Below are positions 1-64,000 of a stretch of DNA of 64,000 bases, one piece after another. Origin of the DNA: Bacteroidales bacterium (lineage in GTDB: Bacteria; Bacteroidota; Bacteroidia; Bacteroidales; VadinHA17); assembly GCA_024762655.1 (NCBI GenBank), contig JANTHB010000007.1, positions 97 to 64,096 on the forward strand, in the 5' to 3' direction. A model generated the notes under the pieces. It did no database searches and had not been told where the DNA came from. It saw nothing but the letters and a program-made list of their open reading frames with translations. Numbering within the stretch: the first letter of the stretch is position 1; each line of letters begins with the position of its first letter. The translations under genes were made by a program, and so were the position numbers.

Positions 1-223
1 AAAATATCTATTTTAACCGGCCGGCGAAAAAACAGAATATGCGACCGTAAACAGAAAGAAGTTTTTTCCGGTTTTTATTACACTCGATCCGCACGCATCA
101 CTTTTACAACGATTTCCAAATTTCACCTACGTAGGCGGCTACGTAGGCAGGGTTAAGTGGTCAGAGGTAGGGGTACAGGAGGGTTATGGTTGAGGGAGAA
201 GGAAGGAATTTCAGTTCCCATCA

Positions 224-1351
224 TCATACATCAAAAGCTTTTTTTCCGGAAGGGAAATGGGTGTGGTGTCTTTTCATCCAGATCAGTACGTAAGATAACA
301 AGGTAAGGATAACAGCCAGCCCCAATATGATCCCCAGCAGGGGCAGGTCCCCGAGGTCTTGCAGCCACCAGGCAAGCAAAATAAAGAGCACATTCAGGGA
401 AAGTAATACGAGGGTAGCCTGCAGATGAGAAAGTCCCAGTTCCAGCAGCCGGTGATGCAGGTGCCACCGTCCGGCCTCAAAAGGCGAACGGCCCCTCAGC
501 ACCCGCAGAATAAAAACATGCAGGGTGTCCGTCAGGGGGATAATCAGGATGGTAAAGGCCATCACGGCCACCGAAGAAACATGTACCTGCTCCGGGGCGG
601 TCAGATCATACTCCATAAAACGTACGGCCAGCACGCTCAGCATCATGCCCAGGATCAGAGAACCGGTGTCTCCCAGGAAGATCTTATGTTTTCCGTGAGA
701 CAGATTGAACCGGAGAAAAGCGACGAGACTGCCGGTCAGCGACAAACTGACAATCGCATAGTACACGTGTCCGGCAGCAAAAAACCATATCCCGAAAACC
801 AGCGAAGCGAGGGCAGCCACCCCGGAGGCCAGCCCGTCAATGCCATCGATCAGGTTCACCCCGTTGGTAACCACCACAAAAACGAATAAGGTAAAAAGGA
901 CCCCGGAAATATATCCAATCTGATGGATCCCCAGAAAACCATAAAAGCTTGTCATCCTGATATCTCCCAACACAATCACCACCGTGGCTGCAATGATCTG
1001 GCCCACCAGTTTTTTCACCGGGTCAATGACCAGGATATCATCCTTAATGCCGATAAAGAACAGAATGATCAGGCCGGTAAAGATATAAAGCAGTTCCCGG
1101 GTCAGGCCATCCCCCGCCAAAAGAGCTGCCGTTATGGCAAATCCGACAAAGACAGCCACACCCCCGAGGGTGGGGATATCCTGCTTGTGAGAGGAACGTT
1201 TATTGGGGCGGTCGTACAGTCCTTTGGCCCGGGCCACCTTCAGGATGGTGGGAATAGAAATATAGGTAACCCCGAAAGCAAGCAGAAATCCCAGGGGGAT
1301 AAACCATCCTGCATTCAGACTAATCCCGACTTTTTCGAGCAGTACTTCCAT
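224..1351 (-). CDS. WecA/TagO-like undecaprenyl-phosphate GlcNAc-1-phosphate transferase (MraY/GT4 family)
   Basis: Polytopic membrane protein with family motifs RSSH..IPTLGG, GIKDD, NLIDGIDGLA, KIFLGDTGS and HLHH. Confidence 0.88.
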   Translation of the reverse strand: MEVLLEKVGISLNAGWFIPLGFLLAFGVTYISIPTILKVARAKGLYDRPNKRSSHKQDIPTLGGVAVFVGFAITAALLAGDGLTRELLYIFTGLIILFFIGIKDDILVIDPVKKLVGQIIAATVVIVLGDIRMTSFYGFLGIHQIGYISGVLFTLFVFVVVTNGVNLIDGIDGLASGVAALASLVFGIWFFAAGHVYYAIVSLSLTGSLVAFLRFNLSHGKHKIFLGDTGSLILGMMLSVLAVRFMEYDLTAPEQVHVSSVAVMAFTILIIPLTDTLHVFILRVLRGRSPFEAGRWHLHHRLLELGLSHLQATLVLLSLNVLFILLAWWLQDLGDLPLLGIILGLAVILTLLSYVLIWMKRHHTHFPSGKKAFDV

Positions 1352-1373
1352 CTAAACGGCGGTAACATTTATA

Positions 1374-1381
1374 CAAAGATA
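1374..1381 (-). promoter_or_regulatory. Bacteroidota sigmaA -7 box (TATCTTTG) for the wecA-like gene
   Basis: Exact TAnnTTTG about 23 nt upstream of the ATG. Confidence 0.55.
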
Positions 1382-1382
1382 A

Positions 1383-2660
1383 TCATTCTCCCGCAACCCG
1401 CTTAACAACATATTGAGCGGTCAGCCGGGTGCGTTGCGCAACAAGGATAAGGCAACTCTTCAGCTTTTCGCTGATCGTTTTTTCGGTATAGTGACGGAAA
1501 GTAAGCAGTTCGACCTCGCGGTTGAAATACACCTCATAATCGTCCTGAAGTTTTCGCACCCGCTCCATAAAAAGCACGCCGGGGTCGTCAATGCAGAAAG
1601 AGACACTGATCGCCGAGATCTGCACAAGGGATATGTTGAAAGCCCATTGTTTGAATTGTCCGAAAAGATCCTCGAGATGGCGGTTCAGCACAAAGGAGTA
1701 GTCCCGGGGAAACACCGAGAGCAGGATCTGCCTTTCTTTCCGGATATACACGGGTACATGTCTTTCCATCTCCTCGAAATCCCAGATGGTAGTGCTTGTA
1801 TTATCCGGGTGTCCGAGACCGCGTACCACCAGGGGGATATGTTTGTTCTGCAGGGGTTTGATGGTTTTGGGGTGGATCACCTTGGCTCCGTAGAAAGCCA
1901 TTTCGGCCGCCTCCTGATAAGAAATTCCGGGCAGGTGCACAGCATCCGGACATATCTTTGGATCGGCACTCATCACGCCCGGCACGTCTTTCCACAGGGT
2001 CACTTTTTCAGCATCAAGGATACAGCCCAGAATGGCTGCCGTAAAATCCGATCCTTCCCGTCCCAGGGTTGTGGTCTCCCGCGTCAGCGTTCCGGCAATA
2101 TATCCCTGCGTAAGAAACAGGGTTCCCGGGGCTGAAAAAGCCTGCCTGACCCTGCGGCCGGTTTCCTCCCAGAGCACCCCCGCATTCCCAAACCGGCTAT
2201 CGGTAACAATGATCTTCCGGATATCCTTATAAACGATATCAGGGAATTTCTGTTTCAGATAGGAAAAAACAACCGAAGCGGAAAAAAGTTCTCCGAAGGA
2301 AACGATCCGGTCATGCCACGGATCGAAAGACGAATCCGGACCTGTTGCCAACAGATTTTTCAGTTCGGAGAAAAGATGATCCAACTCATTGGTTCCGGGG
2401 TCATGATCCCCGGCTTTTCCGGATAAGGTTCTCATAATCTCAACATGATACTCTTTCAATGCCTCTGTTTTCCTGAGCATCTCCTCTTCCCGGGTTCCCC
2501 TTGCAGAGAGGCTTGCCAATTCCTCCAGGGCATTGGTAGTCTTCCCAAACGCAGAGACCACTAGGACCAGGGGCCTCTCCGCCTGTTGCAGCACCTCAGC
2601 CATCCGGCGTATGCCGGAAGCCTCCTGCAATACCGATCCGCCGAATTTATAGATCTGCAT
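1383..2660 (-). CDS. lysC: Aspartate kinase
   Basis: KFGGS, VVSAFGKTTN, TTLGREGSDFTA, WKDVPGV..ADP, GAKVIHP. Confidence 0.9.
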   Translation of the reverse strand: MQIYKFGGSVLQEASGIRRMAEVLQQAERPLVLVVSAFGKTTNALEELASLSARGTREEEMLRKTEALKEYHVEIMRTLSGKAGDHDPGTNELDHLFSELKNLLATGPDSSFDPWHDRIVSFGELFSASVVFSYLKQKFPDIVYKDIRKIIVTDSRFGNAGVLWEETGRRVRQAFSAPGTLFLTQGYIAGTLTRETTTLGREGSDFTAAILGCILDAEKVTLWKDVPGVMSADPKICPDAVHLPGISYQEAAEMAFYGAKVIHPKTIKPLQNKHIPLVVRGLGHPDNTSTTIWDFEEMERHVPVYIRKERQILLSVFPRDYSFVLNRHLEDLFGQFKQWAFNISLVQISAISVSFCIDDPGVLFMERVRKLQDDYEVYFNREVELLTFRHYTEKTISEKLKSCLILVAQRTRLTAQYVVKRVAGE

Positions 2661-2676
2661 TTTTCTCCTTTTCCGG

Positions 2677-2684
2677 CAAAAGTA
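2677..2684 (-). promoter_or_regulatory. sigmaA -7 box (TACTTTTG) for lysC
   Basis: Exact TAnnTTTG 17 nt upstream of the ATG. Confidence 0.55.
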
Positions 2685-2878
2685 ATAAAAATGAAATTGG
2701 GTTCCCTTTTTGTGTAGCGTCCGGGAAGAAAAAGGATATAGAAGGCGAACCGGATTCTTCCTGCGATTTCAAAGAACCCGATTACGCTCTTGAAAAATAT
2801 CTGTTAAAAAAACTTAAACAACATTGGATCAGCAAAATAATCTGTTAATTTCGCAGTTATTACAGCATAGGTAAATTT

Positions 2879-3604
2879 ATGAATCTGATACTGGATATAG
2901 GGAACAGCCGGGTAAAAGGGTATTTGTTTGAAGGGGAGCGGATCGTGTATAAAGACGAATCTTCCGACGAGGCGGTTCCTTTGGCAAGAGATCTTTTGGA
3001 CCAGTATCCCGAAACACAATACGGCATTGCCGTATCCACGCGAAAAGAGGATTCTTCCCTTTCCGGATTTCTAAACCAGCGCCTTTCCCATTACATTGTA
3101 CTGGGCAGTGACACGCCGTTGCCGGTAAAAAGCCGGTATCGCACCCCGGACACATTAGGGTATGACCGGATTGCCGGAGTGGTAGAAGCTCATGCCCGGT
3201 TCCTCGGAAAAAATGTATTGGTGATTGACGCAGGCACAGCCATCACTTACGATCTGGTTACCGCTGACGGCACCTATGAGGGAGGGAATATCTCCCCCGG
3301 GGTGGATATGCGTTTCAGGGCACTGGCCACTTTTACGGACAAACTACCAAGAATAACCATCAAAGACACTTTCCCGTTGGCAGGAAGAACTACGGAAGAA
3401 GCCATCGCTGCCGGTGTTGAAGCAGGGGTGATTGCCGAAGTGGATGGTATTATCGACAGGTTTGGCAAAGCATATCATGACCTGCAGGTCATTATTACCG
3501 GCGGGGATGCCTTTTTTTTTGATAAAAAGTTAAAAAATAGCATCTTTGTGCTCCCGGAATTAACCGCTTTTGGTCTTAACCGAATACTGACATTTAATGT
3601 ATAA
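2879..3604 (+). CDS. coaX: Type III pantothenate kinase
   Basis: LDIGNS, LGYDR, VIDAGTA and ITGGD motifs. Confidence 0.93.
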   Translation: MNLILDIGNSRVKGYLFEGERIVYKDESSDEAVPLARDLLDQYPETQYGIAVSTRKEDSSLSGFLNQRLSHYIVLGSDTPLPVKSRYRTPDTLGYDRIAGVVEAHARFLGKNVLVIDAGTAITYDLVTADGTYEGGNISPGVDMRFRALATFTDKLPRITIKDTFPLAGRTTEEAIAAGVEAGVIAEVDGIIDRFGKAYHDLQVIITGGDAFFFDKKLKNSIFVLPELTAFGLNRILTFNV

Positions 3605-4889
3605 AAAAAGACATATTCACGTTTTCATTGTTCTGCTCGCGCTTTTATCCGTGACGGGGAATGCACAAACGACTTTTAATTCACCTTTTTCCCTGAAAGG
3701 GATCGGCGATCTCCCACACACCGGCGTTCCCATAAACAGTGCCCTGGGAGGGCTCACGATCGGGATGCGCCAGAAAGGGAATATCGACTATACCAATCCG
3801 GCATCCTATTCCACGCGTGACAGCATGTCTTTTGTTTTTAATTTCGGCACCCAGGGAAGAGGGAGTTTCCTTTCCAGTCAGAACTCATTTGCAAAAAGCT
3901 ACGATCTGAACCTCAATCATCTGATCTTCAGTTTTCCTGTTACCAGGCATCTGGGGGTTGCCTTTGGCTTTGTCCCGTATAGTTATACCGGCTATACGAT
4001 CAGGGAAAAAGTTTTATCGGATGACCCTCTCTACAACCCCGATGTAGGAGAGCTGGAATATCTTTTTCAGGGAGAGGGGGGCGTCACCCGTTTTTTTACC
4101 GGAGCCTCCCTGGAATTGTTCGATCATCTGTCCGTCGGGTTTAACCTGGATTATCTTTTCGGAGAAATAAAAAAGACCCATACCCTGAATTTTCTGGATA
4201 GTCCGGGCACTTTAAATACCCGCATTGAAAGAAGGACCATCGTCAGTGACTTCAGCTACGATCTCGGCCTGCAATATTCTGCCCGGATCGGGGAGAACAA
4301 CCGCCTGGTAATCGGGCTTGTAGGGGGAAACAACAAAAAGATCAATTATTCGGTGGAACAACTGGATTATTCCATTGCTGTCACTTCGGGAGGAAAATCC
4401 TATAACGACACCATCCGCTATCTGCAGGCATTCAATCAGAAGTTGTCTATTCCGTTTTATATCGGCCTGGGATTCACCTTCACCAATGAAAAGTGGTTGT
4501 TTGGAATGGATTATAATTATCAGGACTGGTCGAAATCAGCGCTTCCCTACAGTCATGACAAGCTGACCCCTGCTTATTCTATTCGCTCGGGAGTACAATT
4601 CACTCCCAACCCCAGGGATTTCCGGAGGTACTGGAAGATAATACATTACCGCCTGGGCGGACATTACGGAAATACATATTATGAGGTAAATAACCATCCC
4701 GTAAAAGACTTTGGCATAAGTTTTGGAGCAGGTTTCCCGATACCTCTTAGCAGAACGACCCTGAATATATCATGGGAGAGTGGCTGGAGAGGATCAATTG
4801 AACAAAATTATGTTAAAGAACAATATAATATTATTAATTTTGGGATATCGATAAACAGTTTCTGGTTTGTCAAGAGAAAATATAAGTAG
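3597..4889 (+). CDS. FadL/OmpP1-like outer-membrane beta-barrel (possible Bacteroidota BAM subunit BamG orthologue)
   Basis: Signal peptide, NSPFS..GIGD N-terminus, NPAS motif, amphipathic strands, C-terminal WFVKRKY; position directly after coaX as I recall it in other Bacteroidota. Confidence 0.65.
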   Translation: MYKKRHIHVFIVLLALLSVTGNAQTTFNSPFSLKGIGDLPHTGVPINSALGGLTIGMRQKGNIDYTNPASYSTRDSMSFVFNFGTQGRGSFLSSQNSFAKSYDLNLNHLIFSFPVTRHLGVAFGFVPYSYTGYTIREKVLSDDPLYNPDVGELEYLFQGEGGVTRFFTGASLELFDHLSVGFNLDYLFGEIKKTHTLNFLDSPGTLNTRIERRTIVSDFSYDLGLQYSARIGENNRLVIGLVGGNNKKINYSVEQLDYSIAVTSGGKSYNDTIRYLQAFNQKLSIPFYIGLGFTFTNEKWLFGMDYNYQDWSKSALPYSHDKLTPAYSIRSGVQFTPNPRDFRRYWKIIHYRLGGHYGNTYYEVNNHPVKDFGISFGAGFPIPLSRTTLNISWESGWRGSIEQNYVKEQYNIINFGISINSFWFVKRKYK

Positions 4890-4908
4890 AACTCTAAAAC
4901 GCAACGTC

Positions 4909-6279
4909 ATGAAAAAATTTATCAACCCGGTAATACTTTTAGGTGTATTTCTCATGATGATCCCGGCACAGGGATCTGCCCAGGGTCAGGGGCAACAGGC
5001 AGATGTCATGAACTGTCTGAAGAATTATTCCCTGTATCATGAATATTACAAGCAACACAATTACGCCGAAGCGCTTCCATTCTGGAAGTTGGTGTATAAC
5101 GGAAGCTGTCTGAAGACTTTGGCCAAGGACTCCAGGTACAGAAAATACGCCAGATTTACCCTTCAACACGGGGCCACCATCTATGAACATTTTATGGTAG
5201 ACGCTCTGAAAGCCAAAGATACCAAAAAGGCCCACGCCTATCTGGACACCCTGATGTCTGTTTATGACAAACGCATGACCATCCTGCCCGAAGATTCTGC
5301 GAGGGTACTTAGTTACGAAGGGATAAAATTGTTCAAATACGAAAAGGATGATCCGGCGGCGCTAAACAGGGCTTACAATTATCTGTACAAATCCATACAG
5401 ATGAATCAGCATAAAACACAGGGTCCTGTCCTGGCAGCATTTATGCATATTACGGTTTCCCTGTACAAAGAAAATATCCTGACGGGTGAGGATGTGGTGA
5501 ATAACTATGCCATGCTGTCACAGATTATAGAAGGAAAATTAAGCGAAAACCCGGATGACAAGACCACACAAGCTGTCAGGGACGACATTTCCGCCATGTT
5601 CACCAATAGCGGAGCGGCAACCTGTGAGTCGTTGATCTCCCTGTTTTCCCCAAAATTCGAGGAAAACAAAAACAACCCGGATAATCTGAAAAAATATATT
5701 TTCTGGTTGAAAAACACCGGTTGTGAGGATGCGGATCTTTATCTCAAGTCGATGATCGCCCTGAATAAAATAGAACCTAAATCTGCCCTTGCTTATGATA
5801 TTGCAAAGATTTATAAAAAGCGAGGCAACTTCGATGCTGCCATTGGATACCTGAAAAAGGCCATCCAACTGGAGGAGGACAACACCCTGAAAAGCAAGTT
5901 TTATCTGGAGATTGCAGATATCACCTTCCGCATCAAAAACAACCTGCCGGAAGCCAAGAAATATTGTGAGCTGGCGATTCAGACCGATCCCAAGTCAGGG
6001 TTACCGCACATTTTGCTCGGGAGGATTTATGCCAATGCAAAAAACTACGGGGATGACGAGCTGGCTCACCAGGCTGTTTTCTGGGCTGCTGTGGATCAGT
6101 TCAATATTGCCAAAAGAAAAGATCCTTCCCTGGCGGGCATGGCTAATGAATTTATCAACTCTTTTTCAAAACATTTCCCCCCCAATGAAACCGTATTCTT
6201 TTACGGATTCAAGGAAGGAGACACCTATGAACTCAAGGGATGGATAAACGAAAAAACAAAAGTCCGGATCCGGAAGTAG
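4909..6279 (+). CDS. Exported tetratricopeptide-repeat protein
   Basis: Signal peptide from ATG 4909 (MKKFINPVILL..); TPR-like helices such as AIGYLKKAIQLE and AKKYCELAIQTDP. Confidence 0.8.
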   Translation: MKKFINPVILLGVFLMMIPAQGSAQGQGQQADVMNCLKNYSLYHEYYKQHNYAEALPFWKLVYNGSCLKTLAKDSRYRKYARFTLQHGATIYEHFMVDALKAKDTKKAHAYLDTLMSVYDKRMTILPEDSARVLSYEGIKLFKYEKDDPAALNRAYNYLYKSIQMNQHKTQGPVLAAFMHITVSLYKENILTGEDVVNNYAMLSQIIEGKLSENPDDKTTQAVRDDISAMFTNSGAATCESLISLFSPKFEENKNNPDNLKKYIFWLKNTGCEDADLYLKSMIALNKIEPKSALAYDIAKIYKKRGNFDAAIGYLKKAIQLEEDNTLKSKFYLEIADITFRIKNNLPEAKKYCELAIQTDPKSGLPHILLGRIYANAKNYGDDELAHQAVFWAAVDQFNIAKRKDPSLAGMANEFINSFSKHFPPNETVFFYGFKEGDTYELKGWINEKTKVRIRK

Positions 6280-6314
6280 ATCCTGCCCATCCGGACCCTT
6301 TTCCTTTTTTTCGC

Positions 6315-6914
6315 ATGATCTTCCTTCTGCTGGCAGGAGGAAGTTTCATCTTTTTTCCCGCCTGTACGAAAAACGACATTACCGTTGTCAACAATCTGAC
6401 ACAGTCGGACACCCTGCCATCGCAGACCATAAAAAGTCTGACAACCATTTATATGGATACGGGACGGGTGCAGATGATCATAAAAGCTCCGATGGTAAAC
6501 TACTTTACCGACAGAGAGGATCCTGTCATGATCTTTCCGAAAGGAATACATGTGGATTTTTACGACGATAAGGGACAAATAGAAACACAGTTGCAGGCGA
6601 ACCAGGCTGTTTTTTATCAGAAAAAAAACCTGTGGGAGGCCAGGGACAGTGTAATCGCAAAAAACTCCACCGGGGAAAGACTCGATGCTGAGATCCTTTT
6701 CTGGGATGTAACGAAAAAACAGATCTACTCTGATAAATTTGTCAGGATCACCACGCCGGATGAGATTATTTTCGGCGAGGGTTTTGAATCGGATCAGGCT
6801 TTTAATGACTGGAATATTAACCATGTGAGAGGAACGGTGTATCTCAGTAGCTATCAGGAGAAGAACGACTCTGCAAGCATCAAACAACAACCCCAAATAT
6901 CCCCTGAAAAATGA
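6315..6914 (+). CDS. lptC: LPS export periplasmic protein LptC (start uncertain; possible lipoprotein, FFPA-C)
   Basis: FPKGIHVDFYD, IYSDKFVRI, GEGFESD typical of Bacteroidota LptC. Confidence 0.8.
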   Translation: MIFLLLAGGSFIFFPACTKNDITVVNNLTQSDTLPSQTIKSLTTIYMDTGRVQMIIKAPMVNYFTDREDPVMIFPKGIHVDFYDDKGQIETQLQANQAVFYQKKNLWEARDSVIAKNSTGERLDAEILFWDVTKKQIYSDKFVRITTPDEIIFGEGFESDQAFNDWNINHVRGTVYLSSYQEKNDSASIKQQPQISPEK

Positions 6915-7111
6915 AAGCGATGGAATATGTATGGTTGCTCCTGGGTTTCTTCTCCTTGTTGGGAGGTATTCACGCCTGGTCACAACACGATCTGAAAAAT
7001 GCGCTTATCTTTCTTTTGATGGTGCTTATCTCGGCATTTATGTTCACCGTCAGGATGAAACTACGTAAAAAGAACGAACAAACCAATCCAACCCGTAAGG
7101 AAGAAGAATAA
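6911..7111 (+). CDS. Small two-TM membrane protein
   Basis: 66 aa, two hydrophobic segments and a basic tail; ATGA overlap with lptC and 1-nt overlap with the next gene. Confidence 0.7.
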   Translation: MKAMEYVWLLLGFFSLLGGIHAWSQHDLKNALIFLLMVLISAFMFTVRMKLRKKNEQTNPTRKEEE

Positions 7112-8382
7112 TGTCAGGCACTTATATCATCATCCTTGTCACGCTGCTTTTCTCAGCCTTCTTCTCGGGCATGGAGATCGCCTACCTTTCCTCCAACAAG
7201 CTAAGGCTGGAACTGGATAAAAACCGCGATAGTTTTCCGGCCAGGGTGCTTTCTCTTTTTTCAGAAAATCCGGGACAATATATTGTCACCATGCTGATCG
7301 GCAACAATACGGCCCTGGTGATCTACGGTATCTTCATGGCCATCGTTCTGGAGCCTTTTGTCCGTTCCTTCGCGCATGCCGAGAGCTGGATCCTGATCAT
7401 CCAAACCAGTATCTCCACATTTATTATCCTGATCGTCGCCGAATTTATTCCCAAGGCTCTTTTCAGAACCATTCCCAACAATTTCCTGAATTTTTTTGCC
7501 CTTCCTGTAGCCTTTTTTTATTATCTCTTCTATCCTGTAGCCCAGTTCACCATTTTTCTTTCCAACGGCATCCTGCGCTTTTTCTTTCATGTCAAAGATA
7601 TTAACAAACCTGTCAACCAAATCTTCGGAAAGTCAGATCTGGTGGGACTCTTGGATGAAAGCCAAACAGAAAAAGCAGATCAGGAAGAACAGGACCACAG
7701 CCTCCGGATCTTTCAGAATGCGCTGGATTTTTCTAAGGTCAGGCTCAGAGAGTGTATGATCCCCCGCACCGAGATCGTGGCGCTTGATAAGGAAACTTCC
7801 ATCGAACATATCAGGGAGACTTTTATTGAGACGGGCCATTCAAAACTCCTGATCTATGAAGGATCTATCGATAATATTATCGGATACGTGAACATCAGAG
7901 ATTTTTTTACGGATCCTGAAAATATTGACAAGGTGCTGCATACCCTGATCATTGTCCCGGAATCCATGCCGGCCAACAAGTTGCTCAGCCTGTTTGTGGA
8001 ACAGAAAAAAAATATTGCCTTGGTGGTTGATGAATTCGGGGGAACCTCCGGGATGGTCACCATCGAGGATATCCTGGAGGAAATTTTCGGAGAAATAGAA
8101 GATGAGCATGATACCTCGACACTTATAGAGAAAAAAACGGGACTGGACGAATATGTTTTTTCCGGCCGTCTGGAAATTGATTATCTCAACGAAAAGTACA
8201 ATCTGGACATCCCCGAGAAGGATGATTATGAGACCCTGGCGGGATTTATTTTATACCATCACGGAAATCTTCCGAAACCCAATCAAAAACTGATCATAAA
8301 ACCCTTTGAGATACAAATCCTGAAAACAACGGAAACCCGGGTTGATCTCGTCAGACTGAAAAAATACAGACCAGATAGCTGA
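7111..8382 (+). CDS. HlyC/CorC (CNNM, DUF21-CBS-CorC) hemolysin-family protein
   Basis: SAFFSGMEIA, CBS pair with VVDEFGGTSG, C-terminal YETLAGF CorC domain. Confidence 0.9.
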   Translation: MSGTYIIILVTLLFSAFFSGMEIAYLSSNKLRLELDKNRDSFPARVLSLFSENPGQYIVTMLIGNNTALVIYGIFMAIVLEPFVRSFAHAESWILIIQTSISTFIILIVAEFIPKALFRTIPNNFLNFFALPVAFFYYLFYPVAQFTIFLSNGILRFFFHVKDINKPVNQIFGKSDLVGLLDESQTEKADQEEQDHSLRIFQNALDFSKVRLRECMIPRTEIVALDKETSIEHIRETFIETGHSKLLIYEGSIDNIIGYVNIRDFFTDPENIDKVLHTLIIVPESMPANKLLSLFVEQKKNIALVVDEFGGTSGMVTIEDILEEIFGEIEDEHDTSTLIEKKTGLDEYVFSGRLEIDYLNEKYNLDIPEKDDYETLAGFILYHHGNLPKPNQKLIIKPFEIQILKTTETRVDLVRLKKYRPDS

Positions 8383-8484
8383 ATGCCGTAGCCATTCCGT
8401 TCGGCTTTTTCTCTCCGATCCAGTTCTACCCCGGTCTCTTACAATATATTTAAAGGTTTTTCATAATATTATTCGGCAAATTTT

Positions 8485-8492
8485 TATATTTG
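8485..8492 (+). promoter_or_regulatory. sigmaA -7 box (TATATTTG) for the ppiD/surA-like gene
   Basis: Exact TAnnTTTG 42 nt upstream of the ATG. Confidence 0.55.
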
Positions 8493-8533
8493 CAGCCTGA
8501 AATTCAGATTGCACCTATTATAAAAATATTTAA

Positions 8534-10657
8534 ATGGCAACATTACAGAAGATCAGAGACAGGTTTGGGATTATCGTCGCAGCCCTTATCGGGCTGTCCT
8601 TGTTATCTTTCATTATTTTTACGGGTACAGGAAGCAATTCGATCTTTTCCAACAAAAACAAACAATTTGAGGTCGCACGTGTGGCCGGAAAATCCATTTC
8701 AATCATGGATTATAACAGCCGGGTCTCCAGCCTGACGGAAATCTACAAGATCTCCGGGAACAACAACATGGATGAGGCAACCTCCAAGAAGGTGCGGGAA
8801 CAGGTTTGGGAAGATATGATCCGCGAAAACATTCTGACCCCCGAATACAAAAAACTGGGACTGGATGTCAGTCCTGACGAACTGTTTGATCTGGTGCAGG
8901 GTGACAATCCTCATCCTTTTGTAAGGCAAATATTTACCGACCAGACCACCGGCGTCTTCAACCGTTCCGCTCTGATCCGTTTTCTTAAAAACATGGAAAA
9001 CGATGAAACCGGACAACAGAAGAAATACTGGTTATTCCTGGAAAAACAGATATACAATGAAAGGCGCATCACCAAGTATCTGGATCTGATCAAACAGGGT
9101 CTTTTTGCCACAGACTTTGAAGCCGGCGAGACGTACCGGGAAGATAATAAGAAAGCCAGTTTCAGATATGTGTCACAGCTTTTCGACGTGATTCCTGACA
9201 CAGCAGTAACCGTGGGTATGAACGATCTGAAAGCATACTACAAAAAGCATAAGAAAAACTATAAACAGACAGCTGAAAGGAAAATCGAATATGTAACGTT
9301 TGATGTCGTTCCTTCTCCCAAAGATATCAAGCTCGCAGAAGACTGGATCAATAAGATCAAACCCGAATTTGAAGCAGCAGAAAATGTTGCCGAGTTTGTA
9401 AGCCTGAACTCCGATGTCCCTTATCAGGACCGGCATTATGCTTATGGAGAACTCACCCCGGATACCCTGAACGACATCATGTTCCATACCAAGCCCGGCT
9501 TTGTTTACGGACCTTACAAAGAAGAAGGAGCTTTCAAGCTGGCCAAGCTGGCTGCCATAGATTACCTGCCCGATTCGGTCCATGCCCGGCATATCCTTCT
9601 TGCCTTTGATCCCAATAAGACAAAAGAAGCCATCAAACAAAAGGCCGACAGTATCAAGAACCTTCTTGAAAAAGGAACGGATTTTGGCCTGCTGGCCAGG
9701 ACCCTGTCCGATGACAAAGGCTCTGCACAACTGGGAGGGGACCTGGGATGGTTTAAGGAAGGGATGATGGTGAAGCCTTTCAGTGATGCCTGTTTCTTCG
9801 GTAAAAAACATGATCTGCTCGTTGTGGAAACACGTTTCGGATACCATGTTATAGAAATCCTGGATCAAAGTAAAAAAGTCAAGAAAGTGGAAGTAGGAAT
9901 CATTGTCAGGAGCATTGAGCCCAGTTCAGACACATATAACCAGATTTATTCACAGGCCAGTCGCTTTGCAGGGATCAATAATACGTATGAGAAATTCATT
10001 GAGGATATCAAAAAGAATAATCTGGAGAAACACGTTGCCGTAGTGGGCAAGAATGATGAAAACATTCCCGGCCTTGAATCCGCCAGACCTTTTATCCGGG
10101 CTGCTTTTAAGACGGATAAAGACAAGATTATCCTGAGTACCAACAACCAGGCGGTTTTTGAGCTGGGGGACAAGTTTGTTATAGGATATGTGACCCATGT
10201 TAAAAAAGAAGGGATCGCTCCGCTAAAAGACGTAGAAGAGGACATCCGTCTGCAGGTTACCAAGGAAAAGAAAGGAGATGCTCTGGTTGCCGCTTTCAAC
10301 GAAAAGATGAAAGATGTCGAAAACCTGGATGATCTGGCTTCAAAAATCAGTGTCCGCATACGGGAAGCTTCCGACATCACTTTTAATTCGTTCACCATTC
10401 CCGGGGCAGGAATTGAGCCGGCCCTTAATGCGGCAGCTTATGTATGGCCTCCCAACCGCCTGACGAATCCCGTGAAAGGTCTTAATGGCGTATATGTACT
10501 GGATATCACTTCCGTGAGCGAGCCTGATTCCGTCTCCGATTACAGCCAGGTTAAAGCCCGGCTGCTGGCTACCTTCCAGACCAGAACCAACTACGAAGCC
10601 TACAACGCATTGAAGGAACATGCGGACATAAAAGACGAAAGATCAAAATTCTTCTAA
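8534..10657 (+). CDS. PpiD/SurA-like membrane-anchored parvulin peptidyl-prolyl isomerase
   Basis: MATLQKIR plus N-terminal TM, SurA_N-like region, parvulin motifs ARHILL, SDDKGSA..GGDLGWF, ETRFGYHVI. Confidence 0.88.
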   Translation: MATLQKIRDRFGIIVAALIGLSLLSFIIFTGTGSNSIFSNKNKQFEVARVAGKSISIMDYNSRVSSLTEIYKISGNNNMDEATSKKVREQVWEDMIRENILTPEYKKLGLDVSPDELFDLVQGDNPHPFVRQIFTDQTTGVFNRSALIRFLKNMENDETGQQKKYWLFLEKQIYNERRITKYLDLIKQGLFATDFEAGETYREDNKKASFRYVSQLFDVIPDTAVTVGMNDLKAYYKKHKKNYKQTAERKIEYVTFDVVPSPKDIKLAEDWINKIKPEFEAAENVAEFVSLNSDVPYQDRHYAYGELTPDTLNDIMFHTKPGFVYGPYKEEGAFKLAKLAAIDYLPDSVHARHILLAFDPNKTKEAIKQKADSIKNLLEKGTDFGLLARTLSDDKGSAQLGGDLGWFKEGMMVKPFSDACFFGKKHDLLVVETRFGYHVIEILDQSKKVKKVEVGIIVRSIEPSSDTYNQIYSQASRFAGINNTYEKFIEDIKKNNLEKHVAVVGKNDENIPGLESARPFIRAAFKTDKDKIILSTNNQAVFELGDKFVIGYVTHVKKEGIAPLKDVEEDIRLQVTKEKKGDALVAAFNEKMKDVENLDDLASKISVRIREASDITFNSFTIPGAGIEPALNAAAYVWPPNRLTNPVKGLNGVYVLDITSVSEPDSVSDYSQVKARLLATFQTRTNYEAYNALKEHADIKDERSKFF

Positions 10658-10660
10658 TAG

Positions 10661-10689
10661 AAAAAAGGCCGGTTCTCCCGGCCTTTTTT
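10661..10689. terminator. Bidirectional intrinsic terminator (ppiD / ftsZ)
   Basis: AAAAAAGGCCGG-TTCTC-CCGGCCTTTTTT between convergent genes. Confidence 0.85.
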
Positions 10690-10708
10690 ACGCTACCTTA
10701 TCATTTTT

Positions 10709-12181
10709 TTAATCTACATTATCATTCAGATAAGGATTCTCATCACTTAGTTTGGTTTCGTTATCCTCCTCGTCCACGATCAGGGAATATTTGGATATTT
10801 TCCTTTTGGCGGAAGGAGCAAACATTTCGTCTATTTTAACTTTTTTCCGTTTATAGGCCGGTTCATCCTCCAGGCGCTGGATCTCTTCATCTTTGGGGAT
10901 CACATTCATATCGTTTCCGTGCAATATGGTTTGCCGGGTTTTGATCTCTTCCATTCTTTTGGCATCCTTATCGTCCGACTCGTCCTTTGAGGTTTTTTTC
11001 TTATGGGGGATGATCGAGGTATGATGCTCATGGGAAACATCCGAGACGTTAAACTCCAGGGTCTGCTGGGCTTCATCATACTCATCCAGTTTATAGGTCT
11101 TTCCCTTCCGGGACTTGCCGGTAACTTCCAGTTCCGGATTATCAAAAAAAGACCCTTCCAGCGGGATGCTTTTCTTTTTCTTATGATAGGTATATAACTC
11201 GGGAATGCTATTGGCCGGGAATCCGGTGGCGATGATGGTCACATTCACCTCATCTTCCATCGCTTCGTCCGTACATGTTCCCCAAATAATCAAGGCATCA
11301 TCTGCTGCGGTGGCGTTGACATAATCTGTGATCTCACCCACCTCATCCATACTGATCTCGTTTTTCCCGGAGGTGATATTCAACAGTATGCTTTTGGCGC
11401 CGGTGATATCATTCGAGTTCAGCAGCGGGGAGTTCAAAGCTTCTTCGATGGCTTTGCGGGCTCTGTCTTCGCCGGAGGAAGACCCCGATCCGAGGATGGC
11501 TACGCCGCTGTCTCTCACCACGGTCTCTACATCGGCAAAGTCGACATTGATATACCCATGTACCGTGATAATCTCGGCAATCCCTTTGGCTGCCAGCGAC
11601 AAAATATTATCAGCCCTCGAGAAAGCAGCCGAAAGTTTCAGGTCCCCGTACACTTCTCTGAGTTTCTCATTATTGATCACCAGCAGGGAGTCCACGTAGT
11701 GGCGCAACTCATCAATGCCTTCGATCGCCTGGTTGATTCTTTTCTGGCCTTCAAACCGGAAGGGAATGGTTACGATGGCCACCGTCAGGATCCCTTTCTC
11801 CTTGCAGGCCCTGGCGATCACCGGGGCAGCGCCTGTTCCCGTACCCCCGCCCATACCGGCGGTAACAAAGACCATTTTTGTATTATCCCCGAGGGTATTC
11901 ATGATGTCGTTCAGGTTTTCTTCGGCCGCCTGTTTTCCGATTTCCGGTTTGCTGCCGGCACCCCGTCCTTCGGTGATCGACTCCCCGATCTGAATCTTTA
12001 CCGGTACAGGGCTGCTGTTCAGGGCCTGAGCATCCGTATTGCAGATGACAAAGTTTACATCCCGGATACCCTGACGATACATATAGTTCACTGCATTGCT
12101 GCCACCCCCGCCAACGCCCAGCACCTTGATGATGGACGAACGCTCGGGGGGAAGATTGAATTCCATTAATCCTTCATTCAT
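10709..12181 (-). CDS. ftsZ: Cell division protein FtsZ
   Basis: GVGGGGSNA, GGGTGTG, INVDFADV; Bacteroidota tail EPAYKRK...YLNDNVD. Confidence 0.97.
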   Translation of the reverse strand: MNEGLMEFNLPPERSSIIKVLGVGGGGSNAVNYMYRQGIRDVNFVICNTDAQALNSSPVPVKIQIGESITEGRGAGSKPEIGKQAAEENLNDIMNTLGDNTKMVFVTAGMGGGTGTGAAPVIARACKEKGILTVAIVTIPFRFEGQKRINQAIEGIDELRHYVDSLLVINNEKLREVYGDLKLSAAFSRADNILSLAAKGIAEIITVHGYINVDFADVETVVRDSGVAILGSGSSSGEDRARKAIEEALNSPLLNSNDITGAKSILLNITSGKNEISMDEVGEITDYVNATAADDALIIWGTCTDEAMEDEVNVTIIATGFPANSIPELYTYHKKKKSIPLEGSFFDNPELEVTGKSRKGKTYKLDEYDEAQQTLEFNVSDVSHEHHTSIIPHKKKTSKDESDDKDAKRMEEIKTRQTILHGNDMNVIPKDEEIQRLEDEPAYKRKKVKIDEMFAPSAKRKISKYSLIVDEEDNETKLSDENPYLNDNVD

Positions 12182-12209
12182 CTTGTTATGTTTTTAATGG
12201 TTAACTTCC

Positions 12210-13535
12210 TTACATTTCAGTGCCTTTTTCCGAAAACATCTCCTCCAATGCCGTTTTTACCCTCTCGAAGATTTTGTTTTTACCCCTGTTATCCTCTTCT
12301 TCCGGCATTTCGTCAGATGATTCCTGCACCTCTTTGACGGTTTCTTCTTTCCCTTGTTTTATCGTCGTATTATTGTCGTATTCCATGCCTTTCAACACCA
12401 GTCCCACAGCTGTGGCATACATAGGCTGATTTATCTCGTCTTCCATTTCTCCTCCGAGATGCTCGCTGGGATAACCGATACGTACGTCATATCCCGTTTT
12501 ATATTTGATCAGTTGTGGCAGATGTCTCAACCTGGCCCCTCCTCCGGTAATGACAATACCTGCAGCCAGTTTGTCGGCTACACCCGAATTATCGATCTCA
12601 TACATCACGGCCTCAATGATCTCTTCCATCCTCGACTGGATAATATAAGCCAGGCTTTTAAAGGAAATCTCTTTGGGTTCCCGCCCGCTGATACCAGGGA
12701 TGGTCACCACTTTGTCTTCCGGCGCAAAATCGCCCAGCGCCGAGCCGTAACGGGTCTTCAATAACTCTGCATGACGGTTCAGGATCGCACATCCTTCCTT
12801 GATGTCCTTGGTGATGACGTTGCCTCCGAAAGGGATCACGGCAGTATGACGGATCACATTGTCATAATACACGGCAATATCCGTGGTTCCGCCACCGATA
12901 TCCACCAGTGCCACACCGGCCTCTTTTTCATCATCCGTAAGCACCGCGGCAGAGGAGGCAAGAGGCTCCAGAATAAGATCCTTGATCCTCAGGTTGATCC
13001 TGTTTACACATTTCTCAATATTCTTAGCCGAGGCCACTTTCCCGATCACTATGTGGAAATTGGCCTCCAGTCTTCTCCCTGACATGCCCACCGGGTTTTT
13101 AACACCTGTCTCATTGTCAACAATAAAGTTCTGCGGCAGCACATGGATGATCTCCTCTCCCACATCTATGGGGATCTTACTCATATCGTCGATGAGACGC
13201 ATAATATCTCTTTTTTTAATCTCTTCGTCGTCACTGTCCCGGTTGATGTAACCCCGGTTCCGTATACTGCGTATATGCTGTCCCGCAATCCCAACATATA
13301 CCTCTTCAAAAATAACGGACGATTTCAGTTGAACCTCCTCTACGGTTTTCTGTAAGGCATTGACGGTCTCTTCAATATTCAGGACCACCCCCCTTTTTAC
13401 CCCCGTAGAAGGGGCTTTGCTTAAGGCAAGAATCTCAATCTGGCCGGTATCGTTTTTGCGTCCAACCAGACATACAATTTTGGTAGTGCCAATATCGATG
13501 GCAGCCACAACCGGTTGTCTTTTTTCCATAGTCAT
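12210..13535 (-). CDS. ftsA: Cell division protein FtsA (start 13535 or 13529)
   Basis: DIGTTKI, DIGGGTTD, ITGGGA; dcw context. Confidence 0.96.
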   Translation of the reverse strand: MTMEKRQPVVAAIDIGTTKIVCLVGRKNDTGQIEILALSKAPSTGVKRGVVLNIEETVNALQKTVEEVQLKSSVIFEEVYVGIAGQHIRSIRNRGYINRDSDDEEIKKRDIMRLIDDMSKIPIDVGEEIIHVLPQNFIVDNETGVKNPVGMSGRRLEANFHIVIGKVASAKNIEKCVNRINLRIKDLILEPLASSAAVLTDDEKEAGVALVDIGGGTTDIAVYYDNVIRHTAVIPFGGNVITKDIKEGCAILNRHAELLKTRYGSALGDFAPEDKVVTIPGISGREPKEISFKSLAYIIQSRMEEIIEAVMYEIDNSGVADKLAAGIVITGGGARLRHLPQLIKYKTGYDVRIGYPSEHLGGEMEDEINQPMYATAVGLVLKGMEYDNNTTIKQGKEETVKEVQESSDEMPEEEDNRGKNKIFERVKTALEEMFSEKGTEM

Positions 13536-13564
13536 ACGGTTTTTTATATTACTTTTTGGTTTTA

Positions 13565-14362
13565 TTAATTTCTTTTCGTGCATACTATCTGATTTTTGAA
13601 GTTGAGATTAATAGTGGAATATCGATTCCATCCCTTGTTATTCAACACATGCGTGTAAAACAAATAGAGTTTTCTGAATTTCTCCTTATAGTTTTCCATG
13701 TCTCCCAAGATAATGGCATGAGAGCCAACCCGCGGTGTCAGGGTATATTCTCCGCTGTTATCTGCATATATTTCTTCTATCTGGGCTCTCCAGAACGTTA
13801 CGGAATCGATATACCATGCCAGACGGTAGATATCCTGTATATGTGTCTGTCCGGGCATATCGTAAATTGTTTTGAAGGAAGATAATCGGGAAGGCACCGG
13901 AATATGGCCTGAAGCCACCAGGACATGTACCGGATAGCGGGAAGACCAGGGAAGGATATATCCCTCATCGTCTATAAAGAAACCGGGTTGTCCAGGCAGG
14001 TATATCCGAACGAGCGGATTTCTCTGAAAAATATCAATATGTAGTGTCCCGTCAACATCCTTGTAGGCTTCCGCTTTCTTAATATATGGATGTTTCAGGA
14101 GAATATTTTCAATCTTTGCCGTATTGATCTGATCGAGGGGCATTCCCAATAATCTTCCTTGTTTTTCCCGCAGGATGTCTTTTACTTCCTGATCACTTAT
14201 AAACCGCACTGTGGAAGAATCCTGAATAGCCGGAACGATGGCCCGGCACAATACTTGTTTTTTCTTTTCTGCGACGGCTGCCGAAAGCAATACAAGCACT
14301 GTCAGCAGCAACAGATATCCCAGCATGCGTAGTATTCCGGATATATATTTTTTTGCTCTCAT
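13565..14362 (-). CDS. ftsQ: Cell division protein FtsQ/DivIB
   Basis: N-terminal TM plus POTRA-like region, INLNFKNQIVCTK tail; lies between murC and ftsA. Confidence 0.85.
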   Translation of the reverse strand: MRAKKYISGILRMLGYLLLLTVLVLLSAAVAEKKKQVLCRAIVPAIQDSSTVRFISDQEVKDILREKQGRLLGMPLDQINTAKIENILLKHPYIKKAEAYKDVDGTLHIDIFQRNPLVRIYLPGQPGFFIDDEGYILPWSSRYPVHVLVASGHIPVPSRLSSFKTIYDMPGQTHIQDIYRLAWYIDSVTFWRAQIEEIYADNSGEYTLTPRVGSHAIILGDMENYKEKFRKLYLFYTHVLNNKGWNRYSTINLNFKNQIVCTKRN

Positions 14363-14363
14363 G

Positions 14364-15752
14364 CTATTTGTTTCCAACGTATATCTTTTCAATAGGGCCA
14401 ACCAACCGGTCAATATCCCCGGCGCCCATGGTCAGTAATACCTCGGGCTTGTGTTCCCCGACCCAGTTTAGCACCTCTTCTTTTGTTAACAGAATCTTTT
14501 CTTTCAGTTTCATCCTGTCCAGAATGATTTTCGAGGTAATTCCCGGAAGAGGCTTCTCGCGTGCCGGATAAATGTTCAGCAGCACAGCGGTATCCAGGAG
14601 GTCCAGACTCTCTGCAAATGCTTTTGCAAAATCACGGGTACGGGTGTAAAGATGCGGCTGAAAGATCCCGGTGATTTTACGGTCCGGGAACATTTCCCTT
14701 GCCGACTCAATAGCCGCTTTCAGCTCTACAGGATGGTGAGCATAATCGTCAATATAAATCTGTTCGGGGGTATTCACCCGCATATCAAACCGCCGTCTGA
14801 CCCCCTTAAAAAGGAACAATGATTTTTTGATACTTTCTTCCGATATTCCGAGCAGATGAGTTACGGCAATTGCAGCAAGGGCATTTTCCACATTTACCCT
14901 GCCGGGTAGGCCCAGATGGACATCCCTGATATCTCCCTCGGGAGTCCGGGCATTAAAGATATGATATCCGTCCCGGTAGGAAAGCCCTGTAGCGCCATAG
15001 TCGGCTTTATCATCCGGGCCATAGGTAAACCAGTCAACCCGGGTATTCACACTTCGGTCAACAGGCAATCCGTAACGCATCAATATCCGTCCGCCGGGTC
15101 TGACCTGGCTGAGAAACCTGTGAAAAGATTCCAACAGTTTTTCATGGGTTTGATAAATATCCAGATGATCCGCATCCAATGAGGTGATTACGGCCACCTC
15201 GGGGTGCAAAAAGAGAAAAGAACGGTCAAACTCGTCTGCTTCCAGCACCACCCAGTCGCTTTCCCCGAGCAGCAGGTTGGTGTCATAGTTTTTGCTGATT
15301 CCCCCCAGAAATGCCGAACAATCCAATATGGACTGTTTCATAACATGGGAGATCATTGTGGAAGTAGTTGTTTTGCCGTGTGTACCGGCTACAGCCACAG
15401 GCCTCATCCGGTCGGCGATCATACCCAACACCTGTGCCCGTTTAAGAATGGCATAGCCCTGCTCTCTGAAGTATTTCAGGTCGGGATGATCTTCGGGTAT
15501 GGCCGGCGTATATATCACCAGCGTATCCTCTTTACGGCCTGCATCGCGGTATGGTGAGGGGATGGCTTCGACGTGCTCATCAAAGATGACCTGCATTTCT
15601 TCTTTTTCCAGCGCATCAGTAATTGCAGAAGGGGTACGGTCATACCCGGCCACCTGATATCCGCCGGCCTGAAAATACCGGGCCAGCGCACTCATGCCGA
15701 TCCCCCCGATCCCGAGGAAAAAGATCCTGCTATATTGTGTAATGTCACTCAT
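14364..15752 (-). CDS. murC: UDP-N-acetylmuramate--L-alanine ligase
   Basis: GIGGIGMSALA, GTHGKTTT, EADEFDRSF, DDYAHHP. Confidence 0.96.
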   Translation of the reverse strand: MSDITQYSRIFFLGIGGIGMSALARYFQAGGYQVAGYDRTPSAITDALEKEEMQVIFDEHVEAIPSPYRDAGRKEDTLVIYTPAIPEDHPDLKYFREQGYAILKRAQVLGMIADRMRPVAVAGTHGKTTTSTMISHVMKQSILDCSAFLGGISKNYDTNLLLGESDWVVLEADEFDRSFLFLHPEVAVITSLDADHLDIYQTHEKLLESFHRFLSQVRPGGRILMRYGLPVDRSVNTRVDWFTYGPDDKADYGATGLSYRDGYHIFNARTPEGDIRDVHLGLPGRVNVENALAAIAVTHLLGISEESIKKSLFLFKGVRRRFDMRVNTPEQIYIDDYAHHPVELKAAIESAREMFPDRKITGIFQPHLYTRTRDFAKAFAESLDLLDTAVLLNIYPAREKPLPGITSKIILDRMKLKEKILLTKEEVLNWVGEHKPEVLLTMGAGDIDRLVGPIEKIYVGNK

Positions 15753-16860
15753 GGTTATCGTCTGTCAGATCCATAATTTTTTTTACAATATCTCTGCTGG
15801 CATAAGGCCGTGCCATTTTCTTCAGATTCTCCGAGAGCTCCTTCATTCTTACAGGGTCTCCGAGCAATCCCAGGGCATATCCCATCAGGTATCCTTCCGC
15901 CTCATTATCGGGGACCATCACGGCGGCATTATTTTTCACCAAAGCCATGGCATTTTTTGTCTGATGATCTTCCGCCACATTAGGTGACGGAACCAGAATA
16001 ACAGGTTTCCCTACCACTGCCAGTTCGGATATTGTTCCGGCTCCGGCTCTGGAAATAATCACTGTTGAAGCGGCATAAGCCATATCCATACGTTGAATAA
16101 AATCCCGTATCAGCACATTAGGCATATTTTTCCCTTTTACCTTATCCAGTATTTCTTCATAATAATACCTGCCGGTCTGCCATATCAGGAAAACGGAGGG
16201 TTCCGGTAACGTATCCAGGGCCTGCAGCACCGCTTTGTTTATGGTACCCGCTCCCAGACTGCCTCCCAGAACCAGAATCACCCTGGTATTCTCCGGTATT
16301 TTAAAAAAGGCCAACGCTTCCTCTCTGGTCACTTTGCTGTTCACAATTTCCTTGCGTACGGGGTTTCCTGTCAGCACGATCTTCTCGCCGGGAAAATATT
16401 TCTCCATTCCCTCATAAGCGACACAGATAACCGAAGCTTTTGCTGCCAGCAAACGGTTGGTAACTCCTGCATAGGAATTCTGTTCCTGTATCAACACCGG
16501 GACGCCCTTTTTCCCGGCCGCTCTTACCACAGGGCCGCTGGCATACCCTCCGACACCTACCACCACGTCAGGGTCAAACTGCCGGACGATCTTCCGGGCT
16601 TTACGCATGCTTTTCCACAAATGCAACAACACCACAAAATTCCTCCACAACCTTTTCCGGTCGAATCCTCTTACCGGCAGTGCCTCTATGGGAAAGCCGG
16701 CAGCTGGGACCTTCTCCATCTCTATTCGTCCGGCAGCTCCGACAAAGAGAATATCCGTACCGGGAACTGTTTTTTTCAGCTCCTGGGCGATGGAGATGGC
16801 CGGAAACACATGTCCTCCGGTACCTCCCCCGCTAATAATCATTCTCAACGGCCTCTTCAT
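15745..16860 (-). CDS. murG: Lipid II GlcNAc transferase MurG
   Basis: GGGTGGHVFP, QEQNS, GGSLGA, SRAGA, DHQTKNA. Confidence 0.96.
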   Translation of the reverse strand: MKRPLRMIISGGGTGGHVFPAISIAQELKKTVPGTDILFVGAAGRIEMEKVPAAGFPIEALPVRGFDRKRLWRNFVVLLHLWKSMRKARKIVRQFDPDVVVGVGGYASGPVVRAAGKKGVPVLIQEQNSYAGVTNRLLAAKASVICVAYEGMEKYFPGEKIVLTGNPVRKEIVNSKVTREEALAFFKIPENTRVILVLGGSLGAGTINKAVLQALDTLPEPSVFLIWQTGRYYYEEILDKVKGKNMPNVLIRDFIQRMDMAYAASTVIISRAGAGTISELAVVGKPVILVPSPNVAEDHQTKNAMALVKNNAAVMVPDNEAEGYLMGYALGLLGDPVRMKELSENLKKMARPYASRDIVKKIMDLTDDNHE

Positions 16861-18004
16861 CGGTCTCTTCTGTTTGTTGGTTATCAAGGTTTCTACTGAT
16901 ATTCAGGATAATGCCCAGCTCGATACTGGTAAAAAGCATGGAAGAGCCTCCCATACTTACCAATGGCAGTGTCTGACCTGTTACCGGAAAGAGGGTTACA
17001 GACACGCCCATATTTACAAAAGCCTGCATTACGATAAGGAGTGTCAGTCCGATGGCCAGAAAAGCGGGAAAGGTACGTGAACTTTTCTTGACGATCAGTC
17101 CGGCCCGGTAAAGCAGGATCAGATATGCCAGAAGAATGGGAATGGCCCCGAAAATCAATCCGTACTCTTCCACAATGATGGCAAAAATAAAATCGGAATA
17201 AGGATGGGGCAGAAAATTCCGTTGAGTGCTTTTCCCTGGTTTTTTCCCGAAGATTCCTCCGGTAGCCACAGCTATTTTGGCTTGTTCCACCTGGTAATCT
17301 TCCGTATCATCGCCCTGGATAAAATGCTCAATTCTGTTTTTCCATGTATAAATACGGCCTTCATGTCTGGCCAGCATGGCAATACCCAGGAACATCCCCC
17401 CAAATAATACGGCAATTCCTATCATACTTAACAGGATCGGGATGCGTACACGGCCGATAAACATTAATATCAGGCTTACAACGAAGAGGATCAAGGCCGT
17501 AGACAGGTTTGCAGGTAAAATAAGGGCGGAAATAACAAATACGGGCAATGCCATCGACCGCATCACTTCCTTCATCTCCATAACCTGTTGTTGTCTTATA
17601 GAAAGTACACGGGCCAGGTACATAACCAGCGACATCTTGGCAAAATCTGAAGGCTGAAATGTGAATCCCATTCCGGGAAGGGTAAGCCAGCGAGAGGCTT
17701 CGTTCATACGGGTTCCCGAAATGAGCGTAAACACAAGCAGAAAACCCGAAAGCCATAAAAATAAACGGGATAATTGAAAATAAAAACGGTAGGGGATCAT
17801 ATGCACGACAAAGATGATCGTCAGACCCACCCCCAGGATCACACCATGACGAAAGAGGTAATAGAAGGTATTCCCTCCCATCTTCCGGTAGGCCAGGGTG
17901 CCGGTAGAGCTGTATACTGCCAATAGAGAAAAGATTGACAGAAGGAATATCATTCCCCAGATCACCTTATCGCCCTGAAAGTATTTTTTTATCGCTTCTC
18001 CCAT
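16832..18004 (-). CDS. ftsW: SEDS peptidoglycan polymerase FtsW
   Basis: FQPSDFAK, LPHPYSDFIF, GQTLPLVSMGGSS; dcw position. Confidence 0.92.
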   Translation of the reverse strand: MGEAIKKYFQGDKVIWGMIFLLSIFSLLAVYSSTGTLAYRKMGGNTFYYLFRHGVILGVGLTIIFVVHMIPYRFYFQLSRLFLWLSGFLLVFTLISGTRMNEASRWLTLPGMGFTFQPSDFAKMSLVMYLARVLSIRQQQVMEMKEVMRSMALPVFVISALILPANLSTALILFVVSLILMFIGRVRIPILLSMIGIAVLFGGMFLGIAMLARHEGRIYTWKNRIEHFIQGDDTEDYQVEQAKIAVATGGIFGKKPGKSTQRNFLPHPYSDFIFAIIVEEYGLIFGAIPILLAYLILLYRAGLIVKKSSRTFPAFLAIGLTLLIVMQAFVNMGVSVTLFPVTGQTLPLVSMGGSSMLFTSIELGIILNISRNLDNQQTEETDEEAVENDY

Positions 18005-18026
18005 GAAAGATTCCCCTGTTAAATAT

Positions 18027-19364
18027 TTATAAGTTACGGACGGCCCGTTTGAACTGACGACCCCGGTCTTCATAATTATCGAAAAGGTCAAAACTGGCAC
18101 ATGCCGGTGATAGCAACACTGTGTCCCCGTCGGCAGCGAGGAAGTAAGCATTACGCACCGCTTCTTCCATCGACCGGGTCTCAACAATGGTAGGTACCAC
18201 CTCCCGGAAAGCGCGAACCAATTTTTGATTATCCTTGCCCATACAGATAAGTGCCTTCACTTTTTCCCGGACCAAAGCGGTCAGCATATCATAATCATTC
18301 CCTTTATCTATGCCCCCGGCGATCCACACCACTTTGGTGTTCATACTCTCCAAGGCATACCATACAGAATTGACGTTGGTGGCCTTGGAGTCATTTATAA
18401 ACTGTATTCCGTGTACCTTCAGTACGGGTTCCAGGCGATGTTCCACTCCTTTAAAGTCGGAGAGACTCTTCCGGATCAGTTCCTTCCTGATGTTCAATAC
18501 TTGTCCGGCAATACCGGCAGCCATTGAATTATAAACATTGTGGCTGCCTTGTAATGATAAATCCATAATTGACATTGTTATTTTGTTTTTTTTATAGTTA
18601 ATAATCAGGTTATTGCCTTCTCTCCAGGCCGTCTGCCCCTGTTTTTCCTTTTGGGAAAAAGAGAGATGTTCAGCTGCTATCTCCATACCCGGAACCCGTT
18701 CCTGCAGCACCGGATCATCATAGCAATAGATAAAAGCACCGGCACTACCCATGTTCCTGACTATCCTGAACTTTGACCGGATATAGTTTTCCATATCATA
18801 TCCGTACCGGTCGAGATGGTCGGGGGTAATGTTCAACAGAATGGCGACATCGGTTTGAAAATCATACATTCCATCCAGCTGGAAGCTGCTCAGTTCTATA
18901 ACATAGTAATCCGCTTCTTCTTCAGCCAGCTGCAGTGCCAGGCTTCTCCCAATGTTCCCTGCCATAGCGACCTTTAAGCCGGCCTTTTTCATCATATGCC
19001 AGATAAGATGGGTTGTCGTTGTTTTTCCGTTGCTGCCGGTAATACAAATTTTAGTGCCCCGGATAAATCTTCCTGCAAATTCGATCTCCGATATTACGTG
19101 GATACCCCGTTCTCTGACCTGCGTTATCACGGAAGCATCATCCGGTATTCCCGGACTTTTAATTACCTCATCAGCCTGTAGGATTATCTTCAAATCGTGT
19201 GAACCTTCTTCGTAGGGAATATCATAGTCTTGCAGTCTTTTCCGATATTTACCCTTGATGCTTCCGGCATCCGATACAAAAACTTCAAAGCCCTGTTTCA
19301 CCGCCAGGACCGCAGCTCCCGTCCCGCTTTCACCCGCACCTAATATGACCAATCTCTTTTTCAT
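18027..19364 (-). CDS. murD: UDP-MurNAc-L-Ala--D-glutamate ligase
   Basis: KSPGIP, TGSNGKTTT, ELSSFQL, NDSKATN, SPACASFD. Confidence 0.96.
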   Translation of the reverse strand: MKKRLVILGAGESGTGAAVLAVKQGFEVFVSDAGSIKGKYRKRLQDYDIPYEEGSHDLKIILQADEVIKSPGIPDDASVITQVRERGIHVISEIEFAGRFIRGTKICITGSNGKTTTTHLIWHMMKKAGLKVAMAGNIGRSLALQLAEEEADYYVIELSSFQLDGMYDFQTDVAILLNITPDHLDRYGYDMENYIRSKFRIVRNMGSAGAFIYCYDDPVLQERVPGMEIAAEHLSFSQKEKQGQTAWREGNNLIINYKKNKITMSIMDLSLQGSHNVYNSMAAGIAGQVLNIRKELIRKSLSDFKGVEHRLEPVLKVHGIQFINDSKATNVNSVWYALESMNTKVVWIAGGIDKGNDYDMLTALVREKVKALICMGKDNQKLVRAFREVVPTIVETRSMEEAVRNAYFLAADGDTVLLSPACASFDLFDNYEDRGRQFKRAVRNL

Positions 19365-19370
19365 TTCTTT

Positions 19371-20624
19371 TTATCTGATCTTCAGGGTTACAACCGTAAT
19401 GACAGCCAGCATAATCGCCACAATCCAAAAACGGGTAACAATTTTCGGTTCGGTATATCCCTTCATTTGATAGTGGTGATGCAAGGGGGCCATTAGAAAT
19501 ATCCTTTTCCCGGAACCTGTATGGCGACGTGTAAACTTAAAATAAGCAACCTGCAGGATCACACTCGTACTCTCCACCAGGAAAATACCGCAGAGGATGG
19601 GAATCAGCAATTCTTTTCTGATAATTATGGCAAATACGGCTATGATCCCTCCCAGAGAAAGGCTCCCTGTATCTCCCATAAATACCTGTGCCGGATATGC
19701 ATTATACCAAAGAAATCCCACCGTAGCCCCGATAAAAGCACTGGCAAAAATCACCAACTCCCCCGTATTCGGGATAAACATGATATTCAGATAATCGGCA
19801 AAAACCATATTTCCAGACACATACGCGAGTATTCCCAAGGTAGCTCCTATCACGGAAGATACTCCTGTGGCCAGACCGTCCAGACCATCTGTCAGATTGG
19901 CCCCGTTGGATACTGCTGTAACAATAAAGATGGTAACCAATACAAAGACCACCCATCCCCAGAAATCCCTGTTTTTTTTCAGGAAGCCTACCAACCAGCT
20001 GTAATTAAACTCATGGTTTTTTACGAAAGGAATGGTTGTGATCGTCGACTTGATATTCTTATACGTATATGCAGGTTCCTTCTTCGTCTCGCTGCCCGGT
20101 TCAAGGACGGATGTCTGCCTGACCTCCTCTTCCTTGAGCGGGACTTTCTCCCGGACATACACCTGATCGCTGGTATAAAGTACGACTCCGACAACGAGGC
20201 CCAGTATTACCTGTCCGGCAATCTTGAATTTTCCCGCCAGACCTTCTTTGTTTTTTTGGAAAATCTTTATGTAATCATCCAGGAAACCTATGCCTCCCAG
20301 CCATATAGTGGTCAGAAGCATAAGCAATATATACACGTTGGTCAGGTCGGCAAATAACAAGACCGGTATAACGATGGATGACAAAATAATAATCCCTCCC
20401 ATGGAAGGGGTTCCTTCTTTCTTGTATTGTCCTTCCAGGCCGAGATTTCTCACTACTTCGCCGATCTGCATCCGCTGTAACCAGCGGATCACCGACTTCC
20501 CCAGGATCATGGAAATAATCAGGGATGTAATCACAGCACTGGCCGACCGGAAGGAAATGTAGGAAAACAATCCCGCCCCCGGAACATTAATTTTATTCAG
20601 ATATTCAAATAAATAATAGAGCAT
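19371..20624 (-). CDS. mraY: Phospho-N-acetylmuramoyl-pentapeptide transferase
   Basis: KEGTPSMGG, GFLDDYIK, NLTDGLDG, FMGDTGS, MAPLHHH. Confidence 0.96.
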   Translation of the reverse strand: MLYYLFEYLNKINVPGAGLFSYISFRSASAVITSLIISMILGKSVIRWLQRMQIGEVVRNLGLEGQYKKEGTPSMGGIIILSSIVIPVLLFADLTNVYILLMLLTTIWLGGIGFLDDYIKIFQKNKEGLAGKFKIAGQVILGLVVGVVLYTSDQVYVREKVPLKEEEVRQTSVLEPGSETKKEPAYTYKNIKSTITTIPFVKNHEFNYSWLVGFLKKNRDFWGWVVFVLVTIFIVTAVSNGANLTDGLDGLATGVSSVIGATLGILAYVSGNMVFADYLNIMFIPNTGELVIFASAFIGATVGFLWYNAYPAQVFMGDTGSLSLGGIIAVFAIIIRKELLIPILCGIFLVESTSVILQVAYFKFTRRHTGSGKRIFLMAPLHHHYQMKGYTEPKIVTRFWIVAIMLAVITVVTLKIR

Positions 20625-20694
20625 CTGTTTATGGTTCTTGGCAAGTGGTTATTCGTAGTATATCGTTAAATGTTCATTCATTTTTCAGCATGGG

Positions 20695-22152
20695 TCATTC
20701 GGCGTTCATTATCTTTTTCAGCTCTTCGCGATCATCAAAATGATGCCTCACTCCTTTTATTTCCTGGTAATTCTCATGTCCCTTCCCGGCCACCAGGACA
20801 ATATCTCCGGAGTCAGCCATCCGGACTGCTGTTTTAATAGCTTCCCGCCGGTCGGTTATGCTGATCACCCGGTTTTGTTCTTCCTTCGTCAGGCCTTCCA
20901 GCATATCCCCGATGATTGTTCCCGGTTCCTCATCGCGGGGGTTATCCGAGGTAAGGATCAGTATATCGCTTAAATCATAGGCAAACCTGGCCATCCGGGG
21001 TCTTTTGGTCTTATCCCGGTTCCCCCCTGCTCCCACAACCGTGATCACTTTTTCGTTGGCCTTACACAAACGCCGTATGGTTTTCAATACTTTTCCGACA
21101 GCATCAGGCGTGTGGGCATAATCCACAATCCCTACGATGCCCTGCGGCGAATGAAACACTTCAAAACGACCGGGTACCAGAGGAAGACGGCTCATGTTTT
21201 CCACAATCTTTTCCGGATCTTCCCCCAGTAGTAAAGCCGCCGCGAATACCGCCGTCATGTTCGACACTGAAAAATCTCCCACAAAAGGGATCCAAAGCTC
21301 TTTTTGATTCAGGGTGATCAGTGTTCCGTCAAAATGACTTTCCAGAATACGGGCATGGAAATCTGCAGGGGTGCGGACGCCAAATGTTAAGACCTTCGCT
21401 TTGGTATTTTGTACCATTACCTGCGCATTCCTGTCATCAAGGTTTATCAGGGCGAAAGCTTCAGCAGAAAGACCATCAAAAAATTTCTTTTTGGCATACA
21501 GATACGACCTGAAATCTTTGTGATAATCCAGATGATCCTGTGTCAGGTTGGTAAATATTCCTCCCGCAAAATCCAGTCCGGCAATGCGTTCCTGGTCGGC
21601 AGCATGGGAACTGACCTCCATAAAAACATACACACAACCGGCATCCGCCATTTCCCCCATTTTCTCATGGAGCACCAATGGCCCCGGGGTTGTATGGGTG
21701 GTCGTGAACGACTTGCCATTGATCATAATCCCGGTAGTGGAGAATAGTCCGGCCTTATGTCCCATCAGGCGGAACAGATTGTATAAGGATGTTGCCACAG
21801 ATGTTTTTCCATTGGTGCCTGTAACCCCGACGAGAGCCACCTTTTTGGAAGGTTCTCCGTAAAACACCGAAGCTATTTCTCCCAGAGCCCGGGCGCTATG
21901 TTCCACCTGTATCCAGGTCACTTCGGGACTGGGTGTCCCGGGTAACACTTCACAGCATACTCCGGCGACACCTCTGCCGACGACCTCATCAATATACCGG
22001 TGCCCATCGGTATGAAGGCCTCTGACCGCCACAAAAAGATCTCCCGGACCCACACGTCTCGAATCGGATTCCACTTTACGGAAAATATCCGTTTTGCCGG
22101 GCAGAATCTTTGTGATCCCCTCTACCATTTCTATGTCCTTTATCCCGATCAT
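20695..22152 (-). CDS. murE: UDP-MurNAc-dipeptide--meso-DAP ligase
   Basis: GTNGKTS, MEVSSH, DHLDYH, DYAHTPD, DNPR (DAP-specific), GKGHE. Confidence 0.96.
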   Translation of the reverse strand: MIGIKDIEMVEGITKILPGKTDIFRKVESDSRRVGPGDLFVAVRGLHTDGHRYIDEVVGRGVAGVCCEVLPGTPSPEVTWIQVEHSARALGEIASVFYGEPSKKVALVGVTGTNGKTSVATSLYNLFRLMGHKAGLFSTTGIMINGKSFTTTHTTPGPLVLHEKMGEMADAGCVYVFMEVSSHAADQERIAGLDFAGGIFTNLTQDHLDYHKDFRSYLYAKKKFFDGLSAEAFALINLDDRNAQVMVQNTKAKVLTFGVRTPADFHARILESHFDGTLITLNQKELWIPFVGDFSVSNMTAVFAAALLLGEDPEKIVENMSRLPLVPGRFEVFHSPQGIVGIVDYAHTPDAVGKVLKTIRRLCKANEKVITVVGAGGNRDKTKRPRMARFAYDLSDILILTSDNPRDEEPGTIIGDMLEGLTKEEQNRVISITDRREAIKTAVRMADSGDIVLVAGKGHENYQEIKGVRHHFDDREELKKIMNAE

Positions 22153-22157
22153 GCCAG

Positions 22158-24281
22158 TTATTTCAAGCTCATTTCAAGATAAATCTCCATTCCTTTCCGT
22201 GCCCGGGTCCCCGGCGGAAGCGATTGTTCTTTTACAGTCCCCCAGCCGTTTGCTATCACCCGGAGGCCTTCTTTCTCCAGCAGAAACAAAGCATCTTTCA
22301 GGCCCATCCCTTTCACATTGGGTACCATAAAATCATTCACTTTCAAGGGTCTCACATCCACAACACTGTCTTTGCTACTCACCCGTGTCCAATCATCTTC
22401 TTCCTGCATAACCCGCGTGTAAGGAACTCCCATTTTTTTGAAAACATACTCTGTTTCGGGCAAATATCCATTCTTGCTGTAAGGGGCGCTGTTGGCATGA
22501 TCCGCATAGGCCAAATAATCCCGTTGCATATCCGGGCTTGAAGCATATACTTTATCCGCCACTTCACGGAAAACCGGTCCGGCAACGAGGTTCCCGTAAT
22601 ACACAGAGTTGGAAGGAGCACTCACCACCACAATACAGGAATACTTCGGATCATCCGCGGGAAAGTATCCGACAAAAGAAGCTACATAACTAATCTTGTG
22701 GTTTATCCGGTAGCCGTATTTTTCGTTAGCAATCTGAGCGGTTCCGGTTTTTCCGGCTATTTTATACACATTGTTCCTCAGATTTTTCGCCGTGCCGTTT
22801 TCCACCACTCCTTCCAGCATTTTATGCGCTTTTTCCAGGGTAGATTTAGAGCATACGGAAGGGTTCAGAACCTCCACCCCGTATTTTTTTTCTGTCCGGC
22901 CATGGTATTTCAATGCTTTTACAAACCTGGGTTTCACCATCACCCCATCATTGGCTATGGCATTGTAAAACGTCAGGATCTGCAAAGGGGTCATACGCAC
23001 TTCATACCCATGCGAGATCATGGCCAGTGAAATCCCAGACCAGTATTTATCGCCGGGGTAGCGGATCATCGGTATGCCTTCTCCCCTGATCTCAATACCG
23101 AGTTTTTTATTCAGCCGCATACTGTAAAGACGGTCGATCAACTCGCGGGGATGATCTGCATAATGATCCATGATCAGTTTGGACATTCCTACATTGGAAG
23201 AAACTTCCAGCACCCTCTTCACCGTGATCTTTCCGTATCCCCCCACTTTGGTGTCGCGGATCACCTTATCGTAAAACTTTATCTTCCCATGGTCGGTATC
23301 CACCGTATCGTCAATGGAAAAGGCCCCGTCTTCCAATCCGGCTACCAGGACAGGTAGTTTAAAGGTAGAGCCAGGTTCAATACTCTCTCCGATCGCAAAA
23401 TTGTAAAGCTCTCTGTAGTTCCCCTCCTTATCCCTCTCCAAATTGGCTATGGCCTTGACATCACCGGTTTTCACCTCCATGAGGATTACCGTACCATGAT
23501 CTGCATTGTTTTGTATCAACTGTCTTCTCAATGAATTTTCAGCTACATCCTGAATATCTATATCAATGGTGGTCACCACATCAAAACCATCTTTCGGTTC
23601 TACTTCGTTACCATCTTTCAGGGGCATCCATACATTCCCTGACAGCTTTTGCATCAGCCGCACTCCTTCCTGTCCTCTGAGCGCCTCGTCATAAGCGCCT
23701 TCTATCCCGACCACATTCGGCCGGTCATCACCATTGATATACCCGATGGTCCGCGCCGCCAGTTCCCGCTGGGGGAGGATCCTCTTGTTGGTCTGTATGA
23801 TAATCAATCCGCCTTTATACCTACCCAACCTGAACACCGGAAATGTCTTTAACTTTTTCATTTGTCGGTAGGTCACATTTCTTTTCAACAGGTAATACCT
23901 GTTTTTCTTCCGGAAAGCACTCAATAGCTCTTTTTTATATTGCCACGATGGTTTATCTCCGAATAAAGCAGATAAACGCATAGAGAGCGAATCGAGATTT
24001 TTTCTGAAAACTTCCGGATCCAGGGCATTGCTTTTCAGATCCAATCTTATCTCATAGTAAGGCACGGAACTACTTAACAAACGTCCGTCAGTAGCCAGAA
24101 TATCTCCCCGGTTGGGCTGAATGTTGAAGTCATGAAGGGTCTGTTCGGCCGATAACTCAGTATATTTGTTTCCCTGTACCATCTGCAGATACATAATTCT
24201 TCCCAAAATGAGAATGCCCAGCAACAACATTCCCAGATAAATCACAGCCACGCGCCAAACGATATCTTTTTTCAGGGACAT
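22158..24281 (-). CDS. ftsI: Division transpeptidase PBP3/FtsI with C-terminal PASTA domain
   Basis: EPGSTFK (SxxK), SSN, KTGTAQ; VPNVKGM PASTA. Confidence 0.93.
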   Translation of the reverse strand: MSLKKDIVWRVAVIYLGMLLLGILILGRIMYLQMVQGNKYTELSAEQTLHDFNIQPNRGDILATDGRLLSSSVPYYEIRLDLKSNALDPEVFRKNLDSLSMRLSALFGDKPSWQYKKELLSAFRKKNRYYLLKRNVTYRQMKKLKTFPVFRLGRYKGGLIIIQTNKRILPQRELAARTIGYINGDDRPNVVGIEGAYDEALRGQEGVRLMQKLSGNVWMPLKDGNEVEPKDGFDVVTTIDIDIQDVAENSLRRQLIQNNADHGTVILMEVKTGDVKAIANLERDKEGNYRELYNFAIGESIEPGSTFKLPVLVAGLEDGAFSIDDTVDTDHGKIKFYDKVIRDTKVGGYGKITVKRVLEVSSNVGMSKLIMDHYADHPRELIDRLYSMRLNKKLGIEIRGEGIPMIRYPGDKYWSGISLAMISHGYEVRMTPLQILTFYNAIANDGVMVKPRFVKALKYHGRTEKKYGVEVLNPSVCSKSTLEKAHKMLEGVVENGTAKNLRNNVYKIAGKTGTAQIANEKYGYRINHKISYVASFVGYFPADDPKYSCIVVVSAPSNSVYYGNLVAGPVFREVADKVYASSPDMQRDYLAYADHANSAPYSKNGYLPETEYVFKKMGVPYTRVMQEEDDWTRVSSKDSVVDVRPLKVNDFMVPNVKGMGLKDALFLLEKEGLRVIANGWGTVKEQSLPPGTRARKGMEIYLEMSLK

Positions 24282-24285
24282 TTGA

Positions 24286-24657
24286 TCATCTTCCTTTTTC
24301 AACCACAATTTTCCCGGGAGGAACAACAGGTTCTTCCAAACCGAGATTTTTCTTATTTATAGCCCTAAGTACCTGTGTCTTCGTGCTTTTATACATCAAT
24401 TCGGCCGAAGTGGAAATCGATTCGGCCCGTAACTCCTGGATCTCTTTTTTCAGCTGGGTGGTTTCTCTTACGATCCTCTCTGCGTGATAACGGTTCCCGA
24501 TATAGAGCATAGCCAGGAAAGTCAAAAACAGAATGTACGGTAATTGTTTTATGATCACCTGATTGGCCAAGACCGTTCCGTCAATAAATGAACGGAATGT
24601 GTTTTTCTTAACCCTTTTTGGTTCAGTATCCTCTATAAACTCAATCTGCCGGTTCAT
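24286..24657 (-). CDS. ftsL: FtsL-like cell division protein
   Basis: Single TM plus coiled coil between rsmH and ftsI. Confidence 0.8.
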   Translation of the reverse strand: MNRQIEFIEDTEPKRVKKNTFRSFIDGTVLANQVIIKQLPYILFLTFLAMLYIGNRYHAERIVRETTQLKKEIQELRAESISTSAELMYKSTKTQVLRAINKKNLGLEEPVVPPGKIVVEKGR

Positions 24658-24673
24658 GATCTCTCCTCCTGTG

Positions 24674-25573
24674 TTATATTCGTTCGGCTATTCTCAGTTT
24701 GGCACTGCGGGATCTCGGGTTTTGGGAGACCTCTGTCTCTGTGGGAACGATAACTTTTTTATTCACCATTTTGAAAGGAGGGTGGTATTCTCCGAACGGG
24801 TTCACCTCCTCCACAGGAGCCGTTGAACCTGTTTTCATAAAAGTTTTTACCATCCGGTCTTCCAGCGAATGATAGGAGATCACCACCAGTCTGCCGCCCC
24901 GGGCAGTCACTCCGGGCGTTTGTTCGAGCATCTCCCTGAGCGCATCCATTTCTTCATTGACCTCTATACGGAGCGCCTGAAAAATACGGGCAAGAAACTT
25001 ATTGGACTTCCCTCCGCGGGTCATGGGCTCTAAAACTTCTATCAGGTCCCCCGTGGTACGAATCTTTTTTTTCTCCCTGGCTCGCAGGATCAGGGCCACC
25101 AACCTGCCGGGGTGCCGTATTTCCGCATACTCCCTGAAAACCCGTTCCAGCTCTGCCTCGGAATACCGGTTTAAAACATCTGCCGCTGTTTTCTTGTTCC
25201 TCTTGTTCATTCTCATATCCAGACCGGCTTCCGCCCTGAATGAAAAGCCTCTTTCCCCATAATCAAAATGATGAGAAGAGACGCCCAGATCAGCCAGAAT
25301 CCCGTCCACCTTCTCAATTCCCAAATACCTTAAGTTGTTCTTCAGAAATCTGAAATTTTGCTGAAGAAAAACAAAACGTTTATCCTCAGGGACATTGTCC
25401 CTGCTGGCTTCGTCCTGGTCAAAAACAATCACCCTCCCTTTCTCCAGCCTGGACAAAATGACCCTGGTATGACCTCCGCCACCGAAGGTCAGATCAACAT
25501 AAATTCCATCCGGACGTATATTTAACCCGGCAATGCTCTCTTCCAGCAGAACAGGTGTATGATACGAACTCAT
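24674..25573 (-). CDS. rsmH: 16S rRNA m4C1402 methyltransferase
   Basis: HTPVLL, DLTFGGGGH, DLGVSS, FQALRIEVN, NPRSRSAKLR. Confidence 0.96.
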   Translation of the reverse strand: MSSYHTPVLLEESIAGLNIRPDGIYVDLTFGGGGHTRVILSRLEKGRVIVFDQDEASRDNVPEDKRFVFLQQNFRFLKNNLRYLGIEKVDGILADLGVSSHHFDYGERGFSFRAEAGLDMRMNKRNKKTAADVLNRYSEAELERVFREYAEIRHPGRLVALILRAREKKKIRTTGDLIEVLEPMTRGGKSNKFLARIFQALRIEVNEEMDALREMLEQTPGVTARGGRLVVISYHSLEDRMVKTFMKTGSTAPVEEVNPFGEYHPPFKMVNKKVIVPTETEVSQNPRSRSAKLRIAERI

Positions 25574-26037
25574 TCGCTTTTCTCTTTATTCCCATCTCCC
25601 ATGATTTTCTCCGCAAGCATGGCAAACTCATCTTCGGAGGCTTCTATCGACGTGTATGTTTCTTCAGCCCATATTTCTATTTTGCTATCCATACCGGCCA
25701 ATACGACCGTCTTTTCAATACCGACAGCCTGCAACAACCTTTTCGGGATCAACATCCGGTTGTTCCCGTCCAGCACAATCTCGGCAGCCCCTCTGTAAAA
25801 ATTCCTTAAAAAAACATTGTGCTCTTTGTTGTATGGATTTAACCGGCTACGAATCAACTCATTCTGCCTGTCCCACTCCTCCATGGTATACAAAACCAAA
25901 CAGCGATCAAAAATGTCTTTTTTGATCACAAAACGATCCTGAACCTCCGGTTTCATCTGCCTTTTCAATGCCGACGGAAACAGAATCCTTCCCTTGTTAT
26001 CTACCTTGCAGGTATATTCCCCGATAAATGTGCTCAT
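25570..26037 (-). CDS. mraZ: dcw transcriptional regulator MraZ
   Basis: Two AbrB-like repeats (VDNKGR, LDGNNR), IEIW. Confidence 0.94.
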   Translation of the reverse strand: MSTFIGEYTCKVDNKGRILFPSALKRQMKPEVQDRFVIKKDIFDRCLVLYTMEEWDRQNELIRSRLNPYNKEHNVFLRNFYRGAAEIVLDGNNRMLIPKRLLQAVGIEKTVVLAGMDSKIEIWAEETYTSIEASEDEFAMLAEKIMGDGNKEKSE

Positions 26038-26075
26038 GACTGCAGCGTTTCAAAGAGTAAAAATAAATAAAAAAT

Positions 26076-26111
26076 TACCACTTTTCACCACTTTCTCCCA
26101 TTTTTTACCAT
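26076..26111 (-). promoter_or_regulatory. MraZ binding boxes (four TGG[T/G] repeats, 10-nt period)
   Basis: Minus strand reads TGGTAAAAAA TGGGAGAAAG TGGTGAAAAG TGGTA directly upstream of mraZ, matching the known MraZ operator architecture. Confidence 0.8.
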
Positions 26112-26202
26112 TTTGTTGATAACTTTTTGGATTTCCGCCTCTCTCCGGGGAAAATTTTTTGAAAGAAACCATATGTTTGGCATGCATTATCGGAGGATTT
26201 TA

Positions 26203-26210
26203 TAAATTTG
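26203..26210 (+). promoter_or_regulatory. sigmaA -7 box (TAAATTTG) for the acyltransferase pair
   Basis: Exact TAnnTTTG, with TTTG at 26176-26179 upstream. Confidence 0.5.
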
Positions 26211-26238
26211 ATAGTCCATTCATCCGACAATTTCAGAT

Positions 26239-27078
26239 ATGACGGAGAAGTCGTTACTCATTGACGTTGAAAAAGCCATAGGAGATAAGAATCCCCGGCT
26301 CCTGAAGGCGCTGCCCGGTTTTGTTTTATCTTATCTGAAAAAGATCATCCACCAGGATGATTTAAATGAAATAATCCGGCGTTTCCATGATCAGGAAGGG
26401 TTGGATTTTGTAGAGAAATCGTTGGATTATATGGGCATTTCATATACTGCCGAAGGGTTGGAAAACATTCCGGAACAAGGCAGGTTCTTATTTGTTTCCA
26501 ATCATCCTCTTGGGGGGTTGGACGGTCTGGTATTTATCCATGTTATAGGGAAAATTTTTCCTGATCTCAAATTTCCCGTAAATGATTTTCTTCTTAACAT
26601 TAAGAACCTGGATCCTGTTTTTCTTCCCATCAACAAACACGGTAGTCAAAGCAGGGATGCTGTCCGTGCCATAGAAGAAGCCTATGCTTCAGACAGCCAG
26701 ATACTTTATTTTCCTGCCGGCCTTTGTTCCAGAAAGATCAAAGGGAAGATTGTGGATCTGGAGTGGAAGAAACATTTTATTACCAAGGCTGTGGAATACA
26801 AAAGAGACATTATCCCCGTATATTTTTCGGGAAGAAATTCCAACTTTTTTTACAACCTTGCCAACCTCCGGGTTTTTCTGGGAATAAAATCCAATATTGA
26901 GATGATTTACCTGCCTAACGAAATGTTCAAACAACGCGGGAAAAAACTGATTTTAAAAATAGGTCAACCGATACCTTACACTTTTTTTGACAAAGCCCGC
27001 ACGGCGAAGGAATGGGCAGCTTATGTGAAGGATATTGTTTATTCAATCGGCAGTACCATGAATAACACAAACGATTAA
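26239..27078 (+). CDS. PlsC-family O-acyltransferase (GlsA/OlsA-like, amino-lipid synthesis)
   Basis: NHPLGGLDG (HX4D-like) and YFPAG motifs; paired with a GNAT gene. Confidence 0.8.
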   Translation: MTEKSLLIDVEKAIGDKNPRLLKALPGFVLSYLKKIIHQDDLNEIIRRFHDQEGLDFVEKSLDYMGISYTAEGLENIPEQGRFLFVSNHPLGGLDGLVFIHVIGKIFPDLKFPVNDFLLNIKNLDPVFLPINKHGSQSRDAVRAIEEAYASDSQILYFPAGLCSRKIKGKIVDLEWKKHFITKAVEYKRDIIPVYFSGRNSNFFYNLANLRVFLGIKSNIEMIYLPNEMFKQRGKKLILKIGQPIPYTFFDKARTAKEWAAYVKDIVYSIGSTMNNTND

Positions 27079-27101
27079 ATTTGCAAAAAATACGCATCCC
27101 T

Positions 27102-28040
27102 ATGAAAGACATTATTCCTCCGGTGCCCAGAGAACTGATCCTAAAGGAACTCACTCCTGACAAGTTCGTCCGAAAGACAAACAAAGGAGACAATGAGGTT
27201 TATATATTCACCTATCAGGATTCTCCCAACCTGATGCGTGAACTGGGGCGGCTGCGCGAGATCAGCTTTCGTGAGGCCGGAGGAGGCACAGGGAAAAGTC
27301 TTGACATTGATGATTTTGATATAGGGGATCACCCTTATCAACAACTCATTGTCTGGGACCCGGAAGCCCGTGAGATTCTGGGAGGGTACCGCTTTTTTAT
27401 CTGTCGGCGTGATATGGAGCTCTCCTGGCTGGCCACTTCTCATCTGTTTCGTTTCAGTAAAAAATTCGTCAGCGAATATTTACCATATCTGGTAGAGCTC
27501 GGCAGGTCTTTCGTACAACCCCACTATCAGCAAACCGGAAAATCCGCCAGGAAAGGCATCTTTGCACTGGATAACCTATGGGACGGTCTGGGTGCTGTGG
27601 TCATAGACAACCCGGGAGTAAAATACTTTTTCGGGAAAATGACGATGTACCCACATTTCAAGAAAGAAGCCCGCGACCTGATCCTTTATTTTCTTGACAA
27701 GTACTTCGGAGACCGTGAGGGCCTGGTTGTCCCTCTTAACCCTCTGAAACCGGAATACGATGAAAAAGAAATGGAGAAAATTTTCTCAGGGAAGGATTAT
27801 CTCGAAAATTACAAGATCCTTTCACAGGCCGTCAGGAATCTTGGAGAAAATATCCCGCCTTTGTTCAATTCCTATATGAACCTATCCCCTACCATGAAGA
27901 TTTTCGGCACCGTGATCAACGATGAGTTCGGGGATGTGGAAGAAACCGGGTTAATGATCACCCTGAAAGACCTCTATATTGATAAGGTTGACAGGCATTT
28001 GACCACATATGACGAAGACTATCGCCTGGACGAGAACTGA
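27102..28040 (+). CDS. GNAT N-acyltransferase (GlsB/OlsB-like, amino-lipid synthesis)
   Basis: GRLREISFREAGGGTG..DIDDFD, ILGGYR, ELGRSFV, LDNLWDG. Confidence 0.8.
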   Translation: MKDIIPPVPRELILKELTPDKFVRKTNKGDNEVYIFTYQDSPNLMRELGRLREISFREAGGGTGKSLDIDDFDIGDHPYQQLIVWDPEAREILGGYRFFICRRDMELSWLATSHLFRFSKKFVSEYLPYLVELGRSFVQPHYQQTGKSARKGIFALDNLWDGLGAVVIDNPGVKYFFGKMTMYPHFKKEARDLILYFLDKYFGDREGLVVPLNPLKPEYDEKEMEKIFSGKDYLENYKILSQAVRNLGENIPPLFNSYMNLSPTMKIFGTVINDEFGDVEETGLMITLKDLYIDKVDRHLTTYDEDYRLDEN

Positions 28041-28046
28041 TCCGGG

Positions 28047-29945
28047 TCAATAGGCCCGTTCATCCCTGCCTTCAATATAATTAACAAAGGATTTATTCAC
28101 CACTCTGTTTCCGCCGGGTGTGGGGTAATTGCCCGTGAAATACCAGTCACCCAGATAATTCGGGATTGCCTTATGCAGGTTTTCAATGGTCTGATAAACG
28201 ATCTTTACGTTGGCCTTTACCTCATGGGTCTTAAGCATAGATCCTATTTTATCGGAGATGTCTTCGGCGGAAAACGGCTTGTAGATTTCCTTCACATAAT
28301 TAGGGATCTTCTCTCCGGGCAATTGATCCTGCTCTTTGGCTTTCATATACACTTTATTGATAATATCCTCCCGCCCCGTATCTTTCAGCAATTCAATGGC
28401 TGCTTTAAATGCAATAAAATCAGACAGTTTGGCCATATCAATTCCATAACAGTCGGGATACCTGATCTGGGGGGATGAAGAGACAACCACGATTCTTTTC
28501 GGATTCAGGCGATCGAGAATCCGGATAATGCTCTCGCGCAGGGTGGTTCCCCTGACGATCGAATCATCTATCACCACGAGATTATCCTTATTGTTACGCA
28601 CAATACCGTATGTCACGTCATACACATGACCTACCATATCTTTTCTTCCGGCATCCTGGGCAATAAATGTCCTTAATTTTATGTCTTTGATCGCAACTTT
28701 TTCAGCCCGGGGACGAATCTCCATGATCTCTTCAACCTTTTTAGGATCCAGGGGCACAGGCAGTTCCATGATCTTATGCACTTTTTCCTTGTTCATCTCG
28801 TCCTCCAGCCCTTTGATCATCCCGTAAAAAGCCGACTCTGCCGTATTGGGAATATAAGAAAACACCGTATTATCCAGATCATTATCCAACACCTTCAATA
28901 TATGCGGCACCAGTAACTCTCCCAGTTTCTTTCTCTCCTTGTATATATCCGCATCACTTCCCCGTGAAAAATAGATCCTTTCAAAAGAACAGGATCGGAC
29001 ACGCCGTTTCCTGCGGACCTGTTCAAAGCCGACTTTCCCGTTTTTTTTGATAATCAACGCCTTCCCCGGAGGGATTTCCTTCACCTCCCCGTAAGGCACA
29101 TTCAGGGCAGTCTGAATTACCGGCCGTTCGGAGGCACTCACCACAATATCATCATCTTCATAATAAAACGCCGGACGAATGCCCCAGGGATCACGCAGGA
29201 CAAAAGCATCTCCATGGCCGATCATGCCGGTGATAACGTAACCTCCATCCCAGTGTTTACTGGCTTTTCTAAGGATATTACCTACATTCAGATGCTCTTC
29301 GATCAAAGGAGAAATTTCTTGTTTGGTATAACCTGCTCTTTTAAATTTCCTGAACAGGGATTCATTCTCTTCATCCAGAAAATGACCGACATTCTCCAGG
29401 ACGGTCACCGTATCTGAAATATCCTTAGGTGTCTGACCAATAGCCAGAAGGCTTTTAAACAGTTCATCCGTATTGGTCATATTAAAGTTCCCTGCCAGCA
29501 CCAGGTTTCTGGATCGCCAATTGTTCTCCCGCATCACCGGATGCACATGCTCAATGCTGTTTTTTCCGAACGTCCCGTAGCGGAGATGGCCCATGTACAA
29601 CTCTCCTGCAAAGGGAATATTTTCCTTGGCCCATACCGGATCATGGATCAATTCGGCAGGATGATTTTTCGGAGAGAGTCGTTTGTTGATCTTGGAAAAC
29701 ACAAACTGAATAGGATTGTCTGCATTGGAACGATACCGGAATAAATATTTCACCCCGGGGGGCATATCCATTTTCAGACAAACAGCACCGGCACCGTCTT
29801 GTCCGCGGTTATGCTGTTTCTCCATCAGAAGATATAACTTATTCAAGCCATACTGCCAACTGCCATAATTGATCCGGTAATATTCCAGGGGTTTTTTCAG
29901 GCGTATCAGGACAATCCCGCATTCATGTTGAATTGCATCACTCAT
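28047..29945 (-). CDS. purF: Amidophosphoribosyltransferase (Bacteroidota long form)
   Basis: HECG N-terminal nucleophile, QHNRGQD, GHLRYGT, CSFERIYF, VIDDSIVRGTT. Confidence 0.88.
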   Translation of the reverse strand: MSDAIQHECGIVLIRLKKPLEYYRINYGSWQYGLNKLYLLMEKQHNRGQDGAGAVCLKMDMPPGVKYLFRYRSNADNPIQFVFSKINKRLSPKNHPAELIHDPVWAKENIPFAGELYMGHLRYGTFGKNSIEHVHPVMRENNWRSRNLVLAGNFNMTNTDELFKSLLAIGQTPKDISDTVTVLENVGHFLDEENESLFRKFKRAGYTKQEISPLIEEHLNVGNILRKASKHWDGGYVITGMIGHGDAFVLRDPWGIRPAFYYEDDDIVVSASERPVIQTALNVPYGEVKEIPPGKALIIKKNGKVGFEQVRRKRRVRSCSFERIYFSRGSDADIYKERKKLGELLVPHILKVLDNDLDNTVFSYIPNTAESAFYGMIKGLEDEMNKEKVHKIMELPVPLDPKKVEEIMEIRPRAEKVAIKDIKLRTFIAQDAGRKDMVGHVYDVTYGIVRNNKDNLVVIDDSIVRGTTLRESIIRILDRLNPKRIVVVSSSPQIRYPDCYGIDMAKLSDFIAFKAAIELLKDTGREDIINKVYMKAKEQDQLPGEKIPNYVKEIYKPFSAEDISDKIGSMLKTHEVKANVKIVYQTIENLHKAIPNYLGDWYFTGNYPTPGGNRVVNKSFVNYIEGRDERAY

Positions 29946-30058
29946 AAAGGGCTCAAATTAATAATTTGGACGTTGCCTGCAAAAATAGGGATAAAAATCC
30001 TGCTGAAAAAGAGAAAAACCGGGGTGTTTTCTTGACCGCAATCTGTCATGAGCATTAA

Positions 30059-30502
30059 TTAGTCAATATCAGGAAATCGCACGACGTCTTTAACGATAAA
30101 TGCCGTAGGGTATTTTTTCAATATTTGATGGTAAACCTTCAGAGCTTCTCTTTTTGTACGAAAATCACCGATTCTGACTTTAAAGAAAGGGGATTGATAC
30201 AGCACATACACCGGGTATTCCGGAAAGACGGAAAGGAAATCAGCTTTGGTTCTGTCAGCCTGTTCACGGGCGGCCGGGCCGGAATTAAACAGCAACTGGA
30301 TCCGGTAACCGTCAATTCCATTTTTTCTTTTATTTTTATGTATTTGCCGGTTCACCATATCCCGTATCCTCGGATCCTGTCTGACGGTGATCGTTCCGGT
30401 TTGCCATATGTCCATTGGAACAACAGCATTCTCCTGTGCATCAGTCTTCTGCACAAAAAGGAGAGCCGTTGTAAAAAGAATTATAAAATATCCGCCTTTC
30501 AT
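30059..30502 (-). CDS. Exported SPOR-domain protein
   Basis: Signal peptide; GYRIQL...PFFKVRIGDF..AFIV SPOR domain. Confidence 0.85.
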   Translation of the reverse strand: MKGGYFIILFTTALLFVQKTDAQENAVVPMDIWQTGTITVRQDPRIRDMVNRQIHKNKRKNGIDGYRIQLLFNSGPAAREQADRTKADFLSVFPEYPVYVLYQSPFFKVRIGDFRTKREALKVYHQILKKYPTAFIVKDVVRFPDID

Positions 30503-30503
30503 A

Positions 30504-31352
30504 TTAAAATTTAGCATACGAAGGATGGACGCTAAGTACGGGTATGGGTGAATGATTGACCATTTCCTGTGCTTCACTGCTGAGGTACATTCTCATGGGA
30601 TTGCCCCGGTGGTTGCTAACCATGGAAATCAGCTCGGCGCCTGTATGTACAGCATAAGCGATGGTAAGATCGGCGACATTACTGCCTTTAAAAGAATCCC
30701 GGACTGTTTTCACCCCTCTTTTTTCAAGATATTCCGCCGACTGATCGGCATACCTGTTCAGGCGGGCCATCACATCACGTGCGTTGGTTTCCCTGACATC
30801 TATCACATGTACCTCCGCTTTCAAAACCTTGGCCAGTTCGCAGGTAAAAGGCACCTTTACACGGGTATCCTGACGTGCGTCAATGGGCAATACTATTTTT
30901 TTGATTTTTTTCTTGCGAAATCCGTGACGTATGGTCATCACAGGGCAGGGAGCCTTGCAGACCACACGGTAGGCATTGCTACCCACCCAGAACTCTTCAA
31001 ACCCGGAAATCCCGTGCGTCCCCATAACAATCATCAGCGACCTGTCTTTTTCGGCCTGATCGGTAATTCCTTTATAAATTCGTCCGGTGCGGATCATATA
31101 GTCAAAGGTTCCTCCTCCTTTGTATTTGGGTTTATATTTTTTAACAATATCTTCACAAAATTCTTCGGTCGTTTTGGTATACTCCTTGTCTTGGCCCTTA
31201 TCTTTCAGCACAAACGGAAGATCATAATTTTTATCCTTACGTACATGAATGATACGTAAACCCAGATTGAATGCATTTGCCAGATAAATGCCGTGATCCA
31301 AAGCATTCATGGAGTCCTTGGAAAAGTCGACAGGAACAAGTATGTTTTGCAT
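30504..31352 (-). CDS. Universal stress protein (tandem Usp domains)
   Basis: ILVPVDFS, IVMGTHG..GSNA..APCPV, second domain ending SPIPVL. Confidence 0.9.
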   Translation of the reverse strand: MQNILVPVDFSKDSMNALDHGIYLANAFNLGLRIIHVRKDKNYDLPFVLKDKGQDKEYTKTTEEFCEDIVKKYKPKYKGGGTFDYMIRTGRIYKGITDQAEKDRSLMIVMGTHGISGFEEFWVGSNAYRVVCKAPCPVMTIRHGFRKKKIKKIVLPIDARQDTRVKVPFTCELAKVLKAEVHVIDVRETNARDVMARLNRYADQSAEYLEKRGVKTVRDSFKGSNVADLTIAYAVHTGAELISMVSNHRGNPMRMYLSSEAQEMVNHSPIPVLSVHPSYAKF

Positions 31353-31383
31353 AATAATGGAATTTAATGATTAGCCCAGCTAT

Positions 31384-31391
31384 CAAAAGTA
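31384..31391 (-). promoter_or_regulatory. sigmaA -7 box (TACTTTTG) for usp
   Basis: Exact TAnnTTTG about 32 nt upstream of the ATG. Confidence 0.5.
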
Positions 31392-31423
31392 GAAAATAGT
31401 TTTAACAATATCAAAACAAAAAA

Positions 31424-31924
31424 TCATCTAAGTAAAGGAACTTTCTGTTTTCGGTCGAAACGTATTTTTTTCAATATTATTCCCGATCTGATTTGCAGAA
31501 CGCCTCTCATTTCGATCTCTATCCTGCCACCGTGGAACACAGAACCCACCAGCACTTTTCCAATCTTTCCGATGTTTTCATGTTCAACTTTTACCGGCAC
31601 CCGGTAAATTTGTTCTGTGGAAGAGGGGATAACCACCTTCTTTTGGGTGGTTACATTTCCGAGTTTTTCCGTTTCCAGAAAAATATCGGAAGAAAGTTGT
31701 CTGACCACAATTTTACGGGCCGAATGATTTGCTATGGTGATGTCTACATCCAGCAAAACGACTCCTTCGTCAATTTCCCTGACGGCTATTTTTGAGATTT
31801 TGCCGGGTTGTACGTCAATATCCGCACATCCTGTCAGCCCCCATCCCAGGAAAATAACAAACCACAGGGAAACCCCAATGCGGTAAAGGGAAGGGATAGG
31901 CCGGTTCCTGTCAGTAGTCATCAT
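31424..31924 (-). CDS. LEA_2/WHy-like lipoprotein
   Basis: Lipobox LTGC; I.N motif and beta-rich LEA_2-like pattern. Confidence 0.6.
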   Translation of the reverse strand: MMTTDRNRPIPSLYRIGVSLWFVIFLGWGLTGCADIDVQPGKISKIAVREIDEGVVLLDVDITIANHSARKIVVRQLSSDIFLETEKLGNVTTQKKVVIPSSTEQIYRVPVKVEHENIGKIGKVLVGSVFHGGRIEIEMRGVLQIRSGIILKKIRFDRKQKVPLLR

Positions 31925-32670
31925 TCACTTTCTTCCAGGGCCCGCATCAATTCATCGGTCATCTTCAGGTTATGATAAACATTCTGAACATCATCATCCT
32001 CTTCAAAATCTTCCACCAGTTTCAACACCTTCATGGCCTCATCCACTCCCAGGGTTTTCGTCGTCACGGGTATCCGCTGCAGCTCGGCATTCTCGGCCGA
32101 TATACCCATTTCGTCAAGTTTTTTCTGGATGTTCCCGAAGTCCTCCAAAGCACAGGTAACGATCAGGGTGTCTCCCTCATCCTCAATCTCTTCCGCCCCT
32201 GCATCAATCAGCTCCAGCTCAAATTCTTCCGGATCAATATCTCCTTTAGGTATGGTAAAGACCCCTTTTCTTTCAAATACATATTTCAATGATCCGTTGG
32301 TTCCCAGACTACCTCCGCGTTTGGTAAAGATAGACCGGATATTGCTGACCGTACGATTTTTATTGTCGGTTAGACATTCTATAAAAATACCCACACCATG
32401 AGGGGCATATCCTTCAAAAGTCATTTCCTGAAAATTCGCCCCGTCGGTAGAAGCCTTGGAAATAGCCCGTTCGATATTATCCTTGGGCATATTGACCCCT
32501 TTGGCATTCTGAATAGCCAGCCTGAGTCTCGGATTGGCAGACGGATCCGGCCCCCCCTCACGGGTAGCTATCTGCAGTTCTTTTACAATTTTTGAAAAAA
32601 TCTTGGAGCGTTTGGCATCGAGAGCTCCCTTTTTCCTTTTTATAGTTGACCATTTACTGTGTCCTGACAT
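31921..32670 (-). CDS. yebC: YebC/PmpR family protein
   Basis: MSGHSKWSTIKRKK, NMPKDNIERAI, LTDNKNRT, DDDVQNVYHN. Confidence 0.95.
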   Translation of the reverse strand: MSGHSKWSTIKRKKGALDAKRSKIFSKIVKELQIATREGGPDPSANPRLRLAIQNAKGVNMPKDNIERAISKASTDGANFQEMTFEGYAPHGVGIFIECLTDNKNRTVSNIRSIFTKRGGSLGTNGSLKYVFERKGVFTIPKGDIDPEEFELELIDAGAEEIEDEGDTLIVTCALEDFGNIQKKLDEMGISAENAELQRIPVTTKTLGVDEAMKVLKLVEDFEEDDDVQNVYHNLKMTDELMRALEESE

Positions 32671-32746
32671 AATATTCCGTTTTAGTTTTGGCAAAAATAT
32701 AAAATTCCGGCCGCAAATATAAAATCTGCGGGTTCAACCAGTCCCG

Positions 32747-33259
32747 TTATTTAAAATTTACGGTACCGGTAGTCCGGTCGTGATTCAGCATCACTCCTTT
32801 TTCCCTTCCGTTTAGCATCACCTCTACCAGATTTATCTGACCGGGATAAACCTCTGTCAGCAGATCATCATCCACCGTCAGGTGATAAAACTCTCTGTCC
32901 GGAAAAGATTCCAGATAACACCAGGTAACATCATAGGATACCTCTTTCCCCAAATAATGAACCGGGATTTCCTCTCCGTGGATATGTATTTGGAAATGCT
33001 TCATAAGATAAGCAGACAGAAGGGAATCCGAGTCTTCCCGCTCATTTTCTGACCCGAGTTTCAACGTTTTTCCTTCTTCCTGCGACACCGCTTTTTCAAG
33101 ATCATCCGTAAATATTTTCATAACGATCTGCAACTGTGCACTGTCGCGGTTATAACTGATCTGACATAAGCTTACATAAAATTTATGGGCTGAGGCATTC
33201 CCCGCAAATGCAAAGAGAATCAGCATAATAATCCCGCTACATTTGATCTTCTCCTTCAT
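32747..33259 (-). CDS. Exported DUF6702-like protein
   Basis: Signal peptide ending ASA-HKFYVS, IFTDDLE motif; divergent from the M1 peptidase. Confidence 0.65.
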   Translation of the reverse strand: MKEKIKCSGIIMLILFAFAGNASAHKFYVSLCQISYNRDSAQLQIVMKIFTDDLEKAVSQEEGKTLKLGSENEREDSDSLLSAYLMKHFQIHIHGEEIPVHYLGKEVSYDVTWCYLESFPDREFYHLTVDDDLLTEVYPGQINLVEVMLNGREKGVMLNHDRTTGTVNFK

Positions 33260-33310
33260 TCTTATTTACTTTGTGTGTTAAAGTAATAAATTTTATTAAT
33301 ATTTCAGGTA

Positions 33311-35620
33311 ATGTATTTTAAGTATTTTCTTTCGTTTTTGCTTTTCCTTTCCCCTTTTTGCCAGAATTCTTCAAGAGCACAGGAAAACACCAATCATTCT
33401 GCTTTTCGTCAGTTGCATGACGAATTTTCAACGCCCAACTATTACCGGACGGCTTCCGGGGCTCCCGGCCAGGGATACTGGCAACAAAAAGCCGATTATT
33501 CAATCACTGTAACCCTGGATGATCAACACCAAAAGATCTATGGCGAAGAGACGGTTTCTTATCACAACAATTCTCCTGATCCTCTCGATTATCTTTGGAT
33601 ACAACTGGACCAGAACGTACGTGAGCGGAACTCTTTTTCAAAGCAGGTCAGCACCTCTCATATATCCGACCCGATGAGTTTCAGGTCCATGCAACGTCTG
33701 TTCAATGTTTTCGACGGAGGTTTTAAGATCGAATATGTGAAAGATGTTCGGGGAAAAGATCTTCCTTACATTATCAACTATACCATGATGCGCATTGACT
33801 TGCCGCAACCCCTGAAACATGGCGAGACTTATGCCTTTAAAATCAAATGGTGGTACAACATCAATGACCGGGCCAGGATTGGCGGACGCTCCGGTATGGA
33901 GTATTTCCCAAAAGAAGACAACTATATTTATACCATTGCTCAGTTTTATCCCAGAATGGCAGTCTATAATGATTTTGAAGGCTGGCAGAACAAACAGTTT
34001 ATCGGCTCGGGAGAATTCACGCTCACTTTTGGTGATTTTGATGTCAGAATAACCGTGCCCGCCGATCATATTCTGGGAGCTACCGGCTTATTGCAGAATC
34101 CTCAGGACGTGCTGACTACCATGCAAAGAAAACGTCTGGAAAAAGCGCGTCATTCGGATACGCCGGTAATGATCGTTACGGAAAAAGAAGCCCGTGACCG
34201 TGAAAAAACAAAAGATTACTCCCACACGAAAACCTGGCACTTTAAAGCCCGGAACGTAAGGGATTTTGCCTTTGCCACCTCACGAAAGTTTATCTGGGAT
34301 GCCATGGGGGTGCCTTTCGGAAAACGCATTGTCATGGCCATGTCCTATTACCCGAAAGAAGGAAATCCTTTATGGGAACAGTATTCCACCAAAGTGGTGG
34401 CACATACCATCAGGACCTATTCCAAGTACACCTTTGATTTTCCTTATCCCAAAGCGGTTTCGGTACATACAAACCGTATCGGGATGGAATATCCCATGAT
34501 CTGTTTCAATGGGGGCCGTCCCGAACCTGACGGCACGTATTCGGAACGTACCAAATACAGCATGATCAGCGTGATTATCCATGAAGTAGGTCATAATTTC
34601 TTCCCGATGATCGTAAATTCCGATGAAAGACAATGGACCTGGATGGATGAGGGGTTGAACACCTTCCTCCAGGGTATCGCCGAAAGGGAATGGGATCATA
34701 ACTTCCCGCATTGGCGGGGAAATCCGGCAGATATTGTGGACTATATGTCCGGCGATCCCGAAACCATGGTGCCTATTATGACCAATTCGGAGTCCCTGCT
34801 GCAATTTGGTAACAATGCTTATGCCAAGCCGGCCACAGCATTGAATATTCTGCGAGAAACCGTTATGGGACGCGAGTTATTTGATTTTGCCTTCAGACAA
34901 TATGCCCGCAGATGGGAATTTAAACACCCTACCCCCGAAGATTTCTTCCGGACCATGGAAGACGCCTCCGCGGTAGACCTCGACTGGTTCTGGAGAGGAT
35001 GGTTCTACACCACCGACCATGTGGATGTCTCTCTGGATAAGGTGGCCGTCTATCGGATCAATACAAAAAATCCGGATATCGAAAAACCCATCGCCCGGCA
35101 AGAGGCCAAGAACATCCCCGAGCAGATCAGCATCACCCGCAACAGACAATCCCTCAAAACGGCTGTGGAAAGAGACCCTGCACTGAAAGACTTCTATAAC
35201 AGCTACGATAAATATGAAGTCACCCCTCTGGATAAGAAAACCTATGAACGGTATCTCTCATCACTTACCGATGAAGAAAAGAAACTTACAGACAACAAGG
35301 ATTATTTTTACGAACTGACTTTCTCCAATAAAGGCGGACTGGTTATGCCCATCATTCTGGAATTCACGTTCGAAGACCATACCAAAAAACGGATAAAGAT
35401 ACCGGCCGAGATATGGAGAAGAAATAATAAAACCGTTTCCAAAGTCTTTCCTTTTCCCAAAAAGGTGAAACAAATCATCATTGACCCCTTGCAGGAAACT
35501 GCCGACACCGATACAGACAACAATGCATGGCCCCCCCTTGAACATATTAACCGGTTCGAATTGTTCAAATACACTTATCCGCACCGGCCCAATCCCATGC
35601 AACAAAAGATAAAAAAATAA
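33311..35620 (+). CDS. M1-family zinc aminopeptidase (exported)
   Basis: Signal peptide, GMEYP, HEVGH-X18-E (WMDEG), NNAYAKP. Confidence 0.9.
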   Translation: MYFKYFLSFLLFLSPFCQNSSRAQENTNHSAFRQLHDEFSTPNYYRTASGAPGQGYWQQKADYSITVTLDDQHQKIYGEETVSYHNNSPDPLDYLWIQLDQNVRERNSFSKQVSTSHISDPMSFRSMQRLFNVFDGGFKIEYVKDVRGKDLPYIINYTMMRIDLPQPLKHGETYAFKIKWWYNINDRARIGGRSGMEYFPKEDNYIYTIAQFYPRMAVYNDFEGWQNKQFIGSGEFTLTFGDFDVRITVPADHILGATGLLQNPQDVLTTMQRKRLEKARHSDTPVMIVTEKEARDREKTKDYSHTKTWHFKARNVRDFAFATSRKFIWDAMGVPFGKRIVMAMSYYPKEGNPLWEQYSTKVVAHTIRTYSKYTFDFPYPKAVSVHTNRIGMEYPMICFNGGRPEPDGTYSERTKYSMISVIIHEVGHNFFPMIVNSDERQWTWMDEGLNTFLQGIAEREWDHNFPHWRGNPADIVDYMSGDPETMVPIMTNSESLLQFGNNAYAKPATALNILRETVMGRELFDFAFRQYARRWEFKHPTPEDFFRTMEDASAVDLDWFWRGWFYTTDHVDVSLDKVAVYRINTKNPDIEKPIARQEAKNIPEQISITRNRQSLKTAVERDPALKDFYNSYDKYEVTPLDKKTYERYLSSLTDEEKKLTDNKDYFYELTFSNKGGLVMPIILEFTFEDHTKKRIKIPAEIWRRNNKTVSKVFPFPKKVKQIIIDPLQETADTDTDNNAWPPLEHINRFELFKYTYPHRPNPMQQKIKK

Positions 35621-35644
35621 AAAAGCCCCGGCCGGGGCTTTTTT
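35619..35644. terminator. Bidirectional intrinsic terminator
   Basis: AAAAAAGCCCCGGCCGGGGCTTTTTT between convergent genes. Confidence 0.8.
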
Positions 35645-35645
35645 A

Positions 35646-36563
35646 TTAAAAGTTCACTACAAAATCCAGGAACGGGATGCCCAGGAAAATTGTTTTGGAA
35701 ATATCCTTGTTGTTTATAAAGGCAAGATCAATAGCATTTTTCTCGCCCATAAAGCGTATCCCATAAGAAAAGACACTGTAATAACTATTTGACTCACCAA
35801 TCTCCGGAATAAACCAGTTCTCTGATACGAATGCTATCCGCCGGGAGACCCTGGCCATACCCCCCAGGGTAATAACGGGTTTTTTTGCAAAATTCTGATT
35901 TACAAATCCCCATCCCAGTCCGCCGGTAATATTCAGATTGGACGTGCCATACGTGGCAAAACCATTTAAAACACCAAGTCCGGTAAAATCAGAACTGTTA
36001 TCGCCTGAGTGATTAAAGTAATTAACATACAGAACATTACCTCCCGCATAAAAATTATCAAATATTTTGGTGGATATTTTCGGATTCAAATAGAATATAT
36101 AAGGAGCACCCTTGTCCTTCGAGAGTAAAGAAAACAATTCAAACCCTCCTGTAATATCCATGAATTTCAGAGGGGCATAGCTAAATGAATTAAAAAATAT
36201 CCATACATTTTGGTAGGAAGCCATTTTTGCAGGTTTGGGAATGGCCGAACTTCCAATAAGGTATCTGTATGGATTCGGATTTTCAAACCATACTTTCCCC
36301 TTCTTCACATTTACTTCCGAGACTTGTTTGATCGATTTGATTTTGCTCTTTTCAATCGTTATTTTCCCCATGGAAGCAGACTCTACGATGATCGTCTGAT
36401 CATCCTGGGAAACAAAGTTTCCCGAAATTTGAGAACCATCCTGCAATGTAATTTGCAAGACCGTACCGGGTGTATAAGTAACTTCTTTTTGTGCCAGGCA
36501 ACTTTCAGTTGGATAAAGAAAAATGCCTGTAAAAACCAACATGAAAAACCATAACTTTTTCAT
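35646..36563 (-). CDS. Hypothetical outer-membrane protein (small N-terminal beta domain plus putative barrel)
   Basis: Signal peptide, amphipathic beta strands, C-terminal Phe (DFVVNF). Confidence 0.65.
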   Translation of the reverse strand: MKKLWFFMLVFTGIFLYPTESCLAQKEVTYTPGTVLQITLQDGSQISGNFVSQDDQTIIVESASMGKITIEKSKIKSIKQVSEVNVKKGKVWFENPNPYRYLIGSSAIPKPAKMASYQNVWIFFNSFSYAPLKFMDITGGFELFSLLSKDKGAPYIFYLNPKISTKIFDNFYAGGNVLYVNYFNHSGDNSSDFTGLGVLNGFATYGTSNLNITGGLGWGFVNQNFAKKPVITLGGMARVSRRIAFVSENWFIPEIGESNSYYSVFSYGIRFMGEKNAIDLAFINNKDISKTIFLGIPFLDFVVNF

Positions 36564-36668
36564 TGAATTAACTTTTAGTTAACAATCAAAAACAACGGTT
36601 TTTACGATCTTAACAGCCAATAAGTTACGAATAAAAACAGAAAAACAGTAAATTTCTTAAGAATATTT

Positions 36669-37001
36669 CTACAAACAACTCTTAAAAGTGTTTTCCCCCG
36701 TACCCAGAACATTCTCCAGGTGGAGCAATCGTACCAGTTCCGTCACTTCCGGTAAAACATGTACCAGCTCAAAATCAAACCGGCATTTTTCCGCCTCTCT
36801 TGCCATATTCACCAGAAAATCAAATCCGGCACTGTCAATAAAGTGAATCCGTTCCAGATCAATCGTGATCTGAAGTCCTTCCTTCTCTGGTATCTTTGAC
36901 ATCTCTTTTCGCATTTCCCGGGCAACAAGAAAACTGAAACGTTTCTCTTCCGGAAAAGAAAACACCAGATGATTCTCACTGATAAAATCTCTCCTTATCA
37001 T
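36669..37001 (-). CDS. STAS-domain anti-sigma-factor antagonist
   Basis: IDLERIHFIDSAGF phosphoserine motif, 110 aa. Confidence 0.8.
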   Translation of the reverse strand: MIRRDFISENHLVFSFPEEKRFSFLVAREMRKEMSKIPEKEGLQITIDLERIHFIDSAGFDFLVNMAREAEKCRFDFELVHVLPEVTELVRLLHLENVLGTGENTFKSCL

Positions 37002-37093
37002 GGTAAAATAGAAAATTTAAACGCGACGAAAATAATGATTGATTATTACGTAAATCTTAAGAAAAAGTTATTTTTTTCAACAATTATCATGAT

Positions 37094-38842
37094 TTATTCA
37101 CGAAAACGCAGATTTAGCTCATCCAATTGTTTCTGTGAAATAAAATTTGGAGCGTCAGCCATCATATCCCGGCCGGCATTATTTTTCGGGAAAGCGATAT
37201 AATCGCGTATCGATTCCGTATTTCCAAACAGGGCTGCCAGCCGGTCCAGGCCAAAAGCAATCCCTCCGTGAGGTGGAGCACCATATCGAAGGGCTTCCAG
37301 CAAAAAACCGAATTGCGAGACCGTCTCTTCGTCGGAAAATCCCAGGAGTTTCAGCATCCTGTCCTGGAGTGCCGAATCATGTATACGTATGGATCCTCCC
37401 CCGATTTCCACGCCGTTTATAACCAGATCGTAAGCGTTGGCCCGGACCTGTTCCGGATGGTTCTCCAGCAAAGATACATCTTCGGGCAGGGGAGATGTAA
37501 AGGGATGATGCATGGCCTGGTAGCGATTTTCATCTTCATTCCATTCCAATAAAGGAAAATCCACTACCCATAAAGGAGCATATTTGCCTTTTTTACGCAG
37601 GCCCAGCCGATTCGCCATTTCCAGGCGCAATTCGGACAAAGCAAACAGGGTCCTTGATTTTTCCCCCGAAAGGATCAATAAAAGATCTCCCTTTTTCGCT
37701 CCGGCGCGTTCTCCCCAACCCTTCAGTTCATCAACAGAAAAGAATTTATCTACCGAAGATTTGACAGAACCGTCTTCCTGAAACTTCACATAGACCATTC
37801 CTCCGGCAGCAATCTGCGGCCGCTTCACAAATTCCGTAAGCTGGTCCAGCTGCTTTCTCGAATAACCGGCACACTCCGGTACGCATATACCCCCGATATA
37901 TTCAGCCGTATCGAATACGCGAAACCCCTTTCCTCCGGCCTCCGCCGTAAGATCCGTAATCTCCAGTCCAAACCGGATATCCGGTTTGTCGGTACCGTAT
38001 CTTTCCAGGGCTTCCCGGTAAGTCATCCGGGGAAAAACTCCATTGTATTTTATCTGTAGGATCGCATCCAGTAAGTAAACGATCAATCCTTCAAAGAGGT
38101 TAAGAACGTCTTCTCTCTCCACAAAAGACATCTCACAATCGATCTGGGTAAATTCCGGCTGACGGTCAGCGCGCAGATCCTCGTCCCTGAAACATTTCAC
38201 CAGCTGAAAATACTTATCAAATCCCGAGATCATCAGTAACTGCTTGAATATCTGCGGAGATTGCGGCAATGCGTAGAATTGATGTTTGTGGATACGGGAG
38301 GGGACCACAAAATCACGTGCTCCTTCCGGGGAAGATTTGATCAACGCAGGTGTTTCTATCTCCAGAAAATCAGCTATATCCAGATAATGCCTGACTTTCT
38401 GCGCAAGACGATGCCGAAGGATGAGGTTTTTCTTCAGAGGCTCCCGCCGTAAGTCCAGATACCTGTATTTCATCCGTATCTCCTCCCCGCCGTCCGTATC
38501 TTCTTCGATCGTAAAGGGGGGTAATTCCGACCTGTTAAGAACCTCTATGGCCCTAACCTCAATCTCAATATCTCCGGTGGGCAGGTTTTTATTTTTATTG
38601 CTTCTTTCCCTGACAGCCCCATCAATCCGTACCACATCTTCCCGTCCCAGTTTCCTTGCTTCTTCACACAGCGATGCATCCTGATCCATATTAAATACTA
38701 ACTGTGTGATCCCGTACCGGTCACGCAGATCAATAAACGTCATGCCCCCCAGATCCCGCGATCTTTGAATCCAGCCAGACAGGACCACTTGTTTGCCGGC
38801 ATCTTTCAATCTTAACTCACCACAATTGTGTGTACGGTACAT
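37094..38842 (-). CDS. aspS: Aspartate--tRNA ligase
   Basis: [49 protein letters not shown]. Confidence 0.97.
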
Positions 38843-38941
38843 AGTAGAAAAATTTTGGCAAAAATACATAAAATAATCACGGTGAATATTCTCTTTGCCC
38901 CGGTTTTTTTTCATCTTTACTCATCTTTTTTATTTTATACC

Positions 38942-39415
38942 ATGAAAGAAGACATGATTCTTGATGATACCTATTTTATGAAGCAGGCTTTGAAAGAAGC
39001 ACGGAAAGCATTGGAAGCGGGAGAAATCCCTATAGGGGCGGTGATTACGTGCAATGACACCATCGTAGCCCGCAGTTTTAACCAGGTGGAGATGCTGCAT
39101 GATCCCACAGCCCATGCCGAAATACTGGCCATAACGGCAGCGACACATCACCTGGGAGGGAAATACCTGGACAAATGCACCCTGTATGTTACCGTCGAAC
39201 CTTGTCCAATGTGTGCCGGAGCCCTTTTCTGGACCCGGATCGGCCGTGTTGTTTTTGGCGCCGGGGATGAAAAAAGAGGATTCCTGAAATATCACCCGGG
39301 AATCATGCATCCACGGACAATAATAAAACACGGAATTCTGGAAAATGAAGCAAAAACGCTGATGGAGTCCTTTTTTAATACAAAAAGAAAGAATGATAAT
39401 AACCCGTCTGTATAA
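38942..39415 (+). CDS. tadA: tRNA adenosine(34) deaminase
   Basis: GEIPIGAV, HAE, EPCPMC. Confidence 0.9.
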   Translation: MKEDMILDDTYFMKQALKEARKALEAGEIPIGAVITCNDTIVARSFNQVEMLHDPTAHAEILAITAATHHLGGKYLDKCTLYVTVEPCPMCAGALFWTRIGRVVFGAGDEKRGFLKYHPGIMHPRTIIKHGILENEAKTLMESFFNTKRKNDNNPSV

Positions 39416-39428
39416 AATATAAATTCAT

Positions 39429-39436
39429 TAACTTTG
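39429..39436 (+). promoter_or_regulatory. sigmaA -7 box (TAACTTTG)
   Basis: Exact TAnnTTTG upstream of the 39490 ORF. Confidence 0.5.
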
Positions 39437-39489
39437 TTATATTATCAGCATCCCATATCGCACATTGCATTCAAAAAAACACAATAATA

Positions 39490-40197
39490 ATGAAAACGAA
39501 ATCAGTCATATTCATTCTGCTTTTTATCGGGTTCCCGGTCCTGTCCTTCGGGCAGATCTATTCCACACCCAATACCAACCCCAAGATCATAGAAATGATG
39601 CACCGCTCTTTGGTCGTAGAAAAGGATGCGTACATAAAAGTCTATGGAGATCCTTTTGTTGATAAAGACTTCGAAAAAGGGATTATTGTTTTCAAGGATT
39701 CTTCCAGGGCCAGGGACATACCCCTCCGTTTGAACACCTATTCCGACAACATTGAACTGGATGTGAACGACACCGTTAAAGTGCTCTCCCCCCCTGACAT
39801 CATTGACCATGTCGAGTTTGGACACCGGCAGTTCATATACTCCCGTTTCAAGGAAGGAGCTTTTCATAAAAACGGGTTTTTTGAAGTGCTGGCACAGGGG
39901 AATTGCAAACTGTTACTTCGACGGGAAAGTATCATAAAAAGAGAACAGCTTCCCGCCAGCAATTATGAAGGAGGCAATTACAGGGATTATTTCCGTACAG
40001 CCCAAACCTACTATATTAAAAAAGGAAACAATCCGGCTATAAGAATATCCAAAAGCAAAAAAAGCATTCTGAATGCACTGGGGGATCATAAAAGCGAACT
40101 GGGAAAATATATCAAGGATCACCACCTGAAACTTTCAAAAGAGGATGACCTTATAGACCTTATCTATTATTACAATTCACTGACAAGCGGAAAATAA
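39490..40197 (+). CDS. Exported hypothetical protein
   Basis: Signal peptide (SFG-Q), 235-aa ORF, C-terminal DLIDLIYYYNSL. Confidence 0.75.
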   Translation: MKTKSVIFILLFIGFPVLSFGQIYSTPNTNPKIIEMMHRSLVVEKDAYIKVYGDPFVDKDFEKGIIVFKDSSRARDIPLRLNTYSDNIELDVNDTVKVLSPPDIIDHVEFGHRQFIYSRFKEGAFHKNGFFEVLAQGNCKLLLRRESIIKREQLPASNYEGGNYRDYFRTAQTYYIKKGNNPAIRISKSKKSILNALGDHKSELGKYIKDHHLKLSKEDDLIDLIYYYNSLTSGK

Positions 40198-40248
40198 GCT
40201 TCCCCGTATCGGCTGTTTTTCCATATAAAAAATAAATCTTCCGGTAAG

Positions 40249-40743
40249 ATGACCATTGAAAACAAACATTTGCATATCCTCACCTGGCTGGTTCATCTGA
40301 TCAGTACCATCCTCTATGTTTTCATTGTTTATTCTATTTACCTGACCCGTTTTTACGAAAAGCTGACCCCGGAAATCCCGAAGGATTATTACACGGTTTT
40401 TTTTGGAATTATTTACATTGCCGCACTGCTATATCCATCGGTTTTAAAATACCATTATATTTATTATTCTGATGACGGTGATAAAATCATCATCAAGATC
40501 TATCCCATTGGATTTTTTTCCTCGTCGAAAAAAACTTATCATATACCCAAGAAGGATTTTGTCAGGGCAGAGATCAAAGAAAGTTTTTTTCATCTTCGCA
40601 AAGCCTTGTTCATCTACCAAAATATAAACAACAGGACCGCCAAGTATCCTCCCATTTATCTTAACGGGCTCCCCAAAGAAGATCAGAAAAAAATAATGAT
40701 ATCCCTTTCCAGGATGATGGCATCGAAAGGGGCTGTTGTATAA
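40249..40743 (+). CDS. Hypothetical two-TM membrane protein
   Basis: 164-aa ORF with two hydrophobic helices and a soluble C-terminal domain. Confidence 0.7.
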   Translation: MTIENKHLHILTWLVHLISTILYVFIVYSIYLTRFYEKLTPEIPKDYYTVFFGIIYIAALLYPSVLKYHYIYYSDDGDKIIIKIYPIGFFSSSKKTYHIPKKDFVRAEIKESFFHLRKALFIYQNINNRTAKYPPIYLNGLPKEDQKKIMISLSRMMASKGAVV

Positions 40744-40792
40744 CAGACTGGAAATATGAAAAAAATCATATTTTTTGGGAAATACGAATCCC

Positions 40793-40800
40793 TAGCTTTG
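40793..40800 (+). promoter_or_regulatory. sigmaA -7 box (TAGCTTTG) for gdhB
   Basis: Exact TAnnTTTG 26 nt upstream of the ATG. Confidence 0.55.
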
Positions 40801-40825
40801 CGCCAAATTTAAAATTTAACCGATC

Positions 40826-42163
40826 ATGAAAACAGAAGAAATCGTATCCCGGCTTGAACAGAAACATCCCGGGGAAAAAGAATATATCCAGGCTGTCAGG
40901 GAAGTTCTGGAATCCATCGAAGAAATATACAACCGGAACCCACAGTTTCAATCGGCCGGTATTATCGAAAGGCTGATCGAACCCGACCGGGTACTTACCT
41001 TTAAAGTCCCCTGGACGGATGATGAAGGAAACGTAAACATTAATCTGGGATATCGTGTGCAGTTTAACAATGCTTTGGGTCCGTATAAAGGAGGTCTCCG
41101 TTTTCACCCCAGTGTAAATCTGAGTATCCTGAAATTTCTGGGATTTGAACAGATCTTTAAAAATGCTCTGACTACGCTTCCTCTGGGGGGTGCCAAAGGC
41201 GGAAGTGATTTTAACCCCAAGGGAAAATCGCAGCATGAGATCATGCGCTTTTGCCAGTCTTTCATGCTGGAACTCTGGAAGATCATCGGTCCCGAAACAG
41301 ATGTTCCTGCGGGAGATATCGGAGTAGGCGGCCGGGAAATCGGTTTTCTTTATGGCATGTACAAAAAACTCACTCATGAGCATACGGGTGTATTGACCGG
41401 CAAAGGACTGAATTGGGGAGGCAGCCTTATCCGCCCCGAAGCCACCGGGTACGGCGTGGTTTATTTTGCCAAAGAAATGCTGGCAAGCCGGGGCGAAACC
41501 CTCGAAAACAAAACCGTGGCAGTCTCCGGATTCGGGAATGTTGCCTGGGGTGCGGTCAAAAAAGCTACCGAGCTGGGAGCCAAAGTGGTCACACTGTCCG
41601 GCCCTGACGGATATATCTATGATCCGGCGGGCGTCTCGGGGAAGAAAATTGACTATATGCTGGAACTACGTGCTACCAACGAAGACATTGTCGAACCCTA
41701 TGCCCGCGAATTTGACGGAGTGGAATTTATCCCCGGCAAACACCCCTGGGAAGTAAAGGTGGATGTGGCGTTGCCTTGTGCTACGCAAAACGAACTCAAC
41801 GAACAGGATGCCAAACACCTTGTCGATAACGGATGTATCTGTGTTACCGAAGGGGCCAATATGCCATGTACTCCAGAAGCCATCGGGGTTTTTCAGAATC
41901 ATGGCATCCTTTTTTCACCGGGCAAAGCGTCCAACGCAGGAGGCGTCGCCACCTCGGGACTGGAAATGTCACAGAATGCTCTGAAAATGAACTGGACTGC
42001 CCGCGAGGTGGATGACCGCCTGCATCAGATCATGAGGGATATCCATCATGCCTGTGTAAAATACGGGAAAAGACCCGACGGTTATGTCGACTATGTCAAA
42101 GGAGCCAATGTTGCCAGTTTCTTAAAAGTTGCCAATGCCATGCTCGATTTGGGTGTGCTTTAA
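40826..42163 (+). CDS. gdhB: Glutamate dehydrogenase, Bacteroides GdhB-like (probably NAD-specific)
   Basis: [23 protein letters not shown]; GFGNVA and SGPDG coenzyme-site residues as in Bacteroides GdhB. Confidence 0.85.
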   Translation: MKTEEIVSRLEQKHPGEKEYIQAVREVLESIEEIYNRNPQFQSAGIIERLIEPDRVLTFKVPWTDDEGNVNINLGYRVQFNNALGPYKGGLRFHPSVNLSILKFLGFEQIFKNALTTLPLGGAKGGSDFNPKGKSQHEIMRFCQSFMLELWKIIGPETDVPAGDIGVGGREIGFLYGMYKKLTHEHTGVLTGKGLNWGGSLIRPEATGYGVVYFAKEMLASRGETLENKTVAVSGFGNVAWGAVKKATELGAKVVTLSGPDGYIYDPAGVSGKKIDYMLELRATNEDIVEPYAREFDGVEFIPGKHPWEVKVDVALPCATQNELNEQDAKHLVDNGCICVTEGANMPCTPEAIGVFQNHGILFSPGKASNAGGVATSGLEMSQNALKMNWTAREVDDRLHQIMRDIHHACVKYGKRPDGYVDYVKGANVASFLKVANAMLDLGVL

Positions 42164-42169
42164 CTGTTT

Positions 42170-43276
42170 ATGGATGCTCTGGTTTATCAAATCGCATTAA
42201 GCCTTCTGCCCGGAATAGGATCTATACGCACACGTTCTATCCTGGCACATGTGGGGTCCCCGGAAAAGTTTTTCACCGAATCTTCCGGGATCCTGGAGAA
42301 AATCCCCGGTGTCGGAGCGCATCCTGCCACAAACACCCAGCGCAGGAAAGCACTGGAAACTGCGAAGAAAGAGTACGAATTTGTGAAAAACAATAACATC
42401 CGGACGGCCTGGTTTCTGGATGAGGATTATCCTTTGCGCCTGAAACAGTGCGAAGATGCCCCGGTGATTATCTACATCCGGGGAGACACAGACCTGGATA
42501 CAGCGAAGATCATCAGCATTGTCGGAACCAGACATGCCACCTCCTACGGCACCGGCGCATGTAAAAAAATCATTGAGCAACTGGCTGCCTTTTTCCCGGA
42601 CCTTCTCGTGGTGAGTGGCCTTGCTTATGGTATAGATGTATGTGCCCATAAAGCAGCCCTGAAAAACGGTCTGAAAACCGTAGCTGTCCTGGGGCACGGT
42701 CTTCACATGATTTATCCGGCCGTACACCGGCAGGTGGCCCGGGAAATAGTTGGTCAGGGAGCCCTGGTAACGGAATTTGCCACCTCCCAAATCCCGGACA
42801 AAGGAAATTTTATCGCCCGCAACCGGGTTATCGCCGGACTGGCTGACGCCACCCTGGTGGTGGAATCCGGAATCAAAGGAGGCGCTCTTATAACAGCCGA
42901 CCTGGCAAACTCCTACAACAGGGACGTGTTTGCACTCCCCGGAAGAACATCAGACACGTGGTCACAAGGATGCAACCAACTGATCAAAAGAAACCAGGCT
43001 GCCCTCATAGAATCAGGAAAAGATATCGCTTATCTCATGGGCTGGGAGACCTCTCCCCTCCCTAAAAAAGAGGTTCAGAAAGCTCTTTTTGTCAATCTGA
43101 ACGAAGAAGAAAAAAAACTGATCGGAATCCTTCGGGAACACGGAGAACTCTCGGTAGACCAGGTGGCTATCCTGGCCAATATACCGGTGAGTAAGGCTTC
43201 TTCCATGCTACTAAATCTGGAATTCTCCGGATTAATCACCCTCCTTCCGGGAAACATATACCGCTACCTGACCTGA
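42170..43276 (+). CDS. dprA: DNA-processing protein DprA
   Basis: IVGTR, VSGLAYGID, FIARNRVIAGL, GGALITA, C-terminal winged helix. Confidence 0.93.
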   Translation: MDALVYQIALSLLPGIGSIRTRSILAHVGSPEKFFTESSGILEKIPGVGAHPATNTQRRKALETAKKEYEFVKNNNIRTAWFLDEDYPLRLKQCEDAPVIIYIRGDTDLDTAKIISIVGTRHATSYGTGACKKIIEQLAAFFPDLLVVSGLAYGIDVCAHKAALKNGLKTVAVLGHGLHMIYPAVHRQVAREIVGQGALVTEFATSQIPDKGNFIARNRVIAGLADATLVVESGIKGGALITADLANSYNRDVFALPGRTSDTWSQGCNQLIKRNQAALIESGKDIAYLMGWETSPLPKKEVQKALFVNLNEEEKKLIGILREHGELSVDQVAILANIPVSKASSMLLNLEFSGLITLLPGNIYRYLT

Positions 43277-43431
43277 TGATCGATATGTTATTAAACATTC
43301 CTTTTCTGAAGCTTCCGTTATCTCTTAAATATCAACATCTTACCATCATATAATATGAATAATGCTTAATATCATACTTTTTTATGCAAAAAATGTATAT
43401 TATTGCATAGGAGATATTATTAACCACTTAA

Positions 43432-44784
<1,353 letters not shown>

Positions 44785-44804
44785 TAAACGAACCTATTAT
44801 GATC

Positions 44805-44831
44805 AAAAAAGGGGCGTTCTGCCCCTTTTTT
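44805..44831 (+). terminator. Intrinsic terminator after gdhA
   Basis: AAAAAAGGGGC-GTTCT-GCCCCTTTTTT, followed at once by a TATTTTTG -7 box (44833-44840) for tatD. Confidence 0.8.
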
Positions 44832-44858
44832 GTATTTTTGCCCAATACCTGTTTCGTT

Positions 44859-45626
44859 ATGAACCTCATAGACACCCATACGCACCTTTATCTCCCCGAA
44901 TTTGAAGCAGACCGTCACGACGTGGTCCAGGTAGCTATCCGGGCAGGCGTGGATAAAATGCTCCTGCCGAACATCGACCTTTCCACCCTGACCCCCATGC
45001 TGAAATTAGCTGAGGCTTTCCCCCGTCACTGCTATCCCATGATCGGATTGCATCCCACTTCGGTAAAGGAAGATTACCGGCAACAACTGGAGGAAATGTT
45101 TGTTCACCTGAATGAAGGTTCATACGTCGGGATTGGTGAAGTAGGCATCGACCTTTACTGGGATAAGAAATTCGGAAAAGAACAGACAGAAGCTTTCCGG
45201 CAACAAATTGAGTGGGCCCTCAACTTCAAGCTGCCGCTGGTCATCCACTCCCGCGAGTCTTTACCCCTTATCTTTTCCGTCCTGGAAGAATTTCCACAGT
45301 TACCGACAGGGGTTTTTCACAGTTTTACCGGAACACAAGATCAGGCAGAACATGCCATCGAAAAAGGATTCTTTCTGGGTGTGGGAGGCATTGTTACTTT
45401 CAAAAACTCTTCCCTGAAAGATACTTTGCTACCCCTGGGACCGGATCATCTGGTACTGGAAACAGACGCTCCGTTTCTGGCGCCGGCACCAAAAAGAGGA
45501 AGACGAAATGAAAGCAGTTATCTTGTCTATATTGCACAATTTCTCGCCGATCTTTTTTCTGTAAAACCCGAGACCCTTGCAGACATTACAACCCGGAATG
45601 CGTTAAAACTTTTTTCATGTACCTGA
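44859..45626 (+). CDS. tatD: TatD family nuclease
   Basis: DTHTHL, GLHP, IGEVGID, IHSR, FHSF, LETDAP. Confidence 0.9.
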   Translation: MNLIDTHTHLYLPEFEADRHDVVQVAIRAGVDKMLLPNIDLSTLTPMLKLAEAFPRHCYPMIGLHPTSVKEDYRQQLEEMFVHLNEGSYVGIGEVGIDLYWDKKFGKEQTEAFRQQIEWALNFKLPLVIHSRESLPLIFSVLEEFPQLPTGVFHSFTGTQDQAEHAIEKGFFLGVGGIVTFKNSSLKDTLLPLGPDHLVLETDAPFLAPAPKRGRRNESSYLVYIAQFLADLFSVKPETLADITTRNALKLFSCT

Positions 45627-45666
45627 CCCCTAACACACTACAAACGGATAGAAAAATACTCCCTGC

Positions 45667-46704
45667 ATGAAACAGCAAGACAAATCCATACTATTAATAT
45701 ATACAGGCGGCACCATCGGCATGGTAAATGACCCTGTTACGGGATTGCTTAAACCGCTGGATTTTGATCATATTCTGAACCAAATCCCGGAGTTGTATCA
45801 GTTCGATTGCCGGATCGACACCCTTACCTTCGACCCGGTTGTTGATTCCTCGGAGATACAACCGGATTTCTGGCTGCGCCTGGGGCACATGATCGAAGAA
45901 CATTATCATGCTTATGACGGATTTGTTATATTGCACGGGACAGACACCATGGCTTATACCGCTTCCGCCCTTTCTTTCCTGTTACAGGATTTGCAAAAGC
46001 CGGTCATTCTGACCGGCTCTCAGCTGCCGATCGGAACATTACGCACTGACGGGAAGGAAAACCTGATCTCTGCCATTGAAATTGCCGCGTCGGTGGATGA
46101 AAACGGACAACCGATGGTTCCCGAAGTATCAGTTTATTTCGAATATAAACTGTTCAGGGGGAACCGTACCACAAAATTCAGCGCTGAAACATTCAATGCT
46201 TTTGTTTCACCTAACTATCCGCTGCTGGCAGAAACCGGCGTTCATATTCACTACAACAGAAATGCCATACGGAAAGCCAGCCCTGAAAAAAAACTAAAAT
46301 TAATTTCCCGGCTGGATACCCGTGTTATGTTTCTCAAGGTATTTCCAGGTTTGTCTCCCCGGATCATTGAAGAGATCACCCGTATTCCTTCCCTCAAAGC
46401 TATGATCATCGAGACATACGGCGCCGGGAATGCTCCGACATCACCTGATTTCCTGTCTCCTTTAAAATACTTTGTCGATTCCGGAGGTATCATATTAAAT
46501 ATCTCACAATGCAGGGCCGGATCGGTGGATATGGACCAGTACGAAACCGGTCACAGGCTGAAAGAAACCGGAGTCATCGGCGGGAAAGACCTGACTTCCG
46601 AAGCAGCGTTAACTAAATTAATGCTTGTTCTTGGGTTAGACATTTCTACAGAAGAAAAAAAATTATTGCTCCAAAAATCAATTTGCGGAGAAATGCGTGA
46701 ATAA
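45667..46704 (+). CDS. ansA: L-asparaginase type I
   Basis: YTGGTIGM, HGTDTM, TGSQLP, RGNR; no signal peptide. Confidence 0.92.
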   Translation: MKQQDKSILLIYTGGTIGMVNDPVTGLLKPLDFDHILNQIPELYQFDCRIDTLTFDPVVDSSEIQPDFWLRLGHMIEEHYHAYDGFVILHGTDTMAYTASALSFLLQDLQKPVILTGSQLPIGTLRTDGKENLISAIEIAASVDENGQPMVPEVSVYFEYKLFRGNRTTKFSAETFNAFVSPNYPLLAETGVHIHYNRNAIRKASPEKKLKLISRLDTRVMFLKVFPGLSPRIIEEITRIPSLKAMIIETYGAGNAPTSPDFLSPLKYFVDSGGIILNISQCRAGSVDMDQYETGHRLKETGVIGGKDLTSEAALTKLMLVLGLDISTEEKKLLLQKSICGEMRE

Positions 46705-46760
46705 TTTAACTTTTTTTTGTATTTTGCGCCCCATTATGATACTGTTCTTCATACATGTTC

Positions 46761-46850
<90 letters not shown>

Positions 46851-46936
46851 CAATAAAAATTATTGGAATTCTTAAATAAATTTTAATACTTTGCACAACA
46901 AAGATTTCGTTATTAACTAAAAAGTACATGTTCATT

Positions 46937-47764
46937 ATGAAAAAACTATTTGCATTTGTTGCGGTCATCGGGATGCTGGGATTTGGAGCATCCAATTTTG
47001 CTGTTGCTCAGAGCGAGCCAAACAGTGACACAGCCACTGTCGTTCAAAACGACTCTGCTTCTGTTGACACCACTGCACAACAGGCAGCCACTCCGGCCAG
47101 TAGTGAGAAACAACAGGGAAACCAGAATGTTTTACTGAAACAGATCAAAGCCAAGTTTATTGAAGGAGGCGCCGGTTTTATGGGCACGATCCTTCTGACC
47201 CTTATTTTCGGTCTGGCATTGGCCATTGAAAGGATCATATACCTGAACCTTTCTACTACCAACACCGACAAACTCCTTAAAAATGTAGAGGATGCACTTG
47301 AGTCAGGGGGTGTTGAAGCAGCCAAGGAAGTATGCCGGAACACCCGCGGACCGGTAGCCAGTATCTTTTACCAAGGTCTCGACCGGGCCGATGAAGGGAT
47401 AGAAATGGCAGAAAAAGCGGTCATTTCTTACGGCGGTGTTCAGATGGGACTGCTCGAAAAGAACCTTTCCTGGATCGCCCTCTTTATCGCCATTGCCCCT
47501 ATGCTTGGATTTATGGGAACGGTCATCGGGATGATTGACGCTTTCGATAAAATCCAGGTCGCAGGGACGGTTTCAGCCCAATTGGTCGCCGGCGGTATCA
47601 AAGTTGCTTTGATCACTACGGTATCCGGTCTGATCGTGGCTATCATCCTGCAGGTATTTTATAATTACATCCTGTCGAAGATCGACAGTATCACCGTAGC
47701 AATGGAAGATGCTTCCATTTCGTTGGTTGACATGCTGATAAAACATAATGCTAAAAATAAATAA
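46937..47764 (+). CDS. exbB: MotA/TolQ/ExbB proton channel (start 46937 or 46928)
   Basis: Signal-like N-terminus, IERIIYL, APMLGFMGTVIGMI..F, GIKVALITT. Confidence 0.88.
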   Translation: MKKLFAFVAVIGMLGFGASNFAVAQSEPNSDTATVVQNDSASVDTTAQQAATPASSEKQQGNQNVLLKQIKAKFIEGGAGFMGTILLTLIFGLALAIERIIYLNLSTTNTDKLLKNVEDALESGGVEAAKEVCRNTRGPVASIFYQGLDRADEGIEMAEKAVISYGGVQMGLLEKNLSWIALFIAIAPMLGFMGTVIGMIDAFDKIQVAGTVSAQLVAGGIKVALITTVSGLIVAIILQVFYNYILSKIDSITVAMEDASISLVDMLIKHNAKNK

Positions 47765-47772
47765 GAGATATC

Positions 47773-48231
47773 ATGTCTGGTACACTTAAAACCTTTGTAA
47801 AAATTACGCTTTGGGTTATCATGGGTATCTCCGTGGTACTGTTGGGCTGGTTCTATTTTGGCCCCAAGGTTCCGGGAACTGCCGGGACAACCCTTGAAGA
47901 ACCCGTGGCTACGAATGTATCACTCTGGTGGGCCTATATTCTCTTCGGCCTTGCTATAGTGGTTACGTTGATATTCTCGTTTATGAATATCTTCACCAGC
48001 AAAAAAGCATTGAAGGGAGCGTTGATCTCTTTGGTCGCTTTGGTAATCCTGTTCGGAGTTTCTTATATGCTGGCATCTGATCAAACCCTGAACATGCCCG
48101 GCTACGAAGGAAGCGGGAACACCCCCGTTGTCCTCAAATGGGTAGGAACGGGTCTGATAGCCACTTATCTGCTGGCTGGCATCGCTTTCCTGACAATTCT
48201 CTATGTGGAGATTGCCAAATTATTTAAATAA
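47773..48231 (+). CDS. Hypothetical 4-TM protein within the exbB-exbD-exbD operon
   Basis: 152 aa, four hydrophobic segments, tight spacing. Confidence 0.8.
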   Translation: MSGTLKTFVKITLWVIMGISVVLLGWFYFGPKVPGTAGTTLEEPVATNVSLWWAYILFGLAIVVTLIFSFMNIFTSKKALKGALISLVALVILFGVSYMLASDQTLNMPGYEGSGNTPVVLKWVGTGLIATYLLAGIAFLTILYVEIAKLFK

Positions 48232-48262
48232 CTTATTTTTTATTTTAAGCTGGATCTGAACC

Positions 48263-48844
48263 ATGGCACGCAAGTTACAACCGATCAATGCAGGATCTAT
48301 GGCTGACATAGCTTTCCTTCTTCTGATTTTCTTCCTCGTCACCACCACTATGGATGTTGATACGGGACTGATGAGGATGCTTCCCCCTATGCCAGAGAAA
48401 AATCAAAAGAAATCCAATGATAAGATTAAGGAAAGAAATGTCTTTGTCGTACTGATCAATAAGAACAATGAGCTTCTTGTCGAAGGAAAAAGAATGGACA
48501 TCCATCAATTGAGACAGGCTGCCAAAGATTTTATTGCCAACCCGGAAAACAGGGATGATCTCCCTGAAAAAGAATGGAAAGATATTCCATTCTTCGGCCA
48601 TGTGTTCGTAACCAAAAACCCGGTTATCTCTCTGCAAAACGACCGGGGAACATCTTATGGAACTTACATTAAAGTTCAGAATGAGCTGATCGCTGCCAAG
48701 GATGAATTACGAAACGAACTGGCCAGGTCTAAGTTCGGCATGAACTATGACGACCTCGATAAAGAAAAACAACAGGCCATTAAAAAATACTATCCGGCAG
48801 CTATCTCTGAAGCAGAACCTAAAAATGTTGGAGGAGAAAAATAA
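48263..48844 (+). CDS. exbD: ExbD/TolR family protein 1
   Basis: INAGSMADIAFLLLIFF TM with conserved Asp. Confidence 0.85.
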   Translation: MARKLQPINAGSMADIAFLLLIFFLVTTTMDVDTGLMRMLPPMPEKNQKKSNDKIKERNVFVVLINKNNELLVEGKRMDIHQLRQAAKDFIANPENRDDLPEKEWKDIPFFGHVFVTKNPVISLQNDRGTSYGTYIKVQNELIAAKDELRNELARSKFGMNYDDLDKEKQQAIKKYYPAAISEAEPKNVGGEK

Positions 48845-49323
48845 TGAAATCAAAATTTCGTCCGAATGAAGAAGAAAGATCCGTCGGCCAGATCAACACG
48901 GCTTCCCTACCCGACATCATCTTTATGCTTTTATTCTTCTTCATGGTTACCACAGTGATGCGTGAAGTGGATCTGAAAGTAAATATCCACGTTCCGGAAG
49001 CTACCGAAGCTAAAAAACTGGAGAAAAAATCACTGGTTTCTTTTATCTATGTCGGAAAACCTCTTCCTCGCTTTCAGAAAATGTTCGGAACCGAACCCCG
49101 TATACAGCTGAACGACCAGTTTAGAACCGTTGGAGACATTCAGGACTTTATAGCTCAGGAAAAAGACCAGTTAAATGAAGCTGACCGCAATAAATTAACG
49201 GTCTCCCTGAAAGTTGATCAAAACACCAAGATGGGAGTTGTCTCAGATATCAAACAGTCTCTCAGACGCGCAAATGCTCTGAAGATCAGTTACTCATCTG
49301 TCAAAACAGATAAGGTGAAGTAA
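48844..49323 (+). CDS. exbD: ExbD/TolR family protein 2
   Basis: INTASLPDIIFMLLFFF TM with conserved Asp; LKVD..MG. Confidence 0.85.
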   Translation: MKSKFRPNEEERSVGQINTASLPDIIFMLLFFFMVTTVMREVDLKVNIHVPEATEAKKLEKKSLVSFIYVGKPLPRFQKMFGTEPRIQLNDQFRTVGDIQDFIAQEKDQLNEADRNKLTVSLKVDQNTKMGVVSDIKQSLRRANALKISYSSVKTDKVK

Positions 49324-49346
49324 GAAAATAGTTTTTTCATACCCAT

Positions 49347-49377
49347 AAAAAAGGCCGGAAATATCCGGCCTTTTTTT
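49347..49377. terminator. Bidirectional terminator (exbD / tRNA-Arg)
   Basis: AAAAAAGGCCGGA-AATA-TCCGGCCTTTTTTT. Confidence 0.85.
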
Positions 49378-49378
49378 G

Positions 49379-49452
49379 TGATCCCGGCGGGACTCGAACC
49401 CACAACCTTCAGAACCGGAATCTGACATTCTATCCAATTGAACTACGGGACC
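49379..49452 (-). tRNA. tRNA-Arg(CCG)
   Basis: Reverse complement GGTCCCG...TCAGA-TTCCGGT-TCTGA...GTTCGAGTCC...CGGGATC-A; -7 box TAAATTTG at 49469-49476. Confidence 0.95.
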
Positions 49453-49535
49453 AGCATAATTCAGTGTGCAAATTTAATAAAATTATTGATGAACTTTTCC
49501 TATTTTCGCACTCTGATATTACAAAACCTACCAAT

Positions 49536-52500
49536 ATGGAATATAACTTCAGGGAAACAGAGAAGAAGTGGCTGAACTACTGGAAGGAAAACAAAACATT
49601 CAAAACGGATACAGACCCTTCCAAACCGAAATATTATGTCCTGGATATGTTTCCTTACCCCTCGGGCGCTGGCTTGCACGTAGGTCATCCGCTGGGATAT
49701 ATCGCTTCAGACATTTACGCCCGGTATATGAGGCTCAAAGGATACAACGTACTTCATCCGATGGGTTTTGACGCATTCGGCCTGCCTGCAGAACAATATG
49801 CCATTCAAACAGGCACCCACCCCGCCGTTACCACGGCAAAAAATATTCAGAAATATCGCGAACAACTGGGCAAACTCGGCTTTTCTTTTGACTGGGATCG
49901 TGAAGTGGTAACCTCCGACCCTGCTTATTACAAATGGACGCAGTGGACCTTTCTGCAACTATTCAAATCGTGGTATAACCTGGAAACGGACAAAGCAGAG
50001 CCCATCGACCGCCTTATCAAAATATTTGAACGGGAGGGAAACAAAAAGGTCAGGGCTGCTTCTTCTCCTGTAGATCTTTTCTCTCCGGACGAATGGAATA
50101 CCTTTTCGGAAAAGAAAAAACAGGAAATCCTGATGAATTACCGTTTGGCTTATCTCTCCGATACCTGGGTAAACTGGTGTCCTGCACTGGGTACCGTCCT
50201 GGCCAACGATGAAGTCAAAGACGGTTATTCCGAGCGGGGAGGCTATCCTGTAGAACGGAAAAAAATGCGTCAATGGTTTCTTCGGATCACCGCCTATGCA
50301 CGGCGACTGCTTGACGGACTTGAAACCATAGACTGGAGTGAATCCATAAAAGAGGTACAACGCAACTGGATCGGCCGGTCGGAAGGAGCAGTTGTGTTTT
50401 TCGATATCGCAGATTATCCGGAACAACTGGAAATTTTCACCACACGTCCCGATACGCTTTTTGGCGCTACCTTCATGGTGCTGGCTCCCGAGCACCCCTT
50501 CATTGACGATATCACTACCAAAGAGCACCGGGAGGAAGTGGAAGAATATGTTAAAAAAGCTATTAATCGCTCAGAGAGAGACCGGATCGCCGATGTAAAG
50601 ACCGTAACGGGGGTTTTTACCGGTGCCTATGCAATCAATCCCGTCAACGGAGCCCGGATCCCTGTCTGGGTAGCAGAATATGTTCTGGCGGGTTACGGAA
50701 CCGGCGCCATTATGGCTGTTCCTGCCCACGACTCCCGTGATTTTGCCTTTGCCCGTCATTTCAACCTGCCCATTATACAAGTTATCACGCGCGAAAAAGG
50801 GAAGCAGGAAGATCCTGCCGGATGGGAAAGTTCGTATGACTCCAAAGAAGGCTACCTCATCAATTCCGGCTTTATCAATGACCTTCCGGTCCGGGAAGCA
50901 ATCCCCGCCATCATTGATTTCCTGAAAAAGAAAAACAAGGGATACGGGAAAGTAAATTATCGTTTACGCGATGCGATTTTCAGCCGGCAGAGATACTGGG
51001 GAGAGCCGTTCCCCATCTATTATAAAGAAGGGATTCCTTATCCTCTCGATGAAGACCAGCTGCCACTTGAACTGCCGGAGGTGGACAAGTACCTCCCTAC
51101 CGAAACGGGAGATCCTCCGCTGGCCAGAGCCCAACACTGGAAATCCCGCGAAGGTTATCCACTCGAAACAAATACCATGCCCGGCTTTGCCGGTTCGAGC
51201 GGTTATTATCTCCGCTACATGGATCCTCACAATGACAAAGAATATTTTTCAACAGAAGCGGTGGGTTACTGGAAAAATGTAGATCTTTATATCGGCGGAG
51301 ATGAACACGCTACAGGCCATCTCATCTATTCCCGTTTCTGGAATAAATTCCTTTATGACCTGGGCCTCTCCGTGGTAGAAGAACCTTTCCACAAACTCAT
51401 CAACCAGGGAAAAATTCTGGGAAGATCCAATTTCGTTTACCGCGTCAACCTGGAAAAATATGCGGAATACCTGCTGTGGCAAAAAATCAGGGAAGGCGGA
51501 GAAGCAGAGCATGTGATCCGGAATTACCGGGACGGAAACCGCCGCTTCGATTTCTATCATCAGAAAGCCAGACTGATCCTTGAAATAAAAAGTCAGGAAA
51601 AACTGGAAAAACTGGAGAGCTATTACAAAGATTACATAAAGAACACCGGGAAAAGGCTTCTCCTGCTGCCGATACACGATATTATTTATATGACCGACGA
51701 GACGGCGAAGGAAATAAACCAGGCAATCCATGAGACCGCTCCCGGCAAAGTATTTTTTGACAATCACAAAATAAGGGAATTGAAACCCATTTTTGTTTCC
51801 CACAATATCAAAGACCGCGAATTATGGTCCACCCCCCTTCATGTGGACATCAACCTGGTTCACAACGATGTGCTGGATCTGGAAGCTTTCCGCAAGTGGC
51901 GCCCTGAATTTCAGGAGGCCGAGTTCATCCTCGAAGAGGACGGAAAATATATCTGCGGATGGGAAATCGAAAAAATGTCTAAATCGAAACACAACGTACA
52001 GACTCCGGATGAGCTGGTAGATAAGTACGGTGCAGACGTACTCCGAATGTACGAAATGTTCCTGGGACCCATCGAACAATCCAAACCCTGGGACACCAAC
52101 GGAATTGAAGGCATCTCGAGGTTTGTCAAGAAATTCTGGCGACTCTTTCATGATGAAGAAAACCGCTTTGCCATTACGGATGGTGAGCCCGGCGAACAGG
52201 AGCGGAAAATCCTGCACCGGACCATCAAAAAGGTCAGGGATGATATAGAACGCTTTTCTTACCATACGGCTGTGAGCACGCTGATGGTATGTACCAACGA
52301 ACTGTCAACCCTCCGGTGCCGGAAACGGAAGATCCTCGAAGCCCTGACGATTCTTATTTCTCCGCTGGCCCCGCTGATAGCAGAAGAACTGTGGGAACAA
52401 CTGGGACATAAACCAAGCATCAGCTTTGCCTCCTTGCCCGACTATGATGAAAAATGGCTGGAAGAAGACACTTTTGAATATCCGGTGTCTTTTAATGGAA

Positions 52501-52658
52501 AAATGAGATTTAAGCTTCCCTTGCCCCTGGAAATCTCCCAGGCGGAAGTTGAAAAAGCGGTACGGGAAGCTCCGCAGGCGAAAAAGTGGATCGAAGGGAA
52601 AACCATCCGGAAAGTCATCTTTGTCCCGAAACGGATCATCAATGTCGTTGTGAGCTAA
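49536..52658 (+). CDS. leuS: Leucine--tRNA ligase with an in-frame inserted domain (~51447-51791)
   Basis: [21 protein letters not shown] editing domain, SRQRYWG, KMSKS. Confidence 0.97.
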
Positions 52659-53242
52659 TCCTGCCCTTCCTGCTTATCCAGCATTTGTTCCACCACCCGG
52701 GGATAATACCTGTATTCAAGCTGATGAACCCTTTGTGCCAGGGTATCAGGGGTGTCATGTGGCATTACCGGACAACGCGCCTGAAAGATAATGTCTCCCT
52801 TATCGTACTCTTCGTTAACATAATGAATGGTGATCCCGGACTCCTTGTCACCATGGCTGATTACCGCCTCATGCACATGATGCCCGTACATTCCTTTTCC
52901 ACCGTATTGTGGCAATAAGGCAGGATGAATATTTACAATTCTTCCCGGATAGGCACGCAATATATTGGCAGGGACCAACCAAAGGAAGCCGGCAAGAATG
53001 ATAAAATTTACTTTATTTTGTTCCAATTCCTTCAACACATGTCCCTCCCTGAAATCCTGCCGGTCGAATACCTTGCAGGGAACGCCTAACTCCCCTGCCC
53101 GGTGGATCACATAGGCCCCGGGATTATTGGTAACCACCAATACAATATTCTTATCGAACGTTTTGTTGAAATGTTCGATTAGGTTTTGGGCATTGGTTCC
53201 CGCACCGGAAGCAAATATTGCCATCCTCCATTTTTTACTCAT
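52655..53242 (-). CDS. purN: Phosphoribosylglycinamide formyltransferase
   Basis: [31 protein letters not shown]. Confidence 0.95.
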
Positions 53243-53409
53243 CTATTGATACTTATGAAGATATAATTAATAAAAATATTTTCGTATCTTACGAACAGTT
53301 TGAACATGTAAAGTAAAAAAATATATATTTGTTTGAAAAATTTTATTGAAATACATTTCTTTGCACCGGAATTTTCTAACCATTTAATTGTAACTAAAAA
53401 ATTAAAACT

Positions 53410-53646
53410 ATGTCAGACATTGCATCAAGAGTAAAAGCGATAATCGCTGACAAACTTGGAGTTGATGAAAGTGAAGTAACTCCTGAAGCCAGTTTCACCA
53501 ATGACCTGGGTGCTGATTCCCTGGACACCGTTGAACTTATCATGGAGTTTGAAAAAGAGTTCAACATTGGCATTCCCGATGACCAGGCAGAAAACATCTC
53601 CACGGTAGGGGAAGCCATCAAGTACATTGAAGAAAACGTAAAGTAA
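53410..53646 (+). CDS. acpP: Acyl carrier protein
   Basis: [12 protein letters not shown]. Confidence 0.97.
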
Positions 53647-53652
53647 AAAAAG

Positions 53653-54906
53653 ATGACCTTAAAGCGTGTAGTAGTTACAGGGTTAGGAGCACTGACCCCG
53701 TTGGGAAATAATGTACCTGATTTCTGGGAAGCATTGGCTAACGGAGTAAGTGGCTCCAGCCTTATTACACGTTTTGACACGGAGAAATTTAAAACTCATT
53801 TTGCCTGCGAGGTAAAAAACTTCGATCCCAAAGAACATTTCGAACGGAAAGAATTACGCAAACTGGATCTGTTCTGTCAGTTTGCCCTGGTCTCGGCCGA
53901 TGAAGCCATCAGGGATGCCGGGATAGACAAAGCTTCGGTAGACCACAACCGCGTGGGTGTGATCTACGGTTCAGGAATCGGAGGGTTACAAACCTTTTAT
54001 GAAGAGATTAAATCCTTTGTGGAAGGCGACGGAACGCCCCGGTTCAGCCCGTTTTTTATCCCGAAGATCATTTCAGACATTGCAGCAGGTCATATTTCCA
54101 TAAAATACGGGTTCAGAGGGCCTAATTTTGCAACGGTTTCGGCCTGCTCGACGGCTGCCAATGCCATCATTGATGCCTACAATTATATCCGTCTGGGCAA
54201 AGCGGAGCTTTTTGTCACCGGCGGTGCGGAAGCTCCTATCAACAGGGTAGGGATAGGAGGATTCAATGCAATCATGGCCATCAGTACCAACAACGACGAG
54301 TATAAGACCGCATCCCGGCCTTTCGACAAGACACGTGACGGATTTGTTATGGGAGAAGGCGCCGGCACGTTGATTCTGGAAGAACTGGAACATGCCAAAG
54401 CCCGAGGAGCTAAAATCTACGCGGAGGTGGCCGGCGCAGGTTTATCGGCAGACGCGTACCATATGACCGCTCCTCATCCGGAAGGACTGGGCGCTGCCCT
54501 GGTCATGAAAGAAGCACTGGACGATGCAGGCATGACCCCGGAAGATGTTGATTATATCAACGTACACGGAACAGCTACCCCGCGCGGAGATATCTCCGAA
54601 ATTCAAGCCATCCAGAAACTTTTCGGAGAACATGCCTACCGTATTAATATCAGTTCCACAAAATCCATGACAGGGCACCTGCTGGGTGCTGCCGGCGCCG
54701 CTGAAGCCATTGCCAGTATTATGGCAATCCGGAAAGGAATCGTCCCCCCCACAATTAATCATTTTGTCGATGATCCCGAAATTGATCCTAAACTGGATCT
54801 CACCTTCAATAAAGCTGTGAAAAAAGAGGTGAAGGTAGCTTTAAGCAACACATTTGGTTTTGGCGGTCATAATGCCTCCATCATCCTAAAAAAATTTGAG
54901 TCCTAG
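53653..54906 (+). CDS. fabF: 3-oxoacyl-ACP synthase II
   Basis: RVVVTGLG, SAC active-site Cys, NVHGT, KSMTGHLLG, NTFGFGG. Confidence 0.95.
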   Translation: MTLKRVVVTGLGALTPLGNNVPDFWEALANGVSGSSLITRFDTEKFKTHFACEVKNFDPKEHFERKELRKLDLFCQFALVSADEAIRDAGIDKASVDHNRVGVIYGSGIGGLQTFYEEIKSFVEGDGTPRFSPFFIPKIISDIAAGHISIKYGFRGPNFATVSACSTAANAIIDAYNYIRLGKAELFVTGGAEAPINRVGIGGFNAIMAISTNNDEYKTASRPFDKTRDGFVMGEGAGTLILEELEHAKARGAKIYAEVAGAGLSADAYHMTAPHPEGLGAALVMKEALDDAGMTPEDVDYINVHGTATPRGDISEIQAIQKLFGEHAYRINISSTKSMTGHLLGAAGAAEAIASIMAIRKGIVPPTINHFVDDPEIDPKLDLTFNKAVKKEVKVALSNTFGFGGHNASIILKKFES

Positions 54907-54909
54907 CCA

Positions 54910-55635
54910 GTGCTTTCTTTTCATTTGAAACACCCCCCTCCCCTTTTACCTAACCAAAAGGGGTTTTATATGCAAATAAAAAAACTGCTCCCCTATTCCC
55001 CACGCAACATAACCCTTTATCAGATCGCCTTTATTACACGTTCCAGGTCCCTGCCTGTCCCAGGGGAACCCATCAATAATGAAAGACTGGAATTTCTGGG
55101 GGATACCGTCATCAGCACCATTATCTCCGAACACCTATACCGGTTATATCCCGAAAAAAACGAGGGAGAACTATCAAAACTCAGGTCCCGGATCGTAAAC
55201 GGGAACACACTGAATGAAATTGCTCTTAAACTGAAGCTGGATCAGCTTGTGCAATATACCTACCATTCCGAGAACCAGCATAAACATATTTTCGGAGATG
55301 TGTTTGAAGCATTTATAGGAGCCCTGTTCCTGGACCAGGGCTATAAAAAGACACAAAGGTATTTCAACCAAATTCTTTTTAAAAAATATATTGATCTCCC
55401 TGAGATCCTGGAAACAGAAACCGATTTTAAAAGCATGATGCTGGTGTGGGCTCAAAAAAACCACAGGAAACTTTTTTTTGTCACGCAGGAAAGTATTAAT
55501 GACAATGGAAAAAAGGTGTTCCGGTCTTTATTGCAGACGAAAAACAGCATCCTCGGAGAAGGAAACGGAAACTCCAAAAAAGAAGCCGAACAAATAGCAG
55601 CACAGAAAGCGTGGGAAGAAATTCACCCGGACTGA
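54910..55635 (+). CDS. rnc: Ribonuclease III
   Basis: NERLEFLGD, DVFEAFIGA, C-terminal dsRBD GNSKKEAEQ.AA. Confidence 0.92.
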   Translation: MLSFHLKHPPPLLPNQKGFYMQIKKLLPYSPRNITLYQIAFITRSRSLPVPGEPINNERLEFLGDTVISTIISEHLYRLYPEKNEGELSKLRSRIVNGNTLNEIALKLKLDQLVQYTYHSENQHKHIFGDVFEAFIGALFLDQGYKKTQRYFNQILFKKYIDLPEILETETDFKSMMLVWAQKNHRKLFFVTQESINDNGKKVFRSLLQTKNSILGEGNGNSKKEAEQIAAQKAWEEIHPD

Positions 55636-55663
55636 TACGGTCCTGATTTTACATCTCATATTT

Positions 55664-56089
55664 ATGGCTAAAATAAAAAAACATCGTCTTTCCCTTGAAC
55701 CGGACCGGGATTACTACCTGGCAGCAATTGCCTCGCATGAAAAAGGGTATCATATGGGATGGATTCTGAACCGGGAACTGGGAACGCATTTTGTCCGCTC
55801 GGCCGATTTCGGCACAACCCGAAAAAATACCAACCTTCTGTTCCCCGTATTTGCCTGGGAAGATGAAAACAAAATGCTTTCGTGGCATCTTATCTCAAAC
55901 CGTTCCGAGCATGGTTTTCTCTTTGATGATTTAAAAAACATTGATTTCCTCCTGCATATTACTCCCCGCCCCGGAGATGCATTTATTTACGATCTGGAAA
56001 ACAAACTTAAAACCATTCCCGTAATTTACGCCTTTTTCCCGGTATATCCGGAGGAATACCCAACCGCCGACGCGCTGCAGTTTGACTGA
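55664..56089 (+). CDS. IPExxxVDY-family-like hypothetical protein
   Basis: 141 aa, LISNR...FLFDDLKNIDFLL; follows rnc as I recall for other Bacteroidota. Confidence 0.65.
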   Translation: MAKIKKHRLSLEPDRDYYLAAIASHEKGYHMGWILNRELGTHFVRSADFGTTRKNTNLLFPVFAWEDENKMLSWHLISNRSEHGFLFDDLKNIDFLLHITPRPGDAFIYDLENKLKTIPVIYAFFPVYPEEYPTADALQFD

Positions 56090-56091
56090 AC

Positions 56092-56127
56092 AAAAAAAAA
56101 GAGCAGGTGAAATTTCACCTGCTCTTT
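56092..56127 (-). terminator. Intrinsic terminator oriented for a minus-strand transcript
   Basis: Perfect palindrome AAAGAGCAGGTGAAATTTCACCTGCTCTTT; U9 tail on minus strand, only U3 on plus. Confidence 0.8.
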
Positions 56128-56180
56128 CCGTATTAACCCTTTTATTAACCTAAACCAAAAACCTACTGCTTTTGTTCTGT
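56092..56180 (-). ncRNA. Candidate sigma54-dependent small RNA (~90 nt)
   Basis: Bounded by a canonical -24/-12 promoter and a U9 terminator; no ATG; GU-rich body. Confidence 0.65.
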
Positions 56181-56189
56181 TATGAGAAG

Positions 56190-56206
56190 TGCAATTTTCA
56201 TGCCAA
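56190..56206 (-). promoter_or_regulatory. sigma54 (RpoN) -24/-12 promoter
   Basis: TTGGCATGAAAATTGCA: GG-N10-GC, one mismatch from TGGCAC-N5-TTGCW. Confidence 0.75.
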
Positions 56207-56307
56207 ACTCATTATTTCTGCTCTTTGTTTTAAATAACGTGTAATTATTAAAAATGTTTCAAACAACCTTCATTATTTTTGAACATTACGAAGATAAGAG
56301 GAATTTA

Positions 56308-56343
56308 TGTTAACAACGTTTAAGGGATGTTAAAGATTGTTAA
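56308..56343 (+). promoter_or_regulatory. Four 10-bp-phased (T/G)(G/T)TTAA direct repeats upstream of rprX, a putative OmpR-family operator
   Basis: TGTTAA 56308, GTTTAA 56318, TGTTAA 56328, TGTTAA 56338; -7 box TATCTTTG at 56371-56378. Confidence 0.55.
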
Positions 56344-56385
56344 AACCCAGGGGGGTAAGATGGAAAGAGTTATCTTTGTAAAACC

Positions 56386-57897
56386 ATGAATAAAAAGACC
56401 ATATGGATATTATCCGGAATCATGGCAATAGGGATGGTCGCGCTTGTTATGATTCAGATCTACTGGTTAAACCACGCCCTGGAGGTAAAAAGTCATCAAT
56501 TCAGACAAACGGTAAATGCTGCTTGCAAAGAAGTTATCTCACAACTGGAAAAAAAGGAAATCTACAATATCGTTTTACGGGAAATACACATCGAATCAGG
56601 GCAAACCGATATATATTCCGAGGACGAAAACCCGGATTTTTTCATGAATCCAGATTTATCCCAAGAGATGACCCCTATCCCCGGCCGGGAAACCATCACC
56701 AATAAATTTACCGCTTTAGACACCCTGCTGCTGACGGGACGCATTAACGGGATTTTAGATGAAGCAAACAACAACAGAACCACCCTCATTGAAGCCAATA
56801 GAACCCGCATGGTTAAACATATCATGGAAAAACTTTCACAACCCCCTCCCGATATTCAGAAAAGGGTTCAACCGGTGGAATTATTTTATCTTATTAAAAA
56901 CACGCTGGCAAAAAACGGGATCAACCAGCCTTTTGAATTTGCAATTATCAAAGATCATTCAAAAGTCATATACAAAACCCCTGGATACAACAATAAACAC
57001 AAGTATGCCAACACCTTCGAGCAACCTCTTTTCCCCAACGACATGGTCAATCAGAATAACTCGCTGGTCCTCTATTTTCCGGATGAACACAAATACCTTG
57101 TACGGTCGCTGGGATGGATAGGATATCTGTCCCTGGCCCTGGCAATCTTTTTTATGGTCGTTTTTCTGGGAACATTATATATCATTTTGAGACAAAAAAG
57201 GATAACAGACATTAAAACCGATTTTGTCAACAACATGACCCACGAACTTAAAACCCCGATCTCTACCATCTCTCTGGCTTCCCAGATGCTCAAAGACAAA
57301 AGCATACTCAACAGTGATAAAAACATAGATCATATTGCCCGTGTGATTGACGATGAAACCAACAGATTAAGTCACCAGGTGGAAAAAGTGTTACAGATGG
57401 CCGTTTTTGAGCGTGGCAGAGTCAAACTCAAGAAAAAAGACACGGATATCCACAAGCTCCTGACCCATGTGATCCAGAACTTTTCCATAAGAATACAAAA
57501 TAAAAACGGGAAGATCGTGTACGATTTTATGGCGGAGCATCCGGTAATCCCCGTGGATGAGATGCACATTACCAATGTTTTCTCCAACCTGGTAGACAAC
57601 GCGATTAAATACAGCAGGGAAGCCCCCTTGATCTATATTAAAACCGAGAACAATCAGAAAGGAATATTGATCCATGTGCGTGACAACGGAATCGGCTTAT
57701 CAAAAGAGGATCAGAAAAAAATATTCGACCAGTTCTACCGCGTTCCAACCGGGAATATCCACGATGCAAAGGGGTTTGGATTGGGACTAAGCTATGTCAA
57801 GAAGATCATTGAAGACCATAACGGAACCATTGCCGTAGAAAGCCAGATGAACAAAGGAACCACATTTTCTGTATTTTTACCTTTTAATACAAACTGA
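56386..57897 (+). CDS. rprX: Sensor histidine kinase, RprX-like
   Basis: Two TMs, NNMTHELKTP H-box, NLVDNAIKY, DNGIG, GFGLGL; N-terminus resembles Bacteroides RprX. Confidence 0.82.
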   Translation: MNKKTIWILSGIMAIGMVALVMIQIYWLNHALEVKSHQFRQTVNAACKEVISQLEKKEIYNIVLREIHIESGQTDIYSEDENPDFFMNPDLSQEMTPIPGRETITNKFTALDTLLLTGRINGILDEANNNRTTLIEANRTRMVKHIMEKLSQPPPDIQKRVQPVELFYLIKNTLAKNGINQPFEFAIIKDHSKVIYKTPGYNNKHKYANTFEQPLFPNDMVNQNNSLVLYFPDEHKYLVRSLGWIGYLSLALAIFFMVVFLGTLYIILRQKRITDIKTDFVNNMTHELKTPISTISLASQMLKDKSILNSDKNIDHIARVIDDETNRLSHQVEKVLQMAVFERGRVKLKKKDTDIHKLLTHVIQNFSIRIQNKNGKIVYDFMAEHPVIPVDEMHITNVFSNLVDNAIKYSREAPLIYIKTENNQKGILIHVRDNGIGLSKEDQKKIFDQFYRVPTGNIHDAKGFGLGLSYVKKIIEDHNGTIAVESQMNKGTTFSVFLPFNTN

Positions 57898-57911
57898 TAA
57901 CATACGCACTT

Positions 57912-58595
57912 ATGGACAAAATCCGCATTTTACTGGCAGAAGATGATGAGAACCTGGGAATGTTATTAAAAGAATATCTCCGGGCCAAAGGGTTTGAAAC
58001 CGAATTGTTCACTGACGGAGACCATGCATACAAAGGTTTCATCTCCGATCATTTCGACCTGTGCCTGCTGGATATTATGATGCCGGTGAAGGATGGGTTT
58101 ACCCTGGCACGCGAAATCAGACAGTTGAATTCGGACATACCCATCATCTTTCTCACTGCTAAATCCATGAAAGAAGACGTCTTTGAAGGATTTCGTATCG
58201 GAGCGGATGATTATATCACCAAACCTTTCAGCATGGAGGAACTCCTTTTTCGCATTGAAGCGATCCTCCGGCGAACAAAATCAGGCCAGGGAGCAAGCCA
58301 GGACCAGTTTAAAATCGGAAAATATCTGTTCGATGCCAACAAACAGGAACTGATTTTCGGGAACCAGGTACAGAAGATAACTACGAAGGAATCCGAACTA
58401 TTGCGCCTGCTATGCAACAATAAAAACAAAATACTGGAGCGAAACTTTGCCCTGCGCACCATCTGGATGGATGATAATTATTTCAATGCCAGGAGCATGG
58501 ACGTCTATATAACCAAATTAAGAAAATATCTGAAAGAGGATCCGTCCGTCGAGATCATCAACATCCACGGAAAAGGATATAAACTGATCTGTTAA
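57912..58595 (+). CDS. rprY: OmpR-family response regulator, RprY-like
   Basis: EDDENLG, DIMMP, FLTAK, DNYFNARSMDVYITKLRK, IHGKGYKL as in Bacteroides RprY. Confidence 0.85.
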   Translation: MDKIRILLAEDDENLGMLLKEYLRAKGFETELFTDGDHAYKGFISDHFDLCLLDIMMPVKDGFTLAREIRQLNSDIPIIFLTAKSMKEDVFEGFRIGADDYITKPFSMEELLFRIEAILRRTKSGQGASQDQFKIGKYLFDANKQELIFGNQVQKITTKESELLRLLCNNKNKILERNFALRTIWMDDNYFNARSMDVYITKLRKYLKEDPSVEIINIHGKGYKLIC

Positions 58596-59282
58596 CTACT
58601 TCAGCTCTACCAGCTCGGTAGAACTCTCAAGTTTCCCTTTTTTGTTATAATCCTCCGACCTGATGGTCCCAATCCCTTCTGCATACCAGGTAGCCCCTTT
58701 GACATGGGTTTTTATAAAACCAATTTTGCCGTCATTATCAAAGGTGATCTTAACGCACTTAAAAGTACCTGCAGGAGTGGTTATATTTTCTTTAGCTGCC
58801 ACCTTGCGGTTACTGACCGTGGCTGTAATAGTCACCAGTTTAACCCCATTGTTAAGAATCTGTGCCGTCACCTCACCGTCAGGCAACTGATCCCCTACTT
58901 TCAGATGCGGAGGCATTGCCAGGTCTTTCGAGCTGACTTTAATGTCCATGCCCTGGTATTTTTCCAACATGTTTGCCAGGGACGCTTTCATATCAATGTA
59001 AAACTCTCCCTGTTTGCAATAATAGTTCAGCAGGAGGGTATCAACCACTTCCCCATCTGCAGACTCAACCCATTGTTGTGTGGTTATTTTTAAACCGTCT
59101 TTGGTCTTTTGGTTATCCAACACTTCATAATACATCTTCCCCGACGGCTTTCCCTTTTTATCATACATTTGATAAGTCAGTTTCTTCCCCTTTTCCTGAG
59201 GAAAATAACTGGTACAATCCTGTGATTTTGCAACAGGAATTATTAATGAAGCAACTGCAACAACAAACAATAATTTTTTCAT
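58596..59282 (-). CDS. Exported DUF3108/TapB-like protein
   Basis: Signal peptide; ENITTPAGTFKCVK..TWYAEGIG motif; -7 box at 59316-59323. Confidence 0.65.
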   Translation of the reverse strand: MKKLLFVVAVASLIIPVAKSQDCTSYFPQEKGKKLTYQMYDKKGKPSGKMYYEVLDNQKTKDGLKITTQQWVESADGEVVDTLLLNYYCKQGEFYIDMKASLANMLEKYQGMDIKVSSKDLAMPPHLKVGDQLPDGEVTAQILNNGVKLVTITATVSNRKVAAKENITTPAGTFKCVKITFDNDGKIGFIKTHVKGATWYAEGIGTIRSEDYNKKGKLESSTELVELK

Positions 59283-59390
59283 CCTAATCGCTTAAATTTA
59301 AGTTTATAAAACAATCAAAAATATAAAAATTTTTCTATGTAACTTAAACATTCGGTCCAAAAGATTTCCTCAGCGGATTTGCTGTGTGGA

Positions 59391-61178
59391 CTAATCCAGC
59401 TTTAATACCGCCAGAAAAGCCTGCTGCGGCACCTCTACATTCCCCACCTGACGCATCCTCTTTTTCCCTTTCTTTTGTTTCTCCAGGAGTTTCCTTTTTC
59501 GGGTAATGTCTCCACCGTAACATTTGGCTGTAACATCTTTCCGTAAGGCTTTTACGGTTTCGCGGGCGATAACTTTCGACCCGATGGCCGCTTGTATGGC
59601 AATGTCAAACTGTTGCCGGGGGATAAGCTCTTTCAGTTTCAAGCAGATCTTTCTCCCAAATCCATACGCATAATCTTTATGAATCAGGGTGGACAGAGCA
59701 TCTACCATCTCTCCGTTTAACAGGATATCCAGGCGTACCAGGGTAGCTCGTTTATAACCGGAAGTATAGTAATCAAAAGAGGCATATCCTTTTGAGATAC
59801 TTTTCAGTTTATCATAAAAATCAAAAACAATGTCAGCCAGAGGCATCTCAAAAGTAAGCTCTACACGGTCACTTGTCAGGTACACCTGATTTTTTAATGT
59901 TCCTCTTTTGTCAATACATAATTTCATGATCGGGCCTACAAACTCTGCTTTGGAAATGATCTGGGCCGAAATATAGGGTTCTTCAATATGATCGAGATAG
60001 GTAGGATCGGGCAACCCCGATGGATTATGCACTTCGATCATTTCTCCCCGTGTGGTATAAGCCCGGTAGGATACATTTGGCACGGTAGTAATAACATTCA
60101 TGTCAAATTCACGGTCGAGTCGTTCCTGGATGATTTCCATATGCAACAATCCCAGGAAGCCGCATCTGAAGCCAAAACCCAGAGCTGCCGAGGACTCCGG
60201 TTCAAACGTCAGGGAAGCATCATTGAGGTGCAGTTTTTCAATGGATGCTCTGAGTTCCTCATAATCATCTGCATCAACAGGATAGATCCCGGCAAACACC
60301 ATAGGCTTCACATCCTCAAAACCTTCGATAGCCTTGTCGCAGGGCCGGTCCACATGGGTGATGGTATCTCCCACCTTCACTTCACTGGAATTCTTGATTC
60401 CGGAAATGATATACCCGACATCACCGGCCCGTAAAACCTCGCGCGGCTCATTCTTTATCTTCAGCACCCCGATCTCATCGGCGATATAATCCCTGCCGGT
60501 GGCCACAAATTTCACGTGGTCCCCCCTGTGCAATGCCCCGTTAAATATCTTAAAGTATGCATAGATGCCCCGGTAGGGGTTAAAGACGGAATCAAAGATC
60601 AGGGCCTGCAATGGGGCGGTGGGATCCCCTTTCGGAGGCGGGACATCGTTAACAATTCTTTCCAGGATACGCTCCACCCCCTGTCCCGTTTTACCACTGG
60701 CCTCAATAATATCCTCGCGGGCACAACCCACCAGATCCACAATCTGATCTTTCACCTCCTCGGGCATGGCATTATTGAGGTCCATCTTGTTCAGCACCGG
60801 GATGATCTCCAGGTTATGCTCAATGGCCAGATAAAGGTTAGAGATGGTCTGCGCCTGAATACCCTGTGTAGCATCCACCACCAACAAAGCACCTTCACAG
60901 GCAGCTATGGAACGGGACACTTCATAAGAAAAATCCACATGCCCGGGAGTATCGATCAGGTTGAGCTGGTATTTCCGGTCTTTATAAAGATAATCCATCT
61001 GGATGGCGTGGCTCTTGATCGTAATTCCCCTTTCGCGTTCCAGATCCATATCGTCCAGCACCTGTTCCTGAAAGTTCCGTTCATCCAATGAACCGGTTTT
61101 GATCAGCAACTGATCGGCCAGGGTACTCTTCCCATGATCAATATGGGCTATAATGCAAAAATTACGTATATGATCCAT
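59391..61178 (-). CDS. lepA: Elongation factor 4
   Basis: [40 protein letters not shown]. Confidence 0.97.
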
Positions 61179-61210
61179 GCAAAATCAACTTTCAGAAATA
61201 TTTTTCTCCG

Positions 61211-61218
61211 CAAAGATA
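61211..61218 (-). promoter_or_regulatory. sigmaA -7 box (TATCTTTG) for lepA
   Basis: Exact TAnnTTTG 33 nt upstream of the ATG. Confidence 0.55.
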
Positions 61219-61263
61219 GGACAATCCCCTTTACCGGGAATCATCATCCGCGGAAAAGAAAAA

Positions 61264-62055
61264 TTAGTTTCGGTTTAACTCTTGCAGGGAGACCCGCCGG
61301 GGATGTCCGGGAAGCATAAAAACTCGTGGCGACAGCCTTTTCTTCTTTGCTTTCTCCACCTCTGTAATTACCTCATATCCATACCCGAACTCCCTTATTT
61401 TTACCGGGTAACCACGTGTTTCCATATATAAATACAACGGATAAGCCTGGTAATGGAAACCTTGTTCATAATATTTGGTAATACGGTTAAAAACGGTGTA
61501 ATATTTTCTAAGCAAAGGCAGCGGCAGAAGCTGAAGTTTTGGAGCGATCCAGTCTTCCTCCACCGCAACGTCATTTACCCACACCATAAACACCTTGGTA
61601 GAAAAACCTGCGATTTCCTTTCCCGTTCGTGTCTGCGAAATTTTCACATCCAGACGGTCATGGCGGGCCACCGCCGAATCCGGCATCTGTAACTGCCTGA
61701 GCATCCTGTTATAACTGTCCAAGGCTTTTTTCTTTGCCTCTTCACTGTAATCGTTTATTTTTTCCAGAAATCTGGTACGAAGTAAAGCCGCCATTTCCCG
61801 GTCATAGTCATCTATGGTACCATCCCAGTATTCTTTTGTTTCCGGATTATAAAACTGAATAACCCCTTTATACAAATCCATGATGGTAACCAGCCCCTCC
61901 TCGTCTAAACGGATCAAATGATCCTGTGCATATACCTGTCTTTCCTGTTTCTTTCCGGTGTCGGAAAAACGTGAAACTTCCCTGATCACCCATCCGCCGA
62001 AGAGGGTCTGTCCTGTAAGTAAAAAAACCGTCAGAAAAAAAAGTATATTTTTCAT
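61264..62055 (-). CDS. Exported DUF4412-like protein
   Basis: Signal peptide; TGKEIAGF..K motif, GYPVK, F.LP tail; -7 box TAAATTTG at 62131-62138. Confidence 0.6.
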   Translation of the reverse strand: MKNILFFLTVFLLTGQTLFGGWVIREVSRFSDTGKKQERQVYAQDHLIRLDEEGLVTIMDLYKGVIQFYNPETKEYWDGTIDDYDREMAALLRTRFLEKINDYSEEAKKKALDSYNRMLRQLQMPDSAVARHDRLDVKISQTRTGKEIAGFSTKVFMVWVNDVAVEEDWIAPKLQLLPLPLLRKYYTVFNRITKYYEQGFHYQAYPLYLYMETRGYPVKIREFGYGYEVITEVEKAKKKRLSPRVFMLPGHPRRVSLQELNRN

Positions 62056-62187
62056 TGATAATATTCAATTCATTTTTTTGATAACAATAACGTAACGGAA
62101 AACCTGGTTTTTCATTTTTCCGTTCAGGTACAAATTTACGCTTTTTTCTTTGTAGATCATCATTCCTCCCACTGCCCGCTCTTTTCG

Positions 62188-62222
62188 AAAAATAAAAGCC
62201 CTTCCCGCAATGGGAAGGGCTT
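62188..62222 (-). terminator. Intrinsic terminator after groEL
   Basis: 11-bp stem AAGCCCTTCCC/GGGAAGGGCTT with U-rich tail on minus strand. Confidence 0.85.
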
Positions 62223-62249
62223 GAAAATATAGTTAATGTGTATGGGGCA

Positions 62250-63899
<1,650 letters not shown>

Positions 63900-63925
63900 T
63901 TATGGTTAATACTTAATTAAATGAT

Positions 63926-64000
63926 TTATACGATTGCTAAAATATCAGACTGGCGCAGGATCAGGTAATCTTTTCCGTCCATGGAAATTTCCGTACCTGA
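63926..64000 (-). CDS. groS: Co-chaperonin GroES, 3' end (truncated by window)
   Basis: Minus frame reads SGTEISMDGKDYLILRQSDILAIV-stop, upstream of groEL. Confidence 0.9.
   Translation of the reverse strand, partial: SGTEISMDGKDYLILRQSDILAIV

Follow-up and report, generated by a model that had tools for sequence, protein, structure and literature searches.

The window is a 64,000-nt stretch of a Bacteroidales genome, here called G000. Its genes around the region of interest lie on the plus strand. fabF (53653–54906) is upstream of rnc (54910–55635), and rnc is followed by a 141-aa gene of the IPExxxVDY family (55664–56089; NF033205, 75.5 bits). Beyond an intergenic region come an rprX-like histidine kinase gene (56386–57897; Pfam HisKA/HATPase_c) and the response regulator gene rprY (57912–58595; Pfam Response_reg/Trans_reg_C). 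A sequence-only reading of this DNA had placed a candidate sigma-54-dependent small RNA on the minus strand, divergent from rprXY. The naming of the regulator is upheld, as NCBIfam identifies it as an RprY equivalog (387.1 bits, cut-off 370). The predicted RNA spans 56092–56180 on the minus strand (~88 nt), with its start taken from promoter geometry and its end at the U-tract. It is convergent with the IPExxxVDY gene, which ends 2 nt before the A-run of the sRNA terminator. The gene order rnc, IPExxxVDY gene, sRNA and rprX(-rprY) is also found in other genera.

A terminator scan places an intrinsic terminator at 56092–56129 on the minus strand, about 50 nt downstream of the promoter. It consists of a hairpin at 56129–56096 (15 pairs, 6 G-C, loop of 4) and a run of nine U residues (56100–56092). 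On the plus strand, no more than TTT follows this hairpin, so the earlier description of a terminator facing the minus strand was accurate. The 88-nt RNA folds at −29.7 kcal/mol, compared with −13.9 ± 2.7 kcal/mol in shuffles (z −5.9). The terminator accounts for nearly all of this energy; the first 50 nt hold weak pairs only. This weakly structured part contains the conserved core AAGCAGUAGGUUUUUGGUUUAGGUUAAUAAAAGGGUUAAUACGG, located by alignment at 56128–56171 on the minus strand. The core is built of GGUU(U)A repeats and is the proposed seed region. The predicted RNA contains no AUG, and the minus strand from 56090 to 56385 has no ORF of at least 40 aa, in line with the non-coding unit claimed before. 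The U-run differs in length between relatives (U5, U6, UUGUUUUU), so no reading frame is kept. An Rfam match to L20_leader (32 bits, cut-off 58.7) was judged an artefact of the terminator and A/U composition.

Four direct repeats of the form TTAA[C/A/G], spaced by exactly 10 bp, lie between rprX and the sRNA unit (56310–56347). They recur at the same place in every genus examined. A 10-bp repeat spacing is typical of OmpR/PhoB-type regulators, which makes RprY the obvious candidate binder. The repeats are probably RprY (OmpR-type) boxes, predicted to serve both autoregulation and the divergent unit. A −7 box, TATCTTTG, is found at 56371–56378. It stands only 8 nt before the rprX ATG, which implies a very short rprX leader. 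A −7 box with one mismatch, TATCTTCG, is present on the minus strand downstream of the repeats (56296–56289) and may yield a longer sRNA precursor of ~200 nt.

When the intergenic region was used as a DNA query against 41 genomes, 16 gave matches, including G000 and all 10 other genomes of its genus. The best-kept part of the region is exactly the predicted RNA. We extracted 17 copies from 12 genomes (11 of the window's genus and one of a sister genus; the genus set) and aligned 16 of them. Forty columns are invariant and correspond to a 44-nt core, AAGCAGUAGGUUUUU(U)GGUUUAGGUUAAUAAAAGGGUUAAUACGG; the flanks and the terminator stem vary. The whole unit is duplicated in tandem in G004, G005, G006 and G008, with 2–3 copies ~250–320 nt apart, which fits a gene-like unit. 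The spacer between tandem copies in G005 (locus L009, contig C163) carries a CATT/CACT microsatellite-like run, CATTCACTCATTCACTCATTCATTCATTCATT.

A broader alignment holds 21 homologues from nine genera of the window's family and three other families. All 21 have a hairpin of −16 to −26 kcal/mol before a U-run. In the 9-pair terminator helix, 83.9% of alignment cells are paired, against 71.5 ± 1.9% in shuffles (none of 500 reaches the observed value) and 41–67% when the partner strand is slid. Six of the nine pairs change on both sides. Two models were searched against other genomes. The first, R1, was built on an RNAalifold structure that is not the terminator and served as a sequence-dominated model; it under-detects, matching 25 of 151 family genomes. 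The second, R2, was built from the 21-homologue alignment, free of any FopS-annotated sequence, and applied at E ≤0.001. R2 matches 142 of the 151 family genomes and 18 of 20 genera, mostly once or twice per genome. Both models match the window at 56093–56177 (G000:C7:56189–56273), with 102.8 bits for R1 and 83.7 bits for R2. Near one weak R1 match, in G001, lies a SAM-II riboswitch match (L051 2238–2296, G001:C60; 69.1 bits, cut-off 44).

The convergent and divergent neighbours raise a cis explanation, in which the unit acts by antisense or termination against the IPExxxVDY–rnc operon or interferes with the divergent rprX promoter. The hairpin, 2 nt beyond the stop codon of the IPExxxVDY gene, could act on both strands, and the synteny with IPExxxVDY, rnc and rprX is kept across genera. 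Set against this, the plus strand offers only three U residues after the hairpin, and it is the single-stranded core that is invariant, not the terminator. The unit is also duplicated in tandem, a second copy lies at an unrelated locus (see below), and the sRNA promoter is ~180 nt from the rprX −7 box. We consider a cis role quite improbable and read the unit as a stand-alone gene.

The promoter of this gene is predicted at 56190–56206 on the minus strand. The plus-strand letters there are tgcaattttcatgccaa, whose reverse complement, TTGGCATGAAAATTGCA, has GG (−24) and GC (−12) 10 nt apart, as had been reported. The string TGGCATGAAAATTGCA is a full match to the sigma-54 consensus TGGCAY-N5-TTGCW. 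With the C of TTGC taken as −12, transcription would start at 56179/56180. A start near 56179, as put forward before, agrees with this geometry; 56179 is a C, however, and the RNA string given with it begins at the A of 56180. RpoN is encoded in G000 (Sigma54_DBD, 185 bits), which settles a check that had been called for, together with four full enhancer-binding proteins (Sigma54_activat, 215–248 bits), whose genes are on contigs C35, C70, C76 and C32. No conserved activator binding site was recognised upstream of the promoter.

Promoters of this type drive sRNAs elsewhere. Qrr1–5 and GlmY/GlmZ are Proteobacterial sRNAs with a sigma-54 −24/−12 promoter that needs an AAA+ activator, and they depend on Hfq or RapZ. 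They have the promoter type in common with the window RNA, but show no sequence relation to it and have other targets.

The promoter pattern by itself barely exceeds chance. The window has one match to TGGCAYN5TTGCW where 0.11 would be expected, and at least one match turns up in 9 of 100 shuffled windows. This rate of chance occurrence is what speaks for dismissing the unit as a promoter-like string that happens to lie beside a neighbouring gene's terminator. Such a reading is contradicted by what is conserved in 142 of the 151 family genomes, namely the core, the promoter and a covarying terminator, and we give it almost no credence. The locus very probably holds a real sRNA gene. The strength of the case for its promoter lies in the conservation of the motif in relatives, not in the pattern alone.

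Within the genus set, GGCA[CT]G-N4-TTGC stands directly upstream of 11 of the 17 copies, and the G003 copy has TTGA at −12. Five copies lack an adjacent motif, four of which are first tandem copies or a copy cut by a contig end. In two other genera, TTGGCACG-N4-TTG[T/C/A] is found at the same distance in 13 of 15 loci. We then read 21 further family loci (20 newly fetched, and G020 read again). The GGCA[CT]-N5-TTG motif is present in 18 of these and degenerate in three. It lies 13–15 nt before the model match in 10 loci of six genera, so that the conserved U-run would come right after the predicted start. In the other eight loci (five genera) the distance upstream is 126–185 nt, and the motif falls within the 3′ end of a secreted, Lys/Glu-rich ORF divergent from rprX. 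The promoter-to-RNA geometry is thus kept across genera, as the sequence-only reading had required of relatives. Genus g14 (L039–L046) has, in addition, a conserved palindrome, CTGATATTTGCATCAG, that stops 2 nt short of ATGGCAC in the sigma-54 motif. The palindrome was not seen in the window's genus, and it may be a site for a regulator or bending protein.

Outside the family the motif is rare. We examined 29 order-level R2 loci, one per genome: 28 from other families, and G020, which belongs to the window's family and has a degenerate motif. The motif occurs within 200 nt upstream in G028 alone, and many of these loci have TAnnTTTG boxes. Among 20 rprX-upstream regions across the order, one has an sRNA with a sigma-54-type motif, and in two others a FopS-like RNA follows an ordinary −7 box. 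The sigma-54 link therefore marks the window's family and at least one other, not the whole superfamily.

These counts bear on a second way of reading the promoter, in which the RNA is real, GGCA-N5-TTGC is not a working sigma-54 promoter, and an ordinary promoter near the RprY-type boxes makes a longer precursor that is processed. The first tandem copies of G006 and G004 fit this reading: they have no sigma-54 motif, and each is preceded by four TTAAC repeats together with TAcTTTTG, an ordinary Bacteroidota-type box. The G184 and G034 homologues, like the second G000 copy, have −7 boxes only, 28 of the 29 order-level loci are without the motif, and many homologues have TTGT or TTGA at −12 in place of the canonical TTGC. 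The window itself has the one-mismatch box TATCTTCG downstream of the repeats. Against a non-functional motif stand its fixed position 13–15 nt before the RNA in the 10 loci of six further genera and its retention even inside a coding region in eight loci. Chance occurrence, as estimated from base composition, is expected far below once per locus, and G000 encodes the sigma-54 machinery. An ordinary promoter as the sole source of the window RNA is unlikely, and transcription of the sRNA is probably sigma-54-driven.

A relation to the Bacteroides sRNA FopS had also been suggested. An Rfam scan of 54000–58000 gave nothing at Rfam thresholds. FopS (RF04319) scores 21.5 bits on the window copy (E 5), below its gathering threshold of 56, and the AGGUUAAUAAAA string of the window RNA aligns exactly to the FopS model consensus. 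At 14 of 17 loci in relatives, the top-scoring Rfam family for the RNA is FopS (27.2–40.4 bits), and the G028 homologue reaches 43.5 bits against the FopS model. At the level of the order, 56 of 151 genomes have an R2 match, the largest number of copies in a single genome being nine. We rescanned 15 loci with Rfam, 14 order-level R2 loci and the second copy in G000; R2 itself derives from the window's family and three rprX-linked homologues. Four of the 15 are bona fide FopS by Rfam (76.9, 76.8, 60.5 and 59.2 bits; gathering threshold 56), and these loci show TAnnTTTG boxes. Sub-threshold FopS scores in relatives (27–43 bits) and the retrieval of true FopS by R2 place the RNA in a FopS superfamily, outside the curated family. 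Of the suggested relation, distant kinship stands and Rfam membership does not.

The two RNAs share a size of 65–90 nt and a layout of U-run, AGGUUAA-type motif, terminator and U-tail. The window RNA has a AAGGUUAA-type motif followed by the terminator hairpin and U-tail. The FopS 5′ seed GUGUUUUUCAUGG (R1′) is absent at its 5′ end, where the window's genus has GUAGGUUUUUGG and no CAU. Most other genera of the family carry GAGGUUUUUUUCAUAGG or GAGGUUUUUUUCAUAGGUUAGGUUAGUUUUAGGGUUA, near the FopS consensus GUGUUUUUCAUgGUAUUAGAUUUAAGGUUAA. By this comparison the window's genus is a derived form that has lost the U-run–CAU seed.

The biology of FopS comes from Bacteroides thetaiotaomicron, as described in the available text of PMC11697453. 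It has 14 FopS genes with canonical sigma-ABfr promoters, and FopS is induced by bile salts. The FopS 5′ end pairs with susC start regions and blocks translation, which was shown experimentally. FopS and GibS are both bound by the RRM protein RbpB, which counteracts them; the RNA is the repressor. In common with this system, the window RNA is complementary to susC start regions and its genome has an RRM protein gene. Several features set it apart. It has a −24/−12 motif, not the canonical sigma-ABfr TAnnTTTG −7 box. FopS occurs in up to 15 copies per genome, in contrast to one or two in the window's family (two R2 matches in G000). The window RNA is in fixed synteny beside rprXY. Finally, its predicted pairing site is 10–20 nt upstream of the AUG, whereas FopS pairs across the AUG.

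Two other Bacteroidota sRNAs were compared. GibS (RF04182) has no match in 54000–58000 at E up to 10. This GlcNAc-induced Bacteroides sRNA shares the R1 region with FopS (available text of PMC11697453 and PMC7366714) and resembles the window RNA in having a non-canonical promoter (PMC7366714, in part). It differs in its length of ~145 nt, and its PM2 promoter is a near-palindromic −10/−30 motif, not −24/−12 (PMC7366714, in part). We considered PM2 as a possible sigma-54 motif, but the near-palindromic −10/−30 description available from that source, given with no sequence, lends no support. SrcF of Segatella (272 nt) was also considered as a relative and is unrelated.

Across the G000 genome, the longest stretches exactly complementary to the core lie for the most part immediately before ATGAAA-type start sites of exported proteins. 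We compared 14 SusC/RagA genes above the NCBIfam cut-off with 4707 other ORF starts. By eye, a (U)AACC(U)AAA-like string lies 10–20 nt before the AUG in 10 of the 14 susC leaders. Contiguous complementarity of at least 8 nt in −40..+3 occurs in 8 of 14 susC leaders and in 5.2% of the other ORF starts, a crude list that includes spurious ORFs (Mann-Whitney p 2.4e-6). When the comparison is made with AT-rich starts only, the latter figure is 10.5% of 1023 (p 1.6e-4); the susC signal is partly compositional, as A-rich leaders meet a G/U-rich RNA. Six of the 14 leaders have 7 nt of complementarity or fewer. Mean susC complementarity is 8.14, against 6.65 ± 0.39 for dinucleotide shuffles of the RNA, and none of 500 shuffles reaches it. 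The core is complementary to the leader motif AACCUAAA of susC genes. AACCTAAA occurs in −35..−1 of 5 of 14 susC genes and 19 of 4707 other ORF starts (Fisher 4e-9). The best site is in a C36 susC gene (1049 aa), where UUAACCUUUUUUUAACCUAAA faces UUUAGGUUAAUAAAAGGGUUAA with ~20 of 21 nt paired by eye; a C73 susC site pairs over 13 nt.

Genome-wide enrichment of complementarity at start regions is only moderate. Exact 11-mers match 23 start regions, against 7.5 ± 4.0 in shuffles (shuffle maximum 25), and enrichment of 9-mers and 10-mers at start regions is not significant. An unrestricted RNAduplex ranking of targets gave long-loop artefacts, and contiguous complementarity was used instead. In other genera, complementarity of at least 8 nt to the genome's own RNA is present in 13 of 19 susC leaders of G116 and 6 of 10 of G012, both as counts without a control. 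A (U)UAACCUAAA(A)CU-like motif lies ~10–25 nt before the AUG in susC leaders of the three genera represented by G000, G116 and G012. This motif may serve FopS-type RNAs generally as a recognition element.

We favour, with some reserve, the view that the locus is a stand-alone gene for a ~88-nt trans-acting RNA of the FopS superfamily, driven by sigma-54, that pairs with susC leaders and blocks their translation. In this scheme, sigma-54 RNA polymerase, opened by one of the four enhancer-binding proteins, would start at ~56179/56180, and transcription would end at the hairpin and its U9 tract. The core GGUUUUUGGUUUAGGUUAAUAAAAGGGUUAA, rich in G and U and weakly structured, would then pair with A/C-rich leaders just before start codons. 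The main site is predicted to be (U)AACCUAAA in genes for SusC-type outer-membrane transporters, about 10–20 nt ahead of the AUG, with AACCUAAA/UUUAGGUU as the pairing elements. Pairing would block translation initiation, as FopS does in Bacteroides thetaiotaomicron. RprXY may be a second input through the nearby RprY-type boxes. That the RNA is made, that it uses sigma-54, that it pairs in vivo and that it represses are all points we infer from sequence. FopS-like repression of susC translation, taken on its own, is somewhat better than an even prospect.

The same core could serve a different end. The RNA may be real and mainly titrate a protein, such as a single RRM protein, through its four GGUU(U)A repeats in the manner of CsrB/RsmZ, with mRNA pairing secondary. 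The GGUU repeats do lie in a weakly structured region, G000 has one RRM_1 protein gene (C18:46764–46976), and the invariant core of 44 nt exceeds a typical seed. RbpB, moreover, binds FopS and GibS and counteracts them (PMC11697453, available text). What argues against titration as the main role is that complementarity is specifically enriched at susC leaders, above all 500 shuffles of the RNA, and that the leader motif is itself enriched at susC. In the FopS system as described there, it is also the RNA and not the protein that represses. We regard a protein sponge as improbable, and susC pairing by a trans-acting RNA as the better account.

G000 has a second member of the family, at C33:13399–13482 on the minus strand (locus L122; R2, 46.7 bits). 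It has a TAttTTTG −7 box and is without a sigma-54 motif. The scan for paralogues proposed earlier thus returned one further family member with an ordinary promoter box, and no second sigma-54 copy. With different promoter types, the two paralogues would answer to different sigma factors.

In eight genera a secreted Lys/Glu-rich ORF lies divergent from rprX. The sigma-54 motif falls within the 3′ end of this ORF, and the sRNA core follows in the 3′ UTR. The arrangement was first seen at L014–L016 and L033 and is also present at L179–L182, L184, L185, L188 and L191. The ORF is 192–253 aa long where measured and has no Pfam match. The first tandem copies in G006 and G004 retain a remnant of the Lys-rich end of this gene. 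Together, the 3′-end arrangement and the Lys-rich remnants suggest that the stand-alone sigma-54 unit of the window was derived by loss of the secreted ORF.

FopS-type RNAs have so far been described as a multicopy family of gut Bacteroides with housekeeping promoters. A related RNA is near-universal in another family of the order, mostly in one or two copies, in rprXY synteny and with a sigma-54-type promoter. If our reading is right, the poorly known sigma-54 regulon of Bacteroidota gains a post-transcriptional arm, a conserved susC leader motif can be named as the likely target, and an evolutionary origin is offered for FopS. In the literature searched, we met no description of a Bacteroidota sRNA that depends on sigma-54. 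The available portions of PMC10994844, PMC13750123 and PMC7366714 contain no RpoN or sigma-54 term.

A wider interpretation, which we hold only tentatively and think rather less likely than its negation, makes the locus the RNA arm of an envelope-stress circuit. Sigma-54 with its activator and RprXY, acting through the TTAAC boxes, would converge on an sRNA that shuts down SusC synthesis. The ancestral form would be the 3′ end of the secreted Lys/Glu-rich gene divergent from rprXY, with its internal sigma-54 promoter, and the FopS RNAs of Bacteroides would be a dispersed, re-promotered offshoot. Such a circuit would be an independent invention of the logic of sigma-E with MicA, RybB and MicL and of Cpx with CpxQ. 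MicA, RybB and MicL (sigma-E) and CpxQ (from the 3′ end of cpxP, divergent from cpxRA) are envelope-stress sRNAs that lower abundant envelope proteins. The layouts of cpxP–CpxQ and cutC–MicL resemble the eight-genus homologue, which lies at the 3′ end of a secreted gene with an internal promoter, divergent from two-component genes. The likeness of these sRNAs to the window locus is an analogy of design only, and the link to stress rests on other organisms. In Flavobacterium psychrophilum, the sigma-54 regulon includes protein quality control, envelope stress and exported proteins (PMC9723704, available text). Stress and chaperone genes are under the control of RprY in Porphyromonas gingivalis, and rprXY of B. 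fragilis reduces ompF in E. coli (both from the available text of PMC3646045). These findings are compatible with an envelope-stress circuit acting to reduce SusC synthesis, without demonstrating one.

Sigma-54-type motifs are also found elsewhere in G000. The GGCA-N5-TTG motif occurs in non-coding context before four ORFs with lipoprotein-like signal peptides (C1:53509, C15:2055, C50:1809 and C87:8731). The distance from motif to ATG is 30–33 nt in three of these and 81 nt in one. This set points to a small regulon of exported proteins.
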